Source: Ophelia neglecta (Eukaryota). From it: a stretch of DNA of 64,000 nucleotides. Position numbers and translations under genes: made by a program. The notes under the pieces are model-generated. The model did no database searches. It was given only the letters and a program-made list of their open reading frames with translations, and was not told where the DNA came from. Below are positions 1 to 64,000 of this stretch, piece after piece (position 1 is the first letter of the stretch; each line of letters opens with the position of its first letter). The DNA is taken from assembly GCA_965285935.1 (NCBI GenBank), contig OZ260665.1, forward strand, positions 20,088,001 through 20,152,000, in the 5' to 3' direction.

Positions 1-18
1 CCTGCCAAATAACGTCTT

Positions 19-248
19 GGTCCGGTTTCTGGAAGCGGTATTAACTCGGTTTATAAACTGGTCCAAAGTGCTTAATCGGTCTAAACTTGGTAAAAGGTGT
101 TTCTGGAAGCTGGATTTGGTATTAAGCCTAGGCATTTTGGTCTTAAACTTTCTGCTGGTACATGGAAACCCCGATTAACTCAAACTCAGCTGATCGGACA
201 TGAGCTAATCTAATCCTTACATATGAGACCGTTTGTAGAAACCGAACC
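19..248. mobile_element. PIF/Harbinger-like MITE, copy 1
   Basis: Imperfect TIRs GGTCCGGTTTCTGGAAGCGGT / ACCGTTTGTAGAAACCGAACC. The interior is the reverse complement of 30673-30906. Confidence 0.7.
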
Positions 249-610
249 CTGCATTTAGTCCATGGTTGCTATGACAAATGACATAATACAGATGCATACA
301 GCCCCAGTAGCGAACACTTTTAGGACACAAAAATTACACTGCCTTTACCAAATACAAAACAAAGCTTATGTTCAAAATTAAGAATGGATTGATATGTCGA
401 CGAAAAAAAGCAAATTGTTCATATCAAAGCCTTTCCTTTCCAGTAAATTTGAATATATGGTGGCAAATGACCCGCCTAATGAGAATATATAGGAGGTAAT
501 GCATTTTCTTGCTTTGTTATGCCTGAGATTGCTTCATTATTTATTGATGTCGTGTTGTGTCAGGAATAGGAATCGTGGTTGAAGCAGAAACAAATCGAAT
601 ATTTTTGCAG

Positions 611-845
611 TTGATCCCGGCCATAAGCAAGGTTTTCCACTATTTTACGGAAAAATCATGCATAAATATAAACTACTACCAGCCGCTTGAAGATGAAAAA
701 TTTGCGTTTCACAAAAACCTGAAAAGTGCCTTTTAAACTGGCATTTGAATCGAGTTCGTGGACAAAACAATGCCCGACCTGCGACATCGTGCCGTACAGG
801 AATACCAATTGATACCAACTGTCCTTTTGATACATACCTACCATG
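611..845 (+). pseudogene. PAN-like exon remnant
   Basis: Acceptor TTTTTGCAG; possible donor G|GTGAGT (an alternative GTATGT lies at 1147). Across frameshifts it reads GFPLFYGKIM..N / EKCLLNW / PTCDIVPYRNTN*YQLS. Confidence 0.45.
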
Positions 846-1590
846 GTGAGTTTGACTACCTCCAAAGGTGGTTGGGTACGTTCGTAAGCATATGGCCTTT
901 CCAGGGAGGTGTTTGAGGCAATATATTTCCGGATCTACCCCGACTGCAGACGCACAAATCAAAGACGCATTATCTTAGAACATGAATTTTTGGTCCAACT
1001 ACACCCCGAGGACAATTTTAGGAACAGCCTTCGGCCATGTTTGTTTGTCTTGATGCCCCGGGGGAGCTCTATACGGTCAGCTTATGTTAGAAACTACGTG
1101 TTTGGATTGCTTTAACACGTTCTCCCTTGATAATGTTTTGATGACGGTATGTGTTATATATATTACGATTGGTAAAGGGACGTGAAGCCAATCCCATTAA
1201 AGTAGGCCACTAGATTTAAATGAACTGTTCCTGATTCCAGGGTATGTCCACTCGCCTAACACTTTATGAACCTCTCACATTCTTCTGTGGTGCTGTGATT
1301 CTTGAGACTTATCCACCTATAGATTCAGATTTCGAAGATTTTATTTGACCAAACAAAATCTATAAAACACATACGTTGAGTTAATTTAAACAAGTAGAAT
1401 TAGAACGCAAGTTCAGAAACCGAGAGGCTACGGGAACCCCCAGCCTGGGGAGTCAGAAGGCAAGTCACACCCAATATATGACCTTAAAGCCATCGCCACC
1501 TCCCACCGAACGCCATCCTGTGCTTAACTCAGCGTAGACATTCAGAGTGAGACTATCATCAAGGCCGAGAACGGGGGTTAGGGGTGAGGT

Positions 1591-1846
1591 GGGGGGTACT
1601 TTATATATACAGCCATACGGATATGCTCCGCCCTTTAGACACCCCTTTTAAAGCTAAATCCGCTTTTTTCACCCTTGTATTGAGAAAACGGCTCTTATTA
1701 ACCCTTATCTTTGAGAAAACAGCTATTTTCGACCCGTATTTTTAATTGTATTTAGGTCGATTTTGGTCTACAGGTTCAATTCTTGTGTGGGTCCAATAAC
1801 TGGCCCTTCGATACCAACTAAAATCCAGGATGAGTACCCTCCCCCC
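1591..1846. mobile_element. MITE with GGGGGGTACT...AGTACCCTCCC termini
   Basis: Short inverted termini and internal ACCC-T-rich subrepeats. Confidence 0.55.
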
Positions 1847-1867
1847 TTCCAGTTCGTTTTCTTTCAG

Positions 1868-2260
1868 TCTTCAACATACGCTAGCATGACAGCCACGGAC
1901 TCTGGAGGTTTAGCTCCCTCGATTATAGAGAACACACACAAGGTGAAAATGCCCCAACTTGAATTTAGACAAAGACATGTTCGTCACTGAATTATGCTAA
2001 CTCGACTAGTGTTAGCAGAGTTCTATGGAGGTACATATAGCCACTTATGAGGATCAAGGGTTTGAAAGTGCATAAACATGTTTTTGTGGATAATATATTG
2101 ATATGTGAGGCATTCCCCTTGTAACGAGGCAGATGTGTTAGAAATGGCTGCCAACTTGAAGTCTGGCCGCAAAGAGCTATGTTTAAAGTGGAAACATCAA
2201 TCAGTCGAAGACCGTGATGCGCTCACAGTGGACGTCATTTACAAGTAGACTAATGGGCTT
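1868..2260 (+). pseudogene. PAN-like exon remnant(s)
   Basis: Acceptor TTTTCTTTCAG. The phase-1 frame reads ...EHTQGENAPT*I*TKTCSSLNYANSTSVSRVL. Further on: KELCLKW...TVDVIY. Confidence 0.55.
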
Positions 2261-2431
2261 GATATGGTTACCTCCATTTGGCCTCGATGGGGCTTTTCCT
2301 GCACGACAAACTGTATGTCTGGCTTTAAACGGACAATCAATAACATGGACATTAATGAGATGTCTTGTGGAGCAGATGCCGGTAGTTATTTAGCACAATA
2401 TTATTAACATCGTGGCCGAGCCCTCTTATAA

Positions 2432-2610
2432 CAGTGAATTACGTTAATTGAGGCCACCCAAAGGGACCGGATAAAACTGGTCTGATTATGAAAATGGTCT
2501 GTTTAGACAGGTTATTTTAAAGTCTACTTACATACAGTAGGGTATTCATATTATTGGTGCCACTTGACATATGGTCTAATCATGGAGGTGCTCTTTAGCC
2601 AGGTTTCACG
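2432..2610 (+). mobile_element. Tc1/mariner-like MITE (CAGTGAAACCTG family), diverged copy
   Basis: Colinear with 58927-59104. Confidence 0.65.
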
Positions 2611-2797
2611 CAATTGGCCAGTTGGTAGACCGCAAACCAGAAAGGTAGAGTTATAGAATCTAGCACAAACACGGCGTGGAGAATTCTTAACATGTCAGGG
2701 CTGCATAACAGTTTAGTTTTTCCTGCACCCCACACCATTATGGAGAGGCTATAAATAAACTTATTGCAGGTAAATGACATTGATTTGCTGTTTTTAG

Positions 2798-2978
2798 TTG
2801 GTGCCTGCAGCGCATCCCTGTTCCTTGTCCACAAGAATAAACCGGTCGAACGCTTCTCCTTCCAGGGGATTCCGACCGATTTGAAACCTTAATCAACTCA
2901 AGAAAAGAACGGTCCCCTACGGAAAGCCTAACTCTTTATTCCCGAAAAGGAAATTGTCGCTGTCACCGTTGCACAAAG
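2798..2978 (+). pseudogene. PAN-like exon remnant
   Basis: Acceptor TTTTTAG, donor AAG|GTGATT. Reads GACSASLFLVHKNK... then, shifted, SLTLYSRKGNCR. Confidence 0.45.
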
Positions 2979-3437
2979 GTGATTCAAAAGACATCTGCTT
3001 TCATGTTTGACAATCTATGGGCGAACCTGCTTTGTCTAACGTGTACCTATCCCCGCTCCCACAAAGCCCGACGCTAATAAAACATGATATATCGTCACCC
3101 CTCGCTAGAAGAATCACATTCGACGCATATTAAGAGTGTGGTCGATCTGGGGGTAATGTCCCACTTACTTGCAATAAAACGCCTGACATTCACAGGAATC
3201 CGTGGAGAGTCCTTTGCCAGGCGAACACGTCGCTCGGATGTTGGAAAGGCTTGACGACACGTGCAGAGTAATGGCTCCTTTTTATCAGTAAAAGTTGTGT
3301 TTTTCAGAAGAAAATAGCTCAGAATTCTGTTCTTCGAATTCTCAGTATCCAAGAGACCTTAAACTAGTAGTATGCGCCTATATTACTAGATATTTCAACC
3401 ACTTGGTTCGCAGCTCTATTGGCACTGTTGTTTGTAG

Positions 3438-3543
3438 ATCGCGGACTTCTAAGCCATATTAATCTGAGATTTGAACTGGTAGACTGATAGAGAAAGCTGT
3501 GGAAATATATAAGTGCGAGCTGTTCGATCACGAAATTTCGGAG
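3438..3543 (+). pseudogene. Partial PAN-like exon remnant
   Basis: Acceptor TTTGTAG, donor GAG|GTAAAC. Ends ...YKCELFDHEISE. Confidence 0.4.
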
Positions 3544-6265
3544 GTAAACATGCAGTATAGCATCGATTCTGCCTTACCGAAGCAAATATATATGTCTTCC
3601 CTGGATGTCTCCCGAAACCAATTGTAAATTTGTTGATGTTTTTTCCATTCATCAATCGCTCAGTGGCTCTAAGTTAGTACACTCTTCTGAGAGTCACACA
3701 AACCCACGTAAGACACATTAAATGAACTTCTTGATTTGACATGTCTTTACTGGAAAATTTGCATATTTTTTCTAAATTGTGATTCCCTCGTTTTAGCACT
3801 TCGTCCACTATCTTTACAGAAAACATTGCCCTAAATCAAGTTTGCCTACAAACACTTTTGTACTAAATGTCTACGCATAGGCCTACTGCAAACAGACCTG
3901 CGCAGGAGTCGACTCTGGTATCATCAGCGCCGCCGTCGGACAGACATCAACGCCTCCAAGCGCCAGAAAAAAGTGTTTTACTTGGACACTGAGAATTTTA
4001 ATTTAAAACTGTTTTGGACGGATTCTGACAAGCCAGAGATTGACATCTTGCCGGAAAAACCCGATCATCGAGTGCGCAGACTAAAATAATTCGATGGTTA
4101 AGAATTCGTGGACAAGTTACTACTGCAAGTAAACTACTAAAACTTGTAAATGTCATTGAGAATTTAGATTTGTTTGTATGAAGTTTTTATGCAAACACGC
4201 ATTTTATTCAACACCTCGCCTAATCCACCAACCAGCATGGGATATTGTAAGGCTAAATTGAATCGACGATAATTTGCCATTGATCGAACCAGTAGGCTAC
4301 CACTTAACAGTCCACATGTCAGAGGGGGGGCCTCCATTTTCTCATTTCCTGGTGATACTGGCTGTTTGATTTTATTACCTTTGACTAATGACAATCAGAC
4401 TAACACAATTCTAAAGTAAATAGCTTAGTATTGTGACAGCCATCCCATAGTGTTATCCCTTGATTACTAGTATACAAGATACATTAAGCAAATTTGCTAC
4501 AGTTCATTTTCAATTTGGCACCCTTCCTTTGACACCAATGTGCTGATAACGCAATCCGAGCATGGCCCAATGCAGTATGTATATTCTGCTGTTAAGTTGA
4601 AGACTGCAACATGGCTGGTGCATTCTTTTAACGTAGATGTAGTTCAGACGAAAGCATTGCATCCATAAGGACAGAGCCGATACTGAATGGGTAGAACAAA
4701 GGGTGAATGAATAATAGATTCCTGTGACGGCACAAGTTTGTAGTACGTAGTGAACATAAAATAGGAAAGGCTAATTTACAGAAAATGTCCTTATATGACC
4801 TTGGGTTTCCCGCCGAGGGTACGGGCGGACGCTACATAATTCAGTCGCTTGCTCCTTACATGATTGAGACGAGTGATGTACACATGGTCATGAATATCAG
4901 TGTCTGGAATGAGAACGTACATCGTGGAAACGTGTCGGCTAGAAAATATATGAGCCCCATATTCTACAAGCAGCATCTATGCTCAGATAACCAGAGAGCC
5001 GCTCAATCATATAGGGCAGCGGAATTTCAGCATTTTATGACAAGGAAAAATATCAATGTATAAATGATATGAGACATATTACATGTGTGTTGTAGCAAAA
5101 AAGTAAACATAATCCATACAGAATATCGCTGAAGTTAATTTTCATGGAATTGCTTTTTGTTTAATGCATCTTGACCCTTCTTACACATATGAATGTCATT
5201 ATGAGGTAAACAAAAATAAAAACATGACAAACACCCTGCTCTTCAACCACTGCCTTGAAGTGAACGAATGTCCTTATCAGCTCATTGAAAGGAATATGGA
5301 CCGGTGATAAGTTACTAACAGTGGAGAATTCACTTAGTCTGAGATTGTCGTTAAGGCTCCCATAGCCCAAGGGGAGCATATGCAAATATGTATGCCATAT
5401 TCTGACTACCCTGCCTTGTTATGGTCACACGGAGTTATAGCTAGTCACCCTAAACTGCCACTGGCACTCGACACAGGCCCACACCGACTTAAACTTATGC
5501 GCCCATATCAATGTGTCTAATGTGTTGAAAGGAAAAAAAAATTGTTGGGGAGGGGGGTCCATTTGTTTAGAAACCGGATTTAGGTGGCCATTTTTGCTTG
5601 ACCCTGTTCCACAGTCACTTTTAAACCAGCGGTTATCAATTCATTTCACTACACAGCTCGATGTTTGACGGTGTGTATAAATATTTACTTTGCATTCAGG
5701 GCATCCCCTCCCGTTCTTTTCTAGTTGTTTCAATGTGATGTCTGGGACTCAGATAAATCTAAAGGGAATACCTTGTGTGAATATAAAGTCCCCATAGGGA
5801 TGATGTGACTAACTGTAACAGCTATACTTGAAGGTATATGAGCAATATGATACGCCGTTAAAGGCTCCCACGTGGGCCACATTGGGAGCCTCAATCAGAC
5901 AAAAAATGCTTAAAACATAGATTCAATGGTTTTGCAAAACGAACGATGGAGAATTGTAACATTCAACAGCTCACATGCGAAGTCAACCAGGGGGGGGGGG
6001 TCGTTCATTCCAGCACATAGAGGTTGTCCACACTTAAAGGCAGTGAAGACTTCTCTTAAGGTAGATATTTTTTATCTTCCCAATTGAGTATTATATTCTC
6101 TGACCATACTACACTTTCATTATTTTAATGGGTTTGCCGTAGACATCAAACTGTATATTATTGCTTGTCTAGAACACACAGCTACAATAGTACAATCTTA
6201 ACATTATAGGATGAACAACAATGTTCATCTCACAATATGTGAACACTTTTATAGCCACTTTAATC

Positions 6266-6305
6266 TAGCTAGGGCCGTGGGTTCGAATCCCAGCTGAGAC
6301 AAAGC
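6266..6305 (+). mobile_element. Fragment of a tRNA-derived SINE head
   Basis: B-box GGTTCGAATCCC, without a complete cloverleaf. Confidence 0.45.
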
Positions 6306-6671
6306 CTCTTTTAAACGTCCCATAAAAAGAAATTGAGGATTTTGTCATAGGCTTAAACGGTTTGTAAAGCAAGGCTTAGAAATGAAAAATTATTTATCCT
6401 GCCTCGATTTCGAAATATGTATAACAATAGAATTTTCTAATAGGCTTAAATAGGAGCCAAAATGGAAAAAAAAGTAAGCCCAATTCCTGAGAGCAAAATG
6501 TCTTGATGCTTCTGGTAGGCACAATACATTTATTTATGTATGCAAGCGGAAGTGCCATCAATCATAGTGCGGGGCTTTTATGGGCGTTAGCTGCCTCACT
6601 GCCAGTCATTTTATCTTAAATCTTTAGACAAGGACAGTTTTTAATTCCCTTCGTGCTTTTATCGTTTAAAG

Positions 6672-6890
6672 GAGACGTCTTTTGTGTTGAAATGATGTAT
6701 TGGACTATTGCTATTTCATAGATTGATTTGATTGTCAGTGTTTGGTTGTGTGATGGCCTGCTATGATGACACGCAAGTTCCATTCATGGCTTAACCTGCA
6801 GCAGGAAAAACTGCGAACTATTTTCGTGGCAAGGCTTCCAATCGTTATCAATTTTTCTCAGTTCTTGCATTTTGCCAATGTTGTGTTCCC
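6672..6890 (+). pseudogene. PAN-like exon remnant
   Basis: Reads FGCVMACYDDTQVPFMA*PAAG then, shifted, KNCELFS. Splice sites are weak. Confidence 0.5.
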
Positions 6891-7274
6891 GTAAAACCTA
6901 GTGTTGATATTTTGTGCGTGGAGTGATGGACTTATTGATTGAAGCTAAATCACTTCCTTTTATATTTTGTCATAGCTGTCTGATATCTCTTGTTGTTTTT
7001 AAAAATCACAATATTGGCGAAAAATTGCTGTTTGCGTTATACCCTGTATGTAACATCCCTACGTAGAACCTACTCGCCATAGGAACCACTTTATACTTGC
7101 TCAACGACGAATTTTCTCTCGAAAAAATATTGTGAAATATGATTCGCGATATTTTTCTTGGTTGAGAATTTACGAGAACTTGCAAATCAAAAAAAAAACT
7201 TCCGATCATTGCGTAAGTATTCGGCTTCATATAAAAAGATGGCATTGCTAATTGTATGGACGCTTGTCTTTCAG

Positions 7275-7427
7275 CACCAATTCATACAGAACATTCTAAG
7301 CGTGGGAGACTTGCAATCAATGGAAAAGATCGCGCTGGCTGTCTCGTCGGAAATGCTCTTTTTACTTATGATAACATGACTCTCGCGCCAGTCGCATCGA
7401 TCCAATATAAAGTGTGTAACTTAAAGG
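7275..7427 (+). pseudogene. Phase 1-1 exon (153 nt, still open) with an apple/PAN-like FTY...CxLK motif
   Basis: Branch-like GCTAAT, acceptor GTCTTTCAG, donor AAGG|GTATGC. Reads PIHTEHSKRGRLAINGKDRAGCLVGNALFTYDNMTLAPVASIQYKVCNLK(G). Two of the expected cysteines are missing. Confidence 0.6.
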
Positions 7428-8968
7428 GTATGCGGCTCGGTAGTCCAAGCTTAGACAAGGTTGTCAATAGAGAGGCTGACATGTTATATTATGTAGCAAA
7501 GGCTAGCTAGGGGCACGGATTGAAATCGTCATGAACAAAGCATTGCACGTAAACCACCGGTTTGGTTTAGAAAAAAATGTAACTTACACCTTTATGTAAA
7601 TGATGCAAAGTGATCAGGGGTGTTCGATGGGAGGGGGAGGGGAGGGTACCACATTTCCCTACAGGACTCTGGAACTGACCCCAAAAGCAGGCACGATTAC
7701 GACCATGCTAATAATCCACCTTGTGTAGTAAAAGACTCCCTCGAGCACGGACCGAAATCCTACTATAAAAGGGACAAACCATGTACATAGGCGACAAATC
7801 AGGTTCAGAGAGAAAAATGGAAATTATTTTGTTACTTCTAAATGATAAACAAAACTGTATGACGAGGGGGGGGGGGGGGGGGGTCCGTGCTTTTGGCTGA
7901 GGGATTCTTAAACATATTCCTGACTTTTTACCATATTAGTACCCATATGTTTAGATTGACATCAGAAGGCCACCACAGGAGATTTGCTACATAGTTGCTG
8001 TGAATTGCTCACGTTTGGACACACAGAACATTCTAGAGAACGCAATAAAACTGGTTTGTTACGGCCTAACCAGACACCAGAGAAGGATAAATCTTCAGTT
8101 TTTTGTGCTTGGTAATCACAGCATAATAAATCATAGTAGTATATAGTATTATTATACTACTATTAGGAGATGACCAGAAGTAGACAAAAGACGATATCGA
8201 AACAGGAGATACAAACTAAAATCGACAATCATATTCCGATTGAATACAATAGAAAATCGTAAAAAATCTCCTGTTTCTCAGCTGAATATGATATCATTAT
8301 AAAAATTGAATGAGGGTGATAGATGAAATCACACACCACTTGCAATGAATGAGCAACTTTCAAAAATTGTCTAATGTTTGCGTCAGATCATTCAACAAGC
8401 GAGTCAGTCGTCTAAGGGAATATGTTAGAACCAAGTATTGGGGAAGTCTGGGATAAACATAGCCTTTTTTAAATACCGCGAGAATAGAAAGTGTCTCCCT
8501 CTACAGTACACTAATGGAATGTGTACGATATCTTGGAATATCATATTTTCTTCGCTCGTTGATTAAACTGGTGTTCTAATAAACAAAAAAATGATGAACA
8601 CGAGGATACAAATGATGAAACTACAAATAGATGACACAATTTATTGACTGGTCTTCAGATTAAACATACATGGTTCCCTGCCAGTAATGGCCTTGTATCC
8701 GCCTCAGGAAGCTATAGGCAGTGTAGGCAATCATTAGGCAGCAGCTGAACATCTCAAAACAGGGTTATTCGAAGTTTATAACTGCACAATAACACACAAA
8801 AAACGTATTATATATATATAGTCACTTGTGCATTAACAGTCTTATTATAGACTTCATAACACAAAGCAAAATGGACAATAATGTTGGTTTTACGGCAGAG
8901 TCGATCAACTCAGTTTCCAAAGAACACTACTATTATGTTGAATGGTGTTTGCTCATTCTAAACGTGGG

Positions 8969-10038
8969 TGTTGTGTTTAAATTTGCCATGTACAGCGCTG
9001 TCGTGGTAACTGCTTACTGCTCAGGCTATTTTTACCTTCACTGACTAAGGGCAGTAGCCTCTTGGACTCAAGCATGGACGCAACAAATTTCTCGGACAGT
9101 TTGTAATCCTTGAACATCTCCATTTTATGTTGAACTCCCATGCTCCGCAGCGTAGTAAGTAATTAGACCAATGTTTTTACGTTTGTTAGTGGCTTTCTTT
9201 TGTGTTTTATTGCTTAGATGACATTAATGTTGTACTCAGATATTGAGTTATATTTGGCTCCTACTTGGGTGGCACGTAAACACATGTCAACTTAAGTATA
9301 TTTATATTCCTGTATCAATTCCTTCACTATTTCCTAGCCAACTTATACAAATCCATATCTTCAACCACAACTTATGTGTTTTATGTAAAATAAGTAATTA
9401 TTCAGGGTTTCTCTTGATTGTGCCTTATTTGTCTACTTAATAATATTCTCCATTTGGTTAACCCAATATGAGTGTCCACTGCATTGGTTATACTGTATAT
9501 CGCTTATCTGACTTGTGAGCGCTGACTCACTGCAGTGTCTGGCGGCCAGCTTTGTGGAGGCTCACAGTGTTAATGAGTACAAGTTTGGCTAATGTAAATT
9601 CTTGTTGAAATAAATGTGCAGTAACATGTGCATGTTATTCCCAACCTAGGTTAACTCAACTATTTGCAATGATTACAATATGCGTGTATATCTGTATGTA
9701 TTATTATGTATACTTGCCTATGCACTTATAGTGTTATGCAAATTATCAATGTCGTATATTTAGTGGTTGTAAGCAGGCTTCTCTAGTTCTATTAACTGTA
9801 AACAATTTTATGCTGTAGCTCTCTCAGTAGATATATCCTATGTGTATGTCACTTAAATGGTAAAATATTGCAGATTCTTTCTCATAGTTTATATAATACG
9901 GGTTTAATTAAGTTGTTTAGTTTACTATTGTTTTTGTTACTTTTCAGTTTAAACCGTCACCTTCAAACAATAAACAGACAAGCAAATCAACGACGCGTTT
10001 TGAATATTCTGGATAAAACATTAATGTAGTTCACTATA
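8969..10038 (+). repeat. 5' LTR (1070 bp), termini TGTTGTG...CACTATA
   Basis: Same length as 16086-17155 with no difference found by eye. The same 65-aa spurious ORF is called in both copies (9243, 16360). AATAAA at 9969-9974. Confidence 0.96.
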
Positions 10039-10104
10039 TTAAGTTTAAATACGGAGCTGTCAACAGAGAAGATCAACGTCAAGATTCAACATTCCAAATT
10101 ACCA

Positions 10105-13100
10105 ATGGCTACCAGTAAAGAGCGAGGCGTGGCAAAGGGCGCTGTCACGAGGATTGCGACAAATATAGATGCCCTAATGCTCGATACCACCCAGCCTGAA
10201 GAAGTCAAGAAGCATTACGAAAGCTTTCACGACAAACTAGCTGAGTTCCTCAAAGTGCATGAAGCTTATACCAACACTTTGGATGATGATAGTGCCAAAG
10301 CAGACTCGGCAAAGTACCTCGTGGCAACCATGAAAGATTTTAATGTATTCAAAGAGAGGGTTGACCTGTGGTTGGCTCAGATAGATGAAGCCCAGTCAGA
10401 ATATGCTAACCCAATGGGCGGGGAAAAGGATAGCGAAGATGACTCCACAGAGGAGGACGAGCTTGGCAAAGAAGACCAGGAGATTGAAAGGTGTCTTCAG
10501 GAGGCGGAAGAGAAATTACGACGCCTGGAGCACCGAGAGTCCCTGCGTCAAAGGCAATTTGAACTTGACAAACATATACGACAACGTCAGTTGGAGGCTA
10601 AGCACGCAGAAGAGGAGCGAAAAGATATACTGAGGCGTATGGATGAAGAGCTGAACTGTCAAAAGGACGATGGCCTTGACATGGTGGGGCCCACCTACTC
10701 AACCCCCAAAACCGCGGGACCCACCAGTCGGACCACAACAGTAGAACTACCATCTGGCATACCAGCCTGGCAGTCACCCAGCTCTAGTGCACCATCCGCA
10801 ACTGAAGCGTCGACATTAGCGCAGGTACTTCGTGAATTCTTAAATGAAACCAGGTCAAGCCAACAGTCTATGGTAGACACTCTACAGCTGCCAAACCTTC
10901 AGCTGATACCCTTCAATGGAGACCCGCTCAAATATTGGTCCTTCATTCGCTCGTTTAGAAATGCCGTTGATAACAAGGCTACTGACCAGGGAACAAAGCT
11001 CTCGTGTCTGGTCCAATATTGTACCGGCAAAGCCCGCAATCTGATCGAGTGCTGCTTGGTAAAGGACCCGGCTGAAGGGTACGAGCTTGCACTTCGCCTC
11101 CTGGAAGAACGCTTTGGCAACAACTACGACATAGCTCAAGAATGGGTTAACAAGATCATTCGAAGGAATCCTGTCAAGGCAGATCTTAGAGAGTTTGCCG
11201 ATGAGCTGAGGTGTTGCCAGGAAAATATTCGAGCTACAGGACACTCAACGTTGTTGGACAATAGCCAGAGTATGCGAGCGATAGTTGAGAAGCTACCCAG
11301 CTACCTGCATACTCGTTGGTTAAGTCAAAACCACAAAATAAAATCTACTAAGTGTAGAATTGCACAATTTGACGATCTGGTGAAATTTGTTAACCAAGCG
11401 GCAGAGGAGGTGTCAGACCCAATCTACGGGAACCTCATTGACAAAAAGAACAAGCAACAACCCGGGGACAAACAGAAGGGCAAGCAAGACAGAAGAGCTA
11501 GGGGCTTTGCCACTCAGGCAGCATTTGGTAGTGGGTCACACAGCAAATCACCTGGAGGACAAACCAAACCTAATCCAAAGGCACTACAAGTACCCAACCC
11601 TGTGAGTGGAGCGAACAAAGATCCATGCTTCCTTTGTGGCGGAAGACATGTCATTGTCTATTGTGACTCCTTCCTGAAAATGAGCCCCCAGGAACGAGTG
11701 GCATTTGTTCAAGGGAAAGGGAGATGTGTAAACTGTTACGCCGAGGGTCATAGCAGCAAAACCTGCTCACGCTCGTCCTTCTGTAAACTGCCAGGATGTG
11801 AAAAGAAACATAGCACATTCTTGCACCTACCTTTGTCGAACACAGCAGTAGATGCGCCAGCTGCTGCCCCTATACCTGAGGCAGCTCTGGATGCAGCTAC
11901 AACAAGTCATAGGACAAACCCTACAGGCACCGCAACGACAGTGAATTGCAGTGTTAGCTGCTACAACCCCGTCAAGGTAGCTCTGCCAATTGTACCTGTT
12001 CGTGTACGCAGTGACACCTCCAAAAATTACGTGGACACGTATGCATTGCTTGATACAGGAGCTGACCAATGCTTCTGCACGAAAGAATTGGCTGAGTGCC
12101 TGGGCGCTCATGGCACAACAACAAAAATAGAGCTGTCGACACTCGACGCTACAGCAACCACTGAAACCAACATGGTCAAGCTGCAAATATCAGACATTCG
12201 CGACCAAGAATGTCATGACATATTAGCTTTCACGAGGCCAAATCTGGCAGTACAGCTGTCTAGTAGGATTACAGAGGAAGACCTACAGAAGTGGCCTCAC
12301 TTACATGGAATAGATATTCCGAATATAGACAAAAACGAAGTCCAGCTCGTCCTTGGGGCTAGCCATCCGGAGGCCTTTACACCGACAGGACCTCCTCGAA
12401 TCGGCAATAGGGGAGAGCCCTACGCCACACCAACTATATTTGGATGGGCTGTAAATGGGCCTGTCGGTGCTGGCCAGCAGCATAGAGTGACGTCATGCTT
12501 TGCCAGGACGAAGTTGGATTTGCAGGCCCAGGTAGAACGATTCTGGGAAATAGAGGATATTGGTGCGAAGCAGCAGCCGACCCCAATGTCCATAAGTGAC
12601 CGTAAGGTCCTGGACAATTGGGATCGGTCTGCACAGCTCACGGGCGGACATTATACAATGGGGATACCCTTTAAAGTGCGCCCACATCATTTTCCTGATA
12701 ATCGATCTGCAGTTCTTCATAGATTGAAGCTTACTGGGAAACGTCTGAAAAGGGACCCAGATATGTTGGAAATGTACACAGCCACCATGCGTGATCTGAT
12801 TGCTAAAGGGTTTGCGGAAAGGGTACCTGAGGAGGACGTGGACAAACATGATGGCATGTCAAACTATATACCACATCATTCAGTGAGACACCCGAGGAAA
12901 CCAGACAAACTGCGTGTTGTCTGGGACTGTGCCGCTAAGTTCCAGGGACTTTCTCTCAATGACCGAGTACACCAGGGTCCTGATTTAGCAAACAAGCTTG
13001 TCGGAGTTCTAATGCGCTTCCGTCAAGAACCCGTGGCCTTCATGGCAGATATCGAAGCCATGTTCAGCCAGGTATATGTCAGCCATGGAGATCGGGATGC

Positions 13101-15846
13101 GTTGAGGTATCTCTGGTGGGAAGACAACGATATTTCCAAAGAACCGGTTGACTACAGGTTGACCACTCATTTGTTCGGCGGCGTGTGGTCGCCAAGTGCA
13201 GCCAATTATGCGCTAAGACGGTGTGCTATCGACAATGAGGCCGACTATGATACACTGACATTTGACACCGTCCAGAGTAATTTCTACGTGGACGATTGTC
13301 TCAAATCCGTGAGTGAAACATCTACTGCTATCCACCTGGCCAGCCAGTTAACCGGAATGCTGGCCAAAGGTGGATTCCGCCTGACAAAATGGATCAGCAA
13401 TGATAAGGGGTTGTTGCAGACAATTCCAAGTGAAGAGCATGCGAAGGGTTTGGCCTCTATCAACTTTGACCTTGACCAGTTGCCTACTGAGCATGCTCTT
13501 GGAGTTCTCTGGCATGTGGAAAATGATTCCTTTGGCTTTGAGATACATCTCCCCGAGAAACCCAAAACTCGTCGAGGAGTGCTAAGTTCTATGAGCTCAG
13601 TTTACGACCCTCTGGGTTTTGTCAGTCCATACATTCTCCGAGCTAAGTTGATCTTCCAATCCCTATGTCGTCGCAACTTGGGATGGGATGAGAGGATTCC
13701 AGATGACCTGCAACAACAATGGGATGATTGGCTACATGATTTGCCACAGCTGAAGCGACTGGACATCCCTCGCTGCATCAGGCCGTGTAACTTTGTGTTA
13801 GCCTCAGCTGCATTACATCATTTTGCTGATGCTTCGCAGGTTGGGTATGGGGCAGTTTCATATCTTCGGCTGCAGGACACTACAGGAATCCTCTCCTGCT
13901 CACTAATAATGTCGAAGTCAAAACTAGCACCAATCAAAGGATCCACAATTCCACGTTTGGAGCTGACAGCTGCTGTGGAGGCAGTCAAACTGGACAGGCT
14001 GATTCGGCAAGAGTTGGAGTTACCACTTCAGAAGTCAACCTTCTGGACAGACTCAATGATCGTTCTATGGTACATTTGCCAGGATGATAAACGTTTTCAG
14101 ACTTTTGTTGCCAATCGAGTGGCATATATCCGTGAATACACTGCGCCAAGTCAATGGCGACATGTGTCAACAAAGGACAACCCGGCAGATGACACGTCCA
14201 GGGGGATGTCAGCAATTGAAGTATCCACATCCACTCGGTGGTTGCAGGGCCCCGCCTTCCTAAGGGAGTCTGAAGTAGCCTGGCCACCCAAACCTGTCTT
14301 GGGACAAACTCAACCTGATGAAGCTGAGGTAAAGAGAGAACTCCAGGCCCATTCTATTGCGGTCAATCATGATGATGGACCCGTTAGCAAATTACTGCTT
14401 CAGTACTCATCTTGGTACAGGCTGCAGAAGGCAGTAGCCTGGTTCCTTCGCCTGAAGAAAAAGCTATTAAAACGTGACAAGCAACCCGCGGGTTCTCTCC
14501 GGGTGATAGAGCTCCACGAAGCTAGGGTCGCCATCGTTCAGTATGTCCAACGGAAGGAGTTTGGCCTCAACTTGGCAGAGTTTATTGAATCTGGCAAGTT
14601 ATGTAAACTAGTGCCATTTCTGTCACTGCAAGGGCTCTTGTGTGTAGGCGGCAGACTGAAACATTCAAATTTGCTTCAAGACGCAAAACATCCTTGGATT
14701 CTTCCAAACAGTCACCATATTACACAACTCATAGTGGAGCACTTCCATGCAGCGTCTGGCCATTCAGGACCCGAGCGAGTCCTGGCTGAAATAAGACAAA
14801 CGTATTGGCCGGTCAAAGGACGTTCAATAGTGAAGTCAGTCCTGAGGAAATGCATCCCCTGCAAAAGGGCAAAAGCTGTAACAATGGGTCAGATCATGGC
14901 GGATCTTCCACCGGATCGTGTTACTCCCGGTGATCCTCCGTTCACTTGGGTTGGTGTGGATTATTTTGGCCCACTCATGGTCAAACGGGGACGCTCCGAG
15001 TTGAAGAGGTATGGATGCCTTTTTACCTGTTTGACAACAAGAGCGGTGCATATTGAAATGTCTGAATCCCTGGAGACAGACAGTTTCATAAATGCTCTAG
15101 AAACTTTCTGCGAACTTCGAGGCCGACCAAGACGTATTCGCTCTGACAACGGCACCAACTTTGTAGGCGCAAAAGCAGAACTATCGAAAGCCTTGGCCTC
15201 CCTAGATCAAAAGGCTATTCACAGCTATCTACGTAAGAGGGAGATAGAATGGGTTTTTAATCCTCCTGCGGCTAGTCATATGGGCGGCATTTGGGAAAGA
15301 CAAATTCGAACAGTGCGATCTATCTTGCTACACTTGTGTCGACACCAGCTTCTGAATGACGAATGTCTTCGGACTTATCTGTACAAAGCAATGGGCATCA
15401 TTAACAGCAGACCGATAACAAAGCTGTCAGATGACCCAAGTGACATAGAACCGCTTACTCCAAATCATCTTCTCCTTCTACGTCCGTCGGGGAACCTAGC
15501 TTTTGGAACGTTTGTCAAAGAAGACCTGTACAGGCGCAGGTGGCGCCAGGTACAATATATGACTGATCAATTTTGGACTTGATGGGTCCGAGAGTATCTG
15601 CCTTCCCTCCAGGAACGACAACGTTGGACCAGACCGAGCAAAAATCTTGAAGTTGGATGCTTGGTTTTGGTTCAGCATGAAAAAACTCCTCGAGGTGAGT
15701 GGCCACTCGGACTAATCACCGAGGTCTACCCAGGAAAAGATGGTAAGGTCAGATCAGCTCAGATACGTTTCCGTGGCGGTCTGTATCACCGGCCAGTTCA
15801 CAAGCTTTGCCTACTGGAGGGGAGCAACTCAATAGACTCTCAGTAG
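10105..15846 (+). CDS. BEL/Pao Gag-Pol polyprotein: 1825-aa ORF to 15582, with the same frame continuing past one in-frame TGA to the TAG at 15844-15846
   Basis: Gag zinc knuckles CFLCGGRHVIVYC, CVNCYAEGHSSKTC and CKLPGCEKKHSTFLH. Protease LLDTGA; RT YVDD; RNase H FADAS, TIPRLEL, FWTDS and NPAD. Integrase H-x4-H...CIPC with catalytic GVDYFGP, SDNGTNF and WERQI. After the stop the frame reads WVREYLPSLQERQRW...WPLGLITEVYPGKDGKVR...RPVHKLCLL, the usual BEL integrase C-terminal region. Confidence 0.95.
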
Positions 15847-15993
15847 CAGGTTGCTTTATCTCCACCGAACAGATCAAATGTTGACGACATTGTTATAATG
15901 GACCAAGGACTGCGACTCGGCTAAATGTTACTGTTGATCATTGTTATAGTAAATATATATGGCTTGCCTTGCTAGCTTGTCAACTTTCTGCAA

Positions 15994-16035
<42 letters not shown>

Positions 16036-16074
16036 CATTGGTTATCGTAATGCTGTGTCTGTCACACTGGCATT

Positions 16075-16085
16075 GGCGGCCGGGA
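16075..16085 (+). other. Polypurine-tract-like plus-strand primer site
   Basis: GGCGGCCGGGA lies immediately 5' of the TG that starts the 3' LTR. Confidence 0.65.
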
Positions 16086-17155
16086 TGTTGTGTTTAAATT
16101 TGCCATGTACAGCGCTGTCGTGGTAACTGCTTACTGCTCAGGCTATTTTTACCTTCACTGACTAAGGGCAGTAGCCTCTTGGACTCAAGCATGGACGCAA
16201 CAAATTTCTCGGACAGTTTGTAATCCTTGAACATCTCCATTTTATGTTGAACTCCCATGCTCCGCAGCGTAGTAAGTAATTAGACCAATGTTTTTACGTT
16301 TGTTAGTGGCTTTCTTTTGTGTTTTATTGCTTAGATGACATTAATGTTGTACTCAGATATTGAGTTATATTTGGCTCCTACTTGGGTGGCACGTAAACAC
16401 ATGTCAACTTAAGTATATTTATATTCCTGTATCAATTCCTTCACTATTTCCTAGCCAACTTATACAAATCCATATCTTCAACCACAACTTATGTGTTTTA
16501 TGTAAAATAAGTAATTATTCAGGGTTTCTCTTGATTGTGCCTTATTTGTCTACTTAATAATATTCTCCATTTGGTTAACCCAATATGAGTGTCCACTGCA
16601 TTGGTTATACTGTATATCGCTTATCTGACTTGTGAGCGCTGACTCACTGCAGTGTCTGGCGGCCAGCTTTGTGGAGGCTCACAGTGTTAATGAGTACAAG
16701 TTTGGCTAATGTAAATTCTTGTTGAAATAAATGTGCAGTAACATGTGCATGTTATTCCCAACCTAGGTTAACTCAACTATTTGCAATGATTACAATATGC
16801 GTGTATATCTGTATGTATTATTATGTATACTTGCCTATGCACTTATAGTGTTATGCAAATTATCAATGTCGTATATTTAGTGGTTGTAAGCAGGCTTCTC
16901 TAGTTCTATTAACTGTAAACAATTTTATGCTGTAGCTCTCTCAGTAGATATATCCTATGTGTATGTCACTTAAATGGTAAAATATTGCAGATTCTTTCTC
17001 ATAGTTTATATAATACGGGTTTAATTAAGTTGTTTAGTTTACTATTGTTTTTGTTACTTTTCAGTTTAAACCGTCACCTTCAAACAATAAACAGACAAGC
17101 AAATCAACGACGCGTTTTGAATATTCTGGATAAAACATTAATGTAGTTCACTATA
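16086..17155 (+). repeat. 3' LTR (1070 bp)
   Basis: Direct repeat of the 5' LTR. Preceded by the purine-rich GGCGGCCGGGA and followed by the TSD GTGGG. Confidence 0.96.
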
Positions 17156-18211
17156 GTGGGCGATATGCAATCAATATAAACTACCCGAGAAGTGGAGCAG
17201 GTATTAACAGTCTACTTACTGTTAATGAATCACCTCTATTAAATAGGCCCGCAATCATTAGAAACCCCCAGCTACACAGCCACAAACACCTATCCCCAGT
17301 TCCCCATCACCAACAAGCTCGTTATAATACCATTAATAGTAAATCAAAGTGGATATCAATTGGAATGAGAAGCAGATAACAGTTGTCCTTGATGCAAGTC
17401 AGAGCGTCGACAAACAAACTAGTCAGCGCACATGTTCAACGAAAGACAGGGATTATATAAGCAATTCTACAAAATGATTGGAAACGAACGGCTATAAAAA
17501 TTAACTCTATACATTCTGTACAAGACTGTGCTCATGAATGGACCATTGTTAAACCCTCATTTTAGCTCAACACTGAGATTTAAATACATAAATTGCAAAA
17601 TAAGGTCTTTGGCTGAATCGCTACCCATTATGAATACCTTCTGGTATGTAGTTAAGTCCCAGGATTAAACACAATGCAGGCTATTCTTGGCGGTCACAGC
17701 CCATTTTCGTAGAGCCAGTGTCCATGAATTCTAGCCAGAAATGTTTCCATTGAGAGCAAGGTATATGAATATCTTACAATGATTGCTAGAATGAAATCTG
17801 ACTAGCATTCAAGCCTACGTTCCAAATATACAGCAGAAAAATACTGCAGCTATGGATCATACCTTATTCAGATTACCAATATTGAATATTAAACAAGTGG
17901 CCTGTCATATTGGGGGCATTTCCAGCGTGTTACAAACACGGTAGAAAATAAGCCATCTAGAAACCGGATCCTTTCTGTCATCACGTGTTATGCTAGTAGC
18001 TGCTAGTCGACAACTCGATTCCGGCTGCTTCCACCACGGAAATTAACGAGGTACACGTTGGATTCGATTGCCAGAATATCTACATACATCATGAACTGAT
18101 TGTTCTTAACATCAGCCAATAGATCAGAGAAATATGGATATTATGGGAAAACAGGAGTAGACAACCGACACACAAAGCAATATCGTGAAACATGATAGTC
18201 TTTTAAATCGA

Positions 18212-18450
18212 TTCGAAACGGCTTTGAGTTAACGGCGAAAGCAAAAGCTTCGGCGAAAGCCGCATGGCCTCTTAAATTGAGCTAATATGAACACAATAAT
18301 AACCCTACCTTTACCAATTTATATCATAATCAAAATTGAGATGTCTGGGTTAGGGTTGGCTAAAAAATAAATGATATTTTAGATTATTGTGTCACCGATG
18401 CTGCTTTCGCAATAATTTTCGCTTTCGCCGTTAACACACAGCCATTCGAA
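18212..18450. mobile_element. Foldback MITE with telomere-like motifs
   Basis: Inverted ends GGCTTTGAGTTAACGGCGAAAGC / GCTTTCGCCGTTAACACACAGCC. Internal AACCCTA and GGGTTAGGGTT. Confidence 0.7.
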
Positions 18451-19749
18451 ACCATTACCTTCTACATAATCATGGTTTGCTTCATTGCCTTCTCCTTGCC
18501 AAAAACGTGCGTCTATACAGGTGGTGGCTGGTAGAATATTCGTCTTTTAAGTCAACGCTTTTAGCTACAGTTTATACATGTTCTGGCAATTATTGTGCGA
18601 AGGGTTTAGGCACCTTGTGATTATGGTATCTGATATGACTAGGGGCGTTTTATATGTGTAAAATGCATGTGTGATGTCATAGGCCGTTATGTTAATGAGG
18701 ATTGTTAGCTGGTTATGTTGTACATATATATTCAGCAATATTTATTCGTTCGTGGACACTCTCTATTATATCATATCTATATCATTTATTATATTGCACA
18801 AACTCTCTCCAAATTGGAGGTTACATAAATAAACTAACTTAACAAACCCATTTTCCTGGTAGTTTTCAGATTATCGATTACTTTTTCGTTCAACTGTGCA
18901 TTAAATTAGGTATGCCGTAATTCCATTCTTTTCAACCTTTAGTATTACGTGTTTGTACTGCATACCGTACATGAATTAACCTTTGTTATCCCTGAAACTT
19001 AAAGGTGAAAAGGTTGACTATGTGAAATCAGCGAATATCGGAACATAAAGGTTACGTTCCCCTATAAGAGTCAATTTATACCCAATGCAAAATGGAGAAA
19101 AAAGTGTTAACGTTGGGCTTTAAAAATGACTGATATTTTAGATTGGTGTTAGCACGTTCGCTTTTGTCATAACCTTCGCTTTTGCCGATTACAAAACCCA
19201 ACGAGTAACAGGTCTTATGCGTACCATGAATAAGACAACCTCGTTAATAATTGAAATTATAGTCTTTGTCGAAGGTTCCAATGTCCATATATAATAAAAG
19301 TTTTCCCGAAAGACCTTGCCTTCATTGTCAAGGGGAGTGCCACCAATCAGAATGTAGAATTAACATGGTAGTAGAAAGCACACTTGGTGTCATGGAAATT
19401 CTACCATACGTCACCAGCTAAATCTCGTCTGCCTGACTACCTTTATTTTCGGACACATCATAGATTGATCTTGTCGCTCGTGGTTTTCTCGACTTCTGGG
19501 ATGTGAGTGTTTGAGTGCTTATTTGAGATTAAATGGGATATCATGGACACTTTTCATAATGGTAATGATAACCCTACTGAAGCCATTTGTATACCAAAAA
19601 CAAAATTGGGATGAAGGTGTTAAGTTTTCGTCATAAAAACACGGATATTGTAGCCTTTTGTTAGCGCTTTCCCTTTGTCGTTACCATTTGATCTTGCGCT
19701 TATTAATACAATTTTATCTTCGTGCAAATAAGTAGTGCAAGTACATGTA

Positions 19750-20190
19750 TATGAGCAGAAAGGGTTCGCAATATATTTAAATAGCTACAACAAGCAAATA
19801 ATGCCTTATAGTGCTTGGGTGAAAATAACAAATATTGGCTCATAGATAAGCCTTTAAATTATATTTTAATACGGGAATACCAACAAATAGACCTGAAATT
19901 TATCACTGAGAATATCCCATATTATTACACCTAGGTAGTTTAGAGATTTATGGGTTATACCTGTTATATAGCAGCCAGAACATGCAGCTTAGATGATTGT
20001 CTGTCTGGTACTTGTGAATTCCACTATTTATATAAAAGAAATCATTAATTACTCCCGGCATAGAACCATTCACATATTTATACATAAAAAGTGTAACATT
20101 GTACAGGAATACAATAAGTAGCTTTAATCTAATGTTATCTTTTAAAGTAATGTATAAGACTTGTACTTTTTCAGAAATGTTTGAAACTTC
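19750..20190 (-). mobile_element. CR1/L2-type LINE 3' fragment
   Basis: LFMYKYVNGSMPGVINDFFYINSGIHKYQT is typical of the CR1/L2 ORF2 C-terminus. Confidence 0.7.
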
Positions 20191-20704
20191 TGAATGCATG
20201 ACGAAGCCACATCCCTTGGCTACCCATAGCTCGACATCAGCCGCACATTAGCAAACAGCGCCAGGTCCCGAAGCCCTCAAAGATTTTGTATAAATTTACC
20301 TATTAGTCTATTGAAGTTAAGAGACCGATCATGCAGTAACGAGATTTGTTACCAGTCATTGCACAAGTATTTGTACCCACGGTGATAATGTTCACGTGTC
20401 AAATCCCATCATTGTTGGACATTTAGCCTCGTCGGCGACCTGTTGTCGGACGAAAAGCCTATGTTGTTCCGGTAGGGCCTGTATAAATGGTGGGTTTCTA
20501 ATCATCGAGTCTCGAGTATCGGGTATGAAAGCAGGAGTAAGTCTTCTATTGTGGTAAAAATGATTTATAGAAAATCGTTAAGCTATTAACGCAATAAACC
20601 CCTCTTATCACACTTCGGTTGACAAAACACGAGTTGTCCTGCCATTGATTGTGTGGCCTGTGTTGTTCTTTAACAAACATGGGTGTGTGTTAATGGTTTT
20701 TCAG

Positions 20705-20917
20705 CATGCCCATCGCCCATTTTCTCTTGTCGAGTTTGATCACACAATGACCGCAAAATTCGGGTCGCATTTGCATCCGGCAAGTCGGAGTTTGTTGGCC
20801 GCCTTTCCCATAATTCATTCCGTTCGTTTGCATTTCCTTTGCAGATCTTTCTCCACACTCCCTCAGGTCACCAGAACTCGTGGAAATTATATAATGTCCT
20901 TTGTACGATACGTCATG
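20705..20917 (+). pseudogene. PAN-like exon remnant, duplicate copy 1
   Basis: Acceptor TTTTCAG, donor ATG|GTAAGC. Across frames it reads ACPSPIF / LVEFDHT...HFLCRSFS / NVLCTIRH(G). Confidence 0.55.
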
Positions 20918-21293
20918 GTAAGCCTGGCTCATATTTGAAATGATTAATGATTATCTTTTTATTCTTCTTGGTACGGGTAAGGTAAATGGCGAAACAAATA
21001 TTATTTAACGAATGTTTAATTCCGCGCAGTAAGTAGCTTTATTTCGCGCAAAAAACATATGCGGAATCCCCCCCCCCCCCCTGTGGAATAAAACTACCTA
21101 CTACATGGTATTAAACTAGTCGAAAATCTGTTTCCCTTACAATTTGCGCGGAATAATCCAACTTCCTGGGCGAAAGAAGCCTACGAAATTAACCGACATG
21201 CTGCGCGTGATTAGCCCACTTCCTGTGCGGAATTTAAACGATGCGCGATATAATCGGGCTTTACCTTATACGTCATGGTTCCCCCAGAAGAAG

Positions 21294-21520
21294 GGCTTTT
21301 GATTAAAAACGGAAGCGCGGAGCCTTGTGGAGGCAAATTCCGAAATTAGAACACAGCACTAGACTTATTAAACTTGTCCCTAACCCTTCCCCTAACCCTG
21401 AAATTAACCCTCAGCCCTAACCACAGCCTTGCTGACGCTTTTTTTGCTTCCTGTCACTCAGAAACACCCTTGACCTCCGCGTCCGCATAGCTTCCGCACG
21501 TCCGCGTTTAATCAAAAGGC
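21294..21520. mobile_element. MITE with internal CCCTAA repeats
   Basis: TIRs CTTTTGATTAAAAACGGAAGCGCGGA / TCCGCACGTCCGCGTTTAATCAAAAG. The flanks CAGAAGAAGG and CAGAAAAAGG are a near-duplication. Confidence 0.72.
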
Positions 21521-22214
21521 AGAAAAAGGGTGAAATAAACATAATTGGAATATAATGTCGTGGGTGTTAGATTCTCAATCCATGCAAACATTCTCTAAAA
21601 CAGGTGCACATCGGGTTATGTAATAACAGCGAGGTTAAGCCTTTTGAGTAATATCCGCCTCCGGGTAAAGGTCCCTTGAACATCCCTCATTTAGGAAGAC
21701 AGGCACGAAACGACCGGAGTCGAGCTAAAGTAATTGCGGTAACTAACGAACCTTCCTATATTTAATGATGACATTTGTAGAGGAGTGGCTAAGCCCCTTC
21801 AGAAAGCCGAAGGTTTTACAGGTAAACTGTCCGAAAGGAAATCTGGTAATTGCATCCATTTTCTGGTTGCTCGCCTTGAAGAAAATCCAAAAAACAAAAC
21901 TGCATATTTTTTTATTCTTGACATTAGCATTCGTCAACGAACGCTTGTCTGTAGAGCAATGTTTGGAGTTGGAACATAATCAATCTTTCTTATAAGCTCG
22001 CGCAGTTTGTTGTGACCAAGCAAGTGGTCGAGAAATAGGAAAAAACGACAAATTGGATAGCACAACTACAAGCATTAAACAAGAGTATTTTGATGAAGGA
22101 ATTATAAAGTACTAACATACTTGTCAGAAGTACGGGAGCCGTTTGCCTACAGGGGATTAGCGCCTAAATTCAAGATTCTAAATTATATGATAAATTAAAG
22201 CCTTGAAAATGCCT

Positions 22215-22602
22215 AGAATGAACATTGTCCTTTCTTAAGGAACATGTCATCCTGTCTATTGAACATTGTCTTGTCTAATGAACACTGTATTGTCTTAATT
22301 AGCATTGTCTTGTCTCGAGCATCGTCTTTTCTAAATTAAAGCATTGTTAAACGCCTAGTATGAACGATGTATTGTCTAATGAACATTTTCTTGTCTAAAT
22401 TCAATACTTGTTAGCGCCTAGTATGAATACTGTCCTGTCTTATGGACATAGTCCTGTCTAATGAACATTGTCTTGTCTAATTAACAATGTGTTGTCTTAT
22501 TAGCACTGTGTTGTTTTATGAACACTATGGTGTCTTATGAACATTGTCTTGTCTAAATTCAAGCCTTGTCTTGTCTAATGAACAGCGTCTTGTCTAATGA
22601 AT
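22215..22602. repeat. Degenerate ~19-bp minisatellite (AACATTGTCTTGTCTAATG)n
   Basis: The unit recurs in tandem with variants. Confidence 0.85.
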
Positions 22603-22928
22603 GAAAACATGTGGCTAAAAAGGCTAAATGCAATTGAAAAAGATAAAAATAATAAGAGTACTAGCATTTAAAATCTCAATTTTATGCAAAAGGAGGGAAA
22701 ACTTAATCAAGACCATGTGTGTAATGTCAATGCTTTGACAATGGTATACTATTCGCTATCATTTGAGTTTTCAAGATGTCCTGAGATGGATTTGTCAACA
22801 TTTCTCTGCTTATCCATCTTGTCAGGAAATTAACCTGAATGGGGCTCGAGCCAAGAACCTTTCGACTTGTAGTTGGCACCTGTAGTTCATAAAAGGCGGA
22901 CACGCTCCCCGTCAGCCGCGGAAACAAC

Positions 22929-23380
22929 CCCCCCCCCCCCCACACACACACACCGCCATTTTAGGGGGTACACATGCTTGTTCACCACTTTTGAAAACTG
23001 ACCCCTATCTCGGGAAAGGCATTGAATTTTCCACCCCCTTATCTCAAGCTATCGCGGGGTTTTTCGGGTTTTTTACCCCCCTAACACAGGCATGATGAAA
23101 TATCACACCCCTATTCTCATTCTCCAGAAAGCACATAACCTCCTTTTATAGGGGGCATCAACATGAGGTAAAATATTCTAGGCAAACTTTCCAATCCTTT
23201 TCTCGGCAAATGCTTGTAAAAATACCACCCCCTTTTTCAATTTCTCGGGAGAAACAAACGAAAATTTACCCCTTTTTCGGGAATTCTCGGGCCCGAGATC
23301 AAAGCTCAAAAAGTACCACTTTTACCTAGAAATCGTGAACGCGCATGCGGCCCCCCAACCCAGGGAGAGGGGGGGGGGCG
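22929..23380. mobile_element. Mutator-like non-autonomous element with C-run and G-run termini
   Basis: GGAAACAAC(CC) is duplicated on both flanks (22920 and 23381), a TSD of about 9 bp. Confidence 0.65.
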
Positions 23381-23877
23381 GGAAACAACCCTATATTAAT
23401 GGTATGATTTGGGTTCGCTTATACCTTCCAGAAATAAAGCTTATTGAGGGCACAATGAGCACGTTCATATTTTAGTAATTTCCCGCATCGTTTGATTTTG
23501 CCCAGTTAACCCACTTAAAATTAAAGTAGGTTCATGTTACATGGAATTTGAAATTATGGTCGGTAAGTAGGGATATTTTTCTTTCATTTCTTTTCTTCGA
23601 GTAGACGATCGGGGTTGACTTAGTTTCTGAGTTGACTATTTTTTTCATTAGCACACTGTTTGTAGGACAATATCTGTGACTATAAATTTATATTGTTACT
23701 AGGTCATAAACGCAATAATGTTATACACGTCCAATGTAAAAATGTGCATTGAACGATAAAAGGAGACTTCAGAATACTGCCATGATAAGTGCTATTCTAG
23801 ATACTGTATTTATTGACTGCTCAGTAAAACCACCACTTTAGGTGTTTATTCGGCACAATAAAAACTGATTATTTAAG

Positions 23878-24093
23878 CATGCCCATCGCTCATTTTCTCT
23901 TGTCGAGTTTGATCACACAATCACCGCAAACTTCGGGTCACACTTGCATCCGGCAAGTCGGAGTATGTAGGCCGTCTTTCCCATAATTCATTCCGCTCGT
24001 GTACATTTCGCTTGCAAATCCCTCTCCACACTCCCTCAGGTCACCAGAACTCGCGGAAATTACATCATAATGTCCTTTGTATGACACTTCACG
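23878..24093 (+). pseudogene. PAN-like exon remnant, duplicate copy 2
   Basis: Roughly 88-90% identical to 20705-20917 by eye, with one 3-nt indel. Donor ACG|GTAAGC. Reads HFACKSL...VLCMTLH(G). Confidence 0.55.
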
Positions 24094-24480
24094 GTAAGCC
24101 TGGTTCAATTTTGAAATGATTAATGACTATCTCCGACTAAAGGCACGAAAACGAACCCAGTCAAAAATGTCGTGTGTCAGGCTTATTACCGCTGCTAAGA
24201 AAAATGTATATAAGCAAATTTTCCGGTTGATAGCAATGGAAAAACGTCGTATGAAAGCCAAATATCATGACATGGTCATAAAATTCTAGGTTTTTTGCCT
24301 ATGCTATAAGGAAAGCCTTGGGCCAGGGTATATTGAGGGGTCGGTGGGGTAACCGGAAACAGAACTCCTACTTTATTCGGCCTTAGTACAATGAGGCTAG
24401 ACTTTATAATTAATCAGTCAGTTATTTCCGACAGTTTTGTTTCGGAGTCGCTTTTTTCTCCAAACCTAATTGTCTTTCAG

Positions 24481-25350
24481 TCTAATATAGTTGTTGCCGG
24501 TGACAATCAAAGTTCTTGGCAACGTACACTCAGGGCAAGCTTCCATTTTGACCACCTGCTGCCTAGAAACATGCACGATAAAGGCTTCTTATATCTAAAG
24601 CATAGAGTATTCTTTGAATCAGGCACCTTTTTGGCATTATGGCAAATGAGCTCATATCCAACACCGCACCCGGAAGCAAAAATGATATCAAATAGGCCTA
24701 TGTAGTTTCGACAGACTGGAAACCAAGGAATTTTTAGTGCAGCATATGGGCTGGTCTCAAACCAAACCATCCAAAACTGATCACCAAAAGGAACGCCTTT
24801 AAAATACAATGTATCTTCTGTTAGGCTAATAAGTCGAGCGATTGCCCTGTAGACCTTAGCAAGATTTCTCCACGATCTGTTCTGATAAATTTTGTTCTGA
24901 TGCCACTTTCAGCTGGCTGGCAAAATGACCTCATAAGGCTAGATCAGCATATAAAATCTTAGAGACCACTATATGGACGTATATGTCGTGTAACGGTGTA
25001 ATGTACTGTATGTGCTGCTTGGGAGTAGTGAAATATGCTGATGGGTGCTCAGAGATCTTGCAGGCTGGCTTGCAAATTGAAGATGTTTCGCAGATCTAAC
25101 CTTTCTCAGTATGTTTTTACATTTGGGGCCTCTGATATGAGTGAGACAGGGTGATTCTCCTATTGCCCACCTGATCGATGACATACCCATACTGTCACAC
25201 GTGGAGGACTGCGTCAAGACATGGTTATGTTTGTCCGAGATACTCGGATGCTGTAGTGCGTGTATATCATGCCGGCCAACCTCAATTTGTCTGTCAATGG
25301 CGCGAAATGGCCGTCGGAGATGTCATACATTATACCAACTGACAGAAAAA
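24481..25350 (+). pseudogene. PAN-like exon remnants
   Basis: CTAAT followed by acceptor TCTTTCAG at 24480. Reads TTCCLETCTIKASYI*SIEY...GK*. The ORF at 25141 contains ILGCCSACISCRPTSICLSMARNGRRRCHTL. Confidence 0.55.
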
Positions 25351-25972
25351 TCAATAGCCCCTCTCATTGGCCCGAATCTGCCCTACTTTTGTGCCAGTAA
25401 CAACAGAACTGGTGGATTTTTTTACCAGCTTAAGTCGTGATGGATGCAGGTCAGAATTGGGCACCACTGAGAAGAATTATTGATTGATCCCTCACTCAGT
25501 TGAGGCATCGGCTCCATTATCCGTAGATGAGAATGATTTGTCTGGTCTTGCCCTACACTAAAATAAGTCAGGTACTAGGTCAGAGCAGACTGATTATCTG
25601 CCTTTTCAGTGGTTTCTCTTGGTGTGATACACTGCAATATGAAAGGGATTGACCAATTTAAGCAAGAAGGTAGCATACGATGTGCTTTATATAGTCAAGT
25701 CTCCGGGTAAAGACATACGCCTACTTGTCTATGGCCACTAATAAAACATTAGGCACTGATACGTTCCGAACGCATATCATGTAATCTACGATAGCGTTAT
25801 GTAGGTTACTCTACCGGGCAAATGTAATCGACTCTTTTAATTGGATTTGGATTCTTTAACGACATTAAAGCACTGTGTTTTTTTAATTAGAAGGCTATAT
25901 TTATACAGATAGACGCAATATTCAAGGTGCCATTGACAACTGGGCATAGAGAGACAGCATGCTATTTCATTA

Positions 25973-26345
25973 GGTGCGGTTGGATTGCATTAACCGACAT
26001 GGCAACATCGTTTTAATGACTGCGGCCACCTCAAGCTAATTACACTCATTAAATATGCATGTTCACACAATCCTTTTAATACTCCTTTCCCCGGGAAAGC
26101 TTCAATCTCAAGCAGACTTTAGCTGGCAAATTCTGTTTTTGTGCAAGAGGTATTCCCCATGACAAGTCCGACATGTTGATAGACCACGGAATGAAATGGC
26201 CTTGAATACTATAGCGATGTGAGTTCGGAAGTCGGCTGCCAGCTCGATGGCTGATGTCATGTCATGGCTTCCCCAGCTTCAGCCAAGCAGCTGGCCTATC
26301 GATCTGTTATCACAGTACCGACACAAGCCTGTGTGAGAGCCTCAA
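25973..26345 (+). pseudogene. PAN-like exon remnants
   Basis: Acceptor TTTCATTAG. Reads YACSHN / ESFNLKQTLAGKFCF, then DVSSEVGCQL / YRSV / YHSTDTSLCE. Confidence 0.45.
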
Positions 26346-27360
26346 ATAGAACTATTCCCGGTGGGGCTGCCCCTTTTTAATGTTTAAAGGCAGAATGTAC
26401 TTGGGCACTCTAGAATCCTATATAGCTTTTAAACAAGAGTGCCTGAACATTCTATCAAGAATTCCCAAGACCAAATTGACACAAGGAACATTGTGTGTTA
26501 ACATTGGTGCGCGATGGAGTTAAGTGTAAAAGAAATACCAAAGTGCCACGCCATTGGTTTCGAGTTAAAAGCACTCAGGGGAGAAGCCATACCTGAGCAT
26601 GGACACGTGTACACACACAAATAATATATAGCCTGCACCTCCTTGAGGATCTCGGCTGAGGATATGGCGCTTCCTTGAACATTTTATGGAAGACTGTGAA
26701 AATTGAGAAATAAAAAACCCACAACAGTGAGTATCCGTGTGTGTGCCAGGCAACCCCATCTCCCTGGTCAGAATTATCTCACCTCGGACATTTCGCCACT
26801 TCTGATCTAACAGTTTAAAAGATCACACGCGCCATAATCCGCTTCTGAGCCCCTTGAAATCGACCCTCCTCTCCGTGGATCGCCCTCTTTGGCCAAAGCA
26901 TACGACCCGTGGAGCGGAGGCGTGGAGAGGAGGGATAACTTCAAGGGGCTATATCTGTTTATATATGATATCACGAACGCCTCTTGGCCCAAATATGACA
27001 CATTAAACTCGTTGACGTAGGCAGCACCATCCAGAATGGTCCTACCTCTCGCCACCCTAGTTTATATGCAATTCACGTGGGTCTTGTACAATGGAGGATG
27101 TTTTTACTATCATATTACCTGCGGGGGGGGGGGGGGAGGGGAATTCAAGCCTCTTGATATCACCGACTCTAGTAACAAATCAATAACCTCTCTCTGGCAC
27201 TTCTGTCTTTACCAGAGGTGAAGGACATTCATTGCATATTTTAATATCGCTCAGTACCAATATTGATGTGAATATGCAAGTTTTAAAAGGAGCAATTTTA
27301 ACAGACTATTGAACCATTGTAATAGCAAACAGATCAGTACAGGGTGTCTATATATGACAA

Positions 27361-28550
27361 GGATTCAGGTGTGGATGGACGGTAACTGTCCGCTGTCTTG
27401 GTAGTTCCACCTTAACAAAGTCTTCCGAGATCATCCCAATAATGTCCATCCTAACATCACGCTGCTGAAAAGGTATGCAAAATACTAGATACCTAATGGC
27501 AGTCATACACTAGGAACACACAGACTGTGAACTGTTTAACCCTACCTTATGCAGCAGTGTTTCATCATAGACTTTCTCGCCGTCCTCGGCCCCCTTTAGG
27601 CCTTCCGACCTGCCGTTAGCAACCACCTTCAGGTCAGCTGGTCCTCTCTCAGCATACATGGTACAATTCACCAATTTATCCAATGAATATGGTATCCTAT
27701 TAGGTTATCCTTAAAATTGCATGTTTTTCGTAAATTCCTGTTGATTAATCCTCAGTGGTGGTTTATGTCAGTTATAACGTCTCTTCCTGACACTGTTCTG
27801 ATTATTCGAGAGGTTTGTTTATATATTGTATCGCCTATGGCTACTATTGGCTAGCCTACAAGATCGACATCATAATTTAATGTCTAAGTCAGTAGTGAGT
27901 GTGCCGCCTTCTAACCAGTTCAATGTTAACCGTTAGATGCGGTATTCCTGGTGCCCTTGTACCTCTCTATATCCCTAGTGTGTGCCTTGCGTAGACCCAG
28001 GTTCTACAAGACAACAATCTATCGTTTTAATATATTCTGGTCGGCGCCTCGGAGAAAGCTTGATAGAAACACAGACTTGGGACTCGTTTACACTACAGCC
28101 AGATATTTAGAAATTGCCGACGTTCCCATATGGCGGTAAACAATGAGCCTGTGAGCGTGTACAGCCGGAGTATGGGCCGGTTGGAGTACCTAGAATCCCC
28201 TGGAAGATCGATAGCGGCCGAGGACACTTCATTCACACGCTCGTACCCAGAAGCTCGGCATGGAATGCAGACGATATACCGTAGATCTATCCCTGCCGGT
28301 TATAACAGCACCTATATTGTCCTTAAACTGTCCAACGGCCCTGTGTTATTATAAGATGTGAAAGGCTGCAGTTTGAGATGATTCAGCCATGTGAGGGAGG
28401 CGGGCTGTTAAGGGCTGTCTGTTTTAGCAGTGCTACTGTCCTAGATGGCCCGCTGCCCAGTGCTTACTGAGGTCTGCTGTGGAGAATGCAAGGCCGCCTG
28501 TAGCAGCCATCAGCTGTCTGCAAGAACCGCCAGGGGACGCCACTGATGAA
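27361..28550 (+). pseudogene. PAN-like exon remnants
   Basis: Reads GNCPLSW*FHLNKVFRDHPNNVHPNITL / MAVIH*EHTDCELFN, then SLVCALR and ECKAACSS / AVCK. Confidence 0.5.
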
Positions 28551-28779
28551 CTCATGACATTAGGCCATTAAAGATAACGCGCTTGTCATCATAGGGTATA
28601 GTAGTATGAAATAATATAGAACCTAACCCTAAACGCGGTTTGAAGTTTAGCCTTAGTTGATGTGAATTGAAGTGCAAAGACTGGGGAACACGCATGTGGC
28701 GATGCTCGCACAGTTCACCAATATATATGTTGACTATCCACTGATGTTCATACCTATCGCCCTCGACAGAGGGATAAAA

Positions 28780-29200
28780 TAGTAAGTTCCTCTTAGTAAA
28801 AAGGCCTTTGTTTCTAAAACTGTTAAGTTTAGAGGTGTACTGATCTGGAATTTTGAATCTTGTAATTTTGATTGAAAATTGTTCTATAATATCTTTTAAG
28901 AAACTTCTGAATATAATACCTTTTACTGTCCGATAACCCTTCAGTTGTTTTATAGTAGAGTAGTTCTATTGCCATGTTCATTGCACCTAATAGATATTGT
29001 ATAGTTTTGTTTTTGTCTTAACGCTTGCTGTATCATGATGAGTCTCATTTATCGCCCGACACAATGCACGTGCACTGTTATTAGGGGTCCAATACTCGTT
29101 AACCATATATGTACCATTTGTATATAAGTAATGATTTGTATTTTTTTGGATTAGATATTCAGATTTTGTGCGATAGATAATATTGTTTCTTGCTTTTATT
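28780..29200 (+). mobile_element. CR1/L2-type LINE 3' end
   Basis: Reads VPLSKKAFVSKTVKFRGVLIWN...SFKK, followed by an AT-rich 3' UTR. Confidence 0.65.
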
Positions 29201-29396
29201 GTTAACTTAATTAAAATTAAGGATGCGCGAAATTGCCCCCTTTTTATACTGTCCGCGTAATAAACATACTTCTAGCGCGAAATGGAACTTCTTTTTTGTG
29301 CGGAAGAAGACGATACCCTAAAGTGCTTAATTCCTGGCCTAACAAATTATGGCCCTGGGATTAAGCAGGTGAGGGTATAATGGAGAGTAATAATTG

Positions 29397-29600
29397 CAGT
29401 GGCGGATTTAGGGTGGGGAAGGGGCAGGTGGCCCGACAACCCCCCCCCCCCCCTTTTTGCCTGGACCAGGGCCTATTTCTGGACCCATGCAAGATGGTTT
29501 CAGAGGGTTGGTAACGGGGACAATCCAGACATTTGCTTGTCAGCCTTGAAAAATTTGACAGCCCCCCCCCCCCCTTCCTGAAATCCTGGAACCGCCACTG
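29397..29600 (+). mobile_element. hAT-like MITE (CAGTGGCGGA TIR), copy 1
   Basis: TIRs CAGTGGCGG / CCGCCACTG. Colinear with 40483-40688. Confidence 0.8.
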
Positions 29601-30672
29601 GGTATGGTGTATCATGGTGTTTTATTCCAAATCTAAATATGACTGCAGGCCTACCAGTCACATGACATGCGCCGTAAGAAAGTGTGGGTTCATATTGGAT
29701 GTATAGCAAACCCCGAGCTGTAGGCAGGACAAATTAATATCAACACTCGGCTTACACTATGTTCATACCCCAAGGCCATGGCTAGTAGGCAGTGTGGTTC
29801 ACTTCCTGAGATTTTTAAATGCAATTTGGAGGAATAAAGATAGCACACGCACAGTATTAATAAGCTAAAATAGAATATTTTATATCGGACAAATACATAT
29901 GATATATATGCTTAGTTATTTTTGATAAAATCTATGACGGCGCATAATACTCGCAGGACCTTAAAGCAGACAAAAAGGCCTTTATTGATAAATAAAACAA
30001 CAAACCAAAAAAGTACCATAGGACCTATTTATACTTTGGGGTAAAAATATCAATATACTTTGTCAACAAAATGGTGAACTGTAGCAAAATACTCAAAAGG
30101 TATTGACCCTCCTCAAACTGGTGTATCCTCAGATTTATTCAAGAAAATAGATTCCATTTTTACGGAATAATCGATGGTTGTTTATCTCGGGGCCTGCTCT
30201 CCAGATAAAAACGGGAACATAGGATAGTTTACACCTTTGAAAAGTACCCCCTTTTCAACTGATTCCGAGTGAAAAATGACTTTTTTTCAGCGTTTTGTAT
30301 CTTAAAAAACACCCTTTTAAAAAAAAAGGAACTCTTTTAGGTAAGGGAAGGAAATGCTTAAATATTTTCTTAACCTAGTAACTCGACCAGAAAACACATT
30401 AGCGTTATGAACACAACCACGGACACCATCTGGCCAACCATTTCCTGTTGTGATCAAACCGAAAAAATAATCATTTTCTAATTTCGCGAAGTATGTTTAA
30501 AAAGGTGCCATCTTTCAGATTTTCGCGTACATGCAAAGTGGAGAAAAATATCCATTTCTTTCGCGAAATTGGTAACGAATATGCCTAACAATTTGCGCAA
30601 GAAGTGCAGGCTCCGGAAGTTTAGAATCCAACTGGCTACAGTCACTGAATGTGCTGACATTTTAGCCTGCAG

Positions 30673-30906
30673 GGTCCGGTTTCTGAAAGCGGTCTTTAAT
30701 TTAGAGATTAGATTAGCCTATAACCGATTAGCTTAGAATTTCAACTTTAATCTGTTTTTTCTTTCACCAGGGTTAAGTTTGAGACCAAAATGGCTAGATT
30801 TAAGACCAAATCTAGCTTCCAGAAACACTGATTAGCAAGTTAATAGTGATTAAGCATTTTAATCCTGATTTTAATCTGAGTTAAGACCGTTTCCAAAAAC
30901 TTGGCC
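30673..30906. mobile_element. PIF/Harbinger-like MITE, copy 2
   Basis: TIRs GGTCCGGTTTCTGAAAGCGGTCTT / AAGACCGTTTCCAAAAACTTGGCC, with CAG on both flanks (3-bp TSD). Confidence 0.72.
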
Positions 30907-32262
30907 CAGGAAACTTTGTCAATAAGACCAGCTACCCATCTTCAGGGAAAAGCCCTAAGAGCACATACTTCCTAATATGGATTAATACCGACAAGGACAC
31001 TGCAAAGAGAGGAGATACCGTAACTCAGCTGCTACCACTAATCCTGACCAATCTAACACAGCTCAATTAGACGCTGGGTGCTTATTTAATTGCCATCGTG
31101 GGATCATTTCCTGTTTTCCAGGGGAGCAGGTGTAAGATTGGTCCCAAAGCTTTACTATATAATGAGTCTTCACGACTGATTTAATCCATAAAAGCATCAG
31201 TCAACCATGTTGGTTTTTCATATTTTGGTTTTTTAATTCAACCCTTGGTAACAAGTGGTATATATCCATTTGAATCATAAAAGCATTTAGGGAAAACAGT
31301 ACATCTTGATTAAACTCATGACAACCAAAAATTGTAATTTATAGGCGCCTTGCTTACGATTTGATATCTTCTTGATCCATTGTTATTGTTCCCATGCTTG
31401 AGAACAATAGTACTCTATTTATTTATGGTGTCCTTGCCAAGTGAATCGTCTGATCAGATTTAGATTAGATTATTTTATTTGACCAAAAACAAAAACAAAA
31501 GCATATATCTTATACATGTCAACTGGGAAAAGAACTCTTTTATTACACGTGTATTTTTGATGATCTACCATACTATGTTGTCTCTATCTTATTCCTTTTT
31601 CTATCCCTATATTAACTATTGTATGGGGATAAGGGATAATACCTGATTGATTGATTGATTGATATTGATCTATATGATACCATCTATAACTACAGGAAAC
31701 TTACGTACATATTTCTTTTCTGACACGGCTCTTTTGTAGACTCATCATCACCCAATATTTTATCATACAAATCACATTTCGTGTCGGTTATTCATGCTGC
31801 CCCCCCCCCCCTCCAAATTCTAGTGTACTCATTAGGAGCCACTGCTTGTGCTACCCACCAGTATCCCCCTTGTCTCCACCCCTACTGAGACCCCCCCCCC
31901 CCCCCTCTGAATTTATACCATTCCCGGGTAGTATTTACATAACTCGCCTTTTTTCAACTCACCACTCGTATATTTTTAAACTCGCCACTAGTGTGATTGT
32001 ATTGCCACTCGCTTTTTAACTCGCCACTCGCCACCAAGGTAAAGGTCACACTCGGTTTAATAAGACGATGCACGGCGTTTTACCCGGTTTAATTCATCCC
32101 ACAGTAAATTACGCCGTTCACGTTGTCGATTAATACTGTCTAGCCAAGATGAGTGATTATGAAGATTATGTGTCTCATCTGGTACAGCTAGTCAATTACT
32201 TGTCGATTACTTGTCAATTACTTGTCCTCCAGCTCAGCCTGATTAATGTAATTCCTTGTTAA

Positions 32263-33570
32263 CCTTTTCACCGCAGCTCGCGGATTAGCTGTCAAAAGGA
32301 TGCCAACTATATCCAAATGAATATGCATATCTGAAACTTTATCGTAGTTTTCTTGTCCATATTGAATCATCCTTTTCATGAATATTTAGCAAAATAACTA
32401 AAATGGGTCACCCTACACGGAGATGATTCCTAAGGGCTGAACGGAATATCTCCTGAGGCCAGAAACTAGAGTTTTGCACCGTGGATTGCATGACAATTCA
32501 TTGATTAACATACCCATTTACAAGACTATTCAGATGGTGTTTGGAACGCTCCGCATTTTGACTTGCCTTAGTATATGAAAAAAAGCCTCTTCAAACATGC
32601 ACATAGTTCAGTACCGCTCCGAGTCGAACTCTCTGCAGTCTATAGCTGACGTTTTAATAGTTTTAAGTATCTACTTGGCACCACCCTTGTATTGTTCGTT
32701 CTTCTCAGTGGAAACATGTTTTTCACCATTTTGTAATTTCAATGAGTTACCAGTTCATTACAGGATTCGAAATGTTTTTCATGTCTTATTTTAATTTCAT
32801 TTATACTTGCTTCCATTGTTATACTTGGTTTATTTGTTTTGCTAACGCATATCCATTTATTTAATAAAAAACATAATTACTCGAGGGCATATAAGTCTAC
32901 CTCACTGTAGAATGATATATCTGCTTCTCGTTCTAGTCTTGCCAGATTGTTTGCAAACTGGCGCTTGGCTAGCTTGTATTTGCGGTAGGAAGTGTGCTGC
33001 ATCCCGCGGGGCCTGCCCTCACGTATCCAGACAGAACGGAGGAAAAACTGATTATTTTGAAGTTCAAAAGCCAGTTGTGCAGGTAAGTAGAACGCGAGGT
33101 GTATATTCGGGGATCGCAATTAAAATCTTCCATTTTTATACTTGATTTATTTGTTTTGCTAACGCATATCCATTTATTTCACTTTACATAGAAACATAAT
33201 ACTTGAGGGCTTATAAGTCTTGTTATGCTTCATCACCCGTTTTGTCATTTCTATATTTACATTTAAATTTTGTCTCATAACATATGTTGCAACTATACTT
33301 ATTATAATTGAATTGTTTACTCATTCTGTCACATACTTATTATTTATCTTTTGCAGCGGCTATAAATTTACTTACTTAAAGCATTAACCTCGGCTGTAAA
33401 TAGGTTATAAGCCTATAATAAAGACGTATAATTACGAAATTGAATAACTGAAACGTTTCTAATTGGTACAGAAACATGCCCAGGGTACTGCGCAGAGATT
33501 TGTACATTATTTTGATAGTCGAGATTGATATTGCGATCGCAAATACACTTTTTATGGAATAGTCAACGGG
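32263..33570. mobile_element. Possible old piggyBac-like non-autonomous element
   Basis: TTAA|CCTTTTCAC...GTCAACGGG|TTAA. The TIR match is weak. Confidence 0.35.
32809..33220 (+). repeat. Direct duplication of about 90 bp (32809-32898 and 33127-33220)
   Basis: Both copies contain TTTATTTGTTTTGCTAACGCATATCCATTTATTT...GAGGGC.TATAAGTCT. Confidence 0.8.
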
Positions 33571-33954
33571 TTAAACCAACCATGTTAACATGATCATTCT
33601 ATCAGCCCATCGTGTAAAGTGGTTCCACTGGATCGGTCGATATTTTATCCACCAGTACTTGGTGCTATCTTGGGTTTCTGGCCTAAAATTCAATGTAACT
33701 ATATATTTCAGATCAACTATATATATCATTCACTATATAATTTATGTAAGCTAAATGGCTTCTAGATGTGTCATATTTTAAGTCAGACACTACTACAATG
33801 TATACAAAGGATAATACTTTCATTCAATAGTTTTTTAATTCAAAATAAAGTCTTGGTAATGAACGCTCATGTAATCTATAATAAGGATTTAGCTTACCGG
33901 ATTTTTTGAGAAAGAGTCTTGACCATTTTTTTTAGTTATTGTGTACAGCTTGTC

Positions 33955-34390
33955 AGTGACGTTGACTGTAGATTATTGAGTCCTAGCCAGTAATATTGAC
34001 TGTAGATTATTGGGTACAAGCCAGTTATATTGACTGTAGATTATTGGGTACTAGCAAGTTATAGTGACTGTATATTATTGGGTACTAGTAAGTGATATTG
34101 ACTGTAGATTATTGGGTACAAGCAAGTTATAGTGACTGTAGATTATTGGGTACTAGCAAGTTATAGTGACTGTAGATTATTGGGTACAAGCAAGTTATAG
34201 TGACTGTAGATTATTGGGTACTAGCAAGTTATAGTGACTGTAGATTATTGGGTACTAGCAAGTTATAGTGACTGTAGATTATTGGGTACTAGTAAGTGAT
34301 ATTGACTGTAGATTAGTGGGTACTAGCTAGCTATTTTGACTGTAGATTATTGGGTACTAGCCAGTGACATTAACTGTAGATTATTGACTT
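33955..34390. repeat. 34-bp minisatellite, ~13 copies (GACTGTAGATTATTGGGTACTAGCAAGTTATAGT)
   Basis: Period 34, e.g. 34201 to 34235. Confidence 0.95.
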
Positions 34391-34837
34391 GTTCCATTTT
34401 TTCGTTTTAATACAGCTATTTAACACAATGAACACACACACAGTATAGTGTGGGAGCGTAAAATATACGGGCGATAACGAAACGTTATAACGTGAACGGG
34501 TAATTGTCAGTCACGTGACTGGGTAATTGGTCAACTTGCATTTTGTCTTATTTTACGTATTGCTCTGTACGCCACTGTATACCCGCGTTAATGTGATACT
34601 TTACCAGTACAACGAATCTTGTGAACTCAGACCATCCTAAGGACTGGGAAATACGGGTCTAATTATGAAGATGATCTGTTTCCCTCAGAGCCCCTAAATA
34701 TGATAAAGCGCCATTTTCATTATGCGACTACCAAGACATAATTATGATCGCACAATTCGATAGTTTTCAGGCTTCCAGTAACAATGTCATCTTTCCTTTT
34801 TGGTTTCTACTCCGGAGACATGTCTAAGGTATTCGTA

Positions 34838-35488
34838 ATACGTGTGTCCTTGAAGTCTGATTGGAGTAGGTCCATATACTGGTACGTGTCTCTTTGAAGT
34901 CTGATTGGAGTAGGCCCGTATACTGGTACGTGTCTCCTTGCAGTCTGATTGGAGTAGGCCCGTATACTGGTACGTGTCTCTTTGAAGTCTGATTGGAGTA
35001 GGCCCATATACTGGTACGTGTCTAATTGGCGTAGGCCCGTATACTGGTACGTGTCTCCTTGAAGTCTAATTGGCGTAGGCCCGTATACTGGTACGTGTCT
35101 CCTTGCAGTCTGATTGGAGTAGGCCCATATACTGGTACGTGTCTCCTTGAAGTCTGATTGGAGTAGGCCCGTATACTGGTAAGTGTCTCCTTGAAGTCTG
35201 ATTGGAGTAGGCCCGTATACTGGTACGTGTCTCCTTAAAGTCTGATTGGAGTAGGCCCGTATACTGGTAAGTGTCTTCTTGAAGTCTGATTGGAGTAGGC
35301 CCGTATACTGGTAAGTGTCTTCTTGAAGTCTGATTGGAGTAGGCCCGTATACTGGTACGTGTCTCCTTGAAGTCTGATTGGAGTAGGCCCGTATACTGGT
35401 ACGTGTCTCCTTAAAGTCTGATTGGAGTAGGCCCGTATACTGGTACGTGTCTCCTTGAAGTCTTATTGGAGTAGGCCCGCACATTGGT
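34838..35488. repeat. 44-bp minisatellite, ~15 copies (TACTGGTACGTGTCTCCTTGAAGTCTGATTGGAGTAGGCCCGTA)
   Basis: Period 44 (34921 to 34965), with one shortened unit near 35020. Confidence 0.95.
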
Positions 35489-38400
35489 GTGCATACCTAC
35501 GAATCTGGAGTATGTGTGTGTGGTATATAACTGGTAGTAATATACGGCTGGATTGTCCGACATTAAACGTGCCGCCCGCTTAACAGCTATAACATCGAAA
35601 AAGTCGGCACATTATCAAAGACAGCTTATTTATCTAGGAAAAAATCCCGAAAAGTTACTTAATGGGGGAGTGGAATGATTAAGGATGGCATCCACCCCAG
35701 TTATACCAGCTAGGAACCCTAATGGTCAGATTCAGCCTGCATGCAATTTATCCGATGCAAATTATGCTTTTTAGAGGCAATTTTACCGTAATTGTTCATA
35801 AAGTTTTTCTCATTGTACGTTTTTAAAACCTTTGGACCTTCACCTTATTGTCTTTGACACCTCTGGTCGTAACCAAAAGTTTGGCACCCCAGCAAACTCT
35901 TGATAAGCAAAGTAAGAACCGCTTTTTTAACGTAATCGCATTTGAATTGGATTATTTTCAAAAATACTTTCATTTTAATTCATTAATACAGAGGCAAAGT
36001 TGCACCTAAGTGCTTATTTCAACATCTTAATTTCACAGTTCAACATCTGAACATCACATTTGCTCCCGTATCACAAAGACTAGATGGGTATAGATTTGAT
36101 TTTTTTGTATGCAAATAAGCGCCATTTATGAGCCGTTGTACTGGATACACCGTTATTCTACATTTCATAATATAGCCCTTAAATGCATATGTATTTTATT
36201 AATAGGACTGTTCTTTCATTAGAATGGCCCATGAAAATAACCCTATAAGAGCAGAAAATTCCTTCGAGCCAAATATTTAAATTAGGGAGCAAAATTGCAG
36301 ACAATATATAATCTATAGCTCATTCTATGCTCATTTTACCTGGACTGCATTTGGTAGGCTGACCGTTGCTGCAAATTAGATTTCCATTTACCGTAAGTGT
36401 ATGTTTGGCGGCATTGCCAGTTGACACAGTTAAGTGCCTTTCAAACTGTGTAGGCCTATACTATTTTCAAAGACCAATTTGCCAATTGTAGGTTTTGCTG
36501 ATGCTAGTTCTGGCTGTTTCTATTGAAAACTGAAAGATTTTTTAATAAATACTCAGTGGTATATAACACAAATTTATAATAGCTAGCTGGTCCCGATCTA
36601 TAGTCACACATGCATCTAAAAGTCAGCATTCCATCCATTCTATAGCCTATCTGCCTGCGTATCTCATATACTTGTATTAAAAGTCAGGCTACAATTGTTT
36701 ATATCGTATCAGAAATGATCAGATCATGTTATATAAGTGTTACTAGTTAACTAGTCTTTTCACTTTTCTGTGGGCTTCTGTAGGTTGTAGTGACCTATAA
36801 AGGAGTTTCCCCATGCAGTGGCACCCCCTGTTGGGCTGTTTTAGAGCTTTGAGGACCTATAAAAATATCTGGCCATCTGGTCTGTGATTGGCCAAAAAAG
36901 CTAGCCTAGCTGTATAGCATGCTGGAATATGTGTTATTCATAAGATAGACATAAGGTCTTATCAATAAGGAATAATTCATAGACGCATACTGGTATTCTT
37001 GCCGCAATGGTGGCCATGGAAAAGACATGTCACACATTTTGCGTGAGCCATTTTAGGAGGCCGGCACCTATATGGACATAAAGAGGGAAAAAATGATCAT
37101 TTCTCCAAGCTCACAAAGAAAAAAAATTGCCAACTAAGCTATGCTCATTTTTTTTGTGTTGTTGCCTTAACTAGTGTCTTTCAGTGAAACACAGCAGCTA
37201 AGCCCGAGCAATATCGTGAATAACCAGCTAAGCATAAAACAAATTCAGTGGTTAATATAATGACTGTGGAAATTTATATGCAAAACTGGAGCCAAACGAT
37301 GAAAAACATACCCCATTACACAACCATCACCTTCCACGAGAATCTAATAATAAAAAATATGCCCATGACAGTGATCACATGGGGCGGCAGGAGTTTCCCT
37401 AGTACGTACGTCATTGACATTATTGGGCCATAAAAACCGCGGACAATCTCGGTTAGGTATTCATTAATTTGATCAATCATTCATATAATGCGTATTTGCA
37501 ACATTTCAGGAGAGAAAAACTGAAAATAATGGCACATGTTCCAAAGAAAAATACCTGTAGGACTGACCAGACTATGTATATCTAGATCATTCTGATTAGG
37601 AGTCGAGAAAAAAGAAGCTGAGTGACGCACATTTACGTCCAGTGCCGTCCTTGAGTGTTTGTTTATTGATTCTCGAGTTTGGAGTCAGTAATTTCAAGTA
37701 TCGAGTATGAAATCCCGTGTGTCGAGTATGAATATCGAATCTCCCTATCTTCAATATTCTCTTGAGATTCTGATATCGCGCCCGGCCAACGGTCTAAAAA
37801 ATGTAATGTGACTTTAACTCTTTTGTATTTGTCAGGATAGCATTAATAAAGTGCCAGTCTATTATTTGTATTGGCGTTTTAATCATTGCGGATATATCAC
37901 AAATCACGGTTTGATGCTGTGTATACAGTCTACAGTGTATTATAAACATGATATATACACTTGAGGTGGCCAGCTTCTGTCCCGTGATCAGGGGTTGGGG
38001 AGGGGGGGGGCACTAGCGTATGAAATTGGTGCGGAAGTTGCGAGATGCCTCCAGTGGTTGTCAAGGGAGCTGATTTTTGTGTGAACCAACGATAATCAAT
38101 GTAGGCCCTGCCGATATTTATCAAGAAACCAACGCACTACGTAACTGATATTTTCTTTCATAAATTCTTTAGGCACCTCAAAGGTCATATTATTATTCCG
38201 TTAACAGGGAGCGAGTTGGCCTAAAACAAATCTCCGATAAGAGCGAGTTTGACCAGAGAAATGACCATATCGAGCGGGTTTCATCCCAGGCTTCTATACA
38301 GAGCCGGTCCATGCTGAAAGTATAATAAAACGTAGTGGATATTTACTTTGAATAAAGTGCTGGGGGAGGGGGGTGGGGGTGGGGAGGGGCTTCCATGGTG

Positions 38401-38900
38401 CAAGGAACCTTCCCAAACCTACCAGATATGTGAGTTCCCTCACCACCACCCCTTCCCCGCTTCTAACAAATTTTGAAATTATTTACAATGAAATATACCA
38501 CTATCTCTCTACAAGCACAAAGTCCTCCGGGCTACTTTGTAGCTGCGTTTTCCTCAGTTTACATCCATTCACTTCTTTACAGCGCAGCCTTTTAAGTATC
38601 CCTGGCTTTGGACAATTCATGTTATCCATATTTGGCGGTCGTTGGGTCAGCTTATCTGACAAGGACAAAATCAAAGCTGGGTAGACTAACAGACCATTAG
38701 TTCATAGCCTTATTAGTCTAACAAGAACAACGACCACAAAGTCAAGGCTAGAACAGCTTATGTTATGTCACCTGAGGCGTGACAAGATGGGTGTATTCAT
38801 AATAGTTTATTTATCAATGCTTTTCGCACACTCAAAGTTCTTACTCAGTACTCAATACTCGAATTTTGGTAATCGAACTTCGAATTTCCTACTCGATTCT

Positions 38901-39073
38901 GAGGGCCGTAGCCTCAAGGGGGCGGGGCAATGGGGACATCTGCCCCCTGATGCTTTTCTTTTTATTTTGGAGGGAGGGGACAGGGGTATTCTTCGTAAGT
39001 GTGTGACATTTGGTGGGGACTCGGGGATCTACTGCCCCCCCTCAAAAAAAAAATGGCCCCGGCTACGGCCCTG
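38901..39073. mobile_element. hAT-like MITE with 5-bp TSD ATTCT, nested in an ACTCGA-rich repeat
   Basis: ATTCT|GAGGGCCGTAGCC...GGCTACGGCCCTG|ATTCT. Confidence 0.82.
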
Positions 39074-40039
39074 ATTCTCGAACTTTCGAACTCGATACTC
39101 GAAATATCGTACTCGAAACTCGAACTTTTCGACTCGATACTCCAGACTCGATGATAAGTAACACACTCCGTGAATAAGACTCCGGCTCGTATGTATAATT
39201 GTCACTTATGGGCTGATACGTCACACTGGTTTTCACCTATTGTATATGTTTTACGCTGCAGTGGTGATCTGTTATATAAATCAGCCTTCGGTTGCTTATA
39301 TTTGTCTACATATAGCCCTGGTTTATTTATAAACTGTGGGTCAAGGACGCAACAGGTGTAAGGGAGACTAGAGCCGTCTGTTCCAAGCCTTGATCAGAAA
39401 TACCAAGTCGACAGAATATTCTGGATTTGTTTGCGGCCTCGCCAGGCACTATCAGGTATTATTTACCCCATTATTTTTTTTTTGCCGTGTGCAGTTGGGA
39501 GGTTTTTAACAAAGTTGATCAGAATTGAAGTTTCTAGAGATGTAGTTTCGTCATTTTTTGCCGCTAAACGTAGCCAAAATCTGTGTAATCCGTAGAGAAT
39601 AAAGCCAATATTTACTACATGACAAAAACAACATGACATACGGAAAAATGAAAAGGCCTGCACTAATTGAATCTATGGACAGGGATAGAAAACATGCCTG
39701 TTGAACAGAAAGAAAAACAAGAAATACCCCCCCCCCCCTAAATTCATATCAGAGTATTGGTGTCAGATTTGAACTTGACCTACCATTTGTCCCCGGAACC
39801 AACCCCCCCCCCCTTCCCCACGACCATCAAGCAGATACAACAGATCTTTATGTAGTAAAATGGCCGACGAATGATGGTTGTTTATAAGCAGCCTGTTCGG
39901 GCGTCAGAAAGTCCTGATCAACCAATTATCGCTTTTAAAAGTTGATCTTGAGCTGCACATTCCATTACTTTAGCTTAAAACGGAATGGCAGGTTTCGTTG
40001 GTAATTATCGAGCGAATCCAGCACGCATTTGTTCTTAAG

Positions 40040-40305
40040 ATGGGCATACACGTGCGCTTTTCCAACCGTCAGGAAATTGGCCAGTGAGTAATGAAATTTT
40101 GAAGACTGACCCGAGACTAGTAATAATAATTGGCTGTATTTTGAGGTAACAATTCAGGATATTAAGGTTAATAAGAACACTCAGTTTGGATAAATATTTA
40201 CAGTGATTGCCGCAATCTAAGACTCGTAAATACTGGTGGGTAATTTCCACCGGTATGGGTTATCAATGACTACTTTGTCTGCTAAATTGGACCCAATGCT
40301 GGCCA
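40040..40305 (-). mobile_element. LINE fragment from the region preceding the RT domain
   Basis: Reads ASIGSNLADK and VFKISLLTGQFPDGWKSARVCP. Confidence 0.7.
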
Positions 40306-40482
40306 AGAAAGGACACGACAACACTTAGCCTAGTTCAGCGTCTAAACTACCAGGGGGCAGCACTGCATACGACTAGTCCGCAGTACAAGTAGGGGTAAAG
40401 TAGTGATTTCATGCCCTATTTTATACAAGTCGGAATTGAGACATCTGTAGCCCATAGTGTAGTCTTGACAATTATCGTTGTA

Positions 40483-40688
40483 CAGTGGCGGATTCAGGGG
40501 GGGGGCAGGGGACCCGGCTCCCCCCCCCCCCCATTTTGGCAAAAATTTGGCCCAGACAAGGCCCTATTTCCGGACCTACGCAAGGTGGTTTCAGAGGGTT
40601 GGTACAGGGAACAAGCCAGACATTGGCCTTGTCAACTTTGGAAAATTTGCCCCCTCCCCCCCTTCCTGAAATCCTGGATCCGCCACTG
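40483..40688 (+). mobile_element. hAT-like MITE (CAGTGGCGGA TIR), copy 2, with 5-bp TSD TTGTA
   Basis: TTGTA|CAGTGGCGGAT...ATCCGCCACTG|TTGTA. Confidence 0.85.
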
Positions 40689-42869
40689 TTGTATCTTTTA
40701 GCTTCTGAATGACCACCCCAGGGTTAAGTCATGTGATCGGTGCTCATTTTAGATTCACAAAATGGACTCGAGAGGGGTTTAGACCAAATCCCCAGGTATT
40801 ACATCAATTATCTGAGCAGACGTACAAGTGGCACAAATATGTTCTTCAATATATACGACACACGCAATTATATTTCCATTGGAATAAATATTATTATTTG
40901 ACAATGTCTCAAAAGTTTATCAAATGCAACAATGTATTACCCTGCGGATCAGATAAAAAATACTGAAAAACGTTAAGAAATTGAAATCAATTAAAATTGA
41001 ATTAAAATAAAATTGAAATGGCGCGCTGTCTACCTAGAAATATCACAAATTCCATTTTACCATAAAAAAATGCTGACATCTTGAGTTTATGCAAAATGCC
41101 TGCTGTAAGTTCACCAGACTCATTCAAATTCGACATGTCGACATGTTGAAAATATGGTTTAGCCTTTGCAATTGCGTTCTTAGAAGGTAAAAAGAAGCTA
41201 TGAAATTGCATCACATTCCGCCAATAATACGCTTAGAGACCAGGAAAATGGCTTGAATCGATGTCAAGGTGCTGCCCTTTCACAAGAATGTTCATAAAAT
41301 GTAATATAGAATACAGAGTGTCAAGAAAAAGACATGGTTTGCTCTAAGTAATAAATGAAATTGGTGCGTATGAAATTGTACCGTGCTCTTTAATCTCCGC
41401 TGGAAATTGTATTTCTTGACATATTCGATTCAGTTTTTTGCCATCGGCAGACGACATCCTGAGCGATGTTGTCTAGGACATTAAAAGATCTGTGTTATGC
41501 ATACAAATTAGTACTGGTTAAGGAAAGTTGCCATACCCTGATAACTATGCAATTTGTCTTTGAGAAAACTGTGCAATTTGGGAGGGCCGTAATAGGTTTT
41601 TTTAAGTAGGATAAATAGGTTTTAAAATTATATTGTGGCTGTATGTAGGATTTGAGCAGTGAACTACTTAATAAGAGCCATTTTTCGAGCTTGGTCGCTT
41701 GCCCACAAAGGCCCAGGTTAAATTCCCGTGCCCTTCAGAAATTGGTCACACATTTTTTCTGTGAATTGAATAATATGTATGAATGCTGCAACTAGACAGG
41801 CTACCGCCATTAAATGGAGGAAATTGGTAAATCATAAAAAACGCTAACCCATCCCCCCCCCCCCTCCATCATCATCCCAGTGTTAAGGAAATATTAGGTT
41901 GAAAAGTCAGTTTTTGTTTTCAATATGACTTGGAAAAGAGGCCAAATTCATGGGCTTAATCAAGTACCTTGCGTATGACTTCCTACAAGTATTCAATACG
42001 GTTGATACCTTTCTAGTACTAGCAAATATGCTGAGTTGAGAAGTCCGTTTCTTCCATTCGTCCACGGGAAATGTTCGATGCCAATTTCTAGTCATTGTTG
42101 TGTTTCTTGCAGAAGACTTCCTACTTCCTACTTCCTACATTCAATACATCTTATCTGCTAATATCGCACCACTAAGCAAATTCGTTTGTCGAAAAGTCTA
42201 TTTGCTTAAAACTTGAATAAGAAGTCAGTGTCAACTTTTAGTCATCATTAGGTTCCTTGTTTATGAGTTTATAGTAGTGGTCCATACAATGTTTATGCCC
42301 ATCTAGCATTGTTAAGTATACATGTAGTCAGGTTCAAGGTCATCCCTGGAGACCTTAGTCATGAGTTTCCGATAGTGGTCAACGGGCATCTTTGTATAGA
42401 CGTTTCAGTCTGATTGCAGGGTGCAATTGCGATATCGTTTCTGGAATATTTGGACGAAACTCAAACCAGCTTCACTTTGGGGGACGCACTTATGTAGGGG
42501 GAGGGCAAGAAGATTACCCCCTCCCCTCCCCTCCCGAATGCATTGGTTCTTCAAACAGTATTGTAATCATGCTATCAAATCGCCGGGACAACCTTTTATT
42601 TAGACATTCATTTTACTTACTTTTGACTCGAGCAAATTATTTTTTCCACCTTTTTAATTTGGGAAACAATTTTTCCCCAAATATGGCCGAGTGACTTTTT
42701 TCATTGTTCATTTTCTATCCCCCACCCCCCAGTTATCAAATTGTCCCCCGCAATCTCCTCACTCCCCTCCCCACCCCCCACCCCCACCCCACCCCGCCCC
42801 AGTTATCTAATGGTTGCCTAACACGAACAGCATGCAAACTTCTGGAAGAAAACGACAACTATCGATCAC

Positions 42870-43002
42870 NNNNNNNNNNNNNNNNNNNNNNNNNNNNNNN
42901 NNNNNNNNNNNNNNNNNNNNNNNNNNNNNNNNNNNNNNNNNNNNNNNNNNNNNNNNNNNNNNNNNNNNNNNNNNNNNNNNNNNNNNNNNNNNNNNNNNNN
43001 NN
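42870..43002. other. Assembly gap (133 N)
   Basis: Run of N. Confidence 1.
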
Positions 43003-44315
43003 CATGTACAGATGCAAGAGAGAAGAACCGACATTATTTACACACAAAATGGCACAAGTTCAAGTTTTAGCGCCTGGATAAAAAGTCATAATTCACTTTG
43101 TATTTGCTCTGCACAAAAATAAACAGGCACGTGTATTCACTTCAAGAACGACGTGCCCCGCGGGCGATAAGTCGGGTATATGAAGTGCATGAGGCAATGA
43201 TTTCAAATCTAATTTGAATAGCGGGCATTTCCGGTTCCGACTGTGGAAGTGAAGTACGTGAACTCTGATTGGTAATACATAGTAAATGTTAATATCAATT
43301 ATTCTGTAAACACATTAACATTTAATACCACTTTGGTAGTTCACCGGCTAATCTAGTCTCGCCTTCCCACAATGCATCCCCCCCCCCCCGGGGAGTGGTT
43401 ATACTACATGGTGTATGTACTCTCTAATCTAATGAACTGCCTTAATAAGTATGTGCTTGCCACTCTTTTGAACCTTAAAACAGTTGTTAACCCACAACCA
43501 TCCCCACCCGCCATGTATATAAATATACGTGTGCCTTTGGGACACCTCTCCCTCCCCACCCCTCCAACCCACACCCCACGTCCTCCTACCCTCCGGCGAT
43601 GTTAAAAACCAATGTGCCCTCATCATAGGCTACATCAAGTCCTTGAACATTGTGCTTTAAGATGTAACAGTGTTTACTCCATTCAGTTAATAGATCCAAG
43701 AGGGATTCAACACGGTCAGACACCTGGATATCAAGATTGAGTCACAACTGTGAGGCCCCTGTATTATCACCCATCAGTCATACGTCAGTTGAGTCAGTCC
43801 GGGTCTTGTTTTTCTGACCTGACGTCTGGCGCCGATTCACCACAATGAATCACATGACATCAATCTAGGATTTATGACTCAGATGGCACTGTATAATATT
43901 GTACAAGCCTGTGAAAGAATAGCTGCCAGACTTCACTAGCAGGAGGTGGAGCAGACGACAGCATATATCCATATACACCAACAGATAACTTGTCCATCAA
44001 TTTGATCCGCCTTTAGAAAACCAAGCAAGCAAAACAAAGTGTACGCCCCGGCAATGGAAAATTCACTAGAAAGGTCATTAATGTCAGATTCGAGATTAAA
44101 ATAGTCCCGAAATAGTCCTCTGAGAGTGAGAAGATTGCCCATTGGCGATTGCTATATTTATGACGTCAGAAGCTGTACAGCTGCGTTTCTGTGGAGACAT
44201 ATTGACACCGGATTTACATAAATGCGCGCTAAGTGTTGAGATTTCTGTGTGGTGTGTTATACTTTGGGTTTGGCAGTTGCCCGGCCCGTGGACTGGGCTG
44301 TCCCCTAGCCGGACC

Positions 44316-45200
44316 TTAGCTGCTGCCTACCTCAGGCGTGCTGGGAGTGTCTGTGTCACGGGCCTTGAAGAAACCCTTGCTGGTATTTGACTCCCGCACT
44401 GTAATGGTCAGCATATTGGAAGTAACGTCCGTGATGAAGACCGAGTCGAGAAGGGGCTTGGCGTCCTGAGGCGGCCGCCAGAAGGCCTTCACTTCCCCCT
44501 CCTCCTCCTCGCCCCCGGTACCATTATGTCCCAGGCTGCTAGTCCCGTTCATACCACTCTCAGACCCACTCTGACCATTCACAGAAAGCTTTCGTTTTTT
44601 GGGAGATCCGGGACCTTCTTCTCCGTCTTTCTGGCCGGGTTTGACCGTACGGTTTTTGGTCTTGGATCCTTTTGGCCGGCCGGGACCTCGACGGAGGGGT
44701 TTTCCAGGGCCAGGGCGCACCTTTTTTCCCGCGGCGCCTTTCATCATGTATAGCTGCTGCATGGTCTTGTTCTTTGGCGGCCGCCCTCGTGGTCGTTTGA
44801 TTAGGGGCTGCCCGGTGGGCCCCAATTTTATTTTTAATTTGCCCATGGTTTTCTTCAACTTTTTAGTGCCCATCGGTTTGATGCCCGATCCCGGCGGCCG
44901 GCCAGGACCCCGTCGGGCCCCTTTTGGCGTCCCCGAAGCGTCTGACTTTCCCGCCTTTGGGGACGCGGAGCGATCCCCGCTCTGACTTCCGCTATCGTCT
45001 GTTTTCTCTGTGTCCTCTTCTGTAGATGTCGAGTCCTCTTTGCCAGACTCACTTCCGCTTCCGGTCGATGACGTGTAGCTGTCGTCTGGTCTGTCGTCTG
45101 GTCTGTCGTCTGGTCTGTCGGCGGCGTCCTCCTCCTCTGTTTCGCTGCCATCGTCCGTCTCCTGGTCGTCCTTCCTCGGCTCTCCCGACGTACTGTCGCT
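44316..45200 (-). CDS. Pc: Polycomb/CBX last coding exon (885 nt): acidic/Ser region, AT-hooks and C-terminal Pc box. Full protein is 377-379 aa.
   Basis: Acceptor TTTTACAG, phase 0, in frame with exon 4. Motifs RRGPGRPP, KRPRGRPPK and RRGPGRPKG. Pc box FWRPP...VFITDVTSNMLTITVRE...GFFK; ends at TAA. Confidence 0.93.
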   Translation of the reverse strand, partial: SDSTSGEPRKDDQETDDGSETEEEDAADRPDDRPDDRPDDSYTSSTGSGSESGKEDSTSTEEDTEKTDDSGSQSGDRSASPKAGKSDASGTPKGARRGPGRPPGSGIKPMGTKKLKKTMGKLKIKLGPTGQPLIKRPRGRPPKNKTMQQLYMMKGAAGKKVRPGPGKPLRRGPGRPKGSKTKNRTVKPGQKDGEEGPGSPKKRKLSVNGQSGSESGMNGTSSLGHNGTGGEEEEGEVKAFWRPPQDAKPLLDSVFITDVTSNMLTITVRESNTSKGFFKARDTDTPSTPEVGSS

Positions 45201-45834
45201 CTGTAAAACAACCAACAAAAAGATGTCAACACCGGAATATATCATAATATATTAAATATTAAAAATCTCCCGGTTCAACATGAATTAACAGTTCATTCGT
45301 GGACAGTTAAGAGGCGTTCCGGCTCTTTTCCCTCGCCTTTTTATCAACATTTACATCCAATTTTTTCCAACCTTTAAACCATCCGGTATACAAAATTATC
45401 AAATATATGAAGTAATTTCTTAAATACATCTTATATATGAAAGTCATACCCACTCGAACAATAATAACCTAAGGGCCAGGATCTATTATATCTAGGGCAG
45501 AAGAATATACCTACATAAATTGACCTGTAAATAAGCTAAGGGGCACACAATTTGACAAATTACAGTCCTATGCCTTTTGAACGAACATATATTCTTTGAT
45601 AATAAAAATAAACGAGTTAGTCAAGCGGGGAATCTTATTCCAAGCAAGTTCAATGCGTGTTTCACAGTCATTTTTGGAACCAAGGCACACGTATAAAGGT
45701 ATGTATTTATTTAAATACAGTGCAACTTGTGTGTAGACACCTTTGTAATGCGACCACCTGTCCACTAAGGACACTGAAATAACAACATTCGCCCCTTCTA
45801 TGCCTGTATTAAGTGAGCTCCCTATGGTAAAGTC

Positions 45835-46059
45835 ACAACAAAGTAACAGACAGCTATTTTTTTCATTATGTCACCTCCACAGCGGAAGAACTGAAATATG
45901 CCGGGCTGAATAATAGCTCGGCCCCTGATTGGCTAGAATTATCATTATTGACCAATCAGAGGCCGGGCTATTATTCAGCCCGGTCGTGCTCGACATATTC
46001 CAGTTCTTCCGTTGTGGAAAGTGAGATAATGAAAAATAAGCTGTCTGTTACTTTGTTGT
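45835..46059. repeat. 225-bp foldback (long inverted repeat), probably the end of a non-autonomous DNA element
   Basis: The arm ACAACAAAGTAACAGACAGCT...CCGGGCTGAATAATAGCTCGGCCCCTGATTGG pairs with CCAATCAGAGGCCGGGCTATTATTCAGCCCGG...AGCTGTCTGTTACTTTGTTGT. Confidence 0.9.
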
Positions 46060-47367
46060 TCGAAATAAATCGCGGTGTGAGTTGTCATTTTTAATTTCAG
46101 TCGGGTTTGATGGTTTTATATTAGTACCATGGCTTTCGGTTATTCGAAAGCTTACGTTGTTATTGACGGGATGTCGGAGGTAAGTGGTTTTTTATGCGGT
46201 TATTATCGGACGGTTATTTCAGGCGCCAGGTTTGCGTTGTGTACCTTCGCTCGCTTATTGGTAGTACACAGGGGCCGTACCAGATAACGACAGCCTATGG
46301 CATAATGTGGGCATTTTATACCAGTCCTTTGACTGACCTTAATAGACAGGTTACACTGTTTACTCTCGAAATATGTAGGCGTCTTAGAAGAAGCAGTCTC
46401 ACTGACTCAAATCAGCACTTTAAATAAATCAGGTATTTTCACGGAAAATTGCCAACATTTCCCGATTGCGATAACCGAATGTATTGCAACGCCTTGAGTA
46501 GTAAATCACCCTTTTCCTGGCTCAATGACAGCATTTCCTGTCGAAAATATATAGGGTAAAAAAGAATTGCGAAATGTCCAACTCCTGTCGAAAATATAGG
46601 GTAAAATAACGTTTGCGAAATGTTCTTGGTGCCGAGATATGTTGGGTATAAACTAGGCTGTTAATTCACTTTGCTGTAAGACCAAACATGACGTCTTTCT
46701 CAACAGCACAATCACACAATGGCAGGCTTGACTTCGGAGAATGGGCCATTTTAGCAGATCGGGGGTTAAATATGTACTACACCATGTATGAAAGAATTGT
46801 GATTCAATGGTTGTCGGGTATATCAAGGCCATCAGAGTGAGATCCGGCCTCTCTGAGTAGCCGAAGTTTGTGATTGAGTGTCGAGGCAATATTTGTATTT
46901 CTATTTTTTTTTAAGTAATCTATGTTTTCTTCAGTTGTTGTCAGTCGCCCCGTGTAACGAACATATTACTATACTCCCATTTTTAAATAAAATCTAATCT
47001 TATCTTTGACAAGCGGCAAACCAGATGTAGGCAATTTCTTCATTTAAAGTGGGAGCGCAAGAGACACGTGTCCAGGTTTTATAAATGTGTATTCAAATAT
47101 GAACGGGGTAAACAAACACGTGCTTATGTCACTAAAGCAAGGAGAGCGACCCCACAGCTTCGCAGGCAAAAGGTCTATTGGCCTAATGGCTCTTCTTTTG
47201 TTGGTTAATTTGGGGAGATCAAGTTGTTTCTTCTTTAAACTTCCAACTTTTCCTATATACACACAAGGTTCAAAACCAAACATTCATGGTACCATTCGGC
47301 AGAAAATTATCGGTGCTTCAAATGCACGTTTACCTGTTGCATTTCAAGTAAATACAAGTAACATATA

Positions 47368-47545
47368 CAGTGAAACCTGCCTTAAAGACCACCTCTATAA
47401 TCAGACCACCAGTCAACTCAGACCACTAATGTGAGGATCATTTTGTATACTTTCAATGTTAAATAACCTGTATAATCAGACCACCCTAGAAATCAGACCT
47501 GCACTTTCCAGTCCCTTAGCTGGTCTTTATTCACAGGTTACACTG
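47368..47545 (-). mobile_element. Tc1/mariner-like MITE (178 bp), TA TSD
   Basis: TA|CAGTGAAACCTG...CAGGTTACACTG|TA. Reverse complement of the copies at 48318 and 58927. Confidence 0.85.
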
Positions 47546-48317
47546 TATATATATAGTGTACGCTTAATAAAAAGCCTCCAGACAGGGAACACTATGAAGC
47601 CCCACCCAGGAGATACGTCAGCCGTAAACTACATTGTGGCTGTACTATACCAAGCTTAGCCAACGGCTTCAGTCCAACCCAGAAAACGAAAATTATACCG
47701 GACATTTAGCACTCTTGTCGGCGGTAAGGATAAAAAGAAAATAGGGTGAATTAATGAGTTAGTATCTTGGGATATTTCAGCATGTCAGTTGATATGTTTA
47801 CCAGTACGATAGGAAATGAACACCTTATCATTTTTTTACAAGACAAGTTTCTGTTTTGTCTCCTTTTCGCCTGACTGGCATCAAAACAAGTACTTTTTCT
47901 GCTGCATTTATTGCGTTTAAAATGCGACCGAGGCAGAGCGGCGAATCTGCTAGAACAGTCCAGGCTGATTCAATGTGTAACACCGCTCTGCTGGAAAACA
48001 GATGGGTGAGTTAATAAGCTATTAACAAAGAGTGACACATGCTGACTGGTCCTATATGTCGACGCAGCAATTTACAAAAAAAAATAGGATCCAAAGCTAT
48101 AACGACTACAAATGTTGTCCGAGACTTTCGGCTAGCGCGCTTTTTTATCAGTGACGTATTATACTGATATCAATGCTCCTGTTTCCTCGCTGCTGACCCT
48201 TGTACCCTTCTCAAGGTAAGACTAGACTGCTCTTATTTCGTCAAAGATTTGAGTCGTTTTGTTATATCAATAGAATAAGAAATATAGCCAATGACAAACC
48301 CATGGATATTTATTTAT

Positions 48318-48488
48318 ACCTGTGAATTAAGAACACCCAAGGGACTGGAAAATGCTGGTCTGATTTTGGAGGTGGTCTATTTAGACAGGTTATTTGACCT
48401 TGAATGTTTACAGCATGGTCCTCATATTAGTGGTCTGAATTGCCAGGTGGTCTTATTATAGAGGTGGTCTTTAAGGCAGGTTTCACTG
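48318..48488 (+). mobile_element. Tc1/mariner-like MITE, left TIR truncated
   Basis: Closely similar to 58927-59104. Ends CAGGTTTCACTG|TA. Confidence 0.82.
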
Positions 48489-51400
48489 TATATATATTCT
48501 ATTAACCAAGTCGCCAGCCCGTTTCGCCGGCCCTTAGGTTTATGAACAACTGATGTTTCCTCTACATATCACATAATTCTTGTTTTGAATACTTATTTTT
48601 TATTATTGGGAAAAAACCAGATTGTGTGCATGGCGTGTCCTTACGACGATTCAGCCTGTTCCACGAAAAAAACCCAGAAGCTGCTGTTTTTGACAAGGAG
48701 TTGCCGGCTATGTATACTGCTTCAGGGACTGTTGAAATGGATTCTTTCCGGTTGTTGACTTACAAACAGAAATTTATTTGTGATATTGTGAATACCATAC
48801 AAGTAACATGTTAATATCAGCTTCAGAGAACTCGAAATATGCCGCCCAGGCTTAGTATACGGTATACAAACATTAAAAAAATCGAACGCAACTTAAAGCT
48901 TACTTGGACGGCAGTGCTTCCCCTTCTTCATATGTCGAATTTTGCGCTCCTCGATAACTAATTATAATTATATTTGACCATATATTTTGACGTCCAGTGT
49001 TGTCTTCATTTTCACAATACTTTGTTTCTGCTGATCCATTTATGATATAGCTTTTTTACTGTAACTCTTTTCAAAACAATATCAATCATTTTGGATGTCA
49101 TGTCCATTTCTCCCCTGTATATATGTATAAATGTCATAGGGTGTCCAGTCCTCACGGCCTCGGCTATTACTGGCGTCCTGGTTTTACTTTGTTTCGTCAT
49201 CAATGCCTTGCTCGTTTGTACATGTTGATGTGTTGTCTAAGTAGCACCAAATAAACTCAATTCAATCAATGATGCCGGAGACAAGTAGGTGTATATAAAA
49301 ACAAGTCGAAAACGGTACAATTGACACACGTTGTCCCACTAAGGCCGCCATTTTTATTGTAAGGTTTATGAAAGTTTTTCCACAAATGTTAGACAAAAAA
49401 GGAGGATCGAAGATAAAAATTAATGTCTTATTTGTGCTTTTATTAAATGTAAAAAAAAGCAAGAAAACAGTTTGGTCTATAGGGGAAAATGATCCGATAC
49501 ATGGCTATTGAGCATATTTAATTTTAAATTACAAACATGGTGCACTGTTAACTAACGTTGAGGCGGCTTAGAGCCAGCAAACGTCTTCTGGACAAGACAA
49601 TATCTTTCACCTTTTCCAACAGATGGGAATAAAATCAATCACTTTTCGTTTAGATCTTACTCCGTTTTGGCCAGAGCGGTTTTCTAAACCAACATATCAA
49701 AAGAAGATGGCTTATTCTAAACGCCATTTATACAAGATATATTGACTACAGGTGTAAGGGTGCTGATAGGATTGTTTCAGACTTGCCTATAGGACTATAG
49801 AAACTAATTTTTAAAAAATTGATATAGTCGTTTTCACCCGTTTTTTATTTTCACACTTTCTGACATAACCGTCTTCATTCCACGGGTCCATTTTAGTTTG
49901 AGTTTTTGTTTCTTTAAATTTCATGGGTTAATTTTATTGTTTTAATGTAACAAATAGTTCGTCAATAGCCTTAGGCTTATGTCTATTTGTTTTAATGTAA
50001 CTAACAGATTTTAAATAAAACTTGTCTGGTCCTAATCTTCAAGTTAGATATCGTTTCCACTATTACTATACTCAATGTGGATGTTTTCAAGTCGTTTTTA
50101 TCTGTCGGATTATGATTACAGTATTGATATTCTCCTGCCCGAGCCGAAGTCTTGATTTACGCTATTCAGGGGTAGACGTAGGTTATTAGAAAAGATGGGG
50201 TACGGAATGGGTGACCTACTGGAGAGAGGGTCTGGAGACACCCCCCCACCCCACCCCACCCCTTTCCGCTCTCCTCTCCTGCCCCACATTCCAAACCCCA
50301 AAACGTTCTCTGATGGAACTTTAAGACGGTGAAGCGGGATTCCGTGGCGGCGTCCTGCCAACCCCCCCCCCCTCCGCCCCCGCCACCCCACCACCACCCC
50401 GCCTGAATCCGTCAACGTGATGTCATAATGAAAACCGTCTGCACGGGACGGGAACTTGATACTTCACTTCAGTTGACAGATAACAATTTCTCAGAGGTTT
50501 TGTCGAAGCAGTAACTTCACGCGGAGACACCCGTGGAAAAAAAACCCTGCAAACCTCGTCCGCTCATCCTGAAGTTTTCTTATACAATGAATTGGACTAA
50601 GTTCAAAATGTTTCAATGCTGAAACCACGGCTTCAAGCCAGCTAAGAGTTTTAGATTCTCTAACACCCCTGGTATATACCGAAATGGGAAGCCCTTAACT
50701 ATTATAATAATTTTATAATAATACACTATTATATAGGGAGAGAGAGCGGGCATACCACACATTAAGCAAAAATTTAGCCCAATCGCTGTAATTTAGAACC
50801 CAGACATATGATAGAAAGACTGCTGCCTGCTACTGAAGATTGTCTGTACACGCAACAAAGTAATAATTACGGAACTTGTTCATGAATACAGGTATAAGTT
50901 TGCTAATATTCCGTTTACGTCCAGCTGATATAAGGAAGGCTAACTAGCCAGTGCCGAGTTAATTAGCGCCGAATGGGCCAGGATTTATCTCATCATACAA
51001 AACGTTCGAGTTAAGCTCATCCCACGGGGTCATTTCAGGCTTCATTTAATGAGCATCATAGCAGCCTTTCCTGGACTAAACCGACTTTTATTTATATGTT
51101 AAGGTGTCATTGTCATGTTACCCAGGGTCAGTCGTTGAGCAGGGTATTCATGACACCCCGTAGGCCATCCTTGCTCCGAAATATACTCTCTATAGGCCTA
51201 CCAAACAATTAAAACTGTCGAGGCCATTGGTGCTCGAGGGTTCGGTATTATCGCCATAGCAGCCGTATCAATTCTCCCAAGTTTTTTCACACTTTGGAAT
51301 TTCAGTTCGATGTTTTTTTTTGGACACCACTGTAACTGTCGAGCTCGAGGACACCGGTGTAGGAGTGTCCGGTGCTATCGGCAGGTGTATCAATTCTCAC

Positions 51401-52770
51401 CAGACTAAAACACTTGTCCCGGTCTGATTCCAGCCGAAAACATAATTTATACCCTCTCCGTATAAATATCCTGCAATATATGTCAGACTTGTTTAAGCGC
51501 TCGCGTGGATAATTGAGCCTTCTTTGACGTTTAAAGAGTTATACATAGGCCCGAGCGATAATATCGGATATCCAAGAGATCCTGGGCCAAGAGCATCCAT
51601 GGTGTTGTGGCATTCAGGCGCAGTGGTAAACCTATCGTAGGATTGTAATGCACATTAATTTCGCGAAAATATATTAATGTACTGCACACAAATGGTTCAG
51701 AACTTTTTAAATCTAAATGTGAAGTTTTAACGCGTTGTGGGCACACTCCTCCCTTAAGGTACCTGAATTACCTACAGATATGACTATAAACCTGGGCTCT
51801 AACTGAGAGGCATTGGCGTCCCCAGCGGCATGGATTATCACTTATGAATTATCATTAACTATTAAGGGAAGTCGATAAAATAAAAATGCTTAAAAAGGAT
51901 TAACTTCGGCAACCATTAACATCTACAGGCACCTCCTATGGTGATTCGCAATAGTCAAGCAATCTTCACACAAACGAAATATCGATGCTATCGTTACCAA
52001 AAAACAATAAGACTTAATATCCGTCTTTACTAGCTGGGACATTTGAATATCTAGACAATAACTCGGAGAGCATTCACTGAAATAGTCAAGCCTCAAGCAT
52101 TGCAATCAAACGTGCTTTTTGAGAGAAAACTTGCCCCCGGCTTAATTCCGTAAGACACAAGTCACCGTTTGATTTCAGAAACGTGCGTAAAATTAACGGC
52201 GACGCGTAAAATTAACGACGACACTCAATTAGCCGGTTGCCGATTTCTTCTTTGAGACAGAACGAAAATTACATGCATAACTTTATGCTTGCATATTTGT
52301 AACACAACGATACTTTTCTAATCAAAGTACGTATATAGTGACAAAATATATCTAAAAATAAGTTTCGATCCGTTATTACATACTTAATTTCTTTATAATT
52401 TGATTTGTTCCATTTCGTTTAAATCCAACAGTTGTTGCAATTTGCTTCTTGCTTCTTTTCAGTAAAAAGTATAATAATCTATACATATACAATTTACACA
52501 TTGTCTTTGTGATTAAATCTCTCTATATAGACAGTATAGGCAAGGGGGAAAACCCTCAATCAAATTGTACGAAATACCTACACCAAGGGCGCACTTTAAA
52601 CAAATATACACTTGTAAAACTCTTGTCCAGAAAGTAAGTGATGGCTTCGGAGAAATAAAACCAAACTACTTCTGTTAAAATAGGCAATATTATAGTGCTG
52701 CCTCACTTCCGACTATTGTATTGCCGTATGGACTAACTACTCAAATCATACACTTAATAAGGTTCAAAAA

Positions 52771-53041
52771 TTGTTGTTGTTGTTGTTTGGGGTTTTACGT
52801 GGCTTTCAACACTTATCAGTCATATCGCCACAGTGCCTACTTGTGACAGTGGGTTCAATGCCCTCTTTAGAGTTCTGTCTCACTGGAGTACCTGACACCA
52901 GACAGGGAACCCCAACCATTCACATTATACTGACACCGGGTTGACCAGTCCTGATACTACCCCCGAAATACCGGACGCCTGACAGGGGAGCTATCAGTAC
53001 CTATTTTTACGTCTTAGGTTTGACGCGATCGAGGTTCGAAC
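52771..53041 (-). mobile_element. 5'-truncated tRNA-derived SINE with a Meta/MESC-like core and (CAA)n tail
   Basis: On the minus strand: B-box remnant GTTCGAAC, core GGACTGGTCAACCCGGTGTCAGTATAATGTGA, and 3' end GATATGACTG...GTTGAAAGCCACGTAAAACCCC followed by (AAC)n. The core family assignment is from memory. Confidence 0.75.
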
Positions 53042-56000
53042 TGAGACAGTTCGGTATCATGTCTATAGTGTACGAGAGAGACGGGATTAGTTCATTGATA
53101 AACTGACCTATAAATGTTTACAAGGACTTGTCCCAAATAGTTTGTACGATAATTGACTTTACTTCTCTGAATATCATGGTCTGGACACTCACAATATAAC
53201 CCGTTCTCGATAGAAGCCATATTAACCTCGATCTGAGTTGACACAGCAGTCCTTTGAGACCAGGATCCGCTGTAAAGGTACGCTTTACGCAGGGAGCTAC
53301 AGGATTCAGCTTACAGTGCCTCACGATAACTTTTAACTATAGGTTAATAAAATATCATGCATTGAACTCAAACCCCGTTCTATGTGTCATAATACCGATT
53401 AAAACGGTATTTCATTTTAGTATATACAATACAGACCACTCCATTTTTATAATTATTCGCAACCATATTATATGTGTATAGGTTTAAAGTGTACTGCAAA
53501 TTGTGAATTACCTGAAAGTCTGAAGTACTGTATCAATCTGTATATTATTCTTTCATTGTTCGCTTTCACTGATGGTGCCATCTACATGTTATTTTTTTGT
53601 GATACCTTCATACAAAGGATGGCTTTGACATTAAGACTGTTTGAAACAAACTGCCTGAGCTAATACGTTGCCAAAGTATTACATTTTGTCAGTATCTAAG
53701 AATTGCAGTAACAACCTAACACATTCTAACAATTTGTTAACTTTAAGGTCGCACCTACCTGGCAATATCTATGTTTTTCTGTTGACTTATAACCCATGTC
53801 TAATGAAATAATGTATCCGTCTTGCCATATGACTTACATGTTTAATAAAACAACGCACCATAATTTGTAAATATTTAATTTCTATGAATAAGTGTGCCTT
53901 TCAACTTATTGGTATGATAAATAGTAAGTTAAAAATGTTCTTTTACGAGAGGCCTCCCACTCACTTATCCTCGCGCTACTTTGTTAAGCGGATGAAATGT
54001 GATTAAACCTACATGGAAATGTATCACAAGTGGAAAAGAAATTTTTTATTACTGTACATTTACAGAATTTCCATTACACTCTTAACAAAATCACTCATAT
54101 CAGAACCATTAAAAAACGAAAAAACACATGGTTCGAGATGCCATTAAAAGGACTTTCAGCTTCCGGCATTTTCCAGCCTTATTAATGTGCCATTGGCAAA
54201 CCAGGATCAACCCTCTTTCTCGAATAAAGTCTTCCAGTATTTGGCAACAGTCTACTAAATTTTATCACTTTCTACGTTCAAGATAAATGCCCAGTCGAGT
54301 AAGAAACTACCACAGTATCTATTAGCACAAAAAAAATGTTATTCTTAAATGTTGCCGTTTAGATGCAGCTTGTTTGAACGAGTTGGTATAGGACATCACT
54401 TCATTTAAGACTTAAATCTGATACTTGCTTAGCTGTAGGATGAAATATTGCTAGCGTAACTATGTTATATTACACCGCTAAATTATCTATATTTTACTGT
54501 ACCTCCAATATTACGAGATATCATATTCAATATATAAATATAATTATCTAACACAAAGCGGGGTCTGGTTACGTTTGGCCATCTTGTAAGCACTGACCCT
54601 GGGTGACTTTTCACTGCCTCTATGCCTATATACCCTGGAAAAATACCCCGGCGTATTAACTCCCTGCTAAATATCGTTGGTATTAACTGCTGACAGAACA
54701 ATCTTTCACCACGTTTTCTTTATCTGACTATGTCTCGGATAATTATTTTTGGCGAGAATTTGAACTGTACTGTTCACCCTAAAAAGAAAAGGAGGACGAT
54801 AGTGTTTAAACGGATGGCTCCGTGTGTTACACCGCTGTTTGTTTAAATACATAACATGTGGCTTTACCAGCAAGGGTTGAGGAAACGGGACATTAGTTCG
54901 TATATTGTGACAATAATATGACTACAACTGTTTCTCTTTAGATAATTTGCCCATGTATCAAGCCATGTAGATGTCCTTGGTACAGTCCTGCGTACTTTGC
55001 AGACCTATATAAGGTTTTATGCATACTAATAAGAACACAAACAAGCGTAGCGCCCTCATGAATATAATTACTAAACAAACTGAAGCCCGTCTGATTTATG
55101 TGACTGCAATTCGTGCACCTGCGGTAAAACACACAAAAATACTAATGTACAAATGGAAATTTTTACCCGGAATTCAGGCATCGACAAATTCACGATTGTC
55201 AAATGTGTGAATATAAATCCCCGCAAATAAATAATAATTCTATATGATGATATAGCTGCTATTCACAAATTCCTTTACTCGCAAAATTAAATTCAGGCAA
55301 GCTCTAAACAGTTGGAATATCTCCAACGATTCTTCCTTTACACTCTTCCACTTCTACATTAAAAGAAATGATTAATAGTCTAGCCGATCAGAAAATTATG
55401 CTTCCCAGGGCCCATCGGAGACCACAAATACTATATACACAGTGTGTATACAATTTGTTCCTTTCCTCTGACATATATTATTTATTTGCATAATATAATG
55501 GAAAAATCAAAAACTCATAAATAACCACCGTCGTAATCGTACACCAATACAGCAATGTCAACAAAGAAAACGAGATCCCACCATCATTTTATTATGTGTA
55601 GGGTAATTCCAGCAGAGCAATTTTAGTAATTGCACACAAAACCGCTATTGTCATTAAGATGAAAGAAACGACAGCAAAAATGACTCTTGCGGCAATCACA
55701 TCTCAATTCATCCTATCGTCCGTTATTCCTATGGGTGCTAGCTCTTTTTTTTTTACAAACAAATGAATTTAGAGAAAGAAAAGTTGTGTGTGTATGCCTT
55801 TATAATTTGGCCACTGGCCCTAACAAAACCAAAACCGTCTGAAAAAATATGGTCAACAACGCTGTTTGGGAAACAAAGACCAAACTGGCAGAAAATTACT
55901 GCAATGTGAAAGGGATTTCATCCGAATCAGAACAAGTGCTCTCCAACCGAATAAATGTTAAAGCATTTGGAAAGTGTTGACGAAAATTCCCTTTTCTAGA

Positions 56001-56599
56001 ATTAATTTCTCAGATCACATAGCAGTCAATTTGCTAAACACCTCAGATTACGGCTGCCTGTTAATTTTGTTTTTATTCCTATAGATATTCTAAATTTAAT
56101 ATATTTCTATTTTCATCATTCCTCACAATGATTCCAATAGATAAATATTCTGGGAGTATTTAGTTAACAAACTAGATGTATATACTGGTGTCGCACTCGA
56201 CAATCTTGATATTGCTGAACTGTTGTCTACCATACTCGGCTTGCCCCTATGGAGGGGGATGTGAATAATTTAATGTCTATATCTGATCTGTTGTGTGGAC
56301 CACTAAACAAACAAACATTAACAACATGCCATTATATAGAGCTCCTTCTCCTTACATTTGATTGATTCATTTATTCGCTCTTTTGTATTCTTTTTTGCAT
56401 ATTAAAGATGATTATGTCTTTTTTAATGGAAGTCTCCGTCCATAGGAAGAATAAAGAAAATAATAACATGCCTACTTTATTTTTTACTGATTCAAAATCC
56501 AATAAAACCAGTCAACAGTCGGGTCGGAATATGTTAACGGACACCCTGAAGGCTATTTTGAGGTATAGACAAAGGTGATGATATTAAAATACCTATTAC

Positions 56600-56960
56600 A
56601 TGCTTCGGTTATAGCAGCTTATTTCGTGTGCCTTAATTCGCTCAGTAAGCAGACTTTTGCACAGCTAACGGTCTTATTCCACGTAGTAACTAGTCTCCGC
56701 ATGCACCGAACAGACACCAGTCTAATTACGGGCATTTACAAGCCTTACACCACGCAGTAGGCCTTTAACCAGCCTTACTCCGCGAAGTAACCAACCTAAC
56801 ACCACGCAGTGACCAGTATTATTCCGCGCAGTAACAAATCGCATTCTGCCCAGTAACCATGTCTTATTCCGAGCAGTAAGCAGTCTTTTTTCGTGCAGTA
56901 ATCAGCCTTATTCCGCGCAGTAAACACGCATTATTCCACGCACACCGCTATACTTTCTGC
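56600..56960. repeat. Degenerate ~21-bp tandem repeat (CTTATTCCGCGCAGTAAC core)
   Basis: The core recurs about 12 times with variation. Confidence 0.7.
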
Positions 56961-57668
56961 CCGCAATAAACCTATTTACCATATATATAGGCTTATAGGA
57001 GAAACATTAATTTGTTTTAAGGAAAGCTGAAATTATGTTTGCTGTAAAAAAAATTACGAAAAATTGTATTAACAATGCCGCGGCCATGTGTTGATTTGGG
57101 CTGATCGTGCTCGAGTAATTGGAGCGCTCTCTTTATAGTCATTATACTGTATCGCCATTTCATGGAACCGAAAGAATTAATCATTGTGATCAAGCACATG
57201 CAATTGCAAAACAGCAATGGCTGTTTATTACAAAATATGTGCCAAAGTGGATGGAGTCGTGTTTAATGTTGTTTCCTTAATGTTCACCTTTACTGGAGAC
57301 TGAGTTACATTGCCACCGATATAAAGGTAAAAATGTCATAAATCTTATAGAAATAAGGCATTATGCTTCACCTTCAATTCGAAATATTGCAACTTCCTTC
57401 ACTTCCGACAATATAGCGAAAGTTCAGGATTTTATTTTAAAAGGTCGAGCATTTTACTCTGACATTTGGAAATAGAATCATAAAGCTTTCCTTCTAAGGC
57501 ACGTGACATTTTATTACGTAAATGAATTAAATTAATTGTGTATTAAGCTGCTACCGATGAACTAGCCCGCAATGTAAGGAATGTTAAACCTGACGAAACA
57601 GAAAAAGGGGGGTCGGTTCCCTCCTCCCAGAAACATACTTGGGAATATCACAAATCACGGCACCCACG

Positions 57669-58038
57669 ATATAGGCCTATAGATACTACACCCAGACCTA
57701 TTGTAGGCCTATAAACACTACACCCAGACCGATATTATAGGCCTATAAACACTACACCCAGACCGATATTATAGGCCTATAAACACTACACCCAGACCGA
57801 TATTATAGGCCTATAAACACTACACACAGGCCTATATTATAGGCCTATTAACACTACACCAAGACCTATATTATAGGCCTATAAACACTACACCAAAACC
57901 TATATTATAGGCCTATAAACACTACACACAGGCCTATATTATAGGCCGATACACACTAAACGCAGAACCATATTACAGGCCTATAAACACTACACGAAGG
58001 CCTATATTAGAGGCTATAAACACTACACGAAGGCCTAT
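57669..58038. repeat. 34-bp minisatellite, ~11 copies, each with the palindrome TATAGGCCTATA
   Basis: Period 34 (57721 to 57755). Confidence 0.95.
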
Positions 58039-58926
58039 TTAATCATATGCTCCCAGTCGTTTGGGTGTTTGAAGAGTCTTATACATTGTGGCATCCTACA
58101 CAGCCAAAAATGATGGAATCTCTCAAAACCCTTTCACACCATATTACTCCGTGTGGTCTAAAAAAAATGTACACTTTGAAGAAAACTTCGATGTAACTGC
58201 CGATGAACTTATCATGACTCTATTCAGTTCTGCGAAGAGAATTTTAATTTGGACGATACGGTAGGCATTTTATTCGGGATAACAGTAAGCGAGCTTGCGG
58301 TGATACAGGGTATATCTGCATAATCTATAGACACTGAAGATCTATTCCTGATAACTTTAGGAATGCATAAAGCTTAATCTAAAGTTGCCCAAGACCACTT
58401 ATGATACAAGGTTTCGAATGTTAGGTTTCGTAGGACCCTCTAGGCGTATGACACCGTATGTACTCATAAACTATATCGTTTTTCCTTATGCTAATCTCAA
58501 ATAAATACGTTTTATATTGCGTGGGGAATTACAACTTCGGCTTGAATATCTTGATAGACTATTGATGGTGGAAATACAGACTGTAATGTACAACAGTATA
58601 CGTGTAACCTTGATCGCTGGGAGGGGAAGACAAAGCAGGAATAAAATGTCCTATAAAAACAAAATTCAGCGTCATAATTCGCACATAATCCGCTACATAT
58701 TTTATGGCGCGGAGATAAAAACATGGCTGCGGGTTTTTCCTTTCAATGTCATTTTTTTTCCTGATAAACCAGGACAGACTTGGCAAATGAATGGGGTACT
58801 TAATTGAATATCAAACAGAACCAGGCTGATGACATAGAAACAGATATTTGCTCCTATAAATGTACTAAAACGGGTTGTTTTCTTGCAACCAGGCCAAAAA
58901 TGTTAAAATAATTCATATCTTATTCT

Positions 58927-59104
58927 CAGTGAAACCTGTGAATTAAGACCACCCAAGGGACTGGAAAATGTTAGTCTGATTTTGGAGGTGGTCTGTTCAG
59001 ACAGGTTATTTAACATTGAACATATACATTAAGGGGCTCCTATTCGTGGTCTGAATTGGCAGGTGGTCTGATTATAGAGGTGGTCTTTAAGGCAGGTTTC
59101 CCTG
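58927..59104 (+). mobile_element. Tc1/mariner-like MITE (178 bp)
   Basis: CAGTGAAACCTG...CAGGTTTCCCTG|TA. Confidence 0.85.
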
Positions 59105-59400
59105 TATTTCTTTTACCAATATTTGGTTCCACATTCCCCATAAACATTGTTTTAAGTAATATAAGCTAGGTTATTTTGTCATAGATCTAGATCGAAGATA
59201 ACCAGTGAAGGCCTCGACAATGAACAGCATTCCCCACCCGCCGACAAACCTACCGCGCTGCCGCTCAAACGGAAAACGTGAATATTTATATATGTTTATA
59301 TCCCATAGAAGTGACTAATCGCCTAAAGCCTACAGATCTCGATCTAGCTATAGCCTATGACTAACAAGAAAAAAACCTGATATGGTTAAGAGATACTCAC

Positions 59401-59470
59401 GCTTGTTGAGGGGGTTGGAGTTTTGTATTTTTTCGGCTTGGGTCCTCGTTTTGCAGGTTCGCAAGCAGGG
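59401..59470 (-). CDS. Pc: Polycomb/CBX exon 4: (S)PACEPAKRGPKPKKYKTPTPSTS
   Basis: Acceptor TTTTTACAG, donor GTGAGT, 70 nt, phase 2-0. Carries the KRGPKPK AT-hook-like motif that follows the chromodomain in CBX proteins. Confidence 0.92.
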
Positions 59471-60007
59471 CTGTAAAAAAAATACTGATATTTAGGCTTC
59501 CTAGGGAGTGATGGGGGCAGCAAGTATGACCCTGCTATCAATAGAATCTTAAATGCTATGAACTTGGCAAAACACAGTGTACCCAATAGCAATAACTTGA
59601 TACATTCATGTATATGATAAAAAGTCCTATAGACCATACTAATTAATTCTAATTGCATTAGGGATACTGTTGAACTACCGCTTAAAAAAGGTAAATCATT
59701 CTGCCCGTAAATATCCCCAAAGAGGGTATGTAACTAAATTAACATATTTTTTTCTAAAGGCGAGATTAGGCCTTATTACAGTAAACCAAGTTGTTACACT
59801 AAACTTTTAAACTGTAATGTCAACAACCAAAGAGGGTTGTTACATATTCAATTCGAACACGAATTTGTCAACCACTCATCAACCAAGCACAGCTGATGCA
59901 TAAACAAGTATAGACATTGACACTGATGTCGGCAAAAAAGCCACGAATTACGCCGAATGGCAGGCGCTTCACCAGTCTCATGGGCTTCATACGTAGTTTT
60001 AACCAAC

Positions 60008-60073
60008 CTGTTTCTGAAAGCTTCCAGAAGCCGCTGATCCAATATATTCTCTTCAGGCTCCCATGTATTGTAT
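60008..60073 (-). CDS. Pc: Polycomb/CBX exon 3: (K)[21 protein letters not shown](S)
   Basis: Acceptor TTTTCAG, donor GTTGGT, 66 nt, phase 2-2. Contains the chromodomain signature TWEPEENI. Confidence 0.95.
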
Positions 60074-60186
60074 CTGAAAATATTTGTATGACATGAGCAC
60101 AGGGTAATCCACTATATACTTAGCTAGCTGATACAATTGTGAAGCGATGTTGACATTAGTAGATGGACAAATTACCCTGTACTTAC

Positions 60187-60230
60187 TTGTTACTCCAGCC
60201 TTTCCATTTGACTAGATATTCAACCTTCCC
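60187..60230 (-). CDS. Pc: Polycomb/CBX exon 2: GKVEYLVKWKGWSN(K)
   Basis: Acceptor CTTACAG, donor GTAAGT, 44 nt. Contains the chromodomain aromatic-cage motif YLVKWKGW. Confidence 0.96.
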
Positions 60231-60372
60231 CTGTAAGAGAATACATAGTCCTACATACACAGCGATAACAAATTGAATGCTGTCAATAATCGGGGTAAAT
60301 ATTTGATGATTTCTACCGCGTTCGGGGTTAAAGCCGTCCAAAATTACGGCCGATAGTAGATAAAGAGGTTAC

Positions 60373-60447
60373 CTTTCTAATCCTGCGTTTCTGGATGCAT
60401 TCGGCGGCGAAAACCCGGTCGCCAACGTCTGATAATTCCATGTTCAT
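60373..60447 (-). CDS. Pc: Polycomb/CBX coding exon 1: (MN)MELSDVGDRVFAAECIQKRRIRK
   Basis: Chromodomain N-terminus typical of Pc/CBX proteins. ATGs at 60447 and 60441 (69 nt from the second). Donor AAG|GTAACC, phase 0. Confidence 0.95.
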
Positions 60448-60620
60448 TTTGAAGCTGTTTGTACGATCGTTGCGCCTACACATTCACCACTGTACGCATT
60501 AATGCCCGTACATCCCATAATAGTCGTGACGTCACGCGGCGAGGGAATCCCCGCGATAAGGAGGGGAAGCCACTCGGTACTAAAGGGAGGGGTGCCGTTA
60601 TATTTACAAGTAATGCCTAA
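60448..60620 (-). promoter_or_regulatory. Probable Pc 5' UTR or proximal promoter, with a CRE/ATF palindrome CGTGACGTCACG at 60525-60536
   Basis: CpG-rich stretch just upstream of the ATG. The perfect 12-bp palindrome contains TGACGTCA. The transcription start site cannot be determined from sequence. Confidence 0.5.
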
Positions 60621-63600
60621 AAGCTGTCCTATTAAGATGTCGCTGCAACCAGCTGCAGCGCTAACAGTTATTTCATATCTCAACAAAATTCAAAAATGTT
60701 CTTCTACATCACGTTAATTTTGTTAAATTCGAGGTTTGCTCCAATTCCGCACCATGAAATCTCACCTATTATTAATGTTAAAGTTAATGGCTATTCCCAT
60801 ATTTGCTAAACGCGTTAAATTCCAGCATTTGGCCTCGTATGAAAATGTTCAAAGAAATATGATGTTTAGTGCAACATGAAGGTACAAGTGGGGTATGGCA
60901 AACTAAATTTACATTAACAAACTAGCTATTTGTTTTATCAACACACCCCATTAACACATTGACCCCCCCCCCCCCTCTCCTCCAGTTGGGATTCCCCCTT
61001 CGCCAGATACGACAGCTGCGTTTGCAAACGGTGAGAAAGAGGTCAAATCGGCCGCTTAGCTTAGCCATATGACATTTATCCCGCTGTAGTAGGCGGCTAT
61101 TAGAATATTATGCGGAGTTTTAAAACTTCGGTTGAAAAGATAGGTACACAGAGCATTTGAATGGTACTTTGATTGCGGTAAAATGTATTGTTACTACACC
61201 GTCGTCAAAGTAGTGGTAACAGTTTAAATGGTGTGCAAGAAAGAATTGACACAAATATCGATAAAATACTGCAATAATTTGTAGTATTTTATTCCTTGCC
61301 TAATTCATTAATTAAACAATGTGTAATTAATTAACAAAAATGCACGAATAATCACGTATAGTATCAAGTTTGAGCGAGGTAGATTTTAATACATTTCGGT
61401 ATTACGCAGATAGATGTCACATTGTGACACCCTGTGTTATAATTTTTAACTGTGTCCTTTGTATGCATAAATAAAGCCATCATTTACCGAGCGAAAAAAA
61501 ACAGAAACTGCACCACGGTTTGGGTTAAGTGGGTTTCAACGAGCTCTTAAAGATGCGCTGCTCACATCATAACAGATCGCTTCCAGTTCGCCTGGTTAGA
61601 CATCTAAGGGAATCCAGTGTCGGCGAAAATTTATAGCCGTGAAATGAAATAGTTTTACAATCAGCTCGGTCACGAGGTTGTCGGCAGATGTTGTTTCTTT
61701 AACGTAGCCTTTGGGGTCGAGTGCCATTTTATATCGAAGTCGAGGCTCTAAGAATAGAAGTTGAATATCCTTTACAATGTGCATCCGTTTTTTATTGGGG
61801 TAGAACAGTAATATTCAAATCATTTGGCGAGTTTAAAAGAAAAAAAGACAGACAATGCAGTCAAAAAACACTTTAGAGGCCCACTAAGCATGATAGAAAT
61901 CGAGATAAAATTATTTGATATTTGAACTCAAAAAATAGGCAGATTTCAGTCCACCTTTTGCCTGCAAGTGTTCAGGTGAGAAACCTCAACTTGGCCGAAC
62001 AGCAAATTGTTAGCAATCTCAAATGCATATATAATAGAGCAATCGATTAATAACGATATTTTTTATTTTAAAAATCTAAAGAACTCGGAAATTATCAGGC
62101 TCGTCGCCCTCGATCGATAGCCGAGGGAAGTCGAAGGAAAACAAAATTACTGTAGGCCTACACAAATATATAAACTTATATTTAAGAACTGTTTCTTAGG
62201 TTGTGAAAGTTTAAATAAGACGGAGCTCTAGCAACTGGAGTATTTAGTCAGTTTGTGTGTTTCATTAGTTGGTTAACTTTTTAATATAGCATCTTATTTT
62301 TGTTGTTGAATATTATTTCGTACTAATCAAGGACTCTGTGAGATAGCTTCGCTGATAGGCGTGTGAGTGTGGGGGGGGGGGGGGGGGATTCAATATGCCG
62401 GTGGTATAAGGGCTGTTATACCAGTATTTCTCGATGTATAGAATTGTTAATAAATCAATACATGCCCTCATGTAACGAGACTCCAACTCAGATCCTCGGT
62501 ACATACACTAAACACAATTTGAGCAAAAGTTGTCCCGAAATGTACAGAAGAAAATTAGACCGTGCATCGACACGATGTCTGTGTAAACAACAAAACGAAA
62601 TTCGAATTATAGAAGCCAACTTTGTCGGGTAAACAGAAACTCTGTTAAACATGTATATTTGTTACTAGTTTCCATGTCGTATTAAACTACTAATAATTGA
62701 AATCTAGAGCCCAATAATTTTTATTGTTTTTATATACACTCTACCAACTGGTGCAATAAAATATTATACATGTACCAACAATTAAGACAACTATGGCACG
62801 TGGACGGCTCTTTAACTACGTGCACATTTAGGTATAATTACAAAGGTTAAGAGTCTTTGTTTTTCACTGAAAATACCGAGAGCTTCACGCAGCAAAACAA
62901 GTGCTGTGTGCAAAAACGGCCAAACTAAATAAAAATTAAAAAAATGATTTATTTCATTATAAAGTGATAAGAGAGATGGTCTTTATATTCTGTAATTTTT
63001 TCCGAGCAAAATGTTAGTTCAAAATTCAAGTTATATCATAAACGGAAAGGTCTCACTCAAAATTTGAAAAATTAGTTGCAATAACGGTCTACCCCAAACA
63101 GTTTGACTTTGTTGCATAAAATGATATGTTGCTTTTGACATAGTGAAAACGTTCAGTGTCAGAATATTCTAAACCGCTTAGGTTATAACTGTTTCAATAT
63201 TTCCTTATTGTAACACACTCTATACGTATCAGACTGAAGCTAACTGACTAAGTATTATTAATTTCATTAATCAGTTAAATTGCTTGAGTAAGCCCTTTGT
63301 TGCTAAAGACATAAGTAAACGTAACAGGGATTGAATTAAACGTTCAGCACACTGGAATTTGTTTTGCTCTTGAAATTAGAAGTGATTTAGACTTTTATTG
63401 CATCCAGCCCTCGATACGATGTCTCGCATTCTTCAAGGGATTATTAATATATTATGTACTGGGAAACATGACCAAAAGCATCAAGTTTATTCATAATAAC
63501 TATATGGAATTTGACGGGTATATACAAGGAGATTATCCAAGCTTAAACTGCCCGGTGCCTTTTGTAATATGGCCACTATATAATATAATTTTATACTGCC

Positions 63601-64000
63601 TAACAGGCGTGCAAATAAAATCTAATAAAATAGAAGCGAACTATACACTCCTCTATAAAAATTTCAATGCTTTGTATAGACAGACAGGCGCTTTCGATGT
63701 CATTTCATTATTGATGAATTAAACGCGAAAGACTTATAAAAAAAAGTTGCCGGCGCAATTTGCCGACATAATACTAAAAGCATAAAAAATGAAGGCAGAG
63801 AAAATCCCATTTCGCTCATGAAATATTTCTATTTCTTTATGTATTTCATGAATATATTTGAAAGTTGAGAAGCCTATTATTTTTCAATGCTATTTTTCAA
63901 TTTGTTCCTGGACGTGGGCAGACGATCGGTAAATTCGCGAGCTCAAAGCTGGTTCTCAAACATCGGCCCTGAAATAAAACTGCTATGATTCTTGTGAGCA

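Follow-up and report, generated by a model that had tools for sequence, protein, structure and literature searches.

The post-LTR segment of a BEL/Pao retrotransposon without a tRNA primer-binding site is complementary to a predicted splice junction of its own LTR: a candidate for self-priming

Introduction

How does a recently mobile retrotransposon begin reverse transcription when the sequence that follows its 5' LTR offers no primer-binding site for a tRNA? This question is raised by a BEL/Pao element in a 64,000-nucleotide stretch of DNA from Ophelia neglecta (the window). According to the ICTV profile, BEL/Pao elements replicate by tRNA priming, in a process that is poorly understood (PMC8742986). 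A first-pass annotation of the window had proposed that the element may be primed by its own RNA, or undergo RNA cyclisation, and that the segment after the 5' LTR can pair with nucleotides 3-17 of the LTR. The first part of that proposal, the element's own RNA as primer, is the best reading of the data presented here, but LTR nucleotides 3-17 do not hold as the partner, since this pairing is not conserved among relatives.

Results

The element consists of an internal region between two LTRs of 1070 bp each that have 0 differences between them and TG...TA ends (Table 1). The ORF that begins at 10105 contains PF03564, aspartyl protease, RT, PF05380 and integrase domains, with gag Cys-His motifs at aa 508, 541 and 560 and recognizable RNase H motifs, and an in-frame stop at 15580-15582 removes about 87 codons of the integrase tail. 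Named protein homologues at 48-56% are found in echinoderms, a nemertean, fish and corals. An empty-site allele, in which 8963 is joined to 17156, was present in the contigs of all three runs from one sample. In the contigs of the same number of runs, again from one sample, depth over the element was more than 10x that of the flanks, although depth does not give copy number, and 6-7 letters differed across about 6 kb where the contigs were collapsed. The family is young and the insertion at 8969-17155 is polymorphic.

Table 1. Coordinates of the element and of the features relevant to its priming, as positions in the window
Feature	Position	Strand	Remark
Left target-site duplication	8964..8968	+	5 bp, GTGGG; empty-site allele joins 8963 to 17156
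5' LTR	8969..10038	+	1070 bp, TG...TA
LTR nt 3-17, partner in the first-pass annotation	8971..8985	+	real pairing, but unconserved
End of predicted exon 1	9142..9154	+	the predicted primer begins with the four nt 9151-9154
Predicted GT-AG intron	9155..9947	+	793 nt; putative, from splice signals
First 7 nt of exon 2	9948..9954	+	3' part of the predicted primer; cleavage after 9954 predicted by analogy with Tf1
AATAAA poly(A) signal	9969..9974	+	in exon 2
Segment competing for the junction in cis folding	9992..10012	+	3' of the poly(A) signal
Hairpin spanning the LTR end	10021..10042	+	9 bp, U5-IR-like; adjoins primer site; -5.3 kcal/mol
Spacer from LTR end to primer site	10039..10042	+	4 nt
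Predicted primer-binding site	10043..10053	+	exact 11-nt complement of junction 9151-9154/9948-9954
gag-pol ORF	10105..15582	+	three Cys-His boxes, protease, RT YVDD, RNase H, integrase
Polypurine-tract position	16075..16085	+	G-rich, likewise in relatives
3' LTR	16086..17155	+	same sequence as 5' LTR; intron copy at 16272-17064
Right target-site duplication	17156..17160	+	5 bp

Several other features of the element and its surroundings were recorded. The LTR ends in TA instead of CA (10037-10038 and 17154-17155) although the family is actively inserting; TA is also found in L008/L009, and in the window LTR the U5 hairpin is maintained at this end through a G-U pair. A run of about 40 T lies at approximately 15997-16037 in the 3' untranslated region, ahead of the polypurine tract. 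Elsewhere in the window there are tandem arrays at 33861-35591, 57631-58048 and 22239-22610, with 34-, 44- and 19-bp units, and a dispersed repeat of about 180 bp, probably a MITE family, occurs in both orientations (47360-47545, 48318-48498, 58927-59114 and 2458-2517). ARAGORN found 0 tRNA genes in the 64,000-nt window.

The claim that no tRNA primer-binding site is present was borne out, as TGG is absent after the 5' LTR. The proposed duplex between 10040-10054 and 8971-8985 is likewise exact, with 15 contiguous pairs of which 10 are Watson-Crick and 5 are G-U. A run of this length is unusual: when the LTR was shuffled, at least 15 contiguous pairs anywhere were reached in 2 of 500 sequences with dinucleotide composition kept and in 0 of 150 mononucleotide shuffles. 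The annotation had cautioned that this could be a chance match. The duplex rests on a near-palindromic octamer with identical copies at 8975-8982 and 10043-10050. It is weak (-11.2 to -11.7 kcal/mol, with a longest pure Watson-Crick run of 6) and is predicted with a probability of 0 in the folded leader; according to the folding model, imposing it would cost 17 kcal/mol in the spliced leader and about 8.6 in the unspliced leader.

The LTR-start pairing was also not conserved among relatives. When 14 families with a known LTR start were compared, the mean energy of pairing with a family's own LTR start was -5.9 kcal/mol and that of cross-family pairs was -5.8 kcal/mol (permutation test, p=0.44; p=0.79 when the window was left out). 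An early impression that the pairing is kept in L011 and L038 was ruled out by this cross-family comparison. Additionally, a TATA box was found 88-198 nt inside the LTR in 4 of the 11 LTRs examined, which would place the LTR start outside the 5' end of those transcripts; no TATA match was found in the window LTR.

A different partner emerged from the splice signals of the LTR. With generic scoring, the donor at 9155 ranks first of 86 GT dinucleotides in the LTR and the acceptor ending at 9947 ranks first of 45 AG dinucleotides, and when this top donor and top acceptor are joined the result is an exact 11-nt complement of 10043-10053. This is the only 11-nt junction match among the 1749 GT-AG pairs of the window LTR, and the unspliced LTR gives at most 7 nt. 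Nucleotides 9142-9146 lengthen the junction duplex across a 5-nt bulge, bringing it to -17.2 kcal/mol. The predicted 3' end of the primer at 9954 pairs with 10043, so that the spacer is 4 nt and not the 2 nt proposed earlier. The 9154-9948 joint was not found in the contigs of X1-X3 (one sample), where assembly drops rare variants.

Whether the junction match is peculiar to the window was addressed with relatives from 85 loci carrying BEL/Pao elements (79 from metagenomes and 6 from prokaryote bins); two scans of viral contigs yielded nothing. In 30 of these the LTR end and the following segment were judged to be visible, and the other 55, which are truncated or rearranged, were left out. TGG follows the LTR in 0 of the 30 loci; a TGG in L015 was set aside, as that contig appears to begin beyond the primer site. 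Donor, acceptor and site are all contained in 21 of the 30, and every one of these 21 sites pairs with its own junction, through 11-15 Watson-Crick pairs in 20 loci and through 10 plus 1 G-U in L052. Intron length ranges from 76 to 1022 nt across the loci with a junction match, and the match begins 0-4 nt past the LTR end in 22 of 22 rows of the comparison. It should be noted that 14 of the 21 junction loci came from a threshold scan, whereas L002, L012, L046, L052, L081, L082 and L083 were matched by eye after the site was seen, which is a source of bias. For most loci, moreover, the ACA motif was the sole criterion by which the LTR end was placed. L013, L014 and L019 do not include the needed part of the LTR and fall outside the junction test.

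Grouping into 19 families (the window and 18 others) gave the same picture. The own-junction Watson-Crick run is 11-15 in 18 families, with L052 again at 10 Watson-Crick pairs and 1 G-U, whereas in 320 cross-family pairs between non-kin it never exceeded 8 nt. Duplex energy across the 19 families was -16.0 kcal/mol with the own junction compared to -5.8 kcal/mol for cross-family pairs (p=5e-5). Compensatory double changes were seen at 2 of 11 pairs between the sister families L081 and L082, whose LTR pieces are about 90% alike, at 2 between L002 and L046, at 3 between L022 and L023, and at 3-6 between the window and L012, L017, L008 or L002. RT/RNase H identity among the families is 45-73% (median 51). 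When splice sites were ranked blind in 11 LTRs, with scoring that did not use the exon letters, the donor was ranked top in 9, including one tie, and the acceptor was among the best two in 8; in 10 of the 11 LTRs exactly one GT-AG pair reached 11 nt. Shuffled sites were matched by any GT-AG pair in 0-7 of 100 and by junctions of the three best donors with the three best acceptors in 0 of 100 per LTR. In 14 of 16 rows, exon 2 contains a poly(A) hexamer. Comparison of the sequences therefore identifies the conserved partner as the predicted exon 1/exon 2 junction of an LTR intron, and not the LTR start.

Not all relatives follow this arrangement. Four loci have an intron-free complement: in L016 and L018 a contiguous complement of 11-12 nt without an intron lies about 200 nt from the LTR end, and in L055 and L068 the match is imperfect. 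In a quick, midpoint-rooted tree built without named reference elements, L016 and L018 fall in a clade sister to the junction family L008/L009, a position that hints at intron loss. The distant BEL family represented by L034/L061 lacks a tRNA site, and its 465-nt LTR shows no detectable complement to the post-LTR segment (matches of 6 nt at most). Animal-type BEL/Pao elements L080-L085 are on contigs of GTDB bacterial bins (Rubritalea, Anaerolineae, Bacteroidota and Phycisphaerales), most likely as a result of host contamination. L084 (4150-4720) and L014 have a second GTAAGT donor upstream of the primer-making donor, which possibly reflects alternative LTR splicing.

In the predicted structures of spliced leaders, junction-site pairing has P>=0.85 in 8 of 15 rows, approximately 0.5 in 3 and <=0.21 in 4, the last being the window, L009, L023 and L082, and pairing of unspliced exon 2 with the site is predicted at P<=0.01 in 14 of the 15. 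In the window the junction duplex is predicted at a probability of about 0 in cis and is calculated to be 4-5 kcal/mol costlier than a helix with 9992-10012. On the other hand, in a short spliced RNA ending at 9985-9995 the junction is predicted to be 77-86% unpaired, and delivery in trans would therefore be allowed. For the clade, fold-back in cis appears somewhat the likelier of the two compared to supply in trans by a short spliced LTR RNA; for the window copy, the folding model favours trans delivery or chaperoned refolding.

Other structural features were noted. The primer-site sequence is partly repeated within exon 2/U5 in the window (9992-10012), L011, L038 and L008, where this second copy competes for the junction and possibly forms an RNA switch. 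Most relatives also have predicted stems at the U5 end (variable geometry; no shuffle control). An 8-11-nt Watson-Crick complement to the first 22 nt of the 3' LTR was found shortly before the polypurine tract in 18 of 35 elements (only 5 in the window; no shuffle control). This complement, located 12-110 nt ahead of the 3' LTR in L005, L011, L015, L046, L059 and other elements, possibly forms a hairpin enclosing the polypurine tract.

Discussion

The data presented in this study suggest, with good confidence, that the element is self-primed in a Tf1-like manner by a primer that is built by splicing and acts either in cis or by way of a short spliced RNA made from the LTR. The position of the site, its complementarity to the junction and its covariation with it were observed directly in the sequences, and the model built on them would run as follows. 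Transcription would begin in the first ~185 nt of the LTR, and the splice signals suggest that the host spliceosome would then take out 9155-9947. The new junction, made of 4 nt of exon 1 and 7 nt of exon 2, would pair with 10043-10053 beside the U5 hairpin, with the primer supplied either by fold-back in cis or by a short LTR RNA, spliced and polyadenylated, that acts in trans. By analogy with Tf1, RNase H would cut after nucleotide 7 of exon 2 and free a 3'-OH, and the resulting strong-stop DNA of about 88 nt, a copy of 9955-10042, would jump to the 3' R region. Because this strong-stop DNA would copy only 9955-10042, the intron would have to be re-inherited from an unspliced 3' LTR. This last step counts against the model, since the 3' LTR intron would have to be retained in genomic RNA although it lies ahead of the poly(A) signal, and the model has no mechanism for its escape from splicing.

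Four other explanations were weighed. One is that nt 3-17 of the 3' LTR (16088-16102) pair with the primer site as a family-specific cyclisation element or competitor, which would be compatible with junction priming. The run is unlikely to have arisen by chance, an octamer is common to 8975 and 10043, and 9-pair runs are present in L001 and L038; however, runs of just 4-7 were found in 9 of 11 relatives and there was no energy excess over cross-family pairs, and this explanation is considered unlikely. Marginally less credit is given to a role of the junction pairing outside priming (a splicing guide, poly(A) suppression, packaging or a translation switch), with some other primer in use. The pairing occupies the exact position required of a primer site, starting 0-4 nt past the LTR end, and all 30 loci are devoid of a tRNA site. 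The complement is also kept in intron-free relatives, and its minimum length is 11, as in Tf1. These points outweigh the facts that the data themselves consist of pairing and covariation, that splice sites could be bridged by a segment that complements the ends of both exons, and that competing folds are found in several leaders.

Priming at the site by a cellular RNA, such as a tRNA half, a trailer or an snRNA, is very improbable. It would agree with the ICTV profile, which gives tRNA priming for the family (PMC8742986), but the site varies between families in step with each family's junction, and a fixed host RNA as primer would not allow such change. No TGG follows the LTR, and there was no Rfam match in 8900-10300, though the latter is a weak test. 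The least credible explanation is that LTR nt 3-17 at the transcript 5' end are the primer, as this pairing, for all its improbable length in shuffles, is not conserved, includes five G-U pairs and a calculated 17 kcal/mol penalty, conflicts with the TATA boxes inside other LTRs and would leave a U3 of only ~2 nt.

No report of self-priming or of a splice-junction primer in BEL/Pao elements was found in the literature searched, although subscription papers, Repbase records and supplements, which were outside its scope, may mention atypical BEL primer sites. A term search of the text available for PMC554778, PMC3118150 and PMC6238403 did not return primer-site terms. If the splice-built primer proposed here is correct, self-priming, which has been described for the Tf1/sushi group of gypsy elements, would operate in a second superfamily as well and would span many families at ~50% RT/RH identity. 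The primer would be absent from the DNA until splicing makes it, tying retrotransposon replication to host splicing, and this would account for the failure of PBS finders on such elements. A broader and rather doubtful extension is that tRNA priming was replaced in a large aquatic branch of BEL/Pao, from corals to fish, by a spliceosome-assembled primer that a short LTR RNA, capped, spliced and polyadenylated, would deliver in trans. Were this trans reading true, any LTR, even a solo LTR, would be a primer gene, splicing would gate replication, and the intron-free relatives would be lineages that fixed a spliced LTR.

Among known systems, Ty1 undergoes 5'-3' cyclisation by long-range pairing near its primer site and is still primed by a tRNA. 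Long-range pairing near the primer site is what the first-pass annotation proposed for the window element as well, but Ty1 keeps its tRNA and the LTR-start pairing here is not conserved. LTR elements without a canonical tRNA site include bivalve TRIMs, which lack a PBS, and the fungal GalEa Copia elements, which have a Conserved Hairpin Site (PMC6934838). The window element shares this lack, but the hairpin of those elements is a local one in the internal domain, and an LTR-junction complement is not described for them (PMC6934838).

By its proteins and organization, the element resembles BEL/Pao (Belpaoviridae in the ICTV classification), with 1.07 kb LTRs, a single gag-pol, PR-RT-RH-IN order, PF05380, PF03564 (DUF1759 gag), a 5-bp TSD and three Cys-His boxes in gag, the triple box being given as a BEL/Pao gag feature in PMC554778. 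Its LTRs are within the 0.2-1.2 kb range of BEL/Pao and are flanked by a TSD, though their 3' end is TA and not CA. According to the ICTV profile, Belpaoviridae use tRNA priming from an 18-nt site for tRNA-Arg or tRNA-Gly (PMC8742986); this site is absent from the window element and from the 30 related loci. The element is therefore BEL/Pao by protein ancestry and departs from the stated priming feature of the group.

The closest functional parallel is the Tf1/sushi group of Ty3/gypsy, in which Tf1, Tf2 and Tj1 likewise have no tRNA site and are self-primed (PMC7175516, PMC4600332). The Tf1 primer is 11 nt and is released by RNase H cleavage (PMC7175516). The window element likewise has an 11-nt LTR-derived RNA complementary to a site beside the LTR end, here predicted only after splicing, and an RNase H that, judged from its motifs, would be available for cleavage. 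The 9-bp hairpin predicted next to its primer site may correspond to the U5 stem-loop of Tf1, which is named in the title of a reference. The differences are that the window element has BEL/Pao ancestry (a Pao-type protein) and not that of a Ty3/gypsy chromovirus, and that in Tf1 the first 11 nt of the transcript serve as primer whereas the primer predicted here is an internal exon-exon junction absent from the DNA, so that host splicing would be needed for priming, which could also operate in trans. A junction implies an upstream exon, and the primer is thus probably not the first 11 nt of the transcript; in the window model a capped exon of at least 100 nt would lie ahead of it. By this analogy, the element would work like Tf1 and Tj1 without being a member of their group.
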